From positions 1 to 64,000 of IMG/VR virus record IMGVR_UViG_3300020450_001021: a stretch of 64,000 nt of DNA, one strand, 5' to 3'. The notes below the pieces were generated by a model that was given only the letters and a program-made list of their open reading frames with translations, was not told the origin of the DNA and made no database searches. The position numbers were made by a program, and so were the translations under genes. This document shows, in pieces, positions 1-64,000 of this stretch. The stretch's first letter is position 1, and each line of letters begins with the position of its first letter. The DNA is from a virus.

Positions 1-433
1 TAGTGGGCAATCGTCCAAGAGCGACATTATCATAGTTAAGTTGATGTCTGTCAAATGTAGCAAGTTCATATTCTTCAGTGTGTGATAGACAATTTGTTGG
101 GCAATACTCTACACAATTTCCACAGAATATACAAGCACCAAAGTCAATAGAATAATTACGTAATTCTTTTTTCTTGGTTTCTTTATTCATAACCCAATCT
201 ACTACAGGTAGATTGATAGGGCAAACACGTACACATACTTCACAAGCGATACACTTGTCAAACTCGTAATGAATACGTCCTCTATACCTTTCGGATGGTA
301 TTAATTTTTCATAAGGATACTGTACAGTGACAGGTCTCCTTCCCATATGGTCAAGAGTTACTGATAACCCTTGTAACATATACTTAGCAGCATCTTTAAT
401 CTCTGTGAGATATTTAAATGCTTGTTTCATCAT
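1..433 (-). CDS. ndhI: NAD(P)H-quinone oxidoreductase (NDH-1) subunit I, 3' end runs off the window
   Basis: Manual translation [76 protein letters not shown]...[21 protein letters not shown]; two CxxCxxCxxxCP 4Fe-4S motifs typical of cyanobacterial NdhI. Confidence 0.95.
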
Positions 434-563
434 CAATTAATACCTTGTGAGCAGTGCCATGACCATCATAGTCATCACTATCATAATAACCTCCTTTTGT
501 ACCCATGTAAAGTGTTAATGTTACGAAGGGTATGCTTATAATTAACAAAAATATTCCAAACAT
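414..563 (-). CDS. ndhP: NDH-1 small subunit NdhP
   Basis: Manual translation [49 protein letters not shown] (49 aa); one TM helix plus [19 protein letters not shown], matching the NdhP C-terminal motif; overlaps the ndhI start. Confidence 0.85.
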
Positions 564-862
564 TAATCTCTTTGCCTCCAATCATCTGGTCTTTCTTGAT
601 GAAACCAATCTACGATTTCATCTGGTGATCCGAAACCCCTTTTATGGTTACTTGAATCGGGGTCTCCTATATTCAAGTTATTCAGAAAAGAATCGTTAGG
701 ATTTGTTGCTAACCTTCTTGCTTGATTTAACATACCTCTTGCACTTGTATTTGCTTTAGATAGTTTTTCTGCCCAAATCATATCTGGGAGATCTACTTCT
801 TGTCCTGATGCTATTGCTTTACAAATTCCTTCAAGACGCAAACGATACTGAGTGGATAACAT
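563..862 (-). CDS. conserved hypothetical cyanophage/cyanobacterial protein
   Basis: 99-aa ORF; its stop overlaps the ndhP start (TAATG). Confidence 0.75.
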   Translation of the reverse strand: MLSTQYRLRLEGICKAIASGQEVDLPDMIWAEKLSKANTSARGMLNQARRLATNPNDSFLNNLNIGDPDSSNHKRGFGSPDEIVDWFHQERPDDWRQRD

Positions 863-905
863 GTATTAATATGTAATATTACTATTACTTATACACTTTA
901 TTATC

Positions 906-1259
906 TCATAATACCATGTCAATACCACTTGATCTATCACATGCCCATTTAAAAACTTCCGTTGCATGAAATCTTTCTTTTAAATACTCTACTGCATCTC
1001 TTGGTTTACCATTAGGAGCACATGTAAAGATATCACACTTGGCAATATTATGTTCAGGCCATGTGTGTATACTGATGTGACTATCTTTTAGTAAAGCAAA
1101 ACCAGTTACACCTTGAGGTTCAAACTTATGTGTCTCTACTTTTAAGTAAGGTGACTTAGCAACTATTGCTGCATTTATTAAACTATCCCTTACATATTCT
1201 TCTTCATTCAAAAGATCAACGAAGAGACATCCACGTAAATCAAATAATATATGTTTCAT
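906..1259 (-). CDS. speD: S-adenosylmethionine decarboxylase proenzyme (class 1b)
   Basis: HILFDL, HKFEPQGVTG, xSHISIHTWPE and DIFTC motifs. Confidence 0.9.
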   Translation of the reverse strand: MKHILFDLRGCLFVDLLNEEEYVRDSLINAAIVAKSPYLKVETHKFEPQGVTGFALLKDSHISIHTWPEHNIAKCDIFTCAPNGKPRDAVEYLKERFHATEVFKWACDRSSGIDMVL

Positions 1260-1390
1260 TAGTCCTCAAGTTTCTTTTTTTCATTCTGTTTTACTTTTTT
1301 AGCATAACTAACATCTTGTTTAGTATACCAATCAGGATGTTTTTTGGCAAGTTTTATTAATCGTTTTGCTGCTTTCTTATTTGAAATCAT
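1259..1390 (-). CDS. small basic hypothetical protein
   Basis: Manual translation MISNKKAAKRLIKLAKKHPDWYTKQDVSYAKKVKQNEKKKLED; translationally coupled on both sides. Confidence 0.6.
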   Translation of the reverse strand: MISNKKAAKRLIKLAKKHPDWYTKQDVSYAKKVKQNEKKKLED

Positions 1391-1506
1391 ATTAACCCTA
1401 GAGAACCTGCAGTTATTCCTATACCAACAACTAATGCAAATTCTAGTATGCCATGTGAAGCAACTGGGATCTCAGTAAATTTGTAGATTAATTCTTTGGG
1501 AATCAT
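1387..1506 (-). CDS. small membrane protein
   Basis: Manual translation MIPKELIYKFTEIPVASHGILEFALVVGIGITAGSLGLI; ATGA overlap with the next ORF. Confidence 0.6.
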   Translation of the reverse strand: MIPKELIYKFTEIPVASHGILEFALVVGIGITAGSLGLI

Positions 1507-1545
1507 GACAGTGTAAACTTCTGTAACAAAAGTATTTATAAAACT

Positions 1546-1626
1546 TTATGTAAAAACAATTCCACTAATCACATCACTATAGTATGTGTATACAAGAAGA
1601 ATACTAATGAAAGCAATATGTTGCAT
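1546..1626 (-). CDS. hydrophobic microprotein (26 aa)
   Basis: MQHIAFISILLVYTYYSDVISGIVFT, directly downstream of a consensus promoter. Confidence 0.45.
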   Translation of the reverse strand: MQHIAFISILLVYTYYSDVISGIVFT

Positions 1627-1651
1627 TGTTATGAGTAGAAATACTTACAAT

Positions 1652-1680
1652 ATTATATAGGTATTTATACTCTTTGTCAA
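1652..1680 (-). promoter_or_regulatory. sigma70-type promoter with a nested T4 late promoter
   Basis: TTGACA-17nt-TATAAT; the spacer contains TATAAATA (1662-1669). Confidence 0.75.
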
Positions 1681-1826
1681 CAGTTTTCTTCCTCATAGTA
1701 ATCTAATTTGTCAAGGAGTTTCTTATAATCATTACCTAAATGGTCTGATTGATTAGATACCATACTCTTATAGTATTGGCATGCAGCACGTATGTGCTCT
1801 ATTTCCTTGCTGTTAAAGTGAATCAT
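1677..1826 (-). CDS. small hypothetical protein
   Basis: Manual translation MIHFNSKEIEHIRAACQYYKSMVSNQSDHLGNDYKKLLDKLDYYEEENC. Confidence 0.55.
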   Translation of the reverse strand: MIHFNSKEIEHIRAACQYYKSMVSNQSDHLGNDYKKLLDKLDYYEEENC

Positions 1827-1856
1827 TTTTAAAAATGTACTTATCTATTGTAGCAT

Positions 1857-1885
1857 AAAAAAAGAGGGGTTGCGACCCCCCTCTT
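1857..1885 (-). terminator. intrinsic terminator
   Basis: AAGAGGGG/CCCCTCTT stem followed by a T7 run on the minus strand, just after the DUF4278 stop. Confidence 0.85.
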
Positions 1886-1889
1886 AATT

Positions 1890-2033
1890 TTAACTGCAAG
1901 GCGATGCCTTACTGTTAACTTTTATACCACGATACATTAGTTCGTGACGATTACGCTGTGCTGCTTCTTCAAGCACCATTGCGTTGTATTCTTCAGTGTC
2001 ATATTCGACACCACGATAAGTGACTTTTGCCAT
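1890..2033 (-). CDS. DUF4278-family peptide (GS-inactivating factor IF7/IF17-like)
   Basis: Manual translation MAKVTYRGVEYDTEEYNAMVLEEAAQRNRHELMYRGIKVNSKASPCS; two YRG motifs; lies downstream of glutamine aptamers. Confidence 0.8.
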   Translation of the reverse strand: MAKVTYRGVEYDTEEYNAMVLEEAAQRNRHELMYRGIKVNSKASPCS

Positions 2034-2065
2034 TGGTTTTTCCAAAGTAGTAGGGATTTTTGCCC

Positions 2066-2158
2066 CGTTCCTTCAGTCAACATTTGCGTCCTTCAAAAAG
2101 GATGAACGAATCCGTTCCTAGTTTGACTTACTTGCGTCCCCATTTCAGAGGATGAACG
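2066..2158 (-). ncRNA. tandem glutamine riboswitch aptamers (glnA / Downstream-peptide type)
   Basis: Two units of CGUUCAUCC-hairpin-GGACGCAA...GGAACG (2113-2158 and 2066-2108); P1 is CGUUC/GAACG; located in the DUF4278 leader. Confidence 0.8.
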
Positions 2159-2182
2159 TTGTGTTAATATTAACACATTCAT

Positions 2183-2218
2183 ATTATATAGTCAAGTGAA
2201 ACTGTTACAACAGATACA
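2183..2218 (-). promoter_or_regulatory. -10 box with an NtcA-like site over the -35 region
   Basis: TATAAT at 2183-2188; TGT-N10-ACA (TGTATCTGTTGTAACA) at 2203-2218. Confidence 0.55.
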
Positions 2219-2220
2219 TT

Positions 2221-2898
2221 TTAATCTAATTCTGGTTCTATATTTAATTGTACTACTTCTTCCTCAGTTTTATATGCCCACTCATCTGTGTGTCCTACAG
2301 ACCACCACTTAGGTAATGTTTCTACTGCATAGTTTTGCGTACATACCTTGAAGTCAGGTTGTTTTAAGTTATCATTATCTACTAAACTATTATCAAAGAA
2401 CTGACATCTATTGTTTGGTTGTGCTGCAAATTGTCCGTTGTCTAATGCAATAATATTAAATGTTTTATGTTCTGGATCATGTTCAGAAAAATTTACATCC
2501 AATACAGAAAAATCAGGATGTGCAGTATCAATAGTAAATTCATACTCACCAGGATGCATCTTCTTATCCTTACCAAAGAAAGAACATCTACCTAGTATTG
2601 GTTTTTCTACAACTGTAATGTTATAGTCAAAGCAATCCCATAGTTCTAATACATCTAATGGCAATTGATTATCCCAATCAATATCTGGTTTCCATACGAA
2701 TGCACTTAATGGTAGTTTATCAAAGAGTGCACCATAGTCAGTCAGTAATGTCTCAAAGTATAATGCTTTTGCCTGTATACTTCTTACTGAAATCCAAATA
2801 CCAGGTGTTAGTTCTCCATGTCCTTTTTCTAAATCATAGAGATATTCTTTTTTAACCCATACTTTTCTAGGTGGTAAGGGATGAACTAAGTATGCCAT
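2221..2898 (-). CDS. conserved hypothetical protein of marine phages
   Basis: 225-aa ORF, coupled to the upstream ORF. Confidence 0.8.
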   Translation of the reverse strand: MAYLVHPLPPRKVWVKKEYLYDLEKGHGELTPGIWISVRSIQAKALYFETLLTDYGALFDKLPLSAFVWKPDIDWDNQLPLDVLELWDCFDYNITVVEKPILGRCSFFGKDKKMHPGEYEFTIDTAHPDFSVLDVNFSEHDPEHKTFNIIALDNGQFAAQPNNRCQFFDNSLVDNDNLKQPDFKVCTQNYAVETLPKWWSVGHTDEWAYKTEEEVVQLNIEPELD

Positions 2899-3053
2899 TA
2901 ATCCTCCTCATCCCATACGTTACGTGCCATGTACATCATTTTCTTTAATTTTCTTGCTGTCTTTTTAACAGGTCTAAGGAAATCTATTAATACAAAAACA
3001 CCCCATACTGCTGTAGCACCTAATGCTACTAAAGCAATCATGAGGATTTCCAT
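2898..3053 (-). CDS. small membrane protein
   Basis: Manual translation MEILMIALVALGATAVWGVFVLIDFLRPVKKTARKLKKMMYMARNVWDEED; carries a GGAGG RBS for the next gene. Confidence 0.6.
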   Translation of the reverse strand: MEILMIALVALGATAVWGVFVLIDFLRPVKKTARKLKKMMYMARNVWDEED

Positions 3054-3064
3054 GTTAGTTTCAT

Positions 3065-3403
3065 TCATGTTCTTACAACAATGTCTCCATCGTCATCGTC
3101 ATCGTCTTCATCATCAAGTTCATCTAATCTATTGTTGAGTGATTTTCTAAGATAACGATCACTAAATTCTTCATCAGGTGTAAATTTTAAATCGACTGTT
3201 CCCTCTACATCTAGTTCGGGTTTAAATTTTACAACCATTAATTCATCACCATCTTTTACGTTCTCTAATTCTGGATGTTGATATCTTTTTATTGGTTTAT
3301 TCATATCATTAATGCTTCTAATATTTGACCACATAAGGGCAAATGATGCACTTGCTAGGCACACTAACGCAGAAAGATATAGTAATGGAAGAAAAGTTTC
3401 CAT
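3065..3403 (-). CDS. DUF2973-like membrane protein
   Basis: N-terminal TM helix, HPEL...GDELMVVKF motif, acidic tail. Confidence 0.6.
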   Translation of the reverse strand: METFLPLLYLSALVCLASASFALMWSNIRSINDMNKPIKRYQHPELENVKDGDELMVVKFKPELDVEGTVDLKFTPDEEFSDRYLRKSLNNRLDELDDEDDDDDDGDIVVRT

Positions 3404-3405
3404 AT

Positions 3406-3486
3406 TTAATGTGGATTATATTTGTATAAAATAATTACAGATGCTATTAGTATAATAACAATCGAAGTCAAAATAAGATGAATCAT
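3406..3486 (-). CDS. single-TM microprotein
   Basis: MIHLILTSIVIILIASVIILYKYNPH; ATGA coupling with the upstream gene. Confidence 0.5.
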   Translation of the reverse strand: MIHLILTSIVIILIASVIILYKYNPH

Positions 3487-3797
3487 AATCTAGGTAATTT
3501 ATTTAGGATAGGAGATAAATCAGTTTCTACCATAGTTTTAGTTTTATCTGCTATATCATCTAATATATTAACATCAATATGCATAAATGGTGGAATAATT
3601 CCTAAAATTCTTAACAATCCATCTATAAACAATGCAAGAGTAGTAAAACCTAATATCATACTAATGATAGTTGCTTCACGATTATGCTTTGCCATTGATT
3701 CTTCATCTATTCTTCTTGCTTCTTCTACTGCTGCAGCAATTAAAATATCAACTTCGTCTTTTGTATAAGCATATTTTTTAATTTGTTCTTCAACCAT
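3483..3797 (-). CDS. hypothetical membrane protein
   Basis: 104-aa ORF with one TM segment. Confidence 0.75.
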   Translation of the reverse strand: MVEEQIKKYAYTKDEVDILIAAAVEEARRIDEESMAKHNREATIISMILGFTTLALFIDGLLRILGIIPPFMHIDVNILDDIADKTKTMVETDLSPILNKLPRL

Positions 3798-4470
3798 TTG
3801 ATTGTTTCTCCTTAGTTAACTGAACGGATTGCCAATCCCTTTCAAATATATCAACTCCAACATCAGTTAAAATATGATTATACATACCATTAAATATTTT
3901 AGGGGGCATGGTAACTATATCAGCACCCATGGCAAATGAATGTTCTACATCACCAACTGATCTTATAGATGCAGATAATATCTCAGGATTATTATACTGT
4001 GCACAAATATGTACAGGTAATACCTCTCTTATTCTTTTAATTAAATTACACCCACCAAACCTCTGATCGTCTACACGACCTACAAAAGGTGATAGGTATC
4101 TTGCACCTGCTTTGACCGCTAGGATCGCCTGAGAGACGCTAAAGATAAGAGTTACGTTTACACGTATACCAAACTGTACCAAATCATAACATGCTTTTAA
4201 ACCATCTGGTGTACAAGGTACTTTGATAGTTGCTATATCACCAAAACCACCACTCAATTTTCTTCCTTCTCTTACCATCTCAGATGCATTACCAACTACT
4301 TCCATACTGATATCAGTAAGACCAATAGTTTCTAATTCCTTATAAACATCCCAAGGATTACGACCACTCTTCATAATGAGAGTAGGATTGGTGGTGATAC
4401 CATCAATCAATCCTGATTGGAAATGCTTAGAAATTAATGCAGTATCTGCAGTATCTAAGAAAAGTTTCAT
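3790..4470 (-). CDS. talC: transaldolase (TalC/FSA family)
   Basis: LFLDTAD, GITTNPTL, IKVP Schiff-base Lys, VNVTLIFS, YLSPFVGR. Confidence 0.97.
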   Translation of the reverse strand: MKLFLDTADTALISKHFQSGLIDGITTNPTLIMKSGRNPWDVYKELETIGLTDISMEVVGNASEMVREGRKLSGGFGDIATIKVPCTPDGLKACYDLVQFGIRVNVTLIFSVSQAILAVKAGARYLSPFVGRVDDQRFGGCNLIKRIREVLPVHICAQYNNPEILSASIRSVGDVEHSFAMGADIVTMPPKIFNGMYNHILTDVGVDIFERDWQSVQLTKEKQSNG

Positions 4471-4496
4471 TGTTGTTTTCTATATGTATAGAAATA

Positions 4497-4525
4497 ATTT
4501 TATCAAATACAAGTTAGGTTGTCAA
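4497..4525 (-). promoter_or_regulatory. sigma70-type promoter for talC
   Basis: TTGACA-17nt-TAAAAT. Confidence 0.7.
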
Positions 4526-4534
4526 GTCCTAATT

Positions 4535-4558
4535 AAAAAAAGACCCCCGAAGAGGTCT
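4535..4558 (-). terminator. intrinsic terminator after psbD
   Basis: AGACCTC-TTCG-GGGGTCT hairpin plus T run. Confidence 0.85.
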
Positions 4559-4596
4559 GTAAGTTCCGAGTTGTAGAGACGCACGAAAAGGTCTCA
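4535..4596 (-). ncRNA. candidate short late sRNA or structured psbD 3' element
   Basis: TATAAATA (4601-4608) overlaps the psbD stop; then a GAGAC/GTCTC hairpin and a terminator; no credible ORF. Confidence 0.35.
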
Positions 4597-4603
4597 CTCT
4601 TAT

Positions 4604-5680
4604 TTATAATGCATTACCACGTGGTAATACTTCCTCTGGGAACACGAAGTTCTCATGAGGTTGGTCAACAGATGACATCCATGCTCTCATACCTTCATTA
4701 AGAAGAATGTTCTTAGTGTAGAAGGTCTCAAACTCTGGGTCTTCTGCTGCTCTTATCTCTTGAGATACAAAATCGTATGCTCTTAAGTTAAGTGCTAGAC
4801 CTACGATACCTATAGATGATGTCCACATACCCATGACAGGTACAAATAACATAAGGAAATGTAGAAATCTTTTGTTTGAGAAAGCAATACCAAATATCTG
4901 AGACCAGAATCTGTTTGCTGTAATCATACTATAAGTTTCCTCATCCTGTGTTGGGTCAAATGCTCTGAATGTAGAACTTTGAACCTTACCATCACTATAA
5001 ATTGAACTGTCTTCATACAAAGTGTTCTGTACTGTTGCACCGTGAATGGCACATAGTAATGCTCCACCTAATATACCTGCTACACCCATCATATGAAATG
5101 GATTGAGAGTTATGTTGTGGAAACCTTGAATGAATAAAATATAACGAAAGATTGCTGCTACTCCAAACGAAGGAGCAAAGAACCAACTGTGTTGCCCTAG
5201 TGGGTAGATTAAAAATATACTTGTGAAGACCGCTATTACTGCTGAGAAAGCAAGAGCATTGTAAGGACGTATCCCAACAAGACCTGCAATTTCAAACTGA
5301 CGAAGCATGAAACCTATGAGACCAAAGACACCATGTAATGCTACGAAGTTCCAGAGTCCACCGATTTGTAACCAACGAACAAAAGAACCCTGTGCTTCAG
5401 GTCCCCAAAGAAATAGCAAACTATGTCCCATTGCATCACCAGGTGTTGACACTGCTGCTGTTAGGAAGTTTGCTCCCTCAAGATATGAGGATGCTATACC
5501 ATGTGTATACCAACTTGTAACGAATGTGGTTCCTGTGAACCAACCACCAATTGATAAAAAGGCACAAGGTAAAAGTATAAGACCAGACCATCCGATAAAC
5601 ACAAAACGATCTCTCTTTAACCAGTCATCAAGTACATCAAACCAACCCCTTGTAGGTGCTTGTAAGGTAGATGCTACCAT
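4604..5680 (-). CDS. psbD: photosystem II D2 protein
   Basis: [18 protein letters not shown]...[10 protein letters not shown]. Confidence 0.99.
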
Positions 5681-5694
5681 TATTTTCTCCTATG

Positions 5695-5717
5695 AAAAAG
5701 GCACCCGAAGGTGCCTT
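5695..5717 (-). terminator. hairpin/terminator between psbA and psbD
   Basis: AAGGCACC-TTCG-GGTGCCTT plus T run. Confidence 0.75.
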
Positions 5718-5738
5718 GATTTAATTGTCAGTTATAAA

Positions 5739-6827
5739 TTAACCGATTGCAGGTGCTGTTAAAGCAACTGTTGTTGACTCTGCTGAAGCAAGGTCAAGTG
5801 GGAAGTTGTGTGCATTTCTCTCATGCATAACTTCCATACCTAGGTTTGCTCTGTTAAGAACGTCACCCCATGTAGGAACAATCTTACCGTTTGCATCTAC
5901 AACTGATTGGTTGAAGTTGAAACCGTTAAGGTTGAATGCCATTGTACAGATACCCATAGAGGTTAACCATACACATACCACAGGGAACACTGCTAGGAAG
6001 AAGTGTAGTGATCTGGAGTTGTTGAATGAAGCATACTGGAAGATAAGACGACCAAAGTAACCATGAGCGGCAACAATGTTGTATGTTTCTTCTTCTTGTC
6101 CAAATTTGTAACCATAGTTCTGTGACTCTAAACCTGTTGTCTCTCTAATAAGAGATGAAGTTACGAGTGAACCATGCATTGCTGAGAATAAAGATCCTCC
6201 GAACATACCTGCTACTCCTGCCATATGGAAGGGGTGCATTAGGATGTTGTGCTCTGCTTGGAATACAAACATGAAGTTGAATGTACCAGAAATACCTAGT
6301 GGCATACCGTCAGAGAAAGATCCCTGTCCGAATGGGTAAACCAAGAACACAGCAAATGCTGCTGATACTGGTGCTGAATAAGCAACACAGATCCATGGTC
6401 TCATACCTAATCTGTATGATAGTTCCCATTGTCTTCCCATGTATGCTGAGATACCGATAAGGAAGTGGAAGATAACCAACTGGTAAGGACCACCATTATA
6501 CAACCACTCATCTACAGTAGCTGCTTCCCAGATAGGGTAGAAGTGTAGTCCGATAGCGTTTGATGATGGAACAACTGCACCAGAGATGATGTTGTTACCA
6601 TATAAGAAAGAACCCGCTACTGGTTCTCTGATTCCGTCGATATCGACTGGAGGTGCTGCTATGAAAGCAACGATAAAGCATGCAGCTGCTGCTAACAGGC
6701 ATGGGATCATGAGTGTACCAAACCAACCAACGTAGATTCTGTTGTTTGTTGAGGTAACCCATTCGCAGAACTGAGGCCAGCCTGCTAGTAGACCATTCTG
6801 TCTACCTTGTTTTGAAAGAGTTGTCAT
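5739..6827 (-). CDS. psbA: photosystem II D1 protein
   Basis: Full-length D1 (NRIYVGWFG...[13 protein letters not shown]); no intron. Confidence 0.99.
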
Positions 6828-6829
6828 TA

Positions 6830-6945
6830 GTAAGACGTTTTAAATAGGGCTTCAAGGGTAGAAGCGATATTTATTTCCAGCAATCCCTCACTACTGGATA
6901 AAAGACGAAGTATTATACTGCCTATAGGTCTTGGTTTAAGAGCAG
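6830..6945 (-). ncRNA. PhotoRC-II-type cis-regulatory RNA in the psbA leader
   Basis: Hairpins CCAGUAGU-GAGGG-AUUGCUGG and GCUUC-UACCCUU-GAAGC with complementary loops (AGGG/CCCU); position matches the motif described upstream of cyanophage psbA. Confidence 0.7.
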
Positions 6946-7006
6946 TTTGTAGTCAGGGTTACGATTGTTTCGAGTCCTTCCTAATGTGTTGGTTTCCCAA
7001 CTGATC

Positions 7007-7014
7007 TATTTATA
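7007..7014 (-). promoter_or_regulatory. T4-type late promoter upstream of psbA
   Basis: TATAAATA; an overlapping TTGACT-17-TAATAT sigma70-like element lies upstream. Confidence 0.6.
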
Positions 7015-7057
7015 TTAACAAAACTTTACAGAAAAGTCAATAAGTATATATACTTAC

Positions 7058-7273
7058 TTACAATTCATGTCTTTTAACAGAACCTGTTAACTCGTTCTCT
7101 TTTAAAAATGCTTTAGCACCTCTTTGGGTGTCAAAATATTTGGCAAATCTAGGATCTAAATCCCATGAGGTAGGAGATATAAGATACTCTGTTCTACCTT
7201 CAACCTTCCTAGTTACTTTCCAAATCACATTATTTTGTTTATCTGATGACATAATTTTAATAATTGACTTCAA
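7058..7273 (-). CDS. hypothetical protein
   Basis: ORF track, 71 aa; true start may be the internal MSSDK. Confidence 0.65.
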   Translation of the reverse strand: MKSIIKIMSSDKQNNVIWKVTRKVEGRTEYLISPTSWDLDPRFAKYFDTQRGAKAFLKENELTGSVKRHEL

Positions 7274-7285
7274 TTATTTATATGT

Positions 7286-7540
7286 CTATTCACTTGATCT
7301 CCTATCAACATCAGACATAGTTTGAGTAGACATGAAATATTTCTTGATCACATCTATTTGATCTTGATACTTTGCAATGATATCTATTTCTTTTTCTATA
7401 GATTCTAAAATGTCAGTGTGTTCACCAACACCTGCAGGATGTTCTAAATAAATTTCAATGTTTGCTTTGTGCTTTGCAATATCACCTTGAGCATGTGCTA
7501 TCAATGCTCTTAGTATTTGCTCACGCATATGTAATGCCAT
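7286..7540 (-). CDS. conserved hypothetical phage protein
   Basis: HPAGVGEH motif; helical protein. Confidence 0.8.
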   Translation of the reverse strand: MALHMREQILRALIAHAQGDIAKHKANIEIYLEHPAGVGEHTDILESIEKEIDIIAKYQDQIDVIKKYFMSTQTMSDVDRRSSE

Positions 7541-7560
7541 TGTAAAAATTGTAACTGTAG

Positions 7561-7674
7561 TTATATATTAGCATATGCTACCGACGGAGCGATAGTAATT
7601 GCTGCAAAAATTAACACAAACAACCACCATGATCTATGGAGATATTTAATTTTAAAAATGTTATCTTTGTTCAT
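7561..7674 (-). CDS. signal-peptide-like microprotein
   Basis: Manual translation MNKDNIFKIKYLHRSWWLFVLIFAAITIAPSVAYANI; ATGA coupling. Confidence 0.5.
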   Translation of the reverse strand: MNKDNIFKIKYLHRSWWLFVLIFAAITIAPSVAYANI

Positions 7675-7874
7675 AATAGTGAACCTAATTGACGTACGTA
7701 ATCTAAACCTGATTCATTAGTACACCTATCAATAAAATGAGGATGCCCTTGAAGAAAAGGTACATCCTCTATAGCGTGTTCTATTGCTTCGTAAGAATCT
7801 TTTGCGTACTCGCAAATTTCAAAGTGATGCTGATCAGCATCATGGTATCCAATTGAGTAATGAGAAAGGGGCAT
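7671..7874 (-). CDS. conserved hypothetical cyanophage protein
   Basis: EICEYA.DSYEAI..A.EDVP motif. Confidence 0.75.
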   Translation of the reverse strand: MPLSHYSIGYHDADQHHFEICEYAKDSYEAIEHAIEDVPFLQGHPHFIDRCTNESGLDYVRQLGSLL

Positions 7875-7944
7875 GATCTTTCAATCCCTAAACTACATTA
7901 CTAATTATATTCGGACAACTTTGAATTGTCAAGTATGTGTGGAC

Positions 7945-8112
7945 TCATACACCAGAATATGAATATACTGGTGTCATTATTCCACCTTCTGGATCGTCAT
8001 CATCATCATCATCTCTTCTTAAAAACAACTCCAACCCTACAAGTAATGCTACTGGATAAAAACACCATAGTATTGCCATGAAGGGTGAGATGTTTGATGC
8101 TTCAGCGATCAT
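7945..8112 (-). CDS. small membrane protein with acidic tract
   Basis: Manual translation MIAEASNISPFMAILWCFYPVALLVGLELFLRRDDDDDDDPEGGIMTPVYSYSGV. Confidence 0.65.
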   Translation of the reverse strand: MIAEASNISPFMAILWCFYPVALLVGLELFLRRDDDDDDDPEGGIMTPVYSYSGV

Positions 8113-8207
8113 ACGAATACGTTAGTAGTAGTGCTTGCAATCACTGCTAACATAAAAATGTATGGTACAAACTTAAAGGGAACTGGTTGTCTCTTTAATG
8201 AATTCAT
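8109..8207 (-). CDS. microprotein coupled to the hli array
   Basis: MNSLKRQPVPFKFVPYIFMLAVIASTTTNVFV; TAATG and ATGA overlaps. Confidence 0.55.
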   Translation of the reverse strand: MNSLKRQPVPFKFVPYIFMLAVIASTTTNVFV

Positions 8208-8338
8208 TATACAATACCTGGAATGATTTGACCTGTTGTTAGGTAAGCACCTACTGCTGCTATTAGACCAAGCATAGCAAATCTGCCATTGATCTTTTCT
8301 GCAACTAATTTTTGTTTTTCGATTGTTTTGTTAGACAT
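8207..8338 (-). CDS. hli: high-light-inducible protein
   Basis: AEKINGRFAMLG...TGQIIPGIV. Confidence 0.93.
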   Translation of the reverse strand: MSNKTIEKQKLVAEKINGRFAMLGLIAAVGAYLTTGQIIPGIV

Positions 8339-8451
8339 TATACAATACCTGGAATGAGTTGACCTGTTGTTAAGTAAGTTCCACATAGGAGAATAAATCC
8401 TAACATTGCTGGACGACCTACTGCTTTTTCAAAAATATCTTTATTATTCAT
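8338..8451 (-). CDS. hli: high-light-inducible protein (divergent motif)
   Basis: MNNKDIFEKAVGRPAMLGF...TGQLIPGIV; ATG overlaps the upstream hli stop. Confidence 0.85.
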   Translation of the reverse strand: MNNKDIFEKAVGRPAMLGFILLCGTYLTTGQLIPGIV

Positions 8452-8558
8452 TAGAAGATACCTGGAATGATTTGACCTGTGAATGTATAAGCACCAACTG
8501 CTGCTACGAAACCTAGCATTGCTGCCCATCCATTGAATCTTTCTGCTTCTGGTGTCAT
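8451..8558 (-). CDS. hli: high-light-inducible protein
   Basis: MTPEAERFNGWAAMLGFVAAVGAYTFTGQIIPGIF. Confidence 0.95.
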   Translation of the reverse strand: MTPEAERFNGWAAMLGFVAAVGAYTFTGQIIPGIF

Positions 8559-8559
8559 T

Positions 8560-8667
8560 TTAAAATACTCCTGGTAAAATTTGTCCTGTTACAGCATATG
8601 ATCCTAGTGCTGCTATGATGCCGAGCATTGCCCAACGTCCGTTTTGTAATTCTGCGTTCTCGTTCAT
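8560..8667 (-). CDS. hli: high-light-inducible protein
   Basis: MNENAELQNGRWAMLGIIAALGSYAVTGQILPGVF. Confidence 0.95.
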   Translation of the reverse strand: MNENAELQNGRWAMLGIIAALGSYAVTGQILPGVF

Positions 8668-8723
8668 TGTTCTTAGATTTAATAAGGGTTAGAATTGAGC
8701 GATAGTTAAGAGACCTTTAGTTC

Positions 8724-8939
8724 TTAAGCTACGCCAGGTATTACCCATCCGAAGACGGTGTAATTGAAGAATAGAGCAACCAAACCGATCATTGCTAAAC
8801 GACCATTTGTTATCTCTGCATTCTTCCAATAGTCATAGTTACTGTCAACTTGAACTTGTGGTTCTGAAGGGAAAATGTTCTGTCTTCCACCACTTTCAGT
8901 AGTTGTGTAACGATTTAAGTTGCGTGTTGATGAACTCAT
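8724..8939 (-). CDS. hli: high-light-inducible protein (long form)
   Basis: TESGGRQNIF N-terminus; AEITNGRLAMIG. Confidence 0.95.
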   Translation of the reverse strand: MSSSTRNLNRYTTTESGGRQNIFPSEPQVQVDSNYDYWKNAEITNGRLAMIGLVALFFNYTVFGWVIPGVA

Positions 8940-8967
8940 GTTAACTTTTGTTAAGAAGTGTTACATT

Positions 8968-8996
8968 ATTATATAGCAAATATAAAACTTTGTCAA
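8968..8996 (-). promoter_or_regulatory. consensus sigma70 promoter for the hli array
   Basis: TTGACA-17nt-TATAAT. Confidence 0.8.
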
Positions 8997-9097
8997 CTTT
9001 TTCATTGTTCGGGTATCAGAATCTCTATAAGAGGAAGCAATAAGTGGCATAAGTGGTACTTATATGGTATAATTAATTAAGTGTATTAAGAAATGTA

Positions 9098-9694
9098 ATG
9101 AAGGTAACAAGTCAATACTTATTTCCACAACAGGTAGCGTTTGGTAATATAGAAAATTTTGAAGAGATACAAGAGAGTATAGTGGAATGGATGTACCATT
9201 ATAAAAAGAGTAATAAAGGAATAGCAAAAATATCTAACAAAGGTGGATGGCAAAGTGAATCCAAATATGTATATGAAGATAAAGGATTTGAACTAATTCA
9301 GAAACCTATAGTAGATTCAATAGCAGAGGTTAGTCAAGCATTTAAACTATTTGGTACTACAACTATAGTACAGATGTGGTTGAATATTAATGGTCCTAAT
9401 TCATACAACGTATGTCATAGACATCCTGGTTCTCATTTGTCTGGTGTACTATGGGTAAAACAAAAACCAGAACAAGGTAGATTTATTTTTGATAATATTG
9501 ATAATAGAAATATGATATTGATATCTAAAACAGATCAAAATCATTTAATAAAAAACAATATGATGCCTGAGTTATTACCACCATACCAAGATGGTACTGT
9601 ATTGTTATTTCCTTCTGAGATGTCTCATAGAGTAGAAATTAATGAAACTAATGAAGATCGTTTATCTATCTCTTTTAATATGACTGTAACCTAA
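9098..9694 (+). CDS. 2OG-Fe(II) oxygenase (TIGR02466-like)
   Basis: WLNIN, HxHPGSHLSGV, FPS.M.H.V, R.SISFN. Confidence 0.88.
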   Translation: MKVTSQYLFPQQVAFGNIENFEEIQESIVEWMYHYKKSNKGIAKISNKGGWQSESKYVYEDKGFELIQKPIVDSIAEVSQAFKLFGTTTIVQMWLNINGPNSYNVCHRHPGSHLSGVLWVKQKPEQGRFIFDNIDNRNMILISKTDQNHLIKNNMMPELLPPYQDGTVLLFPSEMSHRVEINETNEDRLSISFNMTVT

Positions 9695-10305
9695 GTTACT
9701 CTTATCAAATAACACAGTGCAAAGTAGGCAGATCTAATATCAATATTACTACCACTACCTTTATCTTGAATAGTTATTCCTGTACTGTTACTATTAATAG
9801 TAATACCAGTTGAATCACTTGTGTTAGCATTGCTAAAGTTTTCATTGGCATTTCTATAACCAACTGTATAACCTTGACCAGAACCAAGTGTTATTCCAAC
9901 CCCACCAAACACACTGTTTAGTGATAAACCACGACCTTGGTGAGTGTGACTATCATTACTAACACCATGACTATGATCAGGATCAGTAAGATCATGGTTA
10001 TGTGATGGCATTTGTGCTTCAGATAACTGAATAGAATTAGAACCACCTTCTTCATTAACTGTTGCAGTAGAAGTATGACCAGCAGTATTGCTACCAACAC
10101 CTAGTACAAACTTATCTCTTAGATCTGGTGTACCATTTTGTCCGTCGCAAATTGACCAGTTAGTTAATGCTTCTGCATCTGCAATACTTCCAGACCACAT
10201 TATAATACCACCAATGGGTACAAATGAATTGACTAGATTAGAAGAAAGTTTACTTGCTTCTATTTCATTATCTGCTATTGCTTCTTGTGGTAATTTAAAA
10301 ACCAT
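9691..10305 (-). CDS. tail collar domain protein (short fibre-like)
   Basis: PIGGIIMWSG...W.ICDGQNGTPDLRDKFVLG; HxH repeats; YFALCYLIR C-terminus. Confidence 0.8.
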   Translation of the reverse strand: MVFKLPQEAIADNEIEASKLSSNLVNSFVPIGGIIMWSGSIADAEALTNWSICDGQNGTPDLRDKFVLGVGSNTAGHTSTATVNEEGGSNSIQLSEAQMPSHNHDLTDPDHSHGVSNDSHTHQGRGLSLNSVFGGVGITLGSGQGYTVGYRNANENFSNANTSDSTGITINSNSTGITIQDKGSGSNIDIRSAYFALCYLIRVT

Positions 10306-10946
10306 TATAGAACCCTAATAATGAACGCTAATGCATAATATGGTGGTAAGTTTTTATTCGTTACTGATTCACCCCTACTGTCTACAGAAACACCTGTTGA
10401 TATACTATTTGTTCCATGAGTGTGTTCAGCATTTATACTAAAACTACCAGATGCACTTGAATCAACACGACTTGGAGTATTTGATGAATTTTCATTTACT
10501 CCTTTTGTAAAGATTCCATTTGCATACCCACCACCACTAGCATAAGTTTCTGAAATTTTTCCGACTGTTCCTGTTAAAGTTTTAGATGTCGAATTAGTAC
10601 TATGACTATGACCAGATTCAGTTGTATCATGATCATGGGAAGGGACAATTGCATCTTTATTACCACCCTCAATTTTATTTGAACCCTCTACATCAGTATG
10701 TGCCTTAACATCATTACCTACTGTAGCATCTACAGATGCACCTATAACAAACTTATCTCTCAGATCTGGTCTACCATTTAGTCCGTCACACAATTCCCAT
10801 GCTGTTAGATTAGTAATATCTGCTATTGTACCAGACCACATTATAATACCACCAACAGGAACTAAAGCATTCTTTACATCATCTGCAAGTAATGCTTGAG
10901 TAACGTTTGATGGTTCTATCGCTGCTGTTGGTAATTTAAATACCAT
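10305..10946 (-). CDS. tail collar domain protein (short fibre-like)
   Basis: PVGGIIMWSG...CDGLNGRPDLRDKFVIG; NLPPYYALAFIIR. Confidence 0.8.
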   Translation of the reverse strand: MVFKLPTAAIEPSNVTQALLADDVKNALVPVGGIIMWSGTIADITNLTAWELCDGLNGRPDLRDKFVIGASVDATVGNDVKAHTDVEGSNKIEGGNKDAIVPSHDHDTTESGHSHSTNSTSKTLTGTVGKISETYASGGGYANGIFTKGVNENSSNTPSRVDSSASGSFSINAEHTHGTNSISTGVSVDSRGESVTNKNLPPYYALAFIIRVL

Positions 10947-10969
10947 ATCTTCAACGTTTTATTATACTT

Positions 10970-11392
10970 CTATTTAGATACTTTTTTATCAAAGATAAAA
11001 GGACCGTTTTCAGATCCCCAAACTTGTTTACCGTTCTTATCAATACCACCATCAATAACCACATAGTAATTAGATCCTAACTCTACTCTACTAACAAGTT
11101 CAGCACCTTTTACCATAACACCAGGTTTATTGACTCCTCTATAAACGTTTTTCATCTTCTGAAAGATTAAATCATTGACAGGATTTTGTACTAAGATAAC
11201 ATCACCTTTAGGAACTATGACAATATCTTTTGATCTATATGGTTCTTCCTCATGACTATATCTTTGTTCACAATGAAAAGAGAACTCACCAGTTCTCTGA
11301 TGAGTTAAAAATATATGGGCAAATGATGTAGGGTTTGAAGATGCTTGTGCCCAGTTGTCATACTCACCTTCAAACCATTCTATAAATTCCAC
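10970..11392 (-). CDS. cpeT: CpeT/CpcT-like bilin lyase
   Basis: G.YDNWAQASSNP..FAHI, PYR, D.G.D..GKQVWGS..GPFIF; GTG start at 11392 abuts the upstream stop. Confidence 0.8.
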   Translation of the reverse strand: MEFIEWFEGEYDNWAQASSNPTSFAHIFLTHQRTGEFSFHCEQRYSHEEEPYRSKDIVIVPKGDVILVQNPVNDLIFQKMKNVYRGVNKPGVMVKGAELVSRVELGSNYYVVIDGGIDKNGKQVWGSENGPFIFDKKVSK

Positions 11393-12429
11393 TAGAATAT
11401 AAACGTAACAATAAAAGCATAACCTATCAGGAGAGCACACATACCACTCAGTACCTTATAGTATTTCTTTATAGGTGTACCGAAGTATTGTTGACCAATC
11501 ATCAAACATTTATGTGCAGGAGATAATAAATATCCTGAGTATTCAGTTGCTAAGAACCATACCAGATACTGTTGACCAAATATTAACACTAATGCAGAAG
11601 TCATACCTGCATACTTACCTGATGATCCCATGATCCATGCTGCTATCATACCAACGATAGTTACAGGTATGATCATAGTTGGATCTGCTGACTTAAGATA
11701 TACCATAACAGGTTCTTTTATCATACCAACTACACCACCTAGTGCTAAAACTATTGTAGATATAATTGCAAACTGTTTATTAATATACCTACCCCATCTC
11801 CAATCTTTACATAACCATGCATAGTAACAACACATAGCAGCAAACCAAGGGAAAAATAATATAGCACCTGCCTTACCTACACATAATAAGAACCATATCG
11901 TTGCTATAAATGGTGCCCAACCTCGTAGTGCACTTTTCCAGTTAAACTCTCTAACATTACCAAGAGATGGAACAACACTATAAGGATCTACCTTGGTAAA
12001 AATATACCACCATGTATATCCAAGACATATAAGGAGAGGTATAAATGTATAACTTAACATCTCTCTATAAGTTATACCCAATGCTGCCATGGGAAGAATG
12101 ATTGTCTTCTCTAATGGTGACCACCAGTAGTAATGATGTGTGGAAAGATAATCTATGATGCCATAGTTGCTTCTATCTTTTTTAGAAGGTGGTGCAATGG
12201 CATCTAGAAGAGGTGCTGACAATGCAACTCTACCTGGTATAGGTAGCACTCCACCAAAAATTGAAGTAACGATAATCATCAAACGATTATCTTTTATGTA
12301 ACTTTTTGCTAATGAATATACATCATCAAGAACTCTATACTCTCTGATGTATCCTCCAAGAATCATAATACCAAAAATGTAACCCATGTAGAGTTCTTTT
12401 TGTAGTATTGATTCAATAATTTTAATCAT
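11392..12429 (-). CDS. polytopic membrane protein, DUF401 / ion-transporter superfamily-like
   Basis: About 9-10 hydrophobic segments; GVLPIPGRVALSAP, HHYYWWSPL and LLSPAHKCL..G.QYF resemble DUF401 motifs. Confidence 0.65.
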   Translation of the reverse strand: MIKIIESILQKELYMGYIFGIMILGGYIREYRVLDDVYSLAKSYIKDNRLMIIVTSIFGGVLPIPGRVALSAPLLDAIAPPSKKDRSNYGIIDYLSTHHYYWWSPLEKTIILPMAALGITYREMLSYTFIPLLICLGYTWWYIFTKVDPYSVVPSLGNVREFNWKSALRGWAPFIATIWFLLCVGKAGAILFFPWFAAMCCYYAWLCKDWRWGRYINKQFAIISTIVLALGGVVGMIKEPVMVYLKSADPTMIIPVTIVGMIAAWIMGSSGKYAGMTSALVLIFGQQYLVWFLATEYSGYLLSPAHKCLMIGQQYFGTPIKKYYKVLSGMCALLIGYAFIVTFIF

Positions 12430-12941
12430 AATAAATTGAATGATATGATAGTCCTAGGGACATCTGATTTATTTATGGGTGCTTCATGTAAGATAAATGA
12501 TGGGAACATGAAGAGATCACCTTCCTTTACTTTAGGATTGAATATGGGTGGAACCACATCCATTGGTGCAGGATATGGTCTATAAAATGTAGTTGATCTA
12601 TGTACCTCAGGATCAAACTGAGCATAGAATACTGCTGACCAACCTTCCATACCATGATCATGTGCAGTATGGTAATCACCTGAGTTTGCTGTCTGCCACC
12701 ATAACCTAGTTATTCTTTCAACACCCATCTCTTTTGTAATAGGAGCAATATATGGGTGAAGCATATTTAAAAATTCAATATGGTCATTGTAATCAAAATT
12801 ATCCCAGTAACTTGTGATTACAGAATCATCAGTATTTTTTGGTACCTTTGAAGGATCTTTTACATTTAAATTAGAAAGGACAGAACTTTTATGATCTGCC
12901 CACTTGTCTATATTAAGAAAATAATATGGAACTTTAAACAT
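12426..12941 (-). CDS. 2OG-Fe(II) oxygenase
   Basis: HxAHDHG, WSAVFY, EGDLFMFPSFILHE, RTIISFN. Confidence 0.85.
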   Translation of the reverse strand: MFKVPYYFLNIDKWADHKSSVLSNLNVKDPSKVPKNTDDSVITSYWDNFDYNDHIEFLNMLHPYIAPITKEMGVERITRLWWQTANSGDYHTAHDHGMEGWSAVFYAQFDPEVHRSTTFYRPYPAPMDVVPPIFNPKVKEGDLFMFPSFILHEAPINKSDVPRTIISFNLL

Positions 12942-13119
12942 TATCTATTTCTTTTAAACGATCTTCAAGATAATTTATTAACTCCTCTCTCCACATCATT
13001 AATTCTTCATAGCATCCTTGATTATAAGCACAACCACGTAACTTACTATCTGGTTTGTGGAGAGATTCTAATAAGATAATCAATCCATCTTTACGTTTTT
13101 GTTCTGAACTTTTAGTCAT
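12934..13119 (-). CDS. hypothetical protein
   Basis: 61-aa ORF, coupled overlaps. Confidence 0.7.
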   Translation of the reverse strand: MTKSSEQKRKDGLIILLESLHKPDSKLRGCAYNQGCYEELMMWREELINYLEDRLKEIDNV

Positions 13120-13547
13120 TCTGTTGTGAAATGGAAATAATCTTTACGGTAATACCTACCTAGTATATTTGAATTATAGTATGCAGGTGTACCATCTGTC
13201 AAGCTTTCGGTTAACACACCATGATTAAATAACAAACGTGTCTCTTCGTAGTTTGTTTTACCTAGAGTAGTATGTAAACTTAAAATTTCTCTACTGAAAT
13301 GTTCTTTACCTAGTTTCTTTATATCTTCCTTTAACTCTGGGCATGAACCATAATACTTTTTCCAATCAGATTCTTGTTTTGATTTTCTTTTATGTCCTTT
13401 CTTCTTTCTAAAACTCCAGAAATACTTTCTACCGATATATTTTTTAGACGTTGCACTATTTGTTATACAGTAAACAAATCCATAGTAACCATTGATATCT
13501 TCTTCATTAAAAATTTTATCTTTATACCACCATGGATTGTCGTACAT
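13116..13547 (-). CDS. GIY-YIG endonuclease (T4 endonuclease II / DenA-like)
   Basis: GFVYCIT...KYIGRK; ESDWKKYYGS; YYNSNI. Confidence 0.85.
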   Translation of the reverse strand: MYDNPWWYKDKIFNEEDINGYYGFVYCITNSATSKKYIGRKYFWSFRKKKGHKRKSKQESDWKKYYGSCPELKEDIKKLGKEHFSREILSLHTTLGKTNYEETRLLFNHGVLTESLTDGTPAYYNSNILGRYYRKDYFHFTTE

Positions 13548-13566
13548 AATAACACTATCACTGTGG

Positions 13567-13770
13567 TTATTTAGCTCGAACTACACCACCTGTTTTAGTT
13601 TCTAACAATTCATTTCTGACTGCATCACGTATCATAATTTTTAATTGTTCTTCTTTCTCTCTTCCTATCTTATCACTCCATCCTGAGAACTCTACCCAAC
13701 CAAGAAGACCCCACCAGAATATTGCAGTAGCACCACCAATGATAGCAAACAAATTAATAACTTTCTTCAT
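13567..13770 (-). CDS. small membrane protein
   Basis: N-terminal TM helix. Confidence 0.65.
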   Translation of the reverse strand: MKKVINLFAIIGGATAIFWWGLLGWVEFSGWSDKIGREKEEQLKIMIRDAVRNELLETKTGGVVRAK

Positions 13771-13931
13771 GTTTCTATATCATATGTAATAATAATTTTC
13801 TTCCACTTTATGCCAGTTTTTTCATCAAGGCATGTGGATCTTTCTAACTCCCCACCTAACATACGTGTAAGTGTCATCATTTCAGAGATGATATCTTCAT
13901 CATTTTTCTCTGGTTGTATTACTACTTCCAT
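13767..13931 (-). CDS. small hypothetical protein
   Basis: Manual translation MEVVIQPEKNDEDIISEMMTLTRMLGGELERSTCLDEKTGIKWKKIIITYDIET; GGAGG RBS. Confidence 0.6.
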   Translation of the reverse strand: MEVVIQPEKNDEDIISEMMTLTRMLGGELERSTCLDEKTGIKWKKIIITYDIET

Positions 13932-13961
13932 CACTTACCTCCATACATGTTTAGTATATAG

Positions 13962-14036
13962 TCATGGATCAAATGCCCCAAATGCTAAGATGATAAGAAC
14001 AAAAATAGTAAGATAAACTATTGCGTGATAGATCAT
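13962..14036 (-). CDS. single-TM microprotein
   Basis: MIYHAIVYLTIFVLIILAFGAFDP. Confidence 0.45.
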   Translation of the reverse strand: MIYHAIVYLTIFVLIILAFGAFDP

Positions 14037-14134
14037 ATCATTCCAAAAAGTATTAATCCAAAAGCAACAAACACCATAATCCCCATTGAGATTACAGTGT
14101 TATAGAACCATTTAGGTATCTTGTCATTCGTCAT
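14033..14134 (-). CDS. single-TM microprotein
   Basis: MTNDKIPKWFYNTVISMGIMVFVAFGLILFGMI. Confidence 0.5.
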   Translation of the reverse strand: MTNDKIPKWFYNTVISMGIMVFVAFGLILFGMI

Positions 14135-14312
14135 GATCAATAGGAGGTATAAAAAGACGACCCTCCATAGTTTTGTTTCTGATAACTATCTTATTGTTTT
14201 CATAGTCAGCAACAAACTCTAAGACATCTTCATTACCCCAACACAACTCTTCATATAGTGCATTGAGTTTTGACATATCTTGCCAAAGATCATTTGGTAT
14301 TTCATTATCCAT
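14124..14312 (-). CDS. conserved hypothetical protein
   Basis: DLWQDM.KLNALYEELCW motif. Confidence 0.7.
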   Translation of the reverse strand: MDNEIPNDLWQDMSKLNALYEELCWGNEDVLEFVADYENNKIVIRNKTMEGRLFIPPIDHDE

Positions 14313-14532
14313 GTTTAGAAAAGAATTCTTTTAATGATGATTGATAGTCACCCCTTGGAGGTTCCTTTATTCCTTTCATTGCTTTCCACTCGTTGTGCAT
14401 TGCTTGAAGGATCCACGATTGAGCTAGGGAATGTGCACCCTCTTTCAATAGTATTTTCTGTGATTGAGATAGACCAACCTTGCTCTCCAAATACTCCTGT
14501 CTCCACGATTTTTGGTTTTTGTTTTGAGTCAT
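14305..14532 (-). CDS. conserved hypothetical cyanophage protein
   Basis: WRQEY...LL.EG..SL.QSW.L.AM.N.WK..KGIKEP. Confidence 0.65.
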   Translation of the reverse strand: MTQNKNQKSWRQEYLESKVGLSQSQKILLKEGAHSLAQSWILQAMHNEWKAMKGIKEPPRGDYQSSLKEFFSKHG

Positions 14533-14746
14533 CTTCTTCCCATTTTTGTCTCATAAGTTCAGTTTGTACATCAACATTTGCCATAGTATTATATATTTTA
14601 GCATCAATCCATTTTTCTTTCAACCATGCAATTGTTCCCAAAAGAACATATGAAATAGGATAACGTTGTTTCTTTGCCCATCTCTCTGCTTTAGCATACC
14701 AAGGGTCAACTCCTTTTCCAAATTGTTTTTCAAACCCAATCTTCAT
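14348..14746 (-). CDS. hypothetical protein (C-terminus overlaps the next gene)
   Basis: 132-aa ORF. Confidence 0.65.
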   Translation of the reverse strand: MKIGFEKQFGKGVDPWYAKAERWAKKQRYPISYVLLGTIAWLKEKWIDAKIYNTMANVDVQTELMRQKWEEDDSKQKPKIVETGVFGEQGWSISITENTIERGCTFPSSIVDPSSNAQRVESNERNKGTSKG

Positions 14747-14927
14747 GGTACGGATGTTGTAAATGTTTTCTTTCTAATTCATTCTTTAATTGTCTCTCAA
14801 ATTCAGATTCCATTATTATAAGATTCTCTTTTAGATTCTTTTCAAATGGATTGTCTTCAATGAGATCATGTAAGTGTGCTACATGATTCAATGCATACAT
14901 TAATTTTGTTTGCAAATTCATAACCAT
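14730..14927 (-). CDS. hypothetical protein
   Basis: 65-aa ORF with AAGGAGAGG RBS. Confidence 0.7.
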   Translation of the reverse strand: MVMNLQTKLMYALNHVAHLHDLIEDNPFEKNLKENLIIMESEFERQLKNELERKHLQHPYHEDWV

Positions 14928-15054
14928 TGTCCTCTCCTTTTAAGGTGTTCAATTTTTTCATCTATAGTACGTAGGTCTAAAGGAGGAAAGTATTTTACAA
15001 CTTTCCTAGTATCAAACGTTATTACAAGCATGGTATATATGTAAGGGAAAGACA

Positions 15055-15231
15055 TTATCCACCTGCCATATCATTATAGTTAATGTCTTCAGCATCAAGG
15101 ATTGCTTGCATCATCTCTTCGGTGCTATCAACTAAACCTTCCTTCTCTAATTTCTTGTAGTTATAACAACTACCTAAAGGAGCAATTTTAGGTTTAGAGT
15201 TTGAATCCTGAGAAGGTGTCTTTTTTGACAT
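15055..15231 (-). CDS. hypothetical protein
   Basis: Likely start MSKKTPSQ, overlapping the nrdB end. Confidence 0.55.
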   Translation of the reverse strand: MSKKTPSQDSNSKPKIAPLGSCYNYKKLEKEGLVDSTEEMMQAILDAEDINYNDMAGG

Positions 15232-16354
15232 CTTGTTTGATTCCTCCAACGACATAACTTTCGACCTCCGTTTCTTGTGGTGCAACCTGTAGACCTTTGG
15301 ATGATATCCAATGAGCAGTCCATGGTAATGGATTGTTCTTAGCAGGCACATCATAAATTGGTTTGATACCTATCGCTTTCATACGACGGTTAGCAATCCA
15401 TTCAACATAATTGTGTAGTAATTTTTCATTCAGACCTATCATAGATCCTTTGTTAAACAAATAACCTGCCCATGCTTTCTCTTCATCTACACATTTTTTG
15501 AACATTGCAATTACGTTTTCCTCTTCTTCTCTAGCAATTTCTGCAAACTCTGGGTCATCCCCATTGCTCCATTTATTAAGGATGTTCTGCGTGATAACAA
15601 GATGTTGGTTTTCATCTCTTGCGATGAGAGAGATAATTTTAGCGGATCCCTCCATAAGTTTGAGTTCGCCAAATGCAAACGAGCAAGCGAACGAGACATA
15701 AAACCTAATACCTTCGAGGATGTTGACATTGGCGACTGCACGATAAAGTAAACGTTTAAGATGCTTCATTTCATAAGAAGCAAGGAAAGAACCTTTGTGT
15801 CCTTCTTTCCATAGGTTACCGTTATCCCACGTATGTGCAGCGTTTATGAAATTATCGTAAGATTCTGTAACACTTTCTGCTCTTTGCAGAATGTTAGGAT
15901 CAGTTAAAATAGTATCAAAAACTTCTGCTACATCAGGGTATACGTTTTTTATTATATATGTGTAAGATCTTGAATGTATCATCTCCATAAAAGACCAACA
16001 CTCCATACATGCTTCCAGTTCTGGAAGAGAACAATATGGTATGAATGCCATACCAGGTGCTCTACCTTGAACAGAGTCAAGCATGATCTGATATTTCAAG
16101 TTAGAAGTAAAAATATGTTTCTGTTCTGGTCTTAGATCTTTGAAGTCACCAAAATCTTTTTGTAATGATACCTCCTCTGGTCTCCAGAAATATCCTAACT
16201 GTGTCTTTGTAAGACGTTCAAATATAGGATACTTAAATTCATCATATCGTTGAACTCCTAATGGTTTACCAAAAAACATTGGTTGTTTCTTAGGGTCATG
16301 TACTTCGGTATTAAATACCGTCATTCCTTCTAGTTTAGATTGCACAGGATTCAC
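15194..16354 (-). CDS. nrdB: class Ia ribonucleotide reductase beta subunit
   Basis: YFWRPEEV, LDSVQGR, EMIHSRSY, LEGIRFY, RDENQH, APQETEVESY. Confidence 0.98.
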   Translation of the reverse strand: MNPVQSKLEGMTVFNTEVHDPKKQPMFFGKPLGVQRYDEFKYPIFERLTKTQLGYFWRPEEVSLQKDFGDFKDLRPEQKHIFTSNLKYQIMLDSVQGRAPGMAFIPYCSLPELEACMECWSFMEMIHSRSYTYIIKNVYPDVAEVFDTILTDPNILQRAESVTESYDNFINAAHTWDNGNLWKEGHKGSFLASYEMKHLKRLLYRAVANVNILEGIRFYVSFACSFAFGELKLMEGSAKIISLIARDENQHLVITQNILNKWSNGDDPEFAEIAREEEENVIAMFKKCVDEEKAWAGYLFNKGSMIGLNEKLLHNYVEWIANRRMKAIGIKPIYDVPAKNNPLPWTAHWISSKGLQVAPQETEVESYVVGGIKQDVKKDTFSGFKL

Positions 16355-18665
16355 ACTCCTCTTCTGATTCTAGGTCTGCTAATAAAGATTCTACCTTGTT
16401 AGGTGTTTCTGGTACATTATCATGCCATCCAACTGTATGTGTTGGTTCTTCTATCTCATCACTCTTCATGTCATTTGTATTTTGATAGTAAGATGTCTTC
16501 CAACCATATTTGTATGTGGTTAAAAGATCTTGTGCCATTACACTGACTGGAACTTCATTGTTCTCATAGTTAACTGGATTATAACTCCAGTTTCCTGAGA
16601 TTGCTTGATCAAAAAATTTCTGCATAACAGCAACAACGTTAATGTATCCAGTATTACTAGGCATATTCCATAGTAATGTGTAATTTGATTTAAGAGATCC
16701 AAATGATGGAACTATTTGTTTAAGAGGTCCTTTCTTTGACTTCTTTATTGAGAGGTAATCTCTGGGCGGTTCAATGCCATTAGTTGCATTAGAGACAACG
16801 GATGAACTCTCGGAGGGCATTTGTGCAGATAAGGTACTGTGTCTGAGACCATGTTCAAGTATGGATGATCGCAAAGTTTCCCAATCGTAGTTAAGTTTGT
16901 TCGGTACAATGTCATCTACATCTTTTTTGTAAGTATCTATTGGTAATATACCATCTGAGTATTTGGTACGTGAGAAGTTTCCACATGCTCCTTTTTCTTT
17001 TGCAATGTTATTGCTTGTTTGTAGGAGATAGTATTGGAATGCTTCAGTTAAATCATGAACTGATTGCCATGCTTCTTGGTCATCATACTTGTGTCCATTC
17101 TTAGCAAGATAATGTGCTAACCCTATAAAACCTACCCCAAGTGATCTTCGGGTCTTTGTAGCGTGTTCTGCTGCAGCTACAGGGTATCTTTGATAGTCAA
17201 TCAACTCCTCTAAAGCACGTACAGATAAATCACATAGTTCTTTCATCTCATCTAATTTATTAATCTTACCTACATTGATAGCAGATAAAATACATAAAGC
17301 AATCTCACCGTTAGCATCATCTATATGATGTATAGGTTCAGTAGGTAAAGTAATCTCTTGACAAAGGTTACTCATATGTACTGGATCTTTAAAGGATGAG
17401 TGAGAGTTACAATGATCAATATTCATAATGTAAATACGACCTGTCTCTGCTCTCTCCTTTAATAAATCAAGAAATAATTCTTGACCACCTATTGTTTTTC
17501 TAGGTATTGATTTATCATTTTCATATTTTAAATATAGTTCATCAAAAGATTCTGATCCAAATGCATCATACAAACCTGGTACATCATGGGGAGAAAATAA
17601 ACTAATATCTTCTGCTGTCATAAATCTTTCATAAAACAATTTACTTATTTGTATACTGTAATCTAATTTTCTTACACGATTGTCCTCAGTTCCTTTATTA
17701 TTTTTAAGAACTATAATATCCTCTATCTCTTGGTGCCAGATGGGGAAGTGGACAGTCGCTGATCCACCTCTAATGCCATTCTGAGTGCAACATCTGACAG
17801 TTGCTTCAAACTTCTTGAGGAAAGGTACAACACCTGTGTGTTGAACTTCTCCACCTCTGATTTTGCTGTTGATACCCCTGATCCTACCTGCGTTGATACC
17901 GATGCCAGCCCTTTGAGCGACATACTTACCAATGGCCATATCACTACTAAAAATACTATCCAAGGTGTCGTCAATATCAACGAGAACACAAGACGCAAAC
18001 TGCCGAATGGGTGTTCGGACTCCTGCCATGATTGGTGTTGGGATGTTGATTTTGTGTCTTGAGATTGCGTCATAATAGCGTTTAATGTAGTTTATACGAT
18101 TATCAGTAGGATAGTTTTGAAAGATAGTTATTGCTATCAACATATACATGAACTGAGGAGTTTCATATATCTCCCCTGTACTTCTGTCTTGAACTAAGTA
18201 CTTATCAACAACTTGACGTAAACCTGCATAGGTAAACATAAAGTCACGTTCATGATCTAGGTACTCACCTAAATGTTCTATCTCTTTTTGAGTATAGTTA
18301 TCTAGTACTTCTGAATCATAGACCCCATCCTCTACACACTTGGTGATATGAGCAAAAAGTGTAGGGTGATCCCACTGAACACCGTACAATTGTTTTCTTA
18401 AAGAAAATAATAATAAACGTGCAGCAACAAACTGATAGTTTGGTGATTCAAGATCAATTAAATCTGAAGCAGATCTAACTAATATCTCTTGTATTTCTTT
18501 TGTAGTAATACCATCATATAACTGTAATCCAGATTGTATTTCAACCTGACTAGCAGAAACACCTGCAAGACCATCACATGCTTGCTCTACCATAACATGC
18601 ATTTTCTCTAGGTTTAATGGTTGTATTGATCCATTTCGTTTAACGACTTTAGTTCCGTTACTCAT
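16335..18665 (-). CDS. nrdA: class Ia ribonucleotide reductase alpha subunit
   Basis: ATP cone VVKRNG, FASCVL, SNLCQE, C-terminal CESC. Confidence 0.98.
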   Translation of the reverse strand: MSNGTKVVKRNGSIQPLNLEKMHVMVEQACDGLAGVSASQVEIQSGLQLYDGITTKEIQEILVRSASDLIDLESPNYQFVAARLLLFSLRKQLYGVQWDHPTLFAHITKCVEDGVYDSEVLDNYTQKEIEHLGEYLDHERDFMFTYAGLRQVVDKYLVQDRSTGEIYETPQFMYMLIAITIFQNYPTDNRINYIKRYYDAISRHKINIPTPIMAGVRTPIRQFASCVLVDIDDTLDSIFSSDMAIGKYVAQRAGIGINAGRIRGINSKIRGGEVQHTGVVPFLKKFEATVRCCTQNGIRGGSATVHFPIWHQEIEDIIVLKNNKGTEDNRVRKLDYSIQISKLFYERFMTAEDISLFSPHDVPGLYDAFGSESFDELYLKYENDKSIPRKTIGGQELFLDLLKERAETGRIYIMNIDHCNSHSSFKDPVHMSNLCQEITLPTEPIHHIDDANGEIALCILSAINVGKINKLDEMKELCDLSVRALEELIDYQRYPVAAAEHATKTRRSLGVGFIGLAHYLAKNGHKYDDQEAWQSVHDLTEAFQYYLLQTSNNIAKEKGACGNFSRTKYSDGILPIDTYKKDVDDIVPNKLNYDWETLRSSILEHGLRHSTLSAQMPSESSSVVSNATNGIEPPRDYLSIKKSKKGPLKQIVPSFGSLKSNYTLLWNMPSNTGYINVVAVMQKFFDQAISGNWSYNPVNYENNEVPVSVMAQDLLTTYKYGWKTSYYQNTNDMKSDEIEEPTHTVGWHDNVPETPNKVESLLADLESEEECESCAI

Positions 18666-19654
18666 ACTTTTTTCCAGTCCTTTAATTTAAGAGTTGCTTC
18701 TAATTTTTTATAGGTATTTGATTCTAGCAGATTTTTAACATTATGTCCACTAAGAACCATATCGTTTATGTCCTTTTGCTGAACATACTTTGGCCATATA
18801 ATTACCTGATCTCCTCGATCAATGGTTCTCTCGATTCTGTTAACGATTTCTCTGTTACGAGGTTCGTTATCATAAACCCAAATATAATTGCTCCAACCAA
18901 ACGACCTAGGATCAAGGTCGCTCCCACACATCGCCACGGAATTTTCCACGAAGAGGGAGTCAAAAGGACCTTCGATAATATAAATCGGTTTGTTTTCATT
19001 AACTTTATTTAATCCATATATTTTGGGTTTGTCTTCATCTAACATCACAGTAATATAACGTAATGATGAAGGACCTAATGCTCTGCCCTGATAACCAAAG
19101 ACACCATCCTTATCTTTCAAAGGAATAATTATTCTTGACTCATCAAATCTAGTGTCAGTAAAAGTTTTCTTTTGCTGATTAGTCCACTCTTTAAATTTTG
19201 GGCAGAAGTATAACTCTCTGAAAGAAGTGCTTGGTAATTGGCGGTTAGCAAGCATCTTTCTAGCAGGATGTGTAGTATTTAGATCAGAGATTTTCTCTAG
19301 ATTTGAAAACAAATCTTTCTTAAAAGATGGTTTCTCAAACTTCAAATCAGGCAAAGGGATCTTGGTTCCTTTACCTGTATTTCCCTCTCTATATGCTTCT
19401 AACACATACTCGCCATAGAGATCTGGATCTTGATCTTTTAAAAAATTAGACAAGGTTCTACCAACACCACAGTTGTGGCATTTGTATATGAACGATCCTT
19501 TATGGCGATAAAAATAACCCCTTGCTCGATTCTTGTTCTTCTGAGAATCGCCACAATAGGGGCATCTAAAATTGAATAAATTTTCGTTCTTTCTTGTAAA
19601 CTTTTCTAGTTTTCCTGATACTAAAGAAATGTATTTGGAATCAACGTAGATCAT
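18662..19654 (-). CDS. DNA primase (T4 gp61-like)
   Basis: CPYCGDS...CHNC zinc domain; TOPRIM IIEGPFDSLF. Confidence 0.95.
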   Translation of the reverse strand: MIYVDSKYISLVSGKLEKFTRKNENLFNFRCPYCGDSQKNKNRARGYFYRHKGSFIYKCHNCGVGRTLSNFLKDQDPDLYGEYVLEAYREGNTGKGTKIPLPDLKFEKPSFKKDLFSNLEKISDLNTTHPARKMLANRQLPSTSFRELYFCPKFKEWTNQQKKTFTDTRFDESRIIIPLKDKDGVFGYQGRALGPSSLRYITVMLDEDKPKIYGLNKVNENKPIYIIEGPFDSLFVENSVAMCGSDLDPRSFGWSNYIWVYDNEPRNREIVNRIERTIDRGDQVIIWPKYVQQKDINDMVLSGHNVKNLLESNTYKKLEATLKLKDWKKV

Positions 19655-20048
19655 GAACTGCAAGCTCTAAGCTTCGTTCAATCATAGCAGTGTTTGATCC
19701 ATTTGTCAACATAGGTTTTATAATTCTTTGTCCGACTGGAGACACGAGGAAAGATATAATAGAAAGAGCACCAAATATGCTCCACATTTTCTTTTCCATG
19801 ACTCGGAGACGGTCATCGACTTTACGTATGTCTCTTTCACAACCTTTCTTTATCTCCTCTGCTCTACGGTTTACTTCACGGTGTACGCTATCTACCTTTT
19901 CAAATAAAATATCATCAATACGATCTTGCTTATCTAACTTCTCATTATGAACAGCAAGAAGTTGTCCCATCTTTACAGAGTTTTCCTGTAAGGTTGAGAC
20001 AACTTTCTCTAATCTTTCTAGTATTGCTGTGTTAATATCAGACATCAC
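19641..20048 (-). CDS. coiled-coil protein with C-terminal TM segment
   Basis: LLAVHNEKL; hydrophobic segment near the C-terminus. Confidence 0.75.
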   Translation of the reverse strand: MMSDINTAILERLEKVVSTLQENSVKMGQLLAVHNEKLDKQDRIDDILFEKVDSVHREVNRRAEEIKKGCERDIRKVDDRLRVMEKKMWSIFGALSIISFLVSPVGQRIIKPMLTNGSNTAMIERSLELAVHDLR

Positions 20049-20676
20049 CTATAAATTTATTAAGGATTTCAATACCATTTTCTTCACCAAGTATGTATAA
20101 CATTTGTTTTTGATTTTCTTCACTAAGTTCCATCCATGTAAATAACATTGCTTCCTGTTCTTCTTGTTTCAACTCTTTAAATCTATCATTGATTTGAGAG
20201 AATGTTGATTGCCAATCAAAACTTTCATTTTTGTCTTTTTTGTTTATATCTTTAGAGATCTTCTTTTGACGATCACCTGCTTTTCTTTGATAGTCCTTTG
20301 CTTTTGCTTTGGATAACTGTTGAATCTCTTGCTTACGATTAGCAGCACGTTTCTCACGCTCTTGCTTCTTATTCATCTTACGTTTCTGTTGGATGAAACG
20401 CATAGTAGCACTCACCTCATTGCTTCCACCACCTGATCCAGTTTTTTCGTCGGATGAGTATTCTTTGATAGTAGTTTGGTTTTCCATAGTTTGTTCTTTG
20501 ATCCTAGAGTTTCTTATCCTCTGAAATATATCTATACCCATTTTATTTTTCCTCTTCTTCTTACGAACAGGAGGTTCGTCTGGGGGTAGTCCAGCAATTG
20601 CACCAGAACTGGCACTATTAGTAGGCACCTCTTCAATCACAACGTGACCATTCTTTTTAAGAGTGAGAACCTTCAT
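20038..20676 (-). CDS. hypothetical, possibly an internal virion protein
   Basis: EEVPTN..SSGAIAGLPPDEPPV motif; basic tracts. Confidence 0.7.
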   Translation of the reverse strand: MKVLTLKKNGHVVIEEVPTNSASSGAIAGLPPDEPPVRKKKRKNKMGIDIFQRIRNSRIKEQTMENQTTIKEYSSDEKTGSGGGSNEVSATMRFIQQKRKMNKKQEREKRAANRKQEIQQLSKAKAKDYQRKAGDRQKKISKDINKKDKNESFDWQSTFSQINDRFKELKQEEQEAMLFTWMELSEENQKQMLYILGEENGIEILNKFIGDV

Positions 20677-21035
20677 AACTTTTGCAGTTCAGATAAACAG
20701 TATTGATCTACCATGACGGTATCCTTAGCATACTCTGGGTATCTACTCATGTATAGCATGAATGCTTTTAGTATAGACCAGTACTCAGATGATATTTTGT
20801 AAAATAATAAAGGGGTAGCCGCTTCACCAAAAACATTGTATATGATGATTAAGTGATTCAGTATCAAGTGAAGTTTTAATACTCCACTATTTAAATACGT
20901 CTTCAACAATCTCTTAAGATATTTAAATCGTTTGAGATCATCATAGAAATCCTCCTTCGTTACCGCTTGAGGATTATTATAATGTTTTATAGCAAAGAAT
21001 AGATAATTGTCTTCATTCAATTCATCAAATTTCAT
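20673..21035 (-). CDS. conserved T4-like hypothetical protein
   Basis: FAIKHYNNP...F.DDLKRFKYLKRLL...LILNHLI. Confidence 0.85.
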   Translation of the reverse strand: MKFDELNEDNYLFFAIKHYNNPQAVTKEDFYDDLKRFKYLKRLLKTYLNSGVLKLHLILNHLIIIYNVFGEAATPLLFYKISSEYWSILKAFMLYMSRYPEYAKDTVMVDQYCLSELQKL

Positions 21036-21042
21036 TTACATA

Positions 21043-21630
21043 TTAAGCGATACTTAGTGTTTTGTCTGTGCCAGAACCACCTGCTCCACGTACGTCGCCA
21101 GTAGCGATAGTAACGTCAGCAACTTGTGCTCCTTTATCTTTGATAGTAGAACTACCTGCTAGAGTAATGGATTGTGCTCCAATACTTAGAGTTTCTGTTT
21201 GTGATGGAACAGTGAAATCAAACTCTAAACGGTTTAATCCTGTACCACGTGCATAGGTTGCAGTAACTGCACCTGTTGTAGATCCTGTAACAACCAGTGT
21301 AGGGTTGGAAACAGCAACATCAACAAGTTCGTTATATACCACAACAACAGTACCAGTGTCACCTTGTGAAAGAGATTCTTGCTCAAAGAATACTCCAGTA
21401 ATATTTGCAGCACCAAGACCTTCAGTAGTTGATGCACCACCTGCTAGACCACCAATAGAAACTAAGATTTCATCCCAGAATCTTGCAGTGTTTTTGTCGC
21501 TACCTTTGTAGTGACGTAGAACCCATCCTTGCTCAGTTGCAAAGCAATCCTCAGCAAGACCGTTCTTATTTACGTTGTCGAGATATTTGGGTTTCGACTC
21601 GTCTGATGTAGTTTTTCCCCAGAGAGGCAT
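21043..21630 (-). CDS. probable virion structural protein
   Basis: MPLWGKT..DESKPK N-terminus; beta-rich; TATAAATA late promoter at 21670-21677. Confidence 0.7.
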   Translation of the reverse strand: MPLWGKTTSDESKPKYLDNVNKNGLAEDCFATEQGWVLRHYKGSDKNTARFWDEILVSIGGLAGGASTTEGLGAANITGVFFEQESLSQGDTGTVVVVYNELVDVAVSNPTLVVTGSTTGAVTATYARGTGLNRLEFDFTVPSQTETLSIGAQSITLAGSSTIKDKGAQVADVTIATGDVRGAGGSGTDKTLSIA

Positions 21631-21669
21631 TGATTTACTCCGTAATTATACAAAATTAATTTCTGTAGA

Positions 21670-21701
21670 TATTTATAAAAAATAGGAGGGTCACCCCTCC
21701 T
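21670..21701 (-). terminator. intrinsic terminator adjoining a late promoter
   Basis: AGGAGGG/CCCTCCT stem, T run, then TATAAATA. Confidence 0.75.
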
Positions 21702-21712
21702 GTTGCTAGTAA

Positions 21713-21907
21713 CTAGCGTGTTTTTAATGCACCTTTAACTGCTTCTAATAGTTTATCATCTGCGGTAGTTTTGGTCAACTTAACTGCCTTCTCCAGAACT
21801 ATGATACAAATGTCGATGAGTTTCTCACCTAACTCTGCGTCATCTGGAATCTTATTTACTGCATCTGATACTATTTTTTTAGCAAAAGGTAATAGAAATG
21901 ATAACAT
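21713..21907 (-). CDS. conserved hypothetical protein
   Basis: LLPFAKKI...KAVKLTKTT.DDKLLE. Confidence 0.8.
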   Translation of the reverse strand: MLSFLLPFAKKIVSDAVNKIPDDAELGEKLIDICIIVLEKAVKLTKTTADDKLLEAVKGALKTR

Positions 21908-21929
21908 GATCTAAAAAATAAAGTCATTT

Positions 21930-23096
21930 CTATTTATAACCCATTTTCTTTTTTTTCTTTCCGTACCCTTCATACATCTTTTCCACTCTCTCTTTGTAAC
22001 GTGCTCTAAGTTCATCCAAATGATCTCTTAGTTGCTCATTAACTCCGTCAGCATATTTCATACCTTTCTGCTTTTTCTTTTGATGTACGTGTCCTGTATC
22101 AACCTTATCAACCTTTTCCTCTTCCTTAACACAGTTTGGTACTTCTTTACCACCTTTTTTCTTTGTACCTTTTGCTTTGTACCCATCCCAACAAGTAGAT
22201 GCACCAACGTTTTTACGTGCTTGTTTTAAACCCTCTACATTAAGTGTCTTAGGATAGTCCTTGTCACCTTTCTTTGCAGGTTTCTCTCCTCTCTTTCTCT
22301 TTGCATGGATATTATCCCAGAGACCTTTCTTACCTTCTTCTACATTAGATGGTGTACCGTCACCATGCTCAAGTACTTTACCATCTTCATCTTTCTGATG
22401 ATGTTCTTTCTTAAGACCTTTCTTCTTTGCCATCGCTTTTTTGATAGCTTTATCTCTGGATCCAAAATACTCATCCTTACCAGATTCTATTTTACCATCA
22501 CCATCATGGTCTTTGGTTGCCATTTTTTCATCAAGAACTTCTTCCTTAACTGCTTTATTAGCACCTTTAAGTTTCTTGTTCTTGTCAAATACCTGATCCA
22601 TAGGGTCAGTATTGTCTTTAATTTGTGGTGAAACTTCCACAAACTTAGATGTTTTCTCTGATAATTCAGATCTCCAATTTGAATACATTTTTTCTTCGGT
22701 ACTCCTATGATTATTATTTAGCATTTCTTCAATGCCTTTGTCTTTGTCAGTTTTTGGTATATAATTACCCTCTTTCCACATGTCATACTCAGATCCACGT
22801 GCCATATCTTTAGTAAATTGTCTGAATCTATCAGTTCCTACTAGACGATGTTTTGCACTTCTACCTTGACCTTTACCTAGTCCATTATATTTATTAGCAA
22901 TGTTTACTTCAGTAATGTCTTGTGCCCATGCTCTAAACATATCACCATCATCAGTGACAGCAATAACATAATTAGGACCACGACGATGAACTTTACCTAC
23001 CTTATCTCCATATTGGACATAAGATCCTTCTTCAAATAGATTTCCGTGTCTATAATGAGTACGTTTTGCCTCACTATTAAAGTTAGAAAATTTCAA
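21930..23096 (-). CDS. modular basic protein, probable internal head protein
   Basis: N-terminal GKVHRRGPNYVI domain, then short modules (KDHDGDGKIES, GLWDNIHAKRKR, CWDGYKAKGTKKKGGKEVPNCV) separated by hydrophobic-x-E linkers. Confidence 0.65.
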   Translation of the reverse strand: MKFSNFNSEAKRTHYRHGNLFEEGSYVQYGDKVGKVHRRGPNYVIAVTDDGDMFRAWAQDITEVNIANKYNGLGKGQGRSAKHRLVGTDRFRQFTKDMARGSEYDMWKEGNYIPKTDKDKGIEEMLNNNHRSTEEKMYSNWRSELSEKTSKFVEVSPQIKDNTDPMDQVFDKNKKLKGANKAVKEEVLDEKMATKDHDGDGKIESGKDEYFGSRDKAIKKAMAKKKGLKKEHHQKDEDGKVLEHGDGTPSNVEEGKKGLWDNIHAKRKRGEKPAKKGDKDYPKTLNVEGLKQARKNVGASTCWDGYKAKGTKKKGGKEVPNCVKEEEKVDKVDTGHVHQKKKQKGMKYADGVNEQLRDHLDELRARYKERVEKMYEGYGKKKKKMGYK

Positions 23097-24229
23097 ATTT
23101 CTTGATTATTCCTTCCCTCTATATATGCTTCTGGAAATATACCACCCCTGACACCACTTACGGTATCAGTCATGTATCTTACTGATCTGGTAGATTCTCC
23201 TCTTCTAGCACCAAGAACAGGTCTATAACCTGTCCTATCTAATTGATTAATATTATTTCTATGTACGTTTTTACTATTAAATGATATGATTAGTAATGCT
23301 CTACTACTTACATTTTTCTTTGGTCTTGTTCTAGAGATAGTAACATTACCTTGCATGAAGTGAGTACAACTATTATGCCCTACATTACCACTATCATAAT
23401 CAGGACCAAATATTGCTTTACTTTTTAATTCTTTCTTGTCAATTTTTCTTGAGAAGGATTGATTTTTAAAGTCATCTGTATTTTTACTAGCAATTACTTT
23501 TCTAAAATCTTCTACTTCTGAATCATTATGTATGTTACTACCTGCAGCAATTGATATACCAGAGTATTGTTGAAACTGTTTAGGACTAGTACCTTTTTTA
23601 TGTGATATAAAACATAGTTCATTTAGATCTTTATCTATACCAACAAAATCTGCATGCTTTCCAGTTTCACCTGGTATAAATCCAATAATATTTTTATAAA
23701 CATTGTTTGGTTTAAGAATAATATCTACTGGTGATTCGTTTCCTAATTTGTATATGTTTTGATTGATATGATATAGTATACCATGCTCTTCAGATGTATC
23801 TGGTGATCTATTTTTATATCTTTTTGACCATTTTTTCTCATCCATTAATGGATTAGTATATCGTAAAGATCTAAATGCATTAATGTTTTTATATTTTACT
23901 ATAATATAGTATGTTATCTTATCCTTAGTAAATTGTACATGTCCCATACCAGATAAATTACTATTAACTAGGTGTTTAGGATTCATTTTTGATTTAGAAA
24001 GAGCAGTATATATCTGTTGCATCAAATCATATCTACTAGAATTAGATACAAATTTAAAAGTAATTGTAGTTTTATATTCTTTTTTATTATACTTCTTAGA
24101 TGTCCCTTTATTATAGTAAATAGTATACTCTCTTGCAGGTAACTTACTATTAAAAACACTCCGAACCTCATCAATAGAAGAGTTCAAAGTGTTTATTTTT
24201 TCTTCAGTTTTTTTGGTAGCAGTTACCAT
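23093..24229 (-). CDS. hypothetical protein, putative PD-(D/E)xK-type nuclease
   Basis: E...KHADF...ISHK pattern; very basic. Confidence 0.5.
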   Translation of the reverse strand: MVTATKKTEEKINTLNSSIDEVRSVFNSKLPAREYTIYYNKGTSKKYNKKEYKTTITFKFVSNSSRYDLMQQIYTALSKSKMNPKHLVNSNLSGMGHVQFTKDKITYYIIVKYKNINAFRSLRYTNPLMDEKKWSKRYKNRSPDTSEEHGILYHINQNIYKLGNESPVDIILKPNNVYKNIIGFIPGETGKHADFVGIDKDLNELCFISHKKGTSPKQFQQYSGISIAAGSNIHNDSEVEDFRKVIASKNTDDFKNQSFSRKIDKKELKSKAIFGPDYDSGNVGHNSCTHFMQGNVTISRTRPKKNVSSRALLIISFNSKNVHRNNINQLDRTGYRPVLGARRGESTRSVRYMTDTVSGVRGGIFPEAYIEGRNNQEI

Positions 24230-24245
24230 GACCTTTTATTTTTAT

Positions 24246-24458
24246 TTATCTTCGGATCTCTCCTCCTTCATGTCCATGTGCAATACCAAGTTCATGCATT
24301 CTAGCATGTTCTTTTATTTGATCCTTAAGATCTTTACCACCTCTACCAAAGGTAGTGTAGATACCATACCCTAGAAGTGCAAGCACACATACTCCTATGA
24401 ATACTAAGAAGGCAGCACCCCCTTGTAAATTAGCATGTGGTATTAATGTCATTAACAT
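24246..24458 (-). CDS. psbN: PsbN-like membrane protein with His-rich tail
   Basis: TM helix plus GYGIYTTFG..GKDL.D...EH, resembling PsbN GY.IY.AFG..S..LRDPFEEH. Confidence 0.6.
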   Translation of the reverse strand: MLMTLIPHANLQGGAAFLVFIGVCVLALLGYGIYTTFGRGGKDLKDQIKEHARMHELGIAHGHEGGEIRR

Positions 24459-24862
24459 TAGCGGTCACCTCTCTTTCTTTTCTCTGATTTATCTATAGAA
24501 AAACTACCACCAGGATATCTTTTCTCTAGTTTTTTAACATTGCCTTTTACTACATCATCAAACTCTACTTCTAATGCAATACACGCTTGTGCTACGTACC
24601 ACATAACGTCACCCAACTCAATAATAAGATGTTCTCTATTGTCGTTGTTCCAAGGTTTGCCTTGAAATACCATCTTCTTAACGATCTCCAAAAACTCACC
24701 ACTTTCAGCAGCAAGACCAACACCAGCAGTGGTAAGACGTTCAATATTGGCACCTTGTCTGTCAAGATCACCCAAACGTTCAGCAAGATCGACAAAATTC
24801 TTACTGGAATCGGATGTGACACCATCCACGAATAGAAGATACTTATCAAAATCTATTGTCAT
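24458..24862 (-). CDS. mazG: MazG nucleoside triphosphate pyrophosphohydrolase
   Basis: GLAAESGEFLEIVKK, ELGDVMWY, KLEKRYP. Confidence 0.95.
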   Translation of the reverse strand: MTIDFDKYLLFVDGVTSDSSKNFVDLAERLGDLDRQGANIERLTTAGVGLAAESGEFLEIVKKMVFQGKPWNNDNREHLIIELGDVMWYVAQACIALEVEFDDVVKGNVKKLEKRYPGGSFSIDKSEKRKRGDR

Positions 24863-26259
24863 ACTTTTAAGTTTTTAAACTTTTGAAATTTAGATAGAAT
24901 ACTCGGTTTAACTTCATCAGAACTAACCTTTGTAATAACTGTTGTACTAATAGGTTGTTCTATGATGTCATCTTGAGCACTTTGTTCTACATCATACAGC
25001 TTCATTTTAGATCTGTCAACCCCTACAGCAAAACGTTTATTCATAGTAGGATCGTTGTATCTATTCTTTAACTGTTTGACTAAAATTTGTCCTAGTTGTT
25101 CTGATTCCTCAGTAGAAATAAGAGCGAACATAAAATCAGCAGTTGCAGGAAGACCAAATGATTCAGAGGTATCGGTAAGATCAACATCACTACTACCGTA
25201 ACCACTACGAGTAGTTTGAGTTGCACTAATAATCGGAACATTCGTCTCGACAGCGAGACCTCGAAGTTCTTCAGCAATTGCTTTAACATAAGTATAGGAG
25301 TTAACAACAGCACCTTTAAATCTTTGTGATGCACAGATATTTAGATAGTCAACGAATATAAGATCAGGTTTAAAACTTGTTTTTAATGTTAGTTCATTTA
25401 GTAATGCCTTAAAATGTCCTACATGTGCAGATGCAGTAGGGTATTCTTTAATGATTAACTTTCCTTGTGTTTTTTTCATTAACTTATTTACCTTACTCTC
25501 AAATATTTGCTTAGGTAAATCAGCAATCTCTTGTATATTAACACCCAATAAGTTAGCATCTATTCTCTCTGCAATCTTTTCTTCAGACATTTCACAAGTA
25601 ATATACAATACATTCTTACCTTGTAGTAATGTTGCTGCAGCAACGTGACACATGAATAAAGATTTACCAACACCTGTACCTGCAAGTGCTACATTCAATG
25701 TTTTATTTGATAATCCACCCTTAGTAATCTTATTGAACATAGTAAGATCAAAAGGTATCTTCTCTTCTATTTTATTATAGAATTCAAATCTTTCTTTATA
25801 GTTAGAAAAGTAATCATGACCTATACGATTATCAAATGAAACAGCAATAGCATCTGAAAGTATAGATGGTATAGCACCTTTATCTTTTTTAGGATCTTTA
25901 CCATCTGCTATTTGTATACTCTCTAATAATGACAGATATATTGCTCTATTTCTACACCATTCTTCTGTAGAATCTACTAACCATTTTTGATCTAGTTTTT
26001 CATTAGTAACTTTATCAATAGATTCAAGAGAAGATTTAAACTGTTGATCAGTTAAACTACTACTGTTCTGTAAATCAATTGCTAATGATTCTTTAGTAGG
26101 ACATTTCTCATACTTATCAATAAAATTTGATATCAATCCAAATAATAATTTATTAGGTTCTTCTTCAAAGTATTCTTTCTTTAGATATGGAAATGCCTGA
26201 CGACGAAATTGATCATTCGTCACCAAGTTATTCAATATTGTAAATTCAAGTGAGTTCAT
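24859..26259 (-). CDS. replicative DNA helicase (T4 gp41-like)
   Basis: AGTGVGKS, VDYLNI, SATQTTR, QLKNRY. Confidence 0.97.
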   Translation of the reverse strand: MNSLEFTILNNLVTNDQFRRQAFPYLKKEYFEEEPNKLLFGLISNFIDKYEKCPTKESLAIDLQNSSSLTDQQFKSSLESIDKVTNEKLDQKWLVDSTEEWCRNRAIYLSLLESIQIADGKDPKKDKGAIPSILSDAIAVSFDNRIGHDYFSNYKERFEFYNKIEEKIPFDLTMFNKITKGGLSNKTLNVALAGTGVGKSLFMCHVAAATLLQGKNVLYITCEMSEEKIAERIDANLLGVNIQEIADLPKQIFESKVNKLMKKTQGKLIIKEYPTASAHVGHFKALLNELTLKTSFKPDLIFVDYLNICASQRFKGAVVNSYTYVKAIAEELRGLAVETNVPIISATQTTRSGYGSSDVDLTDTSESFGLPATADFMFALISTEESEQLGQILVKQLKNRYNDPTMNKRFAVGVDRSKMKLYDVEQSAQDDIIEQPISTTVITKVSSDEVKPSILSKFQKFKNLKV

Positions 26260-26789
26260 TAAATGTAATTAAGGTAGGTGCTAAAGATATATTTGTCCTC
26301 CGATATAGTAGGTTGACCTTGGTGTGGAACCATCCATAATGGAGGAAATATTATTCCTCTTCCCCTCTTTGGTTTTAGTTTCTTATTGATGCCTAGAAAG
26401 TTGGTCTCTCCACCCTCTTCAACATCATTTAAATACACTAAAAATGCTAAGAATCTTTTTGCAGAAGCATGATCTCCTACATCTACATGAGGTGCAAATT
26501 GATCTTCAGTATTTTTATAATACTTTTTGATTCTAGCAAACTCCCAAGAGAATTTCTGTGGTAACCATTGTTCACAACCAACCGTTTTAACATACTTATC
26601 CAAGAATGGAGCAACTCTCCATATCATTAGTTCCATCATTGATTCTTCAAATTCAATCTGATGAAATCTAGGTTTATTATCGTTGTTTTTAAATTCTGGT
26701 TTACCTTTGTTAAAGTAATCTATTAGTTCTTGACAGTATTCATCATCAAATATGTCATACACTCTAATAAAATCTTCAACTGTCTTCAT
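26259..26789 (-). CDS. 2OG-Fe(II) oxygenase (prolyl-4-hydroxylase-like)
   Basis: HVD, YLNDVEEGGET.F, FPP.W..PH. Confidence 0.9.
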   Translation of the reverse strand: MKTVEDFIRVYDIFDDEYCQELIDYFNKGKPEFKNNDNKPRFHQIEFEESMMELMIWRVAPFLDKYVKTVGCEQWLPQKFSWEFARIKKYYKNTEDQFAPHVDVGDHASAKRFLAFLVYLNDVEEGGETNFLGINKKLKPKRGRGIIFPPLWMVPHQGQPTISEDKYIFSTYLNYI

Positions 26790-27799
26790 TGGTCATACTT
26801 AAATTCTTTAGAAGCAACTTCATCTAGTGCTTGCATTATTTCTTTCGTGAAATATTTGTTAGGATCGGCAAGAATAGCAGAAGGATAAACGGAAGATTCG
26901 CCAACAATAATCCTGTTACCTTTACGTTGGAAGATTCCATGCTTCTCACCCAATTCCAATAACCCATAATATTCGTCCAGTCCCCTTGAGTCAAAAAATA
27001 ATCGTGTTGCAATTTGAGTGTTCTCCTTTGTTAAACGTGATTTGTATGTTTTAACCTTTATAATATTACCAATAATCTCTCTACTACTATCCTTTTCTTT
27101 TGACTTTGTTAGAGTCATAATAGTAGATGCTGCATATTTTAAACCACTACCACCACCCATATCAGTTGGGTCTCCATAAGGATTCATCGTTTTATATGTA
27201 TGATTTGTCACTATCATAGGTATTTTTAACTTACCTAATTTACTAGTGATAATTCTAAACACAGATTTAATTGTCTGTGATTTAGTCATGTCTCTAACTT
27301 GTTTATCATCCATTGCATCTTGTAATTCTTTTTGAGATGCAAGCATACCAAGAGAATCTAATATGATTAGAAGTGGTTTCCTATCTTTCTCATTTGTTTT
27401 AAGAAGATTATCAAGAATACGTATCATTTGAGTACGAAATTCTTCAATGGTATCTATTGGAAAATGCCATACCCTAGAAGGATCTAGACCACGATCTTTA
27501 AATAAATCTGGTGTTGCAGCTGCCTCACTATCAAAGTAAAATACTGCACCATCAGGGTGATCATTAAGAAAAGTACTAGCAATACCTATAGCATAAAAAG
27601 TTTTACCTGTTGCTTGTTCACCTGCTATAGCAGTTACTCTATTGTTTGGTATACCACCATAAATACTGCCACTTAATTGTGCATTTAATATGTAAGAACC
27701 TGTACCTATAAACCCTTGTTTATCACCAGACGTTGACTCTGATACAAGTTTTGCATAATCATTTTGTGCTTCTTTAGCAAGTGTGTCAAAAATACTCAT
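26786..27799 (-). CDS. uvsX: RecA-like recombinase
   Basis: AGEQATGKT, YFDSE, LDSLGML, GGGSGLKYAAS. Confidence 0.96.
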   Translation of the reverse strand: MSIFDTLAKEAQNDYAKLVSESTSGDKQGFIGTGSYILNAQLSGSIYGGIPNNRVTAIAGEQATGKTFYAIGIASTFLNDHPDGAVFYFDSEAAATPDLFKDRGLDPSRVWHFPIDTIEEFRTQMIRILDNLLKTNEKDRKPLLIILDSLGMLASQKELQDAMDDKQVRDMTKSQTIKSVFRIITSKLGKLKIPMIVTNHTYKTMNPYGDPTDMGGGSGLKYAASTIMTLTKSKEKDSSREIIGNIIKVKTYKSRLTKENTQIATRLFFDSRGLDEYYGLLELGEKHGIFQRKGNRIIVGESSVYPSAILADPNKYFTKEIMQALDEVASKEFKYDQ

Positions 27800-30315
27800 A
27801 CGAATAAAAACTCCAAATTACTTTCTTTTTTTGTTTTCCATCCTATTACATCAAGGATGTTTTTAAGAGGTGTGATAAATGATTTTTCAAATTGTGTTTT
27901 GTAATCTATTTGATCACTTACCTTTGGTATTTCTCTAGGAAATTGTTGAATGAATGACATAACATTTTGTCCTAGTACATTAGGTTCTTTCAAGTATACA
28001 TACTTGATTTTCTCACCCTCTTGAATAATAGGATATTTATGTGTCAACCTATTAATTTTAAGTTGATGATTATACAAGAGTGCTCCTCTTACATGAATAG
28101 GACAACTTTTCTTATACAGAGTAACAGGATCTGACCATTTTGTCAACCCATTCACACTCCTAGGAAATGATATATCCTCAGGTGGCATACTATAAAACTC
28201 TGCTCTAAAATCATCTATAAATTTTATAAGATCTTCATTCTCTTGTGTCATTATAATATTAAGAGCATCTTTAATCATCTTTCTACATGGTGCAGGTGTA
28301 GATGATTTAATTGCTTCAATACCCATCATCTTTAACTTTGCTTCTTCATATCTAACACCTTCACTATCCCATACATTAAGAATGTATCTCTTCTTAGCAG
28401 TCCATATACCTTTATCGGCAATGTTCTCCCTTTTCATAACCATTTTTTGATCATACGCAGATACGTACGTCGCCAACTCCTGATAACAGGTGTCAATGTA
28501 CGGTTCCAATTTGTCTTGGCAGATCTTATCCAATATGGAAACAATCTTTGTTTTGTCACTAGACCTATCACTAAAAAATTTATCAACAAGAGGTCCAAGG
28601 TTAAGATAGATTGAGTCGGTGTCAGATGCAATGACATAATCTTCTCCTTCTGTTTTGAGAACTTTATTAAGATACTCATTCATCTTATTTTCTATCCAAC
28701 GAATAGAAACTTGACCAGATAAGGTTATTGCTTCAGCGTTTACTACTTTATAATATCTAAAGTATTGATTACCGATAGCACCATAGGCAGAGTTAAGAGA
28801 AATCTTCTTTGCCATTTGAATATTATTACAACGAGTTATTTCTTTATCCAATTCTTCAGTTGGATTCTTTTCGTACTGTTGTTTTGCTTGTATCATTTTC
28901 TTTTTAAAAATGACACGTTCATCATAATACTTTTGCATTAGTTCTGGTAAGAACCCCCTTTGTGTGGTGTCATATAAAGCACCATTAGCACAAACAGTTG
29001 TATTATCTAAATCACTAAAATCTATTTCCTTATCTAATATTCTATCTACAGTTGCTGATGAATGTCTATTGGGCATCAATGTCTCAGGTGAGATATTGTA
29101 TTGCATTATAAGATGTGGGTATAGTGAATTTAAATCAAAGTTAACTACCCAATCATATAATCCTGGTTTTGGTTCCTTTACATATGCACCTGCATACTGA
29201 GTATTTTTATCTGACCTTTCTATTGGTGGAATTACTATACCTTTCTTTTTAAGAAAATTGTATATAATACTATCCCATGTACGTACTTGAGAATATACAT
29301 CATCATAGTTAACTTTAGCATCATATGCCATAGTTAAAACTAATTCAATTAATTTCATCTTGTCTTCCAGACGGTCAACAAGTTCTACGTCATGTATATT
29401 ATATTCTACAAATTTTTGCCAATCATTATTATAAAATTCTTTGAAAGTATCATACTCTGTATGTTCAAGTTTCTTTTGACCTAACTCTTGCTGTGCTATG
29501 TAATCTAACCTGTAAGATTCTTGTGCTTTATATGTAAATTTCTTATAAAGATCAAGATAATCTAAGACACTTAGACCAATAATATCATAGTATATATGAT
29601 TCCTACCTCGTATCTCTATCTCTTTTTCATACACTCTGTTCCATGGAGACATAGATCTTTGATGTTTAGAAGATAAAACTCTTTCTATTCTTCTACACAT
29701 ATACGGTATATCAAATAATTTTACATTCCATCCTGTAATAATATCTGGAGTATTCTCTGCCCACCATGCTAAGAAATCTTTAAACATATCTGCTTCATTC
29801 CAGAAGACACGGTACTCAGTATCCTTAGGAGTAAACTCTCTAGTACCCCATGTAATAATTTTCTTAGTAGTAAAATCTTTTATAGAAAAACACAAAATTT
29901 CCTCTGAGGTCTCGGCAACATTTGGAAAACCGTTCTCAGAGGTTGTCTCTATATCAAGAGTGTATATTTTTAATTGTGATGGATCATATTCCATCTGTTC
30001 CTGTGGGAACTTAGAACTTATAAACTGATATAAGAATCTATCATTACCATATATTTTAAAATTATCAACATACTTATACTCATCAATAAATTCTCTAGCA
30101 TCTTTAACACCAGAAAATTTTATCTCTTTAACATAATGACCTTCTAAGGTTTTGTAATTTGTCTTTTCATTGCATCTAGCATACAAAACTGGAGAGAAAC
30201 TTTCTTTATATTGAACACGTTTACCGTCTTCATAACCAATATAAAATATTTTATCTCCAGAGAGATATACGTTGCTATAAAAATTCGGATGTCTCTGGGA
30301 CTTCTTCTTCATCAT
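27796..30315 (-). CDS. family B DNA polymerase (T4 gp43-like)
   Basis: DIET, DLNSLYP, KISLNSAYG, DTDS, KKRY. Confidence 0.98.
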   Translation of the reverse strand: MMKKKSQRHPNFYSNVYLSGDKIFYIGYEDGKRVQYKESFSPVLYARCNEKTNYKTLEGHYVKEIKFSGVKDAREFIDEYKYVDNFKIYGNDRFLYQFISSKFPQEQMEYDPSQLKIYTLDIETTSENGFPNVAETSEEILCFSIKDFTTKKIITWGTREFTPKDTEYRVFWNEADMFKDFLAWWAENTPDIITGWNVKLFDIPYMCRRIERVLSSKHQRSMSPWNRVYEKEIEIRGRNHIYYDIIGLSVLDYLDLYKKFTYKAQESYRLDYIAQQELGQKKLEHTEYDTFKEFYNNDWQKFVEYNIHDVELVDRLEDKMKLIELVLTMAYDAKVNYDDVYSQVRTWDSIIYNFLKKKGIVIPPIERSDKNTQYAGAYVKEPKPGLYDWVVNFDLNSLYPHLIMQYNISPETLMPNRHSSATVDRILDKEIDFSDLDNTTVCANGALYDTTQRGFLPELMQKYYDERVIFKKKMIQAKQQYEKNPTEELDKEITRCNNIQMAKKISLNSAYGAIGNQYFRYYKVVNAEAITLSGQVSIRWIENKMNEYLNKVLKTEGEDYVIASDTDSIYLNLGPLVDKFFSDRSSDKTKIVSILDKICQDKLEPYIDTCYQELATYVSAYDQKMVMKRENIADKGIWTAKKRYILNVWDSEGVRYEEAKLKMMGIEAIKSSTPAPCRKMIKDALNIIMTQENEDLIKFIDDFRAEFYSMPPEDISFPRSVNGLTKWSDPVTLYKKSCPIHVRGALLYNHQLKINRLTHKYPIIQEGEKIKYVYLKEPNVLGQNVMSFIQQFPREIPKVSDQIDYKTQFEKSFITPLKNILDVIGWKTKKESNLEFLFV

Positions 30316-30559
30316 CTTGTGGTGGGACTGTCAATTTATATTTTTCCAGAAGATCTGGATCAGGATCTACAATTGTAGCAATAAAATCAGAATAAAGCAA
30401 GACGTTTCTTTGACCGCCATATTTTGGGAATGATTCTAGGTTTCCATTTACTATTTCCATTGGATCTGCAAGGAAACAAGACGGTTCCATTTCCATCTCT
30501 TGTATATAAGAGATGACATAAGCACCATTCTTAAGTAGTAGGAGTTTTACTGTTTCCAT
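30275..30559 (-). CDS. hypothetical protein (distant paralog of 30531-30893)
   Basis: Likely start METVKLLLLKNG; TIVDP motif. Confidence 0.7.
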   Translation of the reverse strand: METVKLLLLKNGAYVISYIQEMEMEPSCFLADPMEIVNGNLESFPKYGGQRNVLLYSDFIATIVDPDPDLLEKYKLTVPPQDDEEEVPETSEFL

Positions 30560-30893
30560 CTGTCTCTTCAATGTTGTGTTTTGCCATGTAATCTGTTTTG
30601 ATCTTATCAACAGGTTCGTATATTGTTACTACCCAATCAGATGGTATAACAAATTCTTGCTGTTGAGACATTGGTGCCCAATGTGTATATGAAACTTGGA
30701 ATTTTGTTTTAGGTGTGGGATCTTGACCCTCAACTAATAATTCTGCTTCTTCAACTTCTTTTGTTTGAAGTTGCATTACATATGGATTCTTAAGATGATA
30801 TGCAATAATGCCTTTATTATCTTTATCAATAATTTCTTGTGCATCACTGATGACATCTTCTCCAGATTTCATCAAAATAACTTTAACGGTCAT
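30531..30893 (-). CDS. conserved T4-like hypothetical protein
   Basis: MTVKVILMKSGEDVISD...W.P...DWVVTIYEP. Confidence 0.8.
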   Translation of the reverse strand: MTVKVILMKSGEDVISDAQEIIDKDNKGIIAYHLKNPYVMQLQTKEVEEAELLVEGQDPTPKTKFQVSYTHWAPMSQQQEFVIPSDWVVTIYEPVDKIKTDYMAKHNIEETDGNSKTPTT

Positions 30894-31600
30894 AGCGATA
30901 AATTACGATCCTCTATTGTTCTAATGTATTTGGATAATTTGTCGAGGTATCCACGGTTTCTTAACTCTTTAAACACTAGGTTTTCCAGAGCAAACTCTCC
31001 ACCTCTTTGAATTGCAGATCCTCTCATAGTTCTAATCTTCTCTTTGAGTTTGTTTAGAACAGTGATGTCATCTGCTTGAGTATCTATTAGATCATCAATC
31101 CTCTCCATCATATCACGAACTTTCTGTTTTAGCAAGGGGTCGGAAAAGTCCACGTATTGTTTACGTGGTTCTTGTATCCACCAATTGTTAAGAACTGAGT
31201 AAGTGCCTTGATTTCTAGGAGTTGGATCACTGATATCTTGTGCATATAGTTCTACTGGTTGACCATAGAGTGTTACATCATGTGTTAATGCCCACAATCT
31301 TTTTTTATCTCTAAGGAAATCATCTAAGAAATCTGTTTGACAAGCAGCTATCTCATCCTTATCTACCACCAAATGCAGGTCTAGATCAGAATATTCTGTA
31401 TAATTATAGTTGGCATTACCACCCACTAGAATTATATCTTGTATTGCATTTTGGGGGATCTTAGCAAACTCTGCCCAGATGTATCCTATTTCGAGTAGTT
31501 TATCTCGAACTTCAGTTCTCAATGTAAGTCCGTCCCAGAACTTTACATTGAGATCCTCATGATACATTAGGGTTAACCTAAGATCTTGAAAGGACTTCAC
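30890..31600 (-). CDS. Pol-beta-superfamily nucleotidyltransferase
   Basis: GGNANYNYTEYSDLDLH (G-G/S...DxD), VELY, GEFALENLVFKELR. Confidence 0.8.
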   Translation of the reverse strand: MKSFQDLRLTLMYHEDLNVKFWDGLTLRTEVRDKLLEIGYIWAEFAKIPQNAIQDIILVGGNANYNYTEYSDLDLHLVVDKDEIAACQTDFLDDFLRDKKRLWALTHDVTLYGQPVELYAQDISDPTPRNQGTYSVLNNWWIQEPRKQYVDFSDPLLKQKVRDMMERIDDLIDTQADDITVLNKLKEKIRTMRGSAIQRGGEFALENLVFKELRNRGYLDKLSKYIRTIEDRNLSL

Positions 31601-31616
31601 GGAAGTAAATTACTTT

Positions 31617-32003
31617 TTAGTTATTTATCGTGTCCGTAATGCTAAGGTTAGGTTCAGTAACCTCATCACCACCAAATACTGCCTTACCTTCTTCAGATGG
31701 TTTCATAGTTTGACCATATGCTTCCAGTACAGCAAGAATAGGTTCTACTATTGATACGACCCAATCTGGATTGACAGCAATCTCTTCATCTATAGTAAGA
31801 GGTTGCCATCGTTCAAGGAGAATCCTACCATTGTATATTTGATTTCTCTCAGGAACATCAGGTACTAGTTCTTTTTCGATCTTTACCTGATATGCATGAG
31901 TGAAGATGAATGCTTGTCTAGTTTTGGTTTCTTTTTCTTGAACCTCTTGGACATCAGCAATGATATCTTCACCTGATTTTAATTTAACAACTTTAATAGT
32001 CAT
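31617..32003 (-). CDS. conserved hypothetical protein (paralog of 30531-30893)
   Basis: MTIKVVKLKSGEDIIAD...W.P...DWVVSIVEP. Confidence 0.8.
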   Translation of the reverse strand: MTIKVVKLKSGEDIIADVQEVQEKETKTRQAFIFTHAYQVKIEKELVPDVPERNQIYNGRILLERWQPLTIDEEIAVNPDWVVSIVEPILAVLEAYGQTMKPSEEGKAVFGGDEVTEPNLSITDTINN

Positions 32004-32027
32004 AATATAATGTTACAGACACTCTAT

Positions 32028-32459
32028 TTAGATGTAATCTTTTCGTTGATGATGCTCAGGTATTACCTTACCTAATTCAATAGTAAGTAATCCATCCTCT
32101 AAAGATACTGATCTAATTTCAGTATCATCAGCAAGTGTCCAAGATCTATTAAAATCTCTTTGTGCTAATCCTTGATGAAAATATTCATTATTTGTATCTT
32201 TATTTACTTTCTTTCCTTCTACGTATAGTTTACCATGTTCTGTATAAACATTAACTTCATCTTTTTTAAATCCTGCCAATGCTACTTCTAATCTAGATTC
32301 ATGATTGTTTAATTGAATAAGATTATATGGAGGGTAGTTGTTTGTAGTAGGAAATTGCCAGAAATTTTCTAAGTAATTATCGAATCCTATACTGTTCTTT
32401 GTAATCTTTTCCATTAATTCTGGAAGATCTGAAACAGTGTATCTTTGAATGTTAGACAT
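32028..32459 (-). CDS. small heat shock protein Hsp20
   Basis: NYPPYN, VALAGF, HQGLAQRDF.R.W.L, LEDGLL; AAGGAG RBS. Confidence 0.96.
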   Translation of the reverse strand: MSNIQRYTVSDLPELMEKITKNSIGFDNYLENFWQFPTTNNYPPYNLIQLNNHESRLEVALAGFKKDEVNVYTEHGKLYVEGKKVNKDTNNEYFHQGLAQRDFNRSWTLADDTEIRSVSLEDGLLTIELGKVIPEHHQRKDYI

Positions 32460-32594
32460 AATTCTCCTTTAAAAGCGAGTGTAACGTTTTGTGATCCCCG
32501 AAGGCAATCACTGTTATTTATTTGGGTGTCTATACTTTACCCGAACACTATGGGTGGTACTATCCGTATTAATACCTTTTTAATCCTTTTATGA

Positions 32595-32602
32595 TATAAA
32601 TA
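32595..32602 (+). promoter_or_regulatory. T4-type late promoter for the plus-strand island
   Basis: TATAAATA 21 nt before the ATG at 32624. Confidence 0.7.
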
Positions 32603-32623
32603 AAACAAGAAACATTTGTTAAC

Positions 32624-33121
32624 ATGATCAAAAAAGTATTGTTACTTGGTATGTTTTTGATGATATCTCCTGCATCAGCAGAGATAGTACATAAAATGAG
32701 TTCTAGTGTACAATTGACAGTAGATTCAGCCGCAAGTCAGGCTACTCGCTTAGGATCAAGTTATACCGTTAGTGGAAATAATTTGAAAGTAAGTGATGGT
32801 GGATCTTTTGGTGGACTAGGAACGTTAACCTCAGGTACAGCAGTTGGTTATACACCGTCAGCTATGGAAGTAAACACTGTAGGCTCAGCATTTAGCTACT
32901 CGGAAACCTATATTGAAGGGGACGATGTAACTTCATCTTCTACCGTATCAGGAGGAGTCGTTGCTGCATTACCATTACTTGGTAGTACAACTACAACATC
33001 TGGAGGAGTAGCAGGTACACTAGCTGGTACTATCACATCTGCTGGTGTGACTACGATTACAGGTGGAGGAGCTGGTACATCAGCTACTGGACAATTTGTG
33101 TCTGAATTGACAATAAAATGA
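32624..33121 (+). CDS. secreted G/S/T-rich beta protein of unknown function
   Basis: Sec signal MIKKVLLLGMFLMISPASA|E. Confidence 0.8.
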   Translation: MIKKVLLLGMFLMISPASAEIVHKMSSSVQLTVDSAASQATRLGSSYTVSGNNLKVSDGGSFGGLGTLTSGTAVGYTPSAMEVNTVGSAFSYSETYIEGDDVTSSSTVSGGVVAALPLLGSTTTTSGGVAGTLAGTITSAGVTTITGGGAGTSATGQFVSELTIK

Positions 33122-33172
33122 TAAATGACTTTCTTGACAACTTGGCAGCACATCAATACCAAAAAATCAACC

Positions 33173-33622
33173 ATGAGCAAGATGAAACTTGCTATGGTTG
33201 TGGTTGCGAGTGCCCTTGTGAATGTCCCGACTGTGATGTCTGTTCCTGTTGTGCCTAATTTTACACAAGGCAGTATGAATAGTCACACAGAGACCACCAG
33301 TACTATAACTGAGACGATAAATAGCATGGATTATTCGACAGGTTTTACCTATTCGATTTCTGGGCACGGTATCCAAGTTAAAGAAGATGGTGCATTGACA
33401 CCATCTGATACTACAAGTGCAACTAATACTATAAACGGTGTGAATTCACAATGGACAAATTTAGATTTGACAACAAAACCAGAAATACATTTATCTACAC
33501 CTGGAGGAAGTTTTTCCGTAGTAGAAAGTTATTCTGGAGCTGGGTTGAGGAACCATACAGTAATACAAAGAACAACAACTATAACAAGCGTAACAGACAC
33601 AACAAGTATATTTCAACAATAA
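33173..33622 (+). CDS. secreted T-rich protein of unknown function
   Basis: Signal-like MSKMKLAMVVVASALVNVPTVMS|VPVVPNFTQGSM; track start at 33125 is also possible. Confidence 0.75.
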   Translation: MSKMKLAMVVVASALVNVPTVMSVPVVPNFTQGSMNSHTETTSTITETINSMDYSTGFTYSISGHGIQVKEDGALTPSDTTSATNTINGVNSQWTNLDLTTKPEIHLSTPGGSFSVVESYSGAGLRNHTVIQRTTTITSVTDTTSIFQQ

Positions 33623-34452
33623 CAATATTAACAACAAGTTTGTGTGCTAATTCCATACCATTACGTGCAGAGACGGTGGGAGGAGTTAGTGCAACAGCAT
33701 CGCCAATAGCAAACAGTTCTGGAAGTGTCACAAACCAAGCTATACAGGTGCTTCAAGGACCGTATATAACTAATACTTATGGTGGTGGTATACAATGCCA
33801 AGGACCTACCATGAATGTAACACCGTTTGTAACAGGAGGAGTAACATTCAAAAAACCATTTGAACGATACTATGATGATCCCGTTTATAATGTGCATGAT
33901 GCTGATGATGACGGGCAGATTGACAATCCTGGTGAAATTTTATATTTTGTACCTACTAGAACTGGACAGACAGATAACTATAATTTATCGTTAGGTGTAT
34001 CTGCTACATGGTCTAAACCATTAGATCCAGAACTACAAGAACTATGTAAAAATGCTGCAAATATACAAATGGCAGCAGTTCAACAGAACACCGCCAATAA
34101 ACGCCTTGACTTTGAAATAGCCAGATTAAAAAATTGTGGAGAATTGATGAAAGCTGGTATAATTTTTAAACCAAATACTAAGTACGCCAAGGTATGTGAG
34201 GATGTTATGCTTACAAATCCTCCAGGTGTAGTAGCAGAGCACACACACGTATTATCTAACGTGGTTTCAAAGGAGGAAGACCTTTCTTCTTCCGATACTC
34301 ATTCATACGAACAAGATCACGAGAAGGACGTTGAGGGGTCTTCCCGACGCTGGTTTGAATTTTGGAAATCATCTTCTTCACAGCAGGTTTTACTACCCTC
34401 AAAATCAAATCAGCAAGGGGCTTCGCTAATAAAGCCGATGTCGCTGCCGTAG
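33451..34452 (+). CDS. secreted Cys-containing protein of unknown function (start uncertain)
   Basis: Signal-like segment before ETVGGVSATASPIANSSGSVTNQAIQ; QCQGPT, LDFEIARLKNCGEL; DADDDGQID EF-hand-like loop. Confidence 0.7.
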   Translation: MDKFRFDNKTRNTFIYTWRKFFRSRKLFWSWVEEPYSNTKNNNYNKRNRHNKYISTITILTTSLCANSIPLRAETVGGVSATASPIANSSGSVTNQAIQVLQGPYITNTYGGGIQCQGPTMNVTPFVTGGVTFKKPFERYYDDPVYNVHDADDDGQIDNPGEILYFVPTRTGQTDNYNLSLGVSATWSKPLDPELQELCKNAANIQMAAVQQNTANKRLDFEIARLKNCGELMKAGIIFKPNTKYAKVCEDVMLTNPPGVVAEHTHVLSNVVSKEEDLSSSDTHSYEQDHEKDVEGSSRRWFEFWKSSSSQQVLLPSKSNQQGASLIKPMSLP

Positions 34453-35011
34453 CAGCTATTACTGCTGTAGTTGATGCTACCTGAGTGCTTGGTAGATACT
34501 GTTCAACTGGTGGTATGTCAGTATATAATGTCACACAAATTTTTGCTCCACCAGGATTTTGAGGATTAATTCTTAACTCATGTCCTGATACTTTTTCTTT
34601 TTGGTTTGTTGCTATATCTCCTACTCTTAATGCATTAGGTCCTGGACATGGTGGATCTCCCTCTACCTTAGGTGTCTCAGGAACTTTTGTTTCTGGTACT
34701 GATGGTGGTGCTACCACTGGTAATTGTTGACTCTGTGTTATTAACAGTTGCTCAGGTTCATAGTTCATAGCATTAAAACTAGGAACACCTGCATCACAAA
34801 ATGTTCTAACAGTGCTTGAGTCGTCTTTAATTATCTTATTATTTCTATCACTAAACTCATGTGCTTCTACACAACCAGGTACATTTACAATAGGTGTACC
34901 AATCTCTACAGTAACTGGTTGATATGGTACAAAAGCATGAGGAGTAGGGAACGTGTATACATTGACATCACGAACCCTAATATTGTTTATTCCTATCCCA
35001 CTAATAGGCAC
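34256..35011 (-). CDS. Pro/Cys-rich protein with C-terminal membrane anchor
   Basis: PIVNVPGCVEAH, CDAGVPSF, hydrophobic STTAVIAATAATSALLAKP, basic tail. Confidence 0.75.
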   Translation of the reverse strand: MPISGIGINNIRVRDVNVYTFPTPHAFVPYQPVTVEIGTPIVNVPGCVEAHEFSDRNNKIIKDDSSTVRTFCDAGVPSFNAMNYEPEQLLITQSQQLPVVAPPSVPETKVPETPKVEGDPPCPGPNALRVGDIATNQKEKVSGHELRINPQNPGGAKICVTLYTDIPPVEQYLPSTQVASTTAVIAATAATSALLAKPLADLILRVVKPAVKKMISKIQTSVGKTPQRPSRDLVRMNEYRKKKGLPPLKPR

Positions 35012-35244
35012 TAGAAAGAAGGAATTTCAAGACCCTTATCAGGTTCTATTGATGGTGATGGTAGTGATGGCATCACTCCACTTCCAATAGAACCCAGTGC
35101 TTTCTCTTTAATAGATTCTATGATTGCATCCTTACGTACATAAACGTAACCAGCAGTGCCAACAACGGTAAGAGATACAACAGCAGACGTAATAGCGAGT
35201 ACATTAATTAATTTTTGCATGATTTTACTTTGAATCAGGGACAA
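35011..35244 (-). CDS. small membrane-anchored protein
   Basis: MQKLINVLAITSAVVSLTVVGTAGYVYV; Pro-rich tail. Confidence 0.75.
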   Translation of the reverse strand: MSLIQSKIMQKLINVLAITSAVVSLTVVGTAGYVYVRKDAIIESIKEKALGSIGSGVMPSLPSPSIEPDKGLEIPSF

Positions 35245-35620
35245 TTTTGACAGGACCTTGTTCGATCCTTATGGTTTGTGCAGGTGCAGTTTCAGATGCT
35301 TTAGCAATAAGAAACTCCATATCTTTTTTAGATATGTTAGCACTACTGTCTGCACCATTCTTTTTCTTACCTCCAGCGGACACACCAAAGGTAGCTAAAG
35401 TTCCTGTAAAAACTGAAGCTATGAAAGTTGGATCAATTCTCTCTCCTCTCTCGTAACCTGGTATTTTAACGTAGTTCAAAGTTAAAATTCCTGCGGACCA
35501 CACAAGGACTATCACTCTTATGAGTGTTGCTAGGTATTGAAGTTGCTCTTCTTTATCGTCAACTTTCTCTTTAATTTTACTAAAGAGACCTTTACTTTCC
35601 TCCTTCTTTATTTCTGCCAT
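35225..35620 (-). CDS. two-TM membrane protein
   Basis: VLVWSAGILTLNYV, IDPTFIASVFTGTLATFGV; TATAAATA at 35640-35647. Confidence 0.8.
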   Translation of the reverse strand: MAEIKKEESKGLFSKIKEKVDDKEEQLQYLATLIRVIVLVWSAGILTLNYVKIPGYERGERIDPTFIASVFTGTLATFGVSAGGKKKNGADSSANISKKDMEFLIAKASETAPAQTIRIEQGPVKIVPDSK

Positions 35621-35642
35621 GGTACATTAATATCTGTATTAT

Positions 35643-36086
35643 TTATACAGTTGCTGTTGCTGTTTTCTTTTTACCTATATTATATTTTGATTCTAATTCC
35701 CATTCACCTTTCTCTTTATAGGCGAGGACTTTAATTTGATTTAATGGAGCAATATCTACAATTACATCATCTTTAACTAATGTAACTAAACCCCAATCTG
35801 ATAGTAACTGAGCAATCCTATTACGACGTTGAACATCATTCTGTGTCAGGTTTGCTGTCTTACCATCAAGAGCAAATAATTCTTTAAAATGTACTATGTA
35901 ATATCTACCTTGCTTGTGTAGTATATGACAAGATTGATATAATTTCTTTTCTTTGCGAGAAGCAACACCTATCCTAGATAATGTTTCTCTTACTTTTAGA
36001 AAGTCATCTGGTTGAGAAAGTTTCACCTCCACCATACTATCACGAGTCCACTGAACTTCAGCTACTTGGGACATTTTTTCCTCCAC
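35643..36086 (-). CDS. regA: translational repressor RegA
   Basis: DDFLKVRETLSRIG, LYQSCHILHKQGRYYIVHFKE. Confidence 0.97.
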   Translation of the reverse strand: MEEKMSQVAEVQWTRDSMVEVKLSQPDDFLKVRETLSRIGVASRKEKKLYQSCHILHKQGRYYIVHFKELFALDGKTANLTQNDVQRRNRIAQLLSDWGLVTLVKDDVIVDIAPLNQIKVLAYKEKGEWELESKYNIGKKKTATATV

Positions 36087-36465
36087 GGTTTAATTTCGAT
36101 TTCAAGTGATCAAGTTGATCTTTATTTAGGATTTTAAGGATTGCTTGTGCTTTCTCAGTACTATAGTTATAGTAACTTTTGATTGTCTCCAGATCCTCTA
36201 ACTTCACTTTCTTCTCCCAAGGAGAAAAACGCTTTCTTTTCCTAACCGTATTTATATAAAAATCGTATTGAAGTTTGTTTGGAAGGTCATAATATATGTT
36301 CATCTCATTTGCCAGTAATACTGTATCATAATGAGATGCCATGCATTTAGTGATTACCCATGCAGGATATTCCTTTTCCCAACTGGGATCTTCACTATCT
36401 AATAGGTTTTGCTTTGTCTCGTTGATGCTCTTCAAATAGTCCGCTAAGGGATGCCTGTTGTTCAT
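36058..36465 (-). CDS. clamp loader small subunit (gp62-like)
   Basis: YLKSIN, ANEMN, RKRKRFSPW, YYNYS.EKA. Confidence 0.92.
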   Translation of the reverse strand: MNNRHPLADYLKSINETKQNLLDSEDPSWEKEYPAWVITKCMASHYDTVLLANEMNIYYDLPNKLQYDFYINTVRKRKRFSPWEKKVKLEDLETIKSYYNYSTEKAQAILKILNKDQLDHLKSKLNRGGKNVPSS

Positions 36466-37261
36466 AATTTAATAAGAGAAGTTCTTTACGTTTCTTTTGG
36501 TTTGCTGTATAATTTCCAGTTGATCTCATAGTATAGGTTAGATCCCAATCCTTCTGATACCAATTTGGAAATCTTTCTTTTATATACAAATCTGAATTAT
36601 ATGTTATCATGCATTTTTGTTCCGATGCACATGCTTGAGCAGTAAACCATTCATGATCAAATGATTTATGCATATCACCTTTATTACCATACAAGTTATC
36701 TTTAATTGCATATGGTGGATCTAGAAATACAAAATCGTCTTTACCATAAAGCATTTCTTCATAGGAATGGTTAGTAATTCTCCATCCTCTAATCAATTCA
36801 CCAAGAGCAGGTAGTTTATCTATGCCCCTAAAGGTAAAGTTCTGCCTAGATGCTTGCTTACTAAATGAACTATTAGCAGTTAGACCACTAAAAGAACATT
36901 TATTTGCCACATAGAAATTAAATCCTGATTCGTATATATCATTGTTTAATTTATCTTTAGCATTATCAAATGCTATTCTATGTGCATCGTCGCTTTCACC
37001 GAGTTCTGTCTTTAATTCCCTTAGATCATCACATAACTGCTGTCCATGGTCTCTGAGCGTCATCCAGAAGGCATACAGAGGGTAATAGAGATCGTTTACC
37101 CATATATCTGTATTAGGATAAGTTTGAGTGACATACAATGCCATAGAACCACCACCTAAAAATGGTTCTCTATATCTTTCTATCTTAGGTAAGTGCTTTG
37201 ACAAGAACTTAATTGCTCTTGATTTTCCACCAGGATATCTTAGAGGTGTAGTATACTTCAT
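36395..37261 (-). CDS. dam: DNA adenine methyltransferase (D12 class)
   Basis: LRYPGGKS, EPFLGGGS, FLDPPY. Confidence 0.93.
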   Translation of the reverse strand: MKYTTPLRYPGGKSRAIKFLSKHLPKIERYREPFLGGGSMALYVTQTYPNTDIWVNDLYYPLYAFWMTLRDHGQQLCDDLRELKTELGESDDAHRIAFDNAKDKLNNDIYESGFNFYVANKCSFSGLTANSSFSKQASRQNFTFRGIDKLPALGELIRGWRITNHSYEEMLYGKDDFVFLDPPYAIKDNLYGNKGDMHKSFDHEWFTAQACASEQKCMITYNSDLYIKERFPNWYQKDWDLTYTMRSTGNYTANQKKRKELLLLNYEQQASLSGLFEEHQRDKAKPIR

Positions 37262-37419
37262 TGCCAACAACCTCGGTCTTGTTTTGGATAGTAAACTTCT
37301 ACATATGAATCACATCGAGGACAGTGTAGATTTGTCACAAAAGAATATTCCTCTGTAATATCTCTACAGTCATTGTCTCCACCCCAAATGAGTTCTGTAT
37401 CACAGTGCCAACATTTCAT
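37258..37419 (-). CDS. small zinc-ribbon protein
   Basis: Manual translation MKCWHCDTELIWGGDND...NLHCPRCDSYVEVYYP (CxxC...CxxC). Confidence 0.7.
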   Translation of the reverse strand: MKCWHCDTELIWGGDNDCRDITEEYSFVTNLHCPRCDSYVEVYYPKQDRGCWQ

Positions 37420-37655
37420 TGTAGTATAGGCATATTACTATAAGGACTTTCATCTCTTGGGATAAAAGATTCAGTAAGAGTTTCTACAAGTAAATTTATA
37501 TCAGCAGAGATAGCATCGTTTGTATCTGCCATCCTACGATAACCAGAACCAACATAGATCTGACCTACAAATACAGATACAGTTGCTGCACCCCAGAACA
37601 AATAATAAAATCTGGATTTTACTTGTGCTCTCAGTTTTTCACGTTTATTTGTCAT
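37416..37655 (-). CDS. hypothetical membrane protein
   Basis: KSRFYYLFWGAATVSVFVGQIYVGSGYR. Confidence 0.75.
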   Translation of the reverse strand: MTNKREKLRAQVKSRFYYLFWGAATVSVFVGQIYVGSGYRRMADTNDAISADINLLVETLTESFIPRDESPYSNMPILQ

Positions 37656-38284
37656 AATAAAAATTTTGATTTAGTTTTACTTGTTGATGCTAATGTGTTT
37701 ATTAACTCATCCCATTTATCTGCCTGTACATATGAAAAACCAATAGTGGTTCTTAATTTGTCAGTTGAATTATTAGGAGAAGCACCTCTGTGTTGCCAAT
37801 TAGAAGGAATTAAAACTCCTCTATTAGGTAGATATGAGTAACGATAATACTTATCATTATTATAACATATAAATTCTCCACCCCATTCTTGATTCCATTC
37901 CATATTGGTAAAAAGAACAAAAGTCCATACCCAATCTTGTATAAAATCTTTATGAAAGGTAGAGATTTGACCAAAGGTTTGACCATTTACATGAATCTTA
38001 CATAATCTAATATCTTTCTTGATATGCTTTTGTATCTTCATCTTAATGATAGTAGCAGCTTCTAAGAACTGTTGCTTATCATGTTCCCATTTCATTCCCC
38101 AACAAAGATTGTCTTTATATGTGACTCTACTTTTTTCAGGTCCTACCCACATAGTAGGTGGTTTACTGTCAAGAGAATATGATGAATTACATAGTGCCCA
38201 TTCACCATAATACATCTCATCATCTAATCCAAAGAAACAAGATAATGGAAGTACTTCATCATTATAATAAATTGGTACATTCAT
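37652..38284 (-). CDS. 2OG-Fe(II) oxygenase
   Basis: NGQT, FHKD, W..EWGGE, PNRGVLIPS.W.H.G, LRTT. Confidence 0.85.
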   Translation of the reverse strand: MNVPIYYNDEVLPLSCFFGLDDEMYYGEWALCNSSYSLDSKPPTMWVGPEKSRVTYKDNLCWGMKWEHDKQQFLEAATIIKMKIQKHIKKDIRLCKIHVNGQTFGQISTFHKDFIQDWVWTFVLFTNMEWNQEWGGEFICYNNDKYYRYSYLPNRGVLIPSNWQHRGASPNNSTDKLRTTIGFSYVQADKWDELINTLASTSKTKSKFLL

Positions 38285-38463
38285 TTAGAAGATTTTCTAA
38301 ACCACGCTCTATACAAACCAAATGATGTTGATAATATTACTATTATCGCTATTGATACTGGTAATGTAATATGTGGGTCAGCATTAAAATGTGGAATAAT
38401 AGCATTACATTTTGTCCATGTACCAGGTAGTGTATACACTGGTGGACAAGATAAAAAGATCAT
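38281..38463 (-). CDS. small membrane protein, possibly a truncated PsbN-like paralog
   Basis: CPPVYTLPGTW..C..IIPH, TM helix, FGLY. Confidence 0.6.
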   Translation of the reverse strand: MIFLSCPPVYTLPGTWTKCNAIIPHFNADPHITLPVSIAIIVILSTSFGLYRAWFRKSSK

Positions 38464-38469
38464 AATTGA

Positions 38470-38967
38470 TTATACCCAATTTGGTTTTCTGGATTCGTCA
38501 CGAAGATAATTAGATGCAACCCAAGGTTTGCTGCCAATGTAATTCTTGTAAGCAGTAAAAGTGTCAATGCTTGTGTCATGTTTATACTTATCAGGCATTG
38601 CCCTAGTAAATGATGTAGGTGAAGGACAATCTGGAAAGATGATGTCAGCACATTCTATAGTATACTGACAACTATGTGTCTTACCATATCGGTGTGTGTA
38701 CTCTGCACATAAAGCAAGTCCGTGGTCAATTAACCAACGGAAGTTTGTCTGTGCCCAAATTGTACATGGGTGGTTACGAAATGCACCCTTATCTGTTTTG
38801 TATGGTGTGCCATCTACTTTAGGTAGAACACCAAAACCATGACCCCACTTTTCTGATGCTACAATAGATAACATTTGACATGTTTCTAATGGCATCTTGA
38901 CAATGTGTTTGTCGGGTAGAACCTGTGCAGATGCAACAGGGTCTGGATCAGTAACAAAAATATTCAT
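38470..38967 (-). CDS. pyrimidine dimer DNA glycosylase-family protein
   Basis: MNIF, DKHIVKMPLE.CQMLS, NHPCTIW, EYTHRYGK.H. Confidence 0.8.
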   Translation of the reverse strand: MNIFVTDPDPVASAQVLPDKHIVKMPLETCQMLSIVASEKWGHGFGVLPKVDGTPYKTDKGAFRNHPCTIWAQTNFRWLIDHGLALCAEYTHRYGKTHSCQYTIECADIIFPDCPSPTSFTRAMPDKYKHDTSIDTFTAYKNYIGSKPWVASNYLRDESRKPNWV

Positions 38968-38978
38968 AAGAAATTACA

Positions 38979-39125
38979 TTATGTTTTAGGTGTAATTTGT
39001 CTACAAATTAAATAAGGAGAAACCATTTTGCATTGCAATGCTTTATCTTGTCGTAATGACACTATAATAATAGTTAGTTGAACTATTATTGTTATAGGAA
39101 TAGCATACTTGAATACTTTCTTCAT
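38979..39125 (-). CDS. small membrane protein
   Basis: Manual translation MKKVFKYAIPITIIVQLTIIIVSLRQDKALQCKMVSPYLICRQITPKT. Confidence 0.5.
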   Translation of the reverse strand: MKKVFKYAIPITIIVQLTIIIVSLRQDKALQCKMVSPYLICRQITPKT

Positions 39126-39146
39126 GGTATCATTCTAGCATCAATA

Positions 39147-39443
39147 CTATTCAAAGTCAATGCCAACTTCATCCTTTTGATCTCTATCTAAATCAGGAAG
39201 ATGTGGTTCTACCCAGTGTTCTTTATTGTCAATGCCAGCAGCATCTACATATCTCATGATGTGCTGATCTACTTGACGAAATATATCATGTAGATTTAAA
39301 TCCATGCGAATGTCATGTGCAATTTCTGCTACTTGCTTTTCATCTAAACAATGATCTGGATGCAGAAGATCACAACAAGGAATTCTTCTTTCAATCAACT
39401 CATTTAAGTTGATTCTAATTTCGTAATCTTGGTATACGGGCAT
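39147..39443 (-). CDS. hypothetical protein
   Basis: 98-aa ORF. Confidence 0.75.
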   Translation of the reverse strand: MPVYQDYEIRINLNELIERRIPCCDLLHPDHCLDEKQVAEIAHDIRMDLNLHDIFRQVDQHIMRYVDAAGIDNKEHWVEPHLPDLDRDQKDEVGIDFE

Positions 39444-39468
39444 AATAATAAGAAACTTATTTTATATA

Positions 39469-39990
39469 TTAAAGAATACGTTCTAATCCATCTAATATAT
39501 CAGAAGCAGTTATACTTTTCTTTGAAGGGGATACATTAGATGCTAGTATTTTATAATCTCCATTTTCAAATTTAACTTTTGCTGCAGGTGATTTGTCAGT
39601 AAAGTATAATCTTTTTTCTACAGTATCCCAATCAGTATAACCAAGAGTCATATTCTCAGTATCTACTAGGAACATATATTCAAATGTTTTATCTACTGTT
39701 TTGTTTTCACTTTGAAAATTTTTAAGAGTAATGGTTTTAGTTGAACCATTCTTGTTAAACATTTTAAGTGTTCCTTTCATTTCATAATGTGTTTGATCTT
39801 CTCCAAGAAAATCAACTCCATCCATATGATCTCCAACATATTTTACTTGTCCATCACTCCACTTAGCAAATGATTTCTCTTGTAAGTATGTTCTAAAGGT
39901 CTTGAAAGTGTTTGATTTCATTTCTTTAGTATTAGTTGCATTAACACAACCAAAGAACTCTTCAAGGTTTACACGTGAGATATCAATCAT
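39469..39990 (-). CDS. hypothetical protein (possible PD-(D/E)xK fold)
   Basis: GVDF...YEMK pattern. Confidence 0.65.
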   Translation of the reverse strand: MIDISRVNLEEFFGCVNATNTKEMKSNTFKTFRTYLQEKSFAKWSDGQVKYVGDHMDGVDFLGEDQTHYEMKGTLKMFNKNGSTKTITLKNFQSENKTVDKTFEYMFLVDTENMTLGYTDWDTVEKRLYFTDKSPAAKVKFENGDYKILASNVSPSKKSITASDILDGLERIL

Positions 39991-40171
39991 CTATTAACTC
40001 CAAATCTTCTATTTGATCTGCAGTAACTTCATGGTCTGCAATACGATACCAGTGTTTTGATATTCCCATAGCATCAGGTCTTACTCCTAGATATTCAAAT
40101 TCATCACATTGGTTTTCACGTAACCATGCTTGTAAACGTTTATGCATTAATTCTTCTCTGCTAATTTTCAT
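39983..40171 (-). CDS. hypothetical protein
   Basis: RLQAWLRE...EYLG..PD...HWYRI. Confidence 0.75.
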   Translation of the reverse strand: MKISREELMHKRLQAWLRENQCDEFEYLGVRPDAMGISKHWYRIADHEVTADQIEDLELIDD

Positions 40172-40784
40172 TTAAATTCACACTCCATTAGTATATTCTC
40201 TTGGTACAGAGAAATAAGGTTTATTATCTCTGTGTAATATATTATTATTATGATCTACCAATTCTAAATTTGAAATATGATTATTAGATCGGTTTTTATC
40301 TTTATGATTTACTTCGTAGGCAGGATTCCAATTCTTAAACCATGCTTCTGCCATTAAACGATGAACTAATTTACCTTCATACATTGCATATCCTTGTTCA
40401 TTTAAATAAAAATTAACGGTTGTATCTTGAGTTGATCTTTTTTTTATTCTCCCATCAAAATAGTATATGTAATTACCAACCATTCTCATGTGAGGTCTAC
40501 ATTCAGAATATGGTGGTTTTACTTTACCATTATTCAATAACCACATTAACCACTGTTTAACTGGTAACCTTGCTTTCGTTGGGAGTTTACCTTTTTCAAA
40601 ATCTTTTCTAAGCATTGATTTCACACTATCATATGCTCTTTCAGTATAATCTTGTGCAAGAGGAATTCCTTGCAAATAATTTTCAAAAGTATATACCTTA
40701 ATACCTTTTGTAACTTTTTTATAGATTTCTATTTCAAATCTATTGTAACCCCTTTTCTTTTTTCTCATTTAAATTCACACTCCA
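40168..40784. repeat. 20-bp direct repeat flanking the HNH gene
   Basis: tcatttaaattcacactcca at 40168-40187 and 40765-40784. Confidence 0.9.
40178..40768 (-). CDS. free-standing HNH homing endonuclease
   Basis: VHRLMAEAW...EVNHKDKNRSNNHISNLE.V...NNILH. Confidence 0.9.
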   Translation of the reverse strand: MRKKKRGYNRFEIEIYKKVTKGIKVYTFENYLQGIPLAQDYTERAYDSVKSMLRKDFEKGKLPTKARLPVKQWLMWLLNNGKVKPPYSECRPHMRMVGNYIYYFDGRIKKRSTQDTTVNFYLNEQGYAMYEGKLVHRLMAEAWFKNWNPAYEVNHKDKNRSNNHISNLELVDHNNNILHRDNKPYFSVPREYTNGV

Positions 40785-41706
40785 CCATTATTTCAGTCAA
40801 TGCTGCTAGTAGATTTATTTCTTGGTCAGCAGCAAATGCTGATTGATATTGATACTTAGCAATAATCAATACTGCCTGTGGAATAGTTGCAGGTACTAGG
40901 TAAGTATATAAACTATCATAGATTGATCTAAAGATATGAGATGGTTCATTATCTAAATTAGAAGCAACCCATTTCTTTACTGTAGTAAATTCTTGTTTCT
41001 TAAGTGATTCAGTTAATTGATTAAATTTAATTTCATTCAAACTTGATAATATACCACTGTCTATAGTACCACCTATAGCATAACGTTGACACTCATTTAA
41101 TGTTCTTCTCCAATCAGGAAAGAATTTAAGTATTAACTGTGGTAATACTTTCTCATCAAAATCAATATCTTCTTTATTTAAAATGTATTTTAAACGTTCA
41201 AAGAATTTTGATGCTACCATCTTTTTATCAGCAGAGGGTATTGTAAAATCTATTACAGTACATCTAGAATGTAATGGTTCTAAAATTTTATTCTTATAGT
41301 TACATGTAAATATAAATCTACAATTACCATGAAATTTTTCTATGTTTGCTCTTAATGCAAGTTGTACATCATTACCAGTATTGTCTGCTTCATCTACTAT
41401 AACAACTTTATGTTGTGAATCAGAAGACAAAGATACAGTAGAAGCAAAGTTAGCAACCTTATTTCTAACTGTGTCAAGATAACGTCCTTCATCAGAACCA
41501 TTGATAATAATATAATCAACTTTTAATTGTTCACATAGTGCTCTAGCAACAGTTGTTTTACCAATACCTGCTGTGCCATGTAAAAGCATATTAGATATTT
41601 GACCTGTTGCTAGAAACGATTTAAATTGATTCTTAATCGTATCAGGTAAAATACAATCTTCAATTTTCTTTGGTCGGTATTTTTCGACCCATACAAAATC
41701 AGTCAT
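40765..41706 (-). CDS. clamp loader large subunit (gp44-like)
   Basis: WVEKYRP, GTAGIGKTT, VDEAD, LHSRC. Confidence 0.96.
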   Translation of the reverse strand: MTDFVWVEKYRPKKIEDCILPDTIKNQFKSFLATGQISNMLLHGTAGIGKTTVARALCEQLKVDYIIINGSDEGRYLDTVRNKVANFASTVSLSSDSQHKVVIVDEADNTGNDVQLALRANIEKFHGNCRFIFTCNYKNKILEPLHSRCTVIDFTIPSADKKMVASKFFERLKYILNKEDIDFDEKVLPQLILKFFPDWRRTLNECQRYAIGGTIDSGILSSLNEIKFNQLTESLKKQEFTTVKKWVASNLDNEPSHIFRSIYDSLYTYLVPATIPQAVLIIAKYQYQSAFAADQEINLLAALTEIMVECEFK

Positions 41707-41899
41707 TGTTAATAATATAAGTGGGTGGTGTGTGATGATCGTTCCAATGACGAATATTGCCACCAACAATAAAACAGTTAGTAATTACTAGTTGAAGGAA
41801 GATAAGAGTTCTTATCATTGCAACATAATCTGCTTCTCTATTAGATTTACCAGATTTGTCACCTAATGCTTTTGCCCATACCCTCCATATCTTTCTCAC
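41699..41899 (-). CDS. small membrane protein
   Basis: WRVWAKALGDKSG..N.EAD.VA.IRT. Confidence 0.7.
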   Translation of the reverse strand: MRKIWRVWAKALGDKSGKSNREADYVAMIRTLIFLQLVITNCFIVGGNIRHWNDHHTPPTYIINND

Positions 41900-41967
41900 T
41901 TTTTAAACACTCCCAAACTTCTTAATATAAAAATAGTAATTACTGTCCAAAAAATTATATACCACAT
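41896..41967 (-). CDS. single-TM microprotein
   Basis: MWYIIFWTVITIFILRSLGVFKK; coupled on both sides. Confidence 0.5.
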   Translation of the reverse strand: MWYIIFWTVITIFILRSLGVFKK

Positions 41968-42629
41968 TATCCAAAAGTAGAGTCAGGTTCTAGTGCTATG
42001 TAATACTCTAACTTCAATGAGTTATTACAAAAACGAGCAACTCTTTCACTAATCTCAACATCATATGTACCTGGTATTATCTTTATGTTTTCTATTTTAA
42101 AGTTAAATTTAAATGGAATTTCAGATTCTCCAACTTCATAAGATACTGCATTAGAAGTATCGTTCTCTTTATCCTTAACAACTAAACAAACTTCACCACC
42201 TTCTGATTCTAAACATAAATCTGGTAATTGATATACACGTGCACCTTTCATCAAATGTGATAATGTTTCATTAGTAAACTGAAAACTAAATTGATGTTCT
42301 GGTAATTGTATATCTTTCTCTGGTGGTTTAGCAATTACATCAGGATCAGCAAAGAAATACTTTACTTTAGATCTACCATTTTTAATAGTCATATATGACT
42401 GGTTATCAAAATTGATAGAAGGATTATGGAATAAAGAAACCCCACCTAAGAATTGCCCTAGATCATATATGGCAAATGGGATAGGAAAATCTTCATTAAT
42501 CTCTGCCTTAGCAAAGATGTTGTTAGTTACAGAGATAGTACTAATTGTACTACCACCTTTAAAATAAATTGAGTTGTTTACTGATTGAAAGTTCTTGAGA
42601 ATTTCTTTTGTTTCTTCAGATAGTTGCAT
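41967..42629 (-). CDS. DNA polymerase sliding clamp (gp45-like)
   Basis: MQLS.ET..ILKNF.SVN, FAIYDLGQFL, YYIALE. Confidence 0.95.
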   Translation of the reverse strand: MQLSEETKEILKNFQSVNNSIYFKGGSTISTISVTNNIFAKAEINEDFPIPFAIYDLGQFLGGVSLFHNPSINFDNQSYMTIKNGRSKVKYFFADPDVIAKPPEKDIQLPEHQFSFQFTNETLSHLMKGARVYQLPDLCLESEGGEVCLVVKDKENDTSNAVSYEVGESEIPFKFNFKIENIKIIPGTYDVEISERVARFCNNSLKLEYYIALEPDSTFG

Positions 42630-42631
42630 AA

Positions 42632-44746
<2,115 letters not shown>

Positions 44747-44769
44747 TGTTTTTTCTTAATTATGAATTC

Positions 44770-44825
44770 ATTATAAAAGATAAATGTGGTATTTTCTACC
44801 ACTTGTGTGACAGTTTATCAACTGG
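44770..44825 (-). promoter_or_regulatory. cyanomyovirus early-promoter motif
   Basis: CAGTTGATAAACTGTCAC, a short inverted repeat (GTGGTA/TACCAC), then TATAAT; second copy at 47096-47151. Confidence 0.7.
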
Positions 44826-47072
44826 TTATGCTACCATGTCGATAAATGATGATAACACTTTTTTATTAGTGTTTTTGTTCTTTAAATTCTTTTTGAATGC
44901 AGAACGTATTTGTGCTTTAGTAGCATTTTCTTTCACTTCAAAAGATTCACTGGCATTTAAATTGTTTGAGGCAAGACCATAAAGAATACTATAACCTGTT
45001 GGTTTTAGGATTGCTGATCTTATCTTACTCCATGACTTTTTATCTTTCTCTGTATACATTTCATCTTCTTTATACTGGTAATGAAATCTACTTACCTCAC
45101 CAGATTGTAATAGACGAATACCTATTATATTAACATTAGGAAAATTATCTTGCAAATTTTGTAACAATGTTTGTGTTATACTGCTTTTCCAGTTCCACTC
45201 ATTACAAGCATTATATACTCTACCAATCTTTCTATCACGTATTTGACAACGATTATGTAAACTAACTCTACCCCATACCTTCTCATCACTATAATATGAA
45301 TCTACCTTATTAACACGTCCGATAGAACATGACTCACCATCAGTTAGTAATACTGTATTTAATTTAGTAACTTGATGTTTTTTAAAGAAGTCAGGTATTA
45401 AAGTACGTAAAGAAATTATACACTCATTTAAAGGAGTACCTGATAAGTTTAATCCATATGGAACATATTCAGAATAACCATACTGTATTGAATGTGATAA
45501 TTTAAATATTGCTTCACAATCTATTTCTAATTCTTTATTACTTCTATTAGATGATAAGAAGTTTAGAAGACGGAAAGAAGGATGACAGTATATGGTATTC
45601 TCTACCATTTTTTGTATCTCTTTTAATCCTATTCTAGAATCTTCAGATCTGTTTTGCCACTCAGGTGCAGAGTCATTTGTAAATCCATAAACTTCAAAAG
45701 GTATATTAACTTTCTTACAGAACCATACTAGATTTAGTAATTGTTTTACTGTGTCATTTATAACATGGTGCATAGATCCAGACCAATCTAATATAAAGAT
45801 TAGTCCATGATTCTTACCCTCTGGTAAAATAGTTACCTTCTTGAAAAGATCCTCGTTGAATTTGTACGTATGGAGTTTCTTTGTGTCCAGTACTCCAGTC
45901 CTAGAAGTAGCAGCACGAGCGTAAGCATCTGCAGATTTTCTACATTCAAATTCCTTAACAAGATAATTGACTCCCTTACTAGATTCCTTTTTATATTTTA
46001 GATACTTTTCTTTAAATTGTCCATCAAGATTACGATATGTAAACGTATCATCAGTTGAATAGTTATATCTAACTTTCTCGTCACTCACTTCTCTCCACCA
46101 TTTTTGTACATAATTACTAAGACGTTTTGAATCAACTAAAATATCATCCATATTTAACTCTGGAAAATCTAGATATATTGTTTCTCTTGCTTCTTCATTA
46201 ATTAATTGCTGTTGATTTGTGTCAAAAGATTCTTGTGTTTGTGATGTAAACTCATCAGGTATATCATTTGAATATCTGCCACCTTCATTAGAATGAGTTA
46301 GTGGTTCTTCATTACTATCAGTATCTTCAGATGATTCTTGTTTTGCCTGAGTGTCATCACCATCACCATCAACAGATTGACCTTGATTATTTTCTTCTTT
46401 TAAATCATGGTCTTCATCTTTTGATACGTTCTCAACATACACTGGTTCAGAATCTTCATTATCACTATTTTTATTTTCTTTATTTGGATGAACTGATATC
46501 TCCTTTAAGTTCATATTCAATTCTTGTGTCTCTTTAAGGTTGTTGTATATACGAAGACATAATTCTAAAACTTCTTCAAAAGTTTCTAGACCTTTACAAA
46601 TATTAACTACAGTTTGTTCATCTTCAGTAAAAGGAATAATTTCAAATGAACCTAATTTAAAATATAAATTGATACGATCAATAAAAGCAAACTCATCAAA
46701 ATCTTTACCATCTATTTCAAAGAAATCTTTTACATGTAATTCTTTATATCCCTTATAGAAACTTTTTGATAAACCACCATATCTTCTTTTCATTAACTTT
46801 TCAATACGTGCATCCTCTATTACATTTACAAATGAAGGAGGAATATCTTTATACTTATCTTTCTTCCATTCTTCTACTGGAGTATATAATGCATGTCCTA
46901 CTTCATGTCCTACGAGCATATCATATACATTTTCTGATACATCCCACATAGGAAGAGTCAATACTCTTGTTTCTACATTGAAACATGCTGTTGGTACTTG
47001 CTTATGTTCTACTATGAGATTCTCAGTAGCAAGAAGTTTAGCAAGATTGTCTTTGACCTCTAAGTTTTTCAT
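44826..47072 (-). CDS. metallopeptidase-vWA (CobT-like) protein
   Basis: HEVGH...NVIEDARIE; MIDAS DWSGS, GTPL, LTDGES. Confidence 0.88.
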   Translation of the reverse strand: MKNLEVKDNLAKLLATENLIVEHKQVPTACFNVETRVLTLPMWDVSENVYDMLVGHEVGHALYTPVEEWKKDKYKDIPPSFVNVIEDARIEKLMKRRYGGLSKSFYKGYKELHVKDFFEIDGKDFDEFAFIDRINLYFKLGSFEIIPFTEDEQTVVNICKGLETFEEVLELCLRIYNNLKETQELNMNLKEISVHPNKENKNSDNEDSEPVYVENVSKDEDHDLKEENNQGQSVDGDGDDTQAKQESSEDTDSNEEPLTHSNEGGRYSNDIPDEFTSQTQESFDTNQQQLINEEARETIYLDFPELNMDDILVDSKRLSNYVQKWWREVSDEKVRYNYSTDDTFTYRNLDGQFKEKYLKYKKESSKGVNYLVKEFECRKSADAYARAATSRTGVLDTKKLHTYKFNEDLFKKVTILPEGKNHGLIFILDWSGSMHHVINDTVKQLLNLVWFCKKVNIPFEVYGFTNDSAPEWQNRSEDSRIGLKEIQKMVENTIYCHPSFRLLNFLSSNRSNKELEIDCEAIFKLSHSIQYGYSEYVPYGLNLSGTPLNECIISLRTLIPDFFKKHQVTKLNTVLLTDGESCSIGRVNKVDSYYSDEKVWGRVSLHNRCQIRDRKIGRVYNACNEWNWKSSITQTLLQNLQDNFPNVNIIGIRLLQSGEVSRFHYQYKEDEMYTEKDKKSWSKIRSAILKPTGYSILYGLASNNLNASESFEVKENATKAQIRSAFKKNLKNKNTNKKVLSSFIDMVA

Positions 47073-47245
47073 GAGTGTTCCATTAATATATTTCTATTAT
47101 AATAAGAAACCCTCCGCTTGGGAGGGTTGAGTAGACGGTTTATCAACTGTCTACGTCTTTTTTTAGCAGCACGTAATGCTTGAGGTTTCAAGGTACGTTT
47201 CTGTTCTTTTTTAGAGTGATGTTGCCAGTTCGGAAGTTGTGCCAT
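47069..47245 (-). CDS. small basic conserved protein
   Basis: Manual translation MAQLPNWQHHSKKEQKRTLKPQALRAAKKRRRQLINRLL... Confidence 0.55.
   Translation of the reverse strand: MAQLPNWQHHSKKEQKRTLKPQALRAAKKRRRQLINRLLNPPKRRVSYYNRNILMEHS
47096..47151 (-). promoter_or_regulatory. cyanomyovirus early-promoter motif
   Basis: CAGTTGATAAACCGTCTAC, AACCCTCC/GGAGGGTT inverted repeat, then TATAAT. Confidence 0.7.
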
Positions 47246-48962
47246 CGTACTGTTTAGGTTTAGAAAAATTCTTGTATTTCTTGAATTCTATCACATTATT
47301 AAACTTATCTACTATCTGTTCACCTTTATGTGAGATAACAAACACATTATTACCATCAGTAATATTGTATAGTATTCTCATAAAGTCCTGTGTACCATTA
47401 CTATCTAAAGAACTATCAAAAATTTCGTCAAGAATAAGGATATTTGTATTAACTGAATTTTTTAATTTAGCAATCTCTCTCCATGTGAAAAGAAGTGCTA
47501 GATCAATTCTCATCTTCTCTCCTTCTGAGAAAGAAGCGTAAGAGAAATCATCTCTAAATCTAGATTTAATTGTTTCATTAAACATCTCATCAAGATTAAA
47601 GTTGACATAAAACTCTAACTTCTGAAGGTATTTATTAATAAGATCATTCATTACAGGTAAGTACTTTCTAATGATAGATGATTTAACACCTCCGTCTTTT
47701 AAAAATTCTGACACCATTTTTAAATCTTCTTGTTTAGTAAGTACTTCTTTTTTTAAAGATTCTTTTTCTCTACCTTGTCCTATTATTTTTAATAACTTAC
47801 TTTTTTCTTTATCAACTGAATCATCATTAGTTTTTATAGATTCAATTTCTTTCTGTATCTCTTTAATTTTCTTGTTCTTCCAGTTTATATCACTCAATAA
47901 TTGTTTTATTTTTATTTGAGATTCTTTAATTAATGTGTGTATACTATTTCTTTCTGATAATTTTTTATTTAACTTTGTATGTTCACTATTAATTTGATCT
48001 AATGCTTCATTTAGTTTAGAAAGTTTACTCTCATCAGTAGTTACCATCTCATCACGTAAAGTTTCTTTTATAATTTGATGACATGTAGGACAACTTGTAT
48101 TGTTACTAAAGAATTTAATTTCTTTCTTTAAATCTTTCATCTTACTATTAAAAGTAACTTTAAAATCCCTTAACTTTTGTATTCTATCAGTTGGATCTTC
48201 AGTTTCTTCTAATTCATATGTTAAACTATCAACTTCTCTCATATCAAGTTCTAAAGATTCTTCAGACCTTTCTATATCTTGCCTTAATGTTTCTATGGAT
48301 TCATTCCAATGTGATACATTACTTTGACTTTGTTTTTTTAAATCCTCTATTAGTGTTTTTTGTACCCGTACTTTATCTTTTAGTAAATACATTGTATTTT
48401 CTACATCCATTACCTCTTCTTTATTAACTTTAATTCTCTCTTTTAATATCAAATTCATAGTAGAGAATATTCTTATATCAAGTATATCTTCTATAACATC
48501 TCTTCTGCCTGGTGCAGATAACTGCATGAATGGCACAAACGTACTTGATCCTAACACAACTATTTGTGTAAAAGATTTATAATTCATTTTTAAAACGTTT
48601 TGTTCTAACCATTTTTGTTGATCATTAATTGCAGATTCCTGATCTAACAAACCATTATTTTTATAGATCTCAAATACATTTGGTTTTATACCTCTAATTA
48701 TTTTCCATGTTATCTTTCCAATTATAAATTCTAACTCTACCTTACAGTCACTACAGTTAGTAGTATTTACTAATTGATTTTTATTAATTTTACGAAATGG
48801 TTTACTAAACAAAGAAAAACATAGTGCATCTAAAATAGTAGATTTACCTGCACCGTTCTCTCCTACGATCAATGTTCTGTTATGACCATTAAGATTTACT
48901 TCAGTAAAGTTATTTCCTGTGCTCAAGAAATTTTTCCATTTTATAGATTTAAATTCAATCAT
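47211..48962 (-). CDS. recombination endonuclease ATPase subunit (gp46 / Rad50-like)
   Basis: GENGAGKS, CPTC hook, FSEGEK, LDEIFD. Confidence 0.96.
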   Translation of the reverse strand: MIEFKSIKWKNFLSTGNNFTEVNLNGHNRTLIVGENGAGKSTILDALCFSLFSKPFRKINKNQLVNTTNCSDCKVELEFIIGKITWKIIRGIKPNVFEIYKNNGLLDQESAINDQQKWLEQNVLKMNYKSFTQIVVLGSSTFVPFMQLSAPGRRDVIEDILDIRIFSTMNLILKERIKVNKEEVMDVENTMYLLKDKVRVQKTLIEDLKKQSQSNVSHWNESIETLRQDIERSEESLELDMREVDSLTYELEETEDPTDRIQKLRDFKVTFNSKMKDLKKEIKFFSNNTSCPTCHQIIKETLRDEMVTTDESKLSKLNEALDQINSEHTKLNKKLSERNSIHTLIKESQIKIKQLLSDINWKNKKIKEIQKEIESIKTNDDSVDKEKSKLLKIIGQGREKESLKKEVLTKQEDLKMVSEFLKDGGVKSSIIRKYLPVMNDLINKYLQKLEFYVNFNLDEMFNETIKSRFRDDFSYASFSEGEKMRIDLALLFTWREIAKLKNSVNTNILILDEIFDSSLDSNGTQDFMRILYNITDGNNVFVISHKGEQIVDKFNNVIEFKKYKNFSKPKQYDGTTSELATSL

Positions 48963-49213
48963 GCTTTGGGTGGAATAATAATGTCATCAGGGGTAACTAC
49001 ACAATAAGTATATCCATGCTCTTCACATATTTGCATAGCAAGTTCATCTTCTACTTCTATAATTTTCATCTCAGGATAATCTTCTGCCATTAATAAATTA
49101 GCATGTCTAATAGCATCCTCTTCATCTTCAAAAAGATATAGAACATTATTTTTCCCAACGTTGGGTGCATATGCTCCTTCATCTTCTTTACCTGCAACTG
49201 TCAATAAAAACAT
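48959..49213 (-). CDS. conserved hypothetical protein
   Basis: EGAYA...LYLFEDEEDAIR. Confidence 0.8.
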   Translation of the reverse strand: MFLLTVAGKEDEGAYAPNVGKNNVLYLFEDEEDAIRHANLLMAEDYPEMKIIEVEDELAMQICEEHGYTYCVVTPDDIIIPPKA

Positions 49214-50250
49214 TATTCTAATTGAATTGATTCTGCGTATATAGAATTGACAATTGATTTTAAATTGTCTTTGTTAGAGTAATCAAGGTGATCAATGTAC
49301 TTTTCTAAGTATGTTAAAGTACCTTCTATTTCAATATCTCCAGTTTCTGGAACAAATTGAACTGTATTATCAATAATTTTTAAATCATGTATTCCTATAT
49401 TATAGAGTCGATCTATCAAATTGTCAAACTCATAGTAGTTATCTTTCTTCTCAACTATTAGTTTAATAAACTTGTCTTTATACTTTTCAACATTTATAGT
49501 TGCATAATTTGTAGTAGAATCATTATAGAATATTTTCTCAAACATATAGTAAGGATTTTCTATAAATTTAATTCTTTTAGTTTTTGTGTTGTATAAATGA
49601 AATCCTCTTTTTTCAGAGTAATCATTCCAGTACGTTTGATATGGATTACCAAGATAAGTTATATTACCATTAGATGATCTAGTATGAAAATGACCAGAGT
49701 AAACCTTTTTAAACTTATCAAATTTTTCAATACTTAAACCATGATCCATAACAAAACCTTTATGTGCCTCAAATCCTTTAAATTCTAAATGACCCATACA
49801 TATCTGTGCTTTAGTATTGTCTATCTCTTCAAAACTTTCCAACTCATTATCAATACATATCCAAGGAAGAAAACATATATCTAAACCTTCTATATTAAGA
49901 GTAATTGCTTTTTCTATACATTCAACATTATCATAGTGATTCATAAGTAAATCAACTGTGTTAATGTTTAATGTGTTTTTATAATAGGCAGTATGGTTAC
50001 CGACTAAAGAATATATTTTAATACCCATGTCAGAAAGAACATCAAAGTACTTTTCTTTTGCCCAGTTTAATGACCAAAAATCTATTTGTTTTCTATTGTC
50101 AAAAGTATCTCCTAGATCTAACAAAGTTTTAATTTTATTTTCTTTTAAAGTAGGAAAGAATATATCATTATAAAATTTTTCCATATAGTCATGGAACACT
50201 TGACTACCTTTACGTAATCCAAAGTGTTGATCAGTTATAATTCCTATCAT
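49213..50250 (-). CDS. recombination endonuclease subunit (gp47 / Mre11-like)
   Basis: TDQHFG, GDTFD, GNH, GHFH. Confidence 0.96.
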   Translation of the reverse strand: MIGIITDQHFGLRKGSQVFHDYMEKFYNDIFFPTLKENKIKTLLDLGDTFDNRKQIDFWSLNWAKEKYFDVLSDMGIKIYSLVGNHTAYYKNTLNINTVDLLMNHYDNVECIEKAITLNIEGLDICFLPWICIDNELESFEEIDNTKAQICMGHLEFKGFEAHKGFVMDHGLSIEKFDKFKKVYSGHFHTRSSNGNITYLGNPYQTYWNDYSEKRGFHLYNTKTKRIKFIENPYYMFEKIFYNDSTTNYATINVEKYKDKFIKLIVEKKDNYYEFDNLIDRLYNIGIHDLKIIDNTVQFVPETGDIEIEGTLTYLEKYIDHLDYSNKDNLKSIVNSIYAESIQLE

Positions 50251-50326
50251 ATTATTGGTTTACTAAGATTTTTATAAAGAATATATGCACAATAGCATAA
50301 ACTAAACACAAAGAAAATTTTCTCAA

Positions 50327-50791
50327 TCATTGCCTATACCTCTGTTCAAGTGATGTCTTAATACCTTCATACTCTGCTTTGTTTCCATAAGCATCAGCAG
50401 AAAATAGTTCGTTATGTCCTGACTTCTCTATAATTTTAGTTTTTATATCTACTTGTTTCTTTTCCTTTTGTATCCTACGTAAGAATGCATAGTAAATTAT
50501 CTGTGTGAAGTATGCAAAAGGATTTCTAGATTTATTAGGATCAAAGTTATCAATGTATGTAATACAGTTCTCTATGCCATCACCTATCATGTCATCTTTA
50601 AACATATAGTTGACAAAATTAGGTTTATATGATAAATGTTGTGCTATCTTTAAAAAACATGACCCTATGTATTCACCTACAGGAGGTTTCTTCAGTCCTT
50701 TTAACTTAGCAATCTCTACATTATCTTTGTATTCGATGATTGCTGCTAAGAACTCTTTATTGTTAACGTAATGTTCCTTACTTTTAGGCAT
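50327..50791 (-). CDS. late transcription sigma factor (gp55-like)
   Basis: HYVNNKEF, PNFVNY, NPFAYFTQI.YYAFLRRI.KEKKQ. Confidence 0.96.
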   Translation of the reverse strand: MPKSKEHYVNNKEFLAAIIEYKDNVEIAKLKGLKKPPVGEYIGSCFLKIAQHLSYKPNFVNYMFKDDMIGDGIENCITYIDNFDPNKSRNPFAYFTQIIYYAFLRRIQKEKKQVDIKTKIIEKSGHNELFSADAYGNKAEYEGIKTSLEQRYRQ

Positions 50792-50817
50792 TAAATGTAT
50801 CTATCCCAGATGTGTCT

Positions 50818-50868
50818 ATCATAACATATTTTTAGGGACTTGACAAGTGGTTGTAATACGTGTATAAT
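50818..50868. promoter_or_regulatory. back-to-back sigma70 promoters sharing a -35 palindrome
   Basis: Minus strand TTGTCA-17-TATGAT (50846-50818) toward gp55; plus strand TTGACA-17-TATAAT (50840-50868). Confidence 0.65.
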
Positions 50869-50895
50869 AACTGTGTCAACGGTTAAGGGATAATA

Positions 50896-51360
50896 CTAAG
50901 CTTTATCTGGATCTTCTTTTTTAAATTCTATACGAAAAACTGTTTCAAGGTACTCTCTCGCTATATCTACTGATCCAATTAATCCAGTTTCTTCATTTAA
51001 TGGAATACGACCTCTTGTTCTCCCTTTAATAACAGGAGGTCTTTTTGTTTGTGATTTTATTTTTTGATACTTCTCTGCTTCTTGTAATTTATTTAATGTA
51101 GTTTCATAGAACTGAGCAACGAAAGAACTCATTTCTTTTATACACAATATATCTTCTCCATACAATGTAAAGGTATTCTCATGAGATACTTTCATCCAAG
51201 GTTTTATCTTTACACCTGACATAAGACCAGGAATGTCTATTTCTTCAACACAAATTGGATTCTCAATAGTAAGAATGTCTTCCTCAGGATATGCTTCCTT
51301 TACAAAGCATAGGATCTCTTCCTCTGATTTAAATTTAATACTAGCGTAAAATGAATCCAT
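50896..51360 (-). CDS. conserved T4-like hypothetical protein
   Basis: FYASIKFKS.EEI...ENP...PWMK. Confidence 0.8.
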   Translation of the reverse strand: MDSFYASIKFKSEEEILCFVKEAYPEEDILTIENPICVEEIDIPGLMSGVKIKPWMKVSHENTFTLYGEDILCIKEMSSFVAQFYETTLNKLQEAEKYQKIKSQTKRPPVIKGRTRGRIPLNEETGLIGSVDIAREYLETVFRIEFKKEDPDKA

Positions 51361-51362
51361 GT

Positions 51363-52829
51363 TTACTGTTTGAGTTTTATCTTAATAAGTTCATAGTCGA
51401 AATTTTCTTGATTGTATATTTTTACCCTTTCAAATAAGTGATGTAATGTGTAGTTAGGGTTTCTCCCATCATTTGTAGTATCATCAGCAATGTCATAGAG
51501 CACTGCTTTCTTTTTATTATCACCTTTCCTTAGTACTCTACCTATTGACTGAAGATTTCGTACTCTGGATTTTGAGGGCGACGCAAAGATGATGTTATGT
51601 AATCTTTTAATATTAATACCAGTACTAAAAGTCCCATACGAAGCAACGATAATTGCATTTGTTTCATTTTCAGTAATACTCCTTACTTCTTCACGGTCTT
51701 GAGTCGCTACACCCCCATGAACAAAGAATACCTTACGTTCATTGGATGCAGAACTATTTATCAAATTGTAAAGTGGTTCTCCGTGTTTTTCTACGTAGTT
51801 GAATAGCACTAGTGTATTTCCATCAAGATCTAATGTGAGGTTTTTGATAAAGTTATTTCTTCTTTCGTGAGTTACTATCCATTCTATTTCGTCTTGATAA
51901 GTTTCAAATTTAGTATGTGGATGTTTTAATGTAATAATTTTTATTTTTAATCTAGATAAATGTCCTTGTTTAATTAATTCATTAGTATTAGTTACTTTAT
52001 CATGAGGTCCGAATAGTCCTTCTAGTACTAATTTATTTGTTTTACTACCATCTAATGTACCAGTAAATCCTATACGATACTTAGCATGATGTAATTTAGT
52101 AAGTAAATCCGTCAGTGACTTTGCTTTAAAGAGATGTGCTTCATCTCCTATAACAGCAGTAAATGGTTCAAACCATACTTTACTTTGTTTATATACTGAT
52201 TGCCATGTAGTTATAGTAACTGGTTTATCTGATACTTTCTCATGACCTGCATATATTCTATGTACATAATCATCTACACACCATCCATAGGAAAAGAAAT
52301 CTTTATATAATTGTTCTACTAAGGATGTAGTAGGAACAACTATCAATACTTTCTGTTTAGTATCAAATAAAAATCTAACAATAGAATATATCATTAGTGA
52401 TTTACCTGATCCTGTAGGTGATACTATTAACTTTCTTCTTTTACGTAATGCTTCGTAGATAGCAGTGTATTGATAATCTCTTATTTTTAGTGAAGTAAAC
52501 TTATCAACATACCTTTTTACTCCATCGGAAGATATAAGTTCATCCTCTGAATCAGGCATACCAAAATGTTTATTATCAATATATTCATACTGATAACCTC
52601 TCTCATCACAAAAGGTTTCAATATACTCTCTTAAACCTGCATATATTTGACCAGTTGCAGGCGAAAATAATCTTATCTTACCATCCCAGTATCTTTTTCT
52701 ATAGGAATCCATGAACTTTGCTTCTGGCACATCAAATGTGAAGTGATCAGATAATTCATATCCTATATGGGGTGGTACTTTTAGTTGAAGGTATACTTCG
52801 TTTTTCTTTTTAATAAGAACATCACTCAT
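51363..52829 (-). CDS. uvsW: SF2 DNA helicase
   Basis: SPTGSGKS, DEAH, TGT, QSIGRVLR. Confidence 0.96.
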   Translation of the reverse strand: MSDVLIKKKNEVYLQLKVPPHIGYELSDHFTFDVPEAKFMDSYRKRYWDGKIRLFSPATGQIYAGLREYIETFCDERGYQYEYIDNKHFGMPDSEDELISSDGVKRYVDKFTSLKIRDYQYTAIYEALRKRRKLIVSPTGSGKSLMIYSIVRFLFDTKQKVLIVVPTTSLVEQLYKDFFSYGWCVDDYVHRIYAGHEKVSDKPVTITTWQSVYKQSKVWFEPFTAVIGDEAHLFKAKSLTDLLTKLHHAKYRIGFTGTLDGSKTNKLVLEGLFGPHDKVTNTNELIKQGHLSRLKIKIITLKHPHTKFETYQDEIEWIVTHERRNNFIKNLTLDLDGNTLVLFNYVEKHGEPLYNLINSSASNERKVFFVHGGVATQDREEVRSITENETNAIIVASYGTFSTGINIKRLHNIIFASPSKSRVRNLQSIGRVLRKGDNKKKAVLYDIADDTTNDGRNPNYTLHHLFERVKIYNQENFDYELIKIKLKQ

Positions 52830-53235
52830 CTAACCCCTTTGTATATTTCATCCAATCAATTGCATTCTTTATTTGGAATGAACGATTGTTAATATTATTT
52901 AGTATCTCTTTGAGCGTTTTTTCATACGTATCGTATAGGTCTAACCGACCCTGTGCCTTATTTAAATCTTCATCTGCATTGAGATATATGGGAACTTCAT
53001 TCTTCATAATTTTTACATCAGGGCATAGATCTTCTCTCCCCATATAAAAACTATACTTCTCTTTATAAAGTTTATGGAATGCATACAGTGCTTCTTTTTT
53101 AAGTAGTTGATATCTCAGATATTTGTCCAACCACTTGGAATGTAGCATGGGTATTTTACGTGATTCATCAAACAAATCATCACCCATTGCAGCGTCTTTA
53201 CGCCACTCATTCATAAATTTTTCATTGACATTCAT
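52822..53235 (-). CDS. uvsY: recombination mediator
   Basis: ES.KIP.LHSKW, Y..ADEDL, R.FQIKNAIDW. Confidence 0.9.
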   Translation of the reverse strand: MNVNEKFMNEWRKDAAMGDDLFDESRKIPMLHSKWLDKYLRYQLLKKEALYAFHKLYKEKYSFYMGREDLCPDVKIMKNEVPIYLNADEDLNKAQGRLDLYDTYEKTLKEILNNINNRSFQIKNAIDWMKYTKGLDE

Positions 53236-53762
53236 AATGTTAGTTCTTTGTCATTCTTGTCTAGTAATTTAAAATAGGTATACTTAAAGGTAACATCTGC
53301 AGTTAAATACTGTATGTCATTAGTGTCTACACTAAATGGTAAACTTGTTAGTCCTACAGGAAATGCATCATACAATTTAACTACAGTTTGAGTATTGAAA
53401 CTACTGTTTAATATTTTAAGAGTAAGATCCAATCTTTCAACGTCTGCACCTTGATGTTTTTTCTCCAACATTGCATTGGCAAACTCTCTCCACTGACCTG
53501 CTTTTTGGGGATAAGTTATACCAGTCATCCAATTATGGATAATAGAGTAATTTCTCATGTCCTCATCAATTAGGAAAGTTACAGAAAAGTCCTCATAATT
53601 TAACTTGTCACCTGCTAGTTGAAAGTCATTATAGATGGTTGCTTGCTGTGGTCCTCCCATTGATATACCAGGTATATTTGCTGCATTGCATTGGAACGAT
53701 ACTTCTTTAAAGAAAGGTATGTCCAATTGAAATGCTACTGGTGCTAGAAAGTTATTGCTCAC
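53232..53762 (-). CDS. tail completion / tube terminator (gp3-like)
   Basis: NFLAP..F, ANIPG, GDKL.Y, FLIDEDM.NY, AFP..L. Confidence 0.88.
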   Translation of the reverse strand: MSNNFLAPVAFQLDIPFFKEVSFQCNAANIPGISMGGPQQATIYNDFQLAGDKLNYEDFSVTFLIDEDMRNYSIIHNWMTGITYPQKAGQWREFANAMLEKKHQGADVERLDLTLKILNSSFNTQTVVKLYDAFPVGLTSLPFSVDTNDIQYLTADVTFKYTYFKLLDKNDKELTL

Positions 53763-53797
53763 AATAAATACGGAGTCCTCCCATATTATTTAGACAT

Positions 53798-53827
53798 AAA
53801 AAAAGAGACCCCTTAAGGTCTCTTTTT
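53798..53827 (-). terminator. intrinsic (bidirectional) terminator after the major capsid gene
   Basis: AAAAAGAGACC/GGTCTCTTTTT inverted repeat. Confidence 0.85.
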
Positions 53828-53844
53828 AAAATATGTAATCCGAA

Positions 53845-55290
53845 TTACATTAAGTTTGCAACAGATACTCTTCTGTAGTAAACGTTTGTACTTAGGTTAC
53901 CAGCTGCCTGTGGATCAGAGTTTGTAAGAGTTGAATCAAATCCTTTAGCAAATGGATTAAGAACTACGCCATAACGTGTCTTAAACCCGATGCGTGGTTG
54001 GAAGTCGTCTTGTCCGACGCTACGTACCATCTGTAGAGGCACATAAGGACAATAGAACAGACCAGCATCATAAGGAGATGAACCCTTGTATCCGATAACA
54101 TAGTACTGATTACCTGAGTTACCTGAGGATGCTGTACCACCACGAGTGATAGTTGCATATGGGTCAATGTAAACTCTGTATCTACCGTTAAGGATACCAG
54201 CGAAGGTATTTCCTGTCTCATCAACCGCTAAACGGTTGTTACCTTCGATTGCAGGAGCGTAATCAAGAGCACCAGCCATTGCTAAAGCAGAAGCAACGTC
54301 AGCAGAGCACATAATCATGTTGCCCTTTCCACGACGAGTTTCTCTTGCAATTGCGTTTGCGTCTCTTTCGATCTGGAACATAAGTCCCTTGAATTTCTCA
54401 ACAGACCAACGACCATTACTATCAACGTCTAAGTCAAATGTACCTGCAGTAGCGGTGTCATGCTGTGCACCACGTTTTGCTGACTTATAAATTGTACGAA
54501 CAATCTCTCTGTTGATTTCAGCAAGGATTTCAGATGAGAGGATGTTTGCCAATTCTGACTCAGCATCAAGACCATGAATAGCACGAAGGTCTTGTGCTAA
54601 TTCAATACTGTACTCTGCCTTTAGAGCTCTGGACTTAGCAGTAACCGAGATCTTCTCGATACTGAATCCCATCTCTCTGAAGTCAGGAGCAGAACCGTCA
54701 CTATCTAATGCCTCAGAGTCCTGTGTGGACATTGGAGCACCGTTGTCATAGTAACCTTGAACTGTTGATTCGTTAGAACCTGTAAATCCGTCGTTAAGAA
54801 CAGCAGGGTTGTCACCTGTTGTTGTAGGACCTGCACCAGTAACGTCGTTAGCACCACCAGTACCTGACTGATTTGGGTTAACTTCGTTAAAGAATGTCTC
54901 AGCATTACCTGTGCCAGGACCGTCGTAACGTGCTCTCATTGCAAAGATTAGTCCAGTAGGACCACTCATTGGTTGAACACCAGCAAGGTCATAAGCAACC
55001 AAGTTAGGCATTGCACGTCTAATCAATGAGATTAGAACTGGGTCAAAACCTGCAACTGATTGGTCACCACCTGAACTAAAACCAGCAGCACCTGTACCAC
55101 CTGGGTCTGTGTTCATTGTAGGAATCGCTTCAGAAAGTATCTGGCGTTCCTGTCTAATTACTTTTTCTTGGTTCTCTAAGAGAATTGAGGTAACAGCTTT
55201 CTTATAGTTATCTGTGATTGGATCAAGATCACTATGGTCGAGAACTGGTGCCCATTTTTCTTGAAGAACCTTTGACATACCTAATGTCAT
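53845..55290 (-). CDS. major capsid protein (gp23-like)
   Basis: GVQPMSGPTGLIFAMR, KSRALKAEY, YCPYVPL, FQPRIGFKTRYG. Confidence 0.98.
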   Translation of the reverse strand: MTLGMSKVLQEKWAPVLDHSDLDPITDNYKKAVTSILLENQEKVIRQERQILSEAIPTMNTDPGGTGAAGFSSGGDQSVAGFDPVLISLIRRAMPNLVAYDLAGVQPMSGPTGLIFAMRARYDGPGTGNAETFFNEVNPNQSGTGGANDVTGAGPTTTGDNPAVLNDGFTGSNESTVQGYYDNGAPMSTQDSEALDSDGSAPDFREMGFSIEKISVTAKSRALKAEYSIELAQDLRAIHGLDAESELANILSSEILAEINREIVRTIYKSAKRGAQHDTATAGTFDLDVDSNGRWSVEKFKGLMFQIERDANAIARETRRGKGNMIMCSADVASALAMAGALDYAPAIEGNNRLAVDETGNTFAGILNGRYRVYIDPYATITRGGTASSGNSGNQYYVIGYKGSSPYDAGLFYCPYVPLQMVRSVGQDDFQPRIGFKTRYGVVLNPFAKGFDSTLTNSDPQAAGNLSTNVYYRRVSVANLM

Positions 55291-55327
55291 TTTTGTTTTT
55301 CTCCGTTAAAATTAGGGTTTTAATAAT

Positions 55328-56359
55328 TTACTGCCACTGTGAGATAGCATTGACATATGCTGCCATTGCACCTTCTGCAGGTGCTGCTACTTCTCCAGTT
55401 GCTACATCTTCCTTAGGAGCAGAAACCTTTTCCTTGGGGAAATAGTTTTCCTTAAGGGTTGCAAGCTTCTCCTTAAAGGACTCTTCAGATTCATACTCAA
55501 CTGACTCAGCAAGTGAAGCGAGCTTCTCTGCCTGTGTTTGAGCTAAACCTTTAGATACTTCGGCAATTAATGATTCACGAGTACGTGAATTAATTGTTCC
55601 GTTTAGTGAGACGTTCTTATCAATTTGCTCATTGAGCTTCTCTTCCATTTCATCAAGTTTGTTAGTCATCTCATCGAGAACATCATATTTTTCCTCAGGG
55701 ATTGATACATAATTTTCTTCAAAAAGTTTCTTCATGCCATCCATGAAGGAACCATACATTTCTAGTTTGATGCCATTGTGGATTTCGAGTTCATTCTCTT
55801 TCTTCCACTCTTCGGCAACATAAGCAAGGAACTTGTCTACTTTTTCGCTGAGTTCTTCTTTAAACTCATCTACTTGTTTAACTAGTTCTTGCTCAAATAC
55901 TGTTTCTAATCTTTTCTTCTGTTCAGCAATTTTTGCTTTTACAGCAGTTTCAAAGATAGTTTTTGTTTTTGCTTTAAACTCTTCGGATAATTCTTCGCCT
56001 GTTAGAAGTGCTTTAACATCGTCATCGACATTAATTTCTTCTTCAACGATTTCTCCGTCTACTTCTGTTTCTTCCGCTTTGGTGATACCTGCAGGTTTTC
56101 CATCTGGTGCACCAGCGTTTTTGTTAACAGCGTTTCCTTTTATTTGTGATGTGCCTTTGTTGGCAATCTTGGATGAATTGTCATCCTGTTTATAATTTTG
56201 GTTGGTAGGACCTCCCAAATCTTCAATCGAAGCATCTTGCGGTGCAGGGACGGAAACTTTTTCCATACCATCTGCTTTGCCAGCACCATCAGTGACTTGG
56301 CGTTCGGAGAGATTCTCTTCGACGAATGTTTCAAATTTCTGGTCAACTGATGCTGACAT
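55328..56359 (-). CDS. prohead core scaffold protein (gp22-like)
   Basis: LSEEFKAK..TIFETAV; acidic coiled coil; LKENYF. Confidence 0.93.
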   Translation of the reverse strand: MSASVDQKFETFVEENLSERQVTDGAGKADGMEKVSVPAPQDASIEDLGGPTNQNYKQDDNSSKIANKGTSQIKGNAVNKNAGAPDGKPAGITKAEETEVDGEIVEEEINVDDDVKALLTGEELSEEFKAKTKTIFETAVKAKIAEQKKRLETVFEQELVKQVDEFKEELSEKVDKFLAYVAEEWKKENELEIHNGIKLEMYGSFMDGMKKLFEENYVSIPEEKYDVLDEMTNKLDEMEEKLNEQIDKNVSLNGTINSRTRESLIAEVSKGLAQTQAEKLASLAESVEYESEESFKEKLATLKENYFPKEKVSAPKEDVATGEVAAPAEGAMAAYVNAISQWQ

Positions 56360-56408
56360 ATTGATACTCCTTGTAAATAATCTTACTTATTCTGAATTTA
56401 TTTATAAA

Positions 56409-57053
56409 TTACAGTCCTTTGAGGAACTGTTTAAATGCGGAAACTTTCCGTTCCTGCAAATTATATAGGGTAGCAGCATCAATTCCTTTCTTTATAGAGG
56501 AAATTTCTTGCTCTTTCAGTAACCCATTATCCCAAACCCATTCTTTTCCTTCCATGATACCTTCTACAAAAGCATCAGGGGCAGATGGATCTGCAACAAT
56601 ATCAGCAGCAGTTGCTAACTGATAGTCATCACGAACGTAGTTTGCACCACCCATTTCTCTTAGAGAACCAACTCCTCTAGAAGAAACACCTAATGATACA
56701 CCCTCACCGAGTAAAGATTTTGCAATCTGACCCATTGGTGTATCTAAAATTTTCGCTTTACCAATATAATTGTTTCCTTCTCTTACGAGTGATTCAATTT
56801 TATGTGAAGCTCTATCCAAATTAACCGTAGGTCCTTCTGGATGTCCTAGTTCACCTAAAGCACGATTCTTAGAAATGTTTTGTTCAGTATATCTACCAAC
56901 TTCTCTCTCAAGAATATCAATAGGATACACTCTACCATTTCTATTTTTAATTTCACCTTGCAAAAATACACCTTGAATGTAATGGTTTTTTGTACCATTA
57001 TTATCCTCGGTTAGAAATTTTACTTCCTCTATTTGTTCAGTTATTAGTTTCAT
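56409..57053 (-). CDS. prohead protease (gp21-like)
   Basis: NRNGRVYP, ALGELGHP, GVSSRG.GS, DIVADPSAPDA. Confidence 0.96.
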   Translation of the reverse strand: MKLITEQIEEVKFLTEDNNGTKNHYIQGVFLQGEIKNRNGRVYPIDILEREVGRYTEQNISKNRALGELGHPEGPTVNLDRASHKIESLVREGNNYIGKAKILDTPMGQIAKSLLGEGVSLGVSSRGVGSLREMGGANYVRDDYQLATAADIVADPSAPDAFVEGIMEGKEWVWDNGLLKEQEISSIKKGIDAATLYNLQERKVSAFKQFLKGL

Positions 57054-57285
57054 TGTCTTCTGGTGAAGGGGGTAACTGTTCATCACTAGCAACAGTTTCT
57101 GGAGATTCAGTTTCTACTTCATCTTCCTCAGGTTCAGATAAATGACTAAACATATCTGCACCAACTTTCTCTTTTTCAAGAGTCAGTATTTCTGCTGCTT
57201 TGTTCATAATGACATCTTTAACCGCATCGGATGCATCTGCAAGATGATCCTTCATAATCATGTCAACGATTTTGGTTGTTTCCAT
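57037..57285 (-). CDS. small acidic prohead core protein (gp67 position)
   Basis: Synteny between portal and protease; acidic. Confidence 0.65.
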   Translation of the reverse strand: METTKIVDMIMKDHLADASDAVKDVIMNKAAEILTLEKEKVGADMFSHLSEPEEDEVETESPETVASDEQLPPSPEDNETNN

Positions 57286-57300
57286 ACTAAAACCTCAGTT

Positions 57301-58905
57301 TTATTTAGCGTTTTTATTGCTAGGTGGTAACGGTGGTTGTTTCATTTGATCAATTTGTGCCTTTTGCATTTCTTGTTCTAGATCTGCTGTCTCTTGTTCT
57401 TGACCTAATTGTGCAACTGGATCCATTACTAGACCTTGCTTTATCTCACTATTTATCTGCTTACGCATTTCAGATATTTCTTGTTCTGTAAACTGTAGTA
57501 ACTGACGCATAACATAATCTTGTGAGAAGTATTTTCCAACATAAAGATCAAGTTCATTTAAAACTTCCATCTTTTTCTGGAGCATTTCTAAATCTTTTAA
57601 TTCAGAAAAATGATTATCATACAAATAATCATACTGAATATGCTCTTTCATGTCTTCCCAATCATCAGGTGTAATAACACCTTTTAAAATTAATTGGGTT
57701 CTTAATAGGTCATGAAAAAGATCAGAAAACTTCTTACGGAGACGACCTACAAATTTAGTAAATTTAATTTCATCTCTATTAATCTCCTCTGACTTACCAA
57801 GGTCAAATGATTTGTCACTCTCTAATCTTGATGGTGGTACATTTAATGCTTTGTATAACTGTGATTGGAAATACTTGATATCTGTAAGTTCACCTAAGTT
57901 TTGTCCACCAGGTAAAGTTGTGATTTCAGTTCCTCTACCACCTTCCCTACGTGGTAACCAGAAATCTTCAAGCATACTCATATGTTTTTTGTCGTCACGA
58001 ATTTCGCCAGTATTTGAATCGTATACTAACTTATTTCTGTAACGAGACATAACATCACGAAGATATTGTTCCGCTTTTATTTTTGGAAGATTACCAACAT
58101 CAATGTAAAATATTCTTCTTTCTGGTGCACGTGATAATCTGTATATTACAATACTATCTTCAAGCATTCTTAACTGATTAAGATACTTAATTGCTTTATG
58201 TAAGTGACTTAATACTATATTTTTACCTTGATCTTTTACACCAGATGTAATATATGATATAGCATCATTTGAAATTTTAATGCCTTGATTAGTATTGTTT
58301 ACACCTTTCTCATTATAAATGTAAAATTCTGTAGTTTTACCGTAGTCATATTTCATGAACTGATCGGCATTGATAGGTGGTTTTTCTACAATACGAAGTT
58401 TCTTTATTTTTAGTGGATCAATCCAACGTAACTCTAATATACCCTTACTTGGATCTTCTAAATCTACCACTTTATGATAAAACATTCTACCATCAATAAA
58501 CCATCTTCTGAATATTTGATGAGCACCTTTGTCTACATCTAATAATTTCTTTATATGATCAAACTCGTCTCTAATACTTTTCTTTATTGATGATGATGCC
58601 TGTAAATTAGATAGTTCAAGTTCTACAGGACTATCATCTTTATCAGATACAATTGCTTCATTTGTAATATCTTCGATAGCACTATCAACCTCAGGTTGCA
58701 GTGCCATCTGTCTATAACGACGTATTAAATTTATCTCGTCTCTTTTTTTCGAGTCATCAAGATCCACATAATGACCAAACCACCCACCAAAAGGAGTAAT
58801 GGTGGATGTTGCGTCATTATCTACTGGAGGTACTGGAGAAGCAGCACCTTTTGCTTTAAGTTTGGGGTCTTTATCTTTTATAGAGAACCCAAATAAAGTT
58901 GCCAT
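57301..58905 (-). CDS. portal protein (gp20-like)
   Basis: IYRLSRAPERRIFYIDVGNLPK, EDFWLPRREGGRGTEI. Confidence 0.98.
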   Translation of the reverse strand: MATLFGFSIKDKDPKLKAKGAASPVPPVDNDATSTITPFGGWFGHYVDLDDSKKRDEINLIRRYRQMALQPEVDSAIEDITNEAIVSDKDDSPVELELSNLQASSSIKKSIRDEFDHIKKLLDVDKGAHQIFRRWFIDGRMFYHKVVDLEDPSKGILELRWIDPLKIKKLRIVEKPPINADQFMKYDYGKTTEFYIYNEKGVNNTNQGIKISNDAISYITSGVKDQGKNIVLSHLHKAIKYLNQLRMLEDSIVIYRLSRAPERRIFYIDVGNLPKIKAEQYLRDVMSRYRNKLVYDSNTGEIRDDKKHMSMLEDFWLPRREGGRGTEITTLPGGQNLGELTDIKYFQSQLYKALNVPPSRLESDKSFDLGKSEEINRDEIKFTKFVGRLRKKFSDLFHDLLRTQLILKGVITPDDWEDMKEHIQYDYLYDNHFSELKDLEMLQKKMEVLNELDLYVGKYFSQDYVMRQLLQFTEQEISEMRKQINSEIKQGLVMDPVAQLGQEQETADLEQEMQKAQIDQMKQPPLPPSNKNAK

Positions 58906-58933
58906 AATTAAATTTTATTTACCGTGCTACTAT

Positions 58934-59569
58934 TTAGTTGGTTTGAGAACCGACTACTTGAGAAGATAAAAATCCAGATTCAGTTGAATTAGGACTCTTT
59001 CTACCTGGTGCATTAGCATCAAGGTATTGATACTGAAACTCAACATCAAATTCTTCTAGAGCATCGTTACTATCAAAGGCAACATTAATTGCACCAACTG
59101 AAGTTGGCCATGCACCTACAAGTTTGTAAACTCTAAGAATCTTATTCTTGTCTGATCCACCAGTTTGACCTGCTTGACCTACAGAATCTTTAGATAATTG
59201 TCTTACATAAAGATCTTGAAATAGATTCTCAAATCCACCTGTAACACCTATGTTCTCATCTACTTGGTTACCTAAGTTAACCCATGACTCAAATGCTGCT
59301 CTTAGATTAAAGTCAGCAGTGTTGTAGAAAGTAGCACTCCATGCTTCAAATGTTCTGTCTCCAGGAATCTTAAGAAATCTTCCACGGAATGGAACTTCTA
59401 TAAGTCCTTGTGAATGTGTAGGCAATGAAGTAGATCTACATAAGAACTGTCCTTGTTCTTTTAAGGATACTCTATCACCTGTACCACTAGGGAAGTTGAT
59501 ATCAACTTCATACAGGTTAGGTCTTACTCCACCATTGAGCCTAGATTTAAATTCTATTATGTTAGGCAT
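58934..59569 (-). CDS. tail tube protein (gp19-like)
   Basis: GGVRPNLYEV, VPFRGR.LKIPGDRTF, EEFDVEFQY. Confidence 0.95.
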   Translation of the reverse strand: MPNIIEFKSRLNGGVRPNLYEVDINFPSGTGDRVSLKEQGQFLCRSTSLPTHSQGLIEVPFRGRFLKIPGDRTFEAWSATFYNTADFNLRAAFESWVNLGNQVDENIGVTGGFENLFQDLYVRQLSKDSVGQAGQTGGSDKNKILRVYKLVGAWPTSVGAINVAFDSNDALEEFDVEFQYQYLDANAPGRKSPNSTESGFLSSQVVGSQTN

Positions 59570-59594
59570 TGTTTGTTATTAACTCCTTTGTGTT

Positions 59595-62336
59595 TTAACT
59601 AGCGACTACTTCAGAGAAACTGATACCAGTTCTTGTAGCAACAAATGTCAATGTAATAAAGTTGATAGAACGTGTTGGCTGAATGTAAATATCAGCAACG
59701 AACTCGTTATTATCTATAACAGCAGATGTGTTATTTGATCCATCACACACAACTAAGAAATCGGTAATACCTCTTCTTGATTGAACATTACGTAAGAATG
59801 GTTCAATAATACCTTTAAACACATTTCTTGTGATCTCATCATTGAGTTCAAATAGTTGTGCTTTAGCAGCTTCTTCAATTGCTTTTTCAACAACAATGAA
59901 GAGACGACGAACGTTGATTCTATCAAATGCACTAGGTGTGCTAAGTGCTGTCTTGTCACCAAATAGAACTGCACCTTGACCAGGAAATGTACTGATTGGG
60001 TTAACTCTATTTGCATAAAGTTCATCTCTATCTGTCTTAGTAGGATTCCATGCAAGTTTTGCAAGGTTCCTAATAGCACCTCTAGAGAAACCTGCTGGTG
60101 AGAACCATGGTTCCTGTCTGATTGCTGTATCTGCAACTAATCCTGCAACGTCTGAGTTACATGGAACGTAGCAATACTTTTGATTCCATCTGTCATAAAC
60201 ATACTTGTAGTTACAATCAAGAACTAAGTATGAACTACTTGCAACACTGCCAAAGAAATCTTTAACATTCTTAACGATGTCTTTGTTAGCAAGTGGAAGA
60301 CCAGTAGAAGCAATAATGTTTCCTTTATGTGGAGATCCGAATGCCATGCAATCCTTTCTCTCTGCAGCAATACCTGCAATGTAGTTTAGTTTTTCTCTTG
60401 TTGCTGTCTCAGTAGCAAGACCAGGACCCATTATAAGATACTCAAGATTGATGCTATCAATCTCTCTAAACTCATCATATGCACCATTAAAATCAGCAGC
60501 TGAAAGATCCCATGCTCCACTTGCAAGTGATGTATAATCTGAACCTGCAGTTAGATCATAATTTTTAGAACCTACTGGTTCAAAATCTTGTGTTCTATTA
60601 TTTGTTTCATAAATTGTATCACCTGCAAAAATGAATTTACTTCCGTCTGCAAGAACATTCTTATAGTAGTTAATTCCACCTTGTGGTCCTCTACCATCAG
60701 ATGCTTTTGATAGGTATGTAAATGATTCTATAACTGAATCTTTACTACCAGATACACTTCCATCTTCATCTACAACTGCAACGTGAACTGCATCTCTACC
60801 GTATGCATCGCCTGCATAAAACTCACCATCAGCAGTATTTACTGGACGTGCAGCAACTGAGTTCCAAGTTAAATTAGAACCTTCATAAAGTTTTGCGTAT
60901 GACCACCAAACTGATCCGTCATCTACAGATGCTACAGTACCACTATTAGAACCAATAGTTAATGAATCTCCATTAGCAAAAAGTTGACCTGTAGTTGGGT
61001 TTTCTAAGTATACGTTACTTGCATTATCTACTATTACAACGTGTACATAATGAGTTGTAGTACCACCAGAAGTTACCATTGAGTAATCAATGACCTTACC
61101 TTTTTTAGATCCTGATACTACAAAATCTCCAACATTAACATTACTGATTGCTGAGTCCCCAGATGTAAGAGCAATAGATTGCCTAGGACCATTATCAACA
61201 ATACAAACACGTAACCCATTACCCCATGAACCTGCACTCTTGGCAGCGAATAACCATCCTGTTGTGTTGTCGTTATATTGTGCATCATAGACCTCACTGT
61301 TTTCTATCTTAATTGGATCTGCAGAAACAACTGCTGTACCAACTGCTGTTGTACCTGGAATGGGAATTGTTGGAGAGATACCAACGAAGTTTGTGTAATC
61401 TCCAAAGTTTGTTACCGTAAATCCAGTAATAACTCCAGAAACATTTACATCTGCTGTAGCAGCAAATCCTGTATTAGCAGCACCACCTGATACTGAAACG
61501 TTGTATGTTGCAGTTGGATCGTAATTTGTACCACCAGAAACTAGTGTAATTGCCAATCCAGATGGATCACTAATGTCTATTGTAGGAGCAGATGTATATC
61601 CAGATCCACCAACAACTGCAATACCAGTAATAACACCATTTACTATTGTAGGAGTTACTGTAACGCCAGCAGAACTACCACCACCACCTGAGATTGATAC
61701 AGTTGGATTTGAAGAATAACCAGAACCACCATCTGTAATATTTAAATTACCAGTTAGTGCACCTGCATTAACGTTAGCAAGTGATGCTGTTGCTGTTGCT
61801 GTATCACCTTGGGCAACTGTTGCTTGTCCTGTAACACCGACATCACCAAATGTGACAGTTGGTTGTGAACTGTATCCAGAACCTGAGTTTGTTATAACAA
61901 CTTGTGATACTCTACCATTAGCATCTAAAACTGCAGTACCTGCAGCATTAGATCCTCCTCCACCACTGAATGATACGGAAGGTGCAGAAACATATTTACC
62001 ATTAGTTGTAGGGTTATTAATAGTTATTGATGAAACACTTTGTCCTACACGTGCAACTGCATTTTTCAGTTGATCTGTATTTACTCTAGTTACGGATAGT
62101 GTTCCCCCGTAATTTAAATAGTTTGTTGCTGAGAGAAAGTACTCCGAATTATTTGCTACGGGTTCACCAAATGCTTCTATAAGTCCAGCTTCTGAACTTA
62201 CTGTAACAGGAGAACCTAATTCTCCTTTAGTAAAAGGTGCAGCAAATCCTGCAATATTATTAATTCCAATCTCAGCTCTGCCATTGGTTAAGTCGAGTTC
62301 CTTAACGACGACACCAGGTGAGCGTAAAGTTGCCAT
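59595..62336 (-). CDS. tail sheath protein (gp18-like) with inserted repeat domains
   Basis: SPGVVVKE, PWFSPAG..RG, AFDRINVRRLF, F.ATRTG. Confidence 0.96.
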   Translation of the reverse strand: MATLRSPGVVVKELDLTNGRAEIGINNIAGFAAPFTKGELGSPVTVSSEAGLIEAFGEPVANNSEYFLSATNYLNYGGTLSVTRVNTDQLKNAVARVGQSVSSITINNPTTNGKYVSAPSVSFSGGGGSNAAGTAVLDANGRVSQVVITNSGSGYSSQPTVTFGDVGVTGQATVAQGDTATATASLANVNAGALTGNLNITDGGSGYSSNPTVSISGGGGSSAGVTVTPTIVNGVITGIAVVGGSGYTSAPTIDISDPSGLAITLVSGGTNYDPTATYNVSVSGGAANTGFAATADVNVSGVITGFTVTNFGDYTNFVGISPTIPIPGTTAVGTAVVSADPIKIENSEVYDAQYNDNTTGWLFAAKSAGSWGNGLRVCIVDNGPRQSIALTSGDSAISNVNVGDFVVSGSKKGKVIDYSMVTSGGTTTHYVHVVIVDNASNVYLENPTTGQLFANGDSLTIGSNSGTVASVDDGSVWWSYAKLYEGSNLTWNSVAARPVNTADGEFYAGDAYGRDAVHVAVVDEDGSVSGSKDSVIESFTYLSKASDGRGPQGGINYYKNVLADGSKFIFAGDTIYETNNRTQDFEPVGSKNYDLTAGSDYTSLASGAWDLSAADFNGAYDEFREIDSINLEYLIMGPGLATETATREKLNYIAGIAAERKDCMAFGSPHKGNIIASTGLPLANKDIVKNVKDFFGSVASSSYLVLDCNYKYVYDRWNQKYCYVPCNSDVAGLVADTAIRQEPWFSPAGFSRGAIRNLAKLAWNPTKTDRDELYANRVNPISTFPGQGAVLFGDKTALSTPSAFDRINVRRLFIVVEKAIEEAAKAQLFELNDEITRNVFKGIIEPFLRNVQSRRGITDFLVVCDGSNNTSAVIDNNEFVADIYIQPTRSINFITLTFVATRTGISFSEVVAS

Positions 62337-62421
62337 TTGTATCTCCTGAGGTGATTAGTCATATATCTGCAAATATTTATTATTTTCTACTTTTTCATTG
62401 GGGAAACAATGCATGAACACA

Positions 62422-62664
62422 TTACCAATCAGGATAATCTGCTAGGTATGGAGGTAAAGGTCTAGGTCTATTTTTCTTCTTTCTTTTAGATGTTATTCTT
62501 TTAATTGTACAGGTCTTACATTCATATGAATATGCTGAAGGATATCCTTTTCTACTTTTACGAGTAAGATAGAAATCTTCTATCAAATTTTTTCTTGTAT
62601 TACATACCCTACAAACTCTTTCTTTGAATAAGACCTTATCTAGACCAAATCCAAACTCATCCAT
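62422..62664 (-). CDS. small zinc-binding protein
   Basis: CRVC...FY...YECKTC. Confidence 0.75.
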   Translation of the reverse strand: MDEFGFGLDKVLFKERVCRVCNTRKNLIEDFYLTRKSRKGYPSAYSYECKTCTIKRITSKRKKKNRPRPLPPYLADYPDW

Positions 62665-64000
62665 TACCTATACTCCCACAAAGAACTTAGTTCACCATAC
62701 TCATCTCTAGGACTTTCACCTTCATACCATCCTTTGTTATCTGCAACCACCCATACATTACCTTCTTGATCTTTTTCTTTTTCATATGTACCTAGACCAT
62801 CATCAATAAAACCAAATGGTGCCATGTCTTGTTCTATTTGATTCTTTTGTTCTTCATAAATTCTACTTCTTATATCATTATCAGTCATCTCTTTGAAATA
62901 ATCCTGAGCAACTAACCATCCAAAAATAACAAGACACATTGCTAAGTCATCATGACAACCATCATCAGCTTCAAACGATTGTCTTTTTTGAATAAAAGTA
63001 GTAAGTTCAGCAATAATATCATAGTCATTAATTAAAACTTTATCTGTCTCTACTAACTGTTTAAGGTTTGAGCATCCTATTTTCTTAACTGTAGTACTCA
63101 TCTTAACACCTAACTGTGTCTTAGTACCAGAGAATCCTTGTCCTACAACCTGACCTGCACGTCCTCTCATAGCACACATAAGCACGTTCTCATTCTCAAG
63201 ATCGTACTGTAGTATAGATGCTACTTGATCTCCAATATCATTTACCTCACATAGAATGTATGCTTGATTATACTGTACTGAAATTTGATTTATGATATTA
63301 GGAAATACCATAGGTTTAACTTCGTTATTCTTATAGATACCAACAATTTTATAAGGTACAGTTGTTATATCATATAATATAAATGCTGAGTAATCATTAT
63401 TAACACCACGAGATACATCAACAGTCATTAAATATTCATGTTTTTCCTGAGGTCTTTCGTATATTTTTAAACCACCACTTGTATGTAAAGGTTCATCATA
63501 TGACAGTGATCTTAATTTAGCTGCCGAAATTAATGTATCAACAGATCCTAAAAACTCACACTCAAATTCTTGAGTGAACTGTCGTTCAGATGTGTTGGCA
63601 ATAGTTTGTTCTTTCCACTTCTCGTCTCTGCCAGGTACCTGACTCCAATGTACTTCTGTAGTCGTATACTCATTTCTACCAAGTTCGGCATCATGCCATA
63701 ACTTGTAGAACATATTCATTCCGTTGGGGGTGGAAATGATGATGACTTTGGTTGACTTACCAGATGATATAGTAGGATAAACACTGGCAAAGAACTGCTC
63801 TGCAATATGATTAGGTATGAACGCAAATTCATCCAAGAAGATGATGTTAAATGACATACCTCGGACAGCAGATGCTGAAGTAGAAGAAGCGAGAATCTTG
63901 GATCCATTTTCTAACTCCATACTACCTTTGTTCCATGCTATGATTCCTTGCTGTAACCAAGTAGGTAGATTCTCATATGCTAATTGTAATCTTCCAAGCA
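62664..64000 (-). CDS. terminase large subunit (gp17-like), 5' end outside the window
   Basis: Frame stays open to the window edge; FLDEFAF, ISTPNG, VDVSRG, HDDLAM. Confidence 0.97.
   Translation of the reverse strand, partial: LGRLQLAYENLPTWLQQGIIAWNKGSMELENGSKILASSTSASAVRGMSFNIIFLDEFAFIPNHIAEQFFASVYPTISSGKSTKVIIISTPNGMNMFYKLWHDAELGRNEYTTTEVHWSQVPGRDEKWKEQTIANTSERQFTQEFECEFLGSVDTLISAAKLRSLSYDEPLHTSGGLKIYERPQEKHEYLMTVDVSRGVNNDYSAFILYDITTVPYKIVGIYKNNEVKPMVFPNIINQISVQYNQAYILCEVNDIGDQVASILQYDLENENVLMCAMRGRAGQVVGQGFSGTKTQLGVKMSTTVKKIGCSNLKQLVETDKVLINDYDIIAELTTFIQKRQSFEADDGCHDDLAMCLVIFGWLVAQDYFKEMTDNDIRSRIYEEQKNQIEQDMAPFGFIDDGLGTYEKEKDQEGNVWVVADNKGWYEGESPRDEYGELSSLWEYR

Follow-up and report, generated by a model that had tools for sequence, protein, structure and literature searches.

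Two glutamine riboswitch-like elements lie side by side in the leader of a small viral gene, and the question raised by this locus is whether they are two sensors or the two parts of one. The viral contig (IMG/VR record IMGVR_UViG_3300020450_001021) is 84.6 kb long, and the window analyzed here is the stretch of 64,000 nucleotides at positions 1 to 64,000 of that record. It carries cyanomyovirus-type genes, including psbD-like and talC-like open reading frames (ORFs), and an Rfam search also recovers a PhotoRC-II RNA within it. An earlier reading of the same DNA (the original prediction) held that the two aptamers are interlocked by a pairing between them, each supplying a helix that the other lacks.

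RESULTS

Two glutamine-I-type units in the leader of a DUF4278 gene

The elements are adjoining minus-strand matches to RF01739 (glutamine-I, glnA) within 2160-2062. Against a gathering score of 35, unit 2 (2110-2062) lies above the threshold at 37.2 bits, and unit 1 (2160-2111) scores 33.2 bits in one search and 41.9 bits in another. The hallmarks of glutamine-I, a CGUUC/GAACG P1 together with a P2 hairpin, occur twice, and both P2 hairpins (P2a and P2b in Table 1) covary across 108 relatives. From G2065 to the start of the downstream ORF is 32 nt, which places the element where glutamine-I is expected, in the 5' leader of a nitrogen-related gene; the IF17-like (DUF4278) family has itself been tied to glutamine riboswitches (Klahn 2018, PMC6212724). 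We count the promoter-like site, the DUF4278 ORF and the terminator-like hairpin that flank the element as support for a leader of the nested kind described below.

Small shares of sequence words from this region (0.05-0.07) are matched in public RNA data, and Logan contigs from four metatranscriptome runs (three studies) align to pieces of 1881-2197. Most of these contigs are 88-95% alike and thus derive from relatives; one contig of 118 nt covers 2037-2156. Among the four runs, no contig falls on 1850-1877 or 2200-2250. Such contigs show neither ends nor strand, and DNA may contaminate the libraries, so that they are proof of neither transcription nor transcript ends.

Table 1. Positions of features in and around the double element (window coordinates)
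Feature	Position	Strand	Basis or remark
Promoter-like site ahead of the leader: TTGTAA, 16 nt, TATAAT	2183..2210	-	10 of 12 consensus matches; consensus match only
CGUUC(a), 5' side of the outer P1 under the nested model	2154..2158	-	Pairs with 2070-2066; invariant in relatives but pattern-fixed
P2a hairpin UCCUC/GGGGA, loop UGAAAU	2137..2152	-	First three pairs covary in 108 relatives
Core a linking strand CGC, with linchpin base C2134 (proposed partner, G2065)	2134..2136	-	Core geometry from Huang 2019; linchpin covariation in relatives
AGUA, 5' half of loop E, unit 1 only	2129..2132	-	Sequence and Rfam consensus
a-strand AGUCAA of the shared helix	2123..2128	-	Sequence; covariation
Connector ACUA and G2118 (the G preceding GAACG of unit 1)	2118..2122	-	ACU could alternatively close a local 3-bp hairpin with AGU
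GAACG(a), 5' strand of inner P1 hairpin, and G2112, proposed linchpin partner of C2086	2112..2117	-	Folds; linchpin register
AUU, completing with G2112 the inner hairpin's 4-nt loop (linker between the units)	2109..2111	-	Linker counts in relatives
CGUUC(b), 3' strand of inner P1 hairpin	2104..2108	-	RNAfold, RNAalifold
P2b hairpin UCCUU/AAGGA, loop UUUG	2089..2102	-	Covaries in relatives
Linking strand of core b, CGC; C2086 is the linchpin base	2086..2088	-	Sequence; linchpin covariation
b-strand UUGACU of the shared helix	2075..2080	-	Sequence; covariation
GAA, 3' half of loop E, unit 2 only	2072..2074	-	Sequence and Rfam consensus
G2071, GAACG(b) (3' strand of outer P1, 2070-2066) and linchpin G2065	2065..2071	-	Sequence, fold, linchpin covariation
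CUUUGG (2047-2042) overlapping a weak Shine-Dalgarno-like GGAA (2043-2040)	2040..2047	-	Proposed ligand-free partner of CUGAAG (2076-2071); minimum free energy (MFE) fold; inferred
47-codon ORF MAKVTYRG..., DUF4278 (IF17-like family)	1890..2033	-	Pfam PF14105, 26.4 bits, cut-off 25.3
Intrinsic-terminator-like hairpin and U run	1860..1885	-	11 pairs

A covarying helix connects the two units

As originally predicted, AGUCAA (2128-2123) is the exact reverse complement of UUGACU (2080-2075) on the minus strand, and each unit holds one of the two segments at its junction, after P2 and before the 3' strand of P1. A perfect run of at least 6 bp between the two junction strands also arises in 333 of 20,000 mononucleotide shuffles (1.7%); the complement alone is therefore only suggestive, and it is conservation across relatives that settles the pairing. 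The context of the two strands is more specific. AGUCAA lies directly 3' of AGUA, the 5' half of loop E, and UUGACU directly 5' of GAA, the 3' half; since unit 1 lacks GAA and unit 2 lacks AGUA, the P3/loop-E arm of a single glutamine-I aptamer is divided between the units, and the self-contained P3 hairpin with loop E (AGUA...GAA) that characterizes each glutamine-I aptamer is absent from both units in the window. The earlier statement that neither unit has a self-contained P3 holds for unit 2, in which Rfam leaves a 9-nt unaligned insert, and is only partly true of unit 1, for which Rfam aligns a short hairpin of three AGU/ACU pairs around a CAA loop (2128-2120), overlapping the a-strand.

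Relatives were collected by six pattern scans of viral contigs, which yield samples that are neither exhaustive nor random, so that all counts given here are counts among the matches listed. From 386 loci we parsed 277 unique doubles (139 compact and 138 with an insert), and pairs were counted without an alignment by anchoring on AGUA and (G/A)AAGG. At least 390 a-halves were found; a b-half was located for 361 of them, and among the 29 without one, 11 have less than 300 nt of downstream sequence. Helix positions 1, 2, 4 and 5 are paired in 98-99% of the 277 unique doubles listed, and position 6 is often unpaired (Table 2).

Table 2. Pairing at positions of the shared helix among the doubles listed
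Helix position	Watson-Crick	G-U	Doubles listed	Pair types or remark
1	245	27	277	AU, GC, GU
2	270	4	277	GC, AU, UA
3	154	0	277	123 non-Watson-Crick, mostly C.A (65) and A.C (53)
4	270	1	277	CG, UA, AU
5	255	15	277	GC, AU, GU
8	96	1	116	UA, GC, AU

Compensation was scored in rows with a minority base in the a-strand, many of which come from scans that fixed the change in strand a only. Strand b restores a Watson-Crick pair in 28 of the 31 rows listed in which a2 is not G, in 23 of 26 in which a4 is not C (plus one G-U) and in 26 of 29 in which a5 is not G; where a1 is not A, the 80 rows listed comprise 52 Watson-Crick and 27 G-U pairs. A MAFFT alignment tells the same story. It holds 108 of the 139 compact unique rows (the other 31 lack CGUUC within 75 nt upstream, extend past the end of the locus or are duplicates), and 95.2% of its helix cells are paired, compared with 87.2% in shuffles, none of 500 of which reaches the observed value, and with 28-56% when partners are slid. 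Pair types in this alignment are, by position, AU 59/GC 38/GU 9, GC 85/AU 11/GU 9, CG 103/UA 5 and UA 20/AU 18/GC 11, with two-sided changes in five of the first six helix pairs and in one of the two distal pairs. Reduced to 84 distinct helix haplotypes, the sample has 3.73 of 4 core positions paired, against 3.24 (standard deviation, 0.04; maximum, 3.39) in 2,000 shuffles. The helix subfamily closest to that of the window includes b-strands with single mismatches (UUGACC, UAGACU).

The inter-unit helix is thus real, conserved and covarying. Covariation between the two segments had been named as the check on the original prediction, and the pairing passes it; a covarying helix between the units also makes them one structural unit, which upholds the earlier distinction from independent tandem aptamers. 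The idea that each aptamer supplies the missing helix of the other is right in that the inter-unit helix exists, but there is one shared helix rather than two reciprocal ones.

Linchpin pairs discriminate between the two registers

How the P1 strands combine is a separate matter. All four are identical, and a swapped register (each P1 built from strands of different units) gives the same base pairs as a cis register (each unit closing its own P1); P1 therefore cannot discriminate between them, and the linchpin pair can. We set aside direct covariation as a guide to the P1 register, all four strands being invariant and pattern-fixed; the few P1 "variants" in the 108-row scoring, found in one row each, are misaligned rows (L298 and L373). 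The linchpin is a long-range pair, C19:G41 in glutamine-II, that joins the linking strand to the nucleotide just 3' of the P1-equivalent helix; it is indispensable to the ligand site and has an equivalent in glutamine-I (Huang 2019, PMC6698751). In the Rfam consensus of glutamine-I its orientation is reversed, CGG...GAACGC.

A scan that fixed only the unit-1 linchpin base, as G, returned at least 76 split-arm doubles that could be parsed. In all 76 of those listed, C follows the GAACG of unit 2, whereas the GAACG of unit 1 is followed by G in 67, by A in 5 and by C or U in 2 each. The linking strand of unit 2 keeps its C in 74 of the 76, pairing with the G after the GAACG of unit 1; this second linchpin (CGC of unit 2 with that G) is Watson-Crick in 69 of the 76 listed, and the other seven are C.A or C.U. 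Among 82 informative rows listed, the swapped register makes its two linchpins Watson-Crick in 78 and 72 rows, respectively, and the cis register in 7 and 0. Across 354 split-arm doubles listed, both linchpins, as known from glutamine-I, are Watson-Crick in 340 under the swapped register versus 272 under the cis register. The state G/G/C/C would put G.G and C.C at the two linchpins in cis; the evidence from this state comprises 68 unique rows listed with 15 helix haplotypes, 5 of them common to the C/G/C/G state, and may trace to few events. The window itself is C/G/C/G and fits both registers.

Folding predictions agree with the swapped register to a degree. The RNAfold MFE structure of 2160-2058 is exactly the nested fold, with z = -0.55 and 56 of 200 shuffles folding as well; this value is not significant, and we set folding energy aside as evidence of function. 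With flanks included, the MFE structure is a different mix. The unsupervised RNAalifold consensus picks the outer P1 and the inner hairpin and omits the shared helix. Counting its G, the linker that separates the units is 3 nt long in 242 of the 354 split-arm doubles listed, 4 in 96, 5 in 12 and 6 in 4; the 3- to 4-nt linkers (338 of 354) are of hairpin-loop size. A nested arrangement is favored by these linkers, by the choice of outer P1 and inner hairpin in both RNAfold and RNAalifold, and by the canonical strand connectivity that it would keep in both cores, a point of reasoning from the structure of Huang 2019.

The topology is most likely that of a nested, strand-swapped double aptamer and not of two interlocked aptamers. 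In the fold that we propose, CGUUC of unit 1 (2158-2154) would pair with GAACG of unit 2 (2070-2066) to close an outer core, which would also contain P2a, the linking strand CGC (2136-2134) with its pair C2134:G2065 and a canonical loop E assembled from AGUA of unit 1 and GAA of unit 2. The AGUCAA/UUGACU helix would serve as the P3 arm of this outer core, and its far end would open into an inner, circularly permuted core, in which GAACG of unit 1 and CGUUC of unit 2 form a hairpin closed by the short linker, accompanied by P2b and the second CGC (C2086:G2112). We consider it likely that the leader of the DUF4278 gene carries one such RNA domain, with two glutamine-I-type cores, one nested in the other.

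Architecture of the relatives

A larger parse gave at least 360 unique doubles and 42 a-halves without a b-half, and loop E is split (AGUA in unit 1 only, GAA in unit 2 only) in 354 of 360 unique doubles among the matches listed. Many relatives had the appearance of a single aptamer followed by a decoy P1 strand, a second CGUUCAUCC running straight into AUG; this interpretation was rejected when a b-half was found 60-700 nt downstream, in the form CGC, b-strand and (G/A)AAGGAACG. In these relatives P2b encloses an ORF-sized insert, with a putative ORF of ~140-190 nt in some.

Four unique rows (L492, L399, L448 and L487) form a contrast set of true side-by-side tandems: in each unit a separate hairpin stands between AGUA and GAA, 6-7 nt link the units, and both linchpins are G:C.

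One scan of cellular genome contigs gave five matches, of which three (L505, L506 and L509) parse as doubles and two (L507, from Massilia, and L508) did not. The three doubles lie on contigs from two metagenome-assembled genomes and a single-cell genome of Prochlorococcus, and phage DNA may be their source.

Alternative readings of the locus

The interlocked arrangement of the original prediction would have each unit close its own P1 (2158-2154 with 2117-2113 and 2108-2104 with 2070-2066) and treat AGUCAA/UUGACU as an inter-aptamer pseudoknot. It accords with the Rfam alignment of the units as separate aptamers, with the order of synthesis, in which unit 1's own P1 strands are transcribed first, and with the linchpins of the window, whose C/G in both units fits the cis register too. 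The linchpin covariation nonetheless favors the nested, strand-swapped fold over a pseudoknot of two self-closed aptamers: when the unit-1 linchpin is G, its cis partner is C in only 2 of the 76 doubles listed, and in unit 2 the cis register would place C opposite C in 74 of 76 and gives a Watson-Crick pair in none of the 82 informative rows. Connector length, moreover, is independent of helix length (8-bp helices keep a 1-nt connector), and we reason that loop E would place the linking strand of unit 1 on the P1 of unit 2 with P2a tethered elsewhere, which clashes with the core geometry. We regard this arrangement as unlikely. A related account, in which unit 1 closes its own P1 cotranscriptionally and then swaps to the nested form once unit 2 is made, with the exchange forming part of the switch, draws on the four identical P1 strands, which make the registers isoenergetic in base pairs, and on the relatives in which P2b can enclose an ORF of ~140-190 nt and so delay the b-half; the cis register of the G/G/C/C relatives, however, would be without both linchpins, and this account, too, appears improbable.

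The shared helix might instead form only in a ligand-free (OFF) conformer that competes with two independent, P3-less, glutamine-bound aptamers. Covariation proves pairing and not the state in which it forms, conserved alternative helices are common in riboswitch leaders, and unit 1 can form its local mini-hairpin. Yet loop E, which is part of the glutamine-I junction architecture (Huang 2019, PMC6698751), borders the shared helix precisely with its two halves, the swapped linchpin pairs require the units to be brought together, and the candidate OFF helix is built from different strands, with CUGAAG pairing to the Shine-Dalgarno region, all of which make an OFF-only helix decidedly unlikely. 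That the complement is a chance match between two ordinary, independent tandem aptamers of the pseudo-cooperative type would be in line with its frequency in shuffles and with the 157 glutamine doublets catalogued as pseudo-cooperative (Sherlock 2022, PMC9481103). It is extremely improbable given the compensatory changes at five helix positions among the 277 unique doubles listed, the failure of any of 500 shuffles to reach the observed pairing and the different appearance of the true side-by-side tandems, which have their own hairpins and 6- to 7-nt linkers.

DISCUSSION

Comparison with known glutamine and glycine riboswitches

The nested double shares with glutamine-I (RF01739; for example, the Synechocystis gifB/IF17 leader, Klahn 2018, PMC6212724) the CGUUC/GAACG P1 and the P2 hairpin, a CGN linking strand with its linchpin pair, the AGUA/GAA loop E beside P3 and a DUF4278/IF17-like gene downstream, and it probably has the same ligand and the same ON logic. 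It differs from glutamine-I in that P3 is a helix between two units rather than a hairpin, with a circularly permuted core lacking its own loop E at the far end, and in that each P1 would be built from strands of different units.

The original prediction likened the missing P3 to glutamine-II, said to replace it with a pseudoknot to a 5' strand. This comparison fails: as described by Huang 2019 (PMC6698751), glutamine-II (Downstream-peptide motif, RF01704) has no P3 equivalent, and its pseudoknot is the equivalent of P1. The likeness lies elsewhere, in a nearly identical ligand site and a linchpin, C19:G41, oriented as in the window, whereas glutamine-II lacks P3 and loop E and has a 3' helix, P2. 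Both units score below the RF01704 gathering score of 33 (unit 2, 31.0 bits; unit 1, 17.8 bits). A candidate glutamine-II-type P2 for unit 2, 3' of GGAACGG (UUGAC/GGCAA, four of five pairs, with non-standard marks), shows no covariation in relatives and was rejected; two relatives (L003 and L128) have GUGGA/UCCAC, and in two others (L161 and L175) the downstream UCCAC is unchanged although the b-strand differs. The glutamine-II crystal contained two riboswitches that had swapped strands, and with glutamine the RNA also assembled from two pieces (Huang 2019, PMC6698751); strand exchange is thus compatible with a glutamine core.

"Tandem" glutamine riboswitches have been catalogued before (Weinberg 2010, PMC2864571), among them 157 doublets and four triplets regarded as pseudo-cooperative (Sherlock 2022, PMC9481103), and McCown 2017 counts only two glutamine aptamers in cyanophage genomes. 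The catalogued tandems likewise consist of two aptamer-like units a few nucleotides apart in one leader, and the window would count as a doublet. In the available parts of these papers, however, the tandems are treated as separate, complete riboswitches, whereas the present data point to one unit whose two parts share a helix and are served by a single expression platform. A full-text literature search returned no nested or shared-helix glutamine riboswitch, with Ames & Breaker 2011, Ren 2015 and supplements, any of which may hold one, lying outside its scope; a shared helix, a split loop E and nested cores are absent from the accessible portions of PMC9481103, PMC2864571, PMC6212724, PMC5473149, PMC7760821, PMC9964418, PMC9004378, PMC12379486 and PMC6698751. 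Independent tandems would have each aptamer complete and with its own platform; in the window the arm is split and the helix shared, and the 3 to 4 nt between units in 338 of the 354 doubles listed leave no room for a separate expression platform.

The aptamers of the glycine riboswitch are separately closed three-way junctions joined by tertiary contacts. They are not known to have a shared Watson-Crick helix or swapped P1 strands, in which they differ from the double proposed here. What the systems have in common is two homologous ligand-binding domains that act together on one expression platform (tandem glycine riboswitch, PMC5066625 and PMC5666159). If the nested reading is correct, the glutamine double would join glycine as the second natural model of cooperative ligand binding by RNA, here achieved by a shared helix and swapped strands, and would be a case of natural RNA domain swapping fixed in cis.

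A possible two-site switch for IF17-like peptides

Both cores may bind glutamine. Glutamine in the inner core would steady the shared helix and, through it, the outer core, so that the two sites would be coupled and the response steeper; we infer that sensing of the two ligands is coupled and possibly cooperative. Formation of the outer core would pull CUGAAG/GAACGG off the Shine-Dalgarno region and turn translation of the IF17-like peptide ON at high glutamine. In the MFE structure computed with flanks, the 3' strand of the outer core, CUGAAG-GAACGG (2076-2065), pairs with CUUUGG (2047-2042) and with a C-run at 2055-2053. Among 347 relatives listed, CUUCAGGAG occurs with CUGAAG in 27 rows and with CUAAAG in none, and CUAAAG occurs with CUUUAGGAG (53 rows) or CUUUGGAG (10 rows), a pattern of association that fits an anti-Shine-Dalgarno helix. 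In agreement with the ON behavior shown for glutamine riboswitches (Klahn 2018, PMC6212724), glutamine would free the ribosome site of the DUF4278 gene.

Were this correct, the catalogued tandem glutamine riboswitches would represent one two-site sensor with a single platform instead of two independent sensors. Extended to cyanophages at large, the proposal becomes tentative, slightly more doubtful than probable: most of their "tandem" glutamine riboswitches could be strand-swapped nested doubles with sites at both ends of P3, acting as a cooperative, steep, two-ligand ON switch for IF17-like peptides on a scaffold that tolerates ORFs in its P2 loops. The nested double bears on how cyanophages read host nitrogen status, in the form of glutamine, to control small IF17-like proteins. 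Single-aptamer models of the Rfam type give these units scores close to the threshold and have no means of describing a helix shared between units or variants that contain a gene, and for this reason surveys probably undercount and misdescribe these elements. The nested-double layout is present in the cultured phages P-TIM68 and S-PM2, both compact, and in P-SSM7, where ORF PSSM7_205 lies inside P2b, and it is thus directly testable.

Variation among related double riboswitches

Of the 277 unique relatives among the matches listed, 138 (about half) carry an insert of 60-700 nt within the P2 hairpin of unit 2, and this insert opens with an AUG directly 3' of CGUUCAUCC. In the P-SSM7 locus, the annotated open reading frame PSSM7_205 sits within the insert. 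Nested-type doubles also occur on contigs filed as cellular, namely, those of a Dehalococcoidia MAG (L505), a Rhodospirillaceae MAG (L506), and a Prochlorococcus single-cell genome (L509), all three of which are probably phage DNA within binned or single-cell assemblies. The L509 contig has 189106 bases, a length shared with one IMG/VR record. In L506 and L509, it is P2a, the P2 hairpin of unit 1, that is about 200 nt long instead of the P2 of unit 2.

The arrangement of loop E varies as well. A single relative, L412, has AGUA in both units and GAA after both the a- and b-strands, such that both ends of its shared helix could bear a loop E, each serving one core; judged from these motifs, L412 could be the fully symmetric form that the nested model, with its two cores at the ends of the shared helix, predicts. 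Four loci on viral contigs (L492, L399, L448, and L487) are true side-by-side glutamine-I tandems, in which both units possess a P3 hairpin and a loop E of their own. Their linkers measure 6-7 nt, and the two linchpins (pairs between the linking strand and the base following P1) are both G:C.

Within the shared helix, position 3 is conserved as a non-Watson-Crick pair in two large families among the 277 listed doubles (C.A in 65 rows and A.C in 53), and at position 6 an A is frequently left unpaired. Either A+.C wobbles or a site of tertiary contact may lie behind these features. Position 3 of the window's own helix is U2126-A2077.

The inner hairpin as a candidate terminator

The inner P1 hairpin GAACGGAUUCGUUC, together with the AUCCUUUUUG that follows it, was flagged by the terminator scan, and it is conceivable that transcription stops early here when no ligand is bound. 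The flag is, however, probably incidental, because the U run that follows the hairpin belongs to P2b (the P2 hairpin of unit 2), where it makes up the 5' side and the loop.

Other features of the window

One of the two open reading frames listed together in the table contains two CxxCxxCxxxCP ferredoxin-type motifs and, by eye, looks NdhI-like; the other resembles SpeD on similar inspection. In S-PM2, an annotated SpeD adjoins that phage's own double riboswitch.

Coordinates of features in the window and of insert-bearing relatives
Feature	Location	Strand	Basis
Inner P1 hairpin	window 2104-2117	-	terminator scan
PhotoRC-II RNA (RF01717)	window 6863-6961	-	59.4 bits vs gathering score of 39
Two ORFs, NdhI-like and SpeD-like by eye	window 2-436 and 906-1259	-	inspection of sequence
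Insert-bearing doubles, P-SSM7 locus	L511:402-690		
Insert-bearing doubles, other examples	L004, L005, L008, and many others
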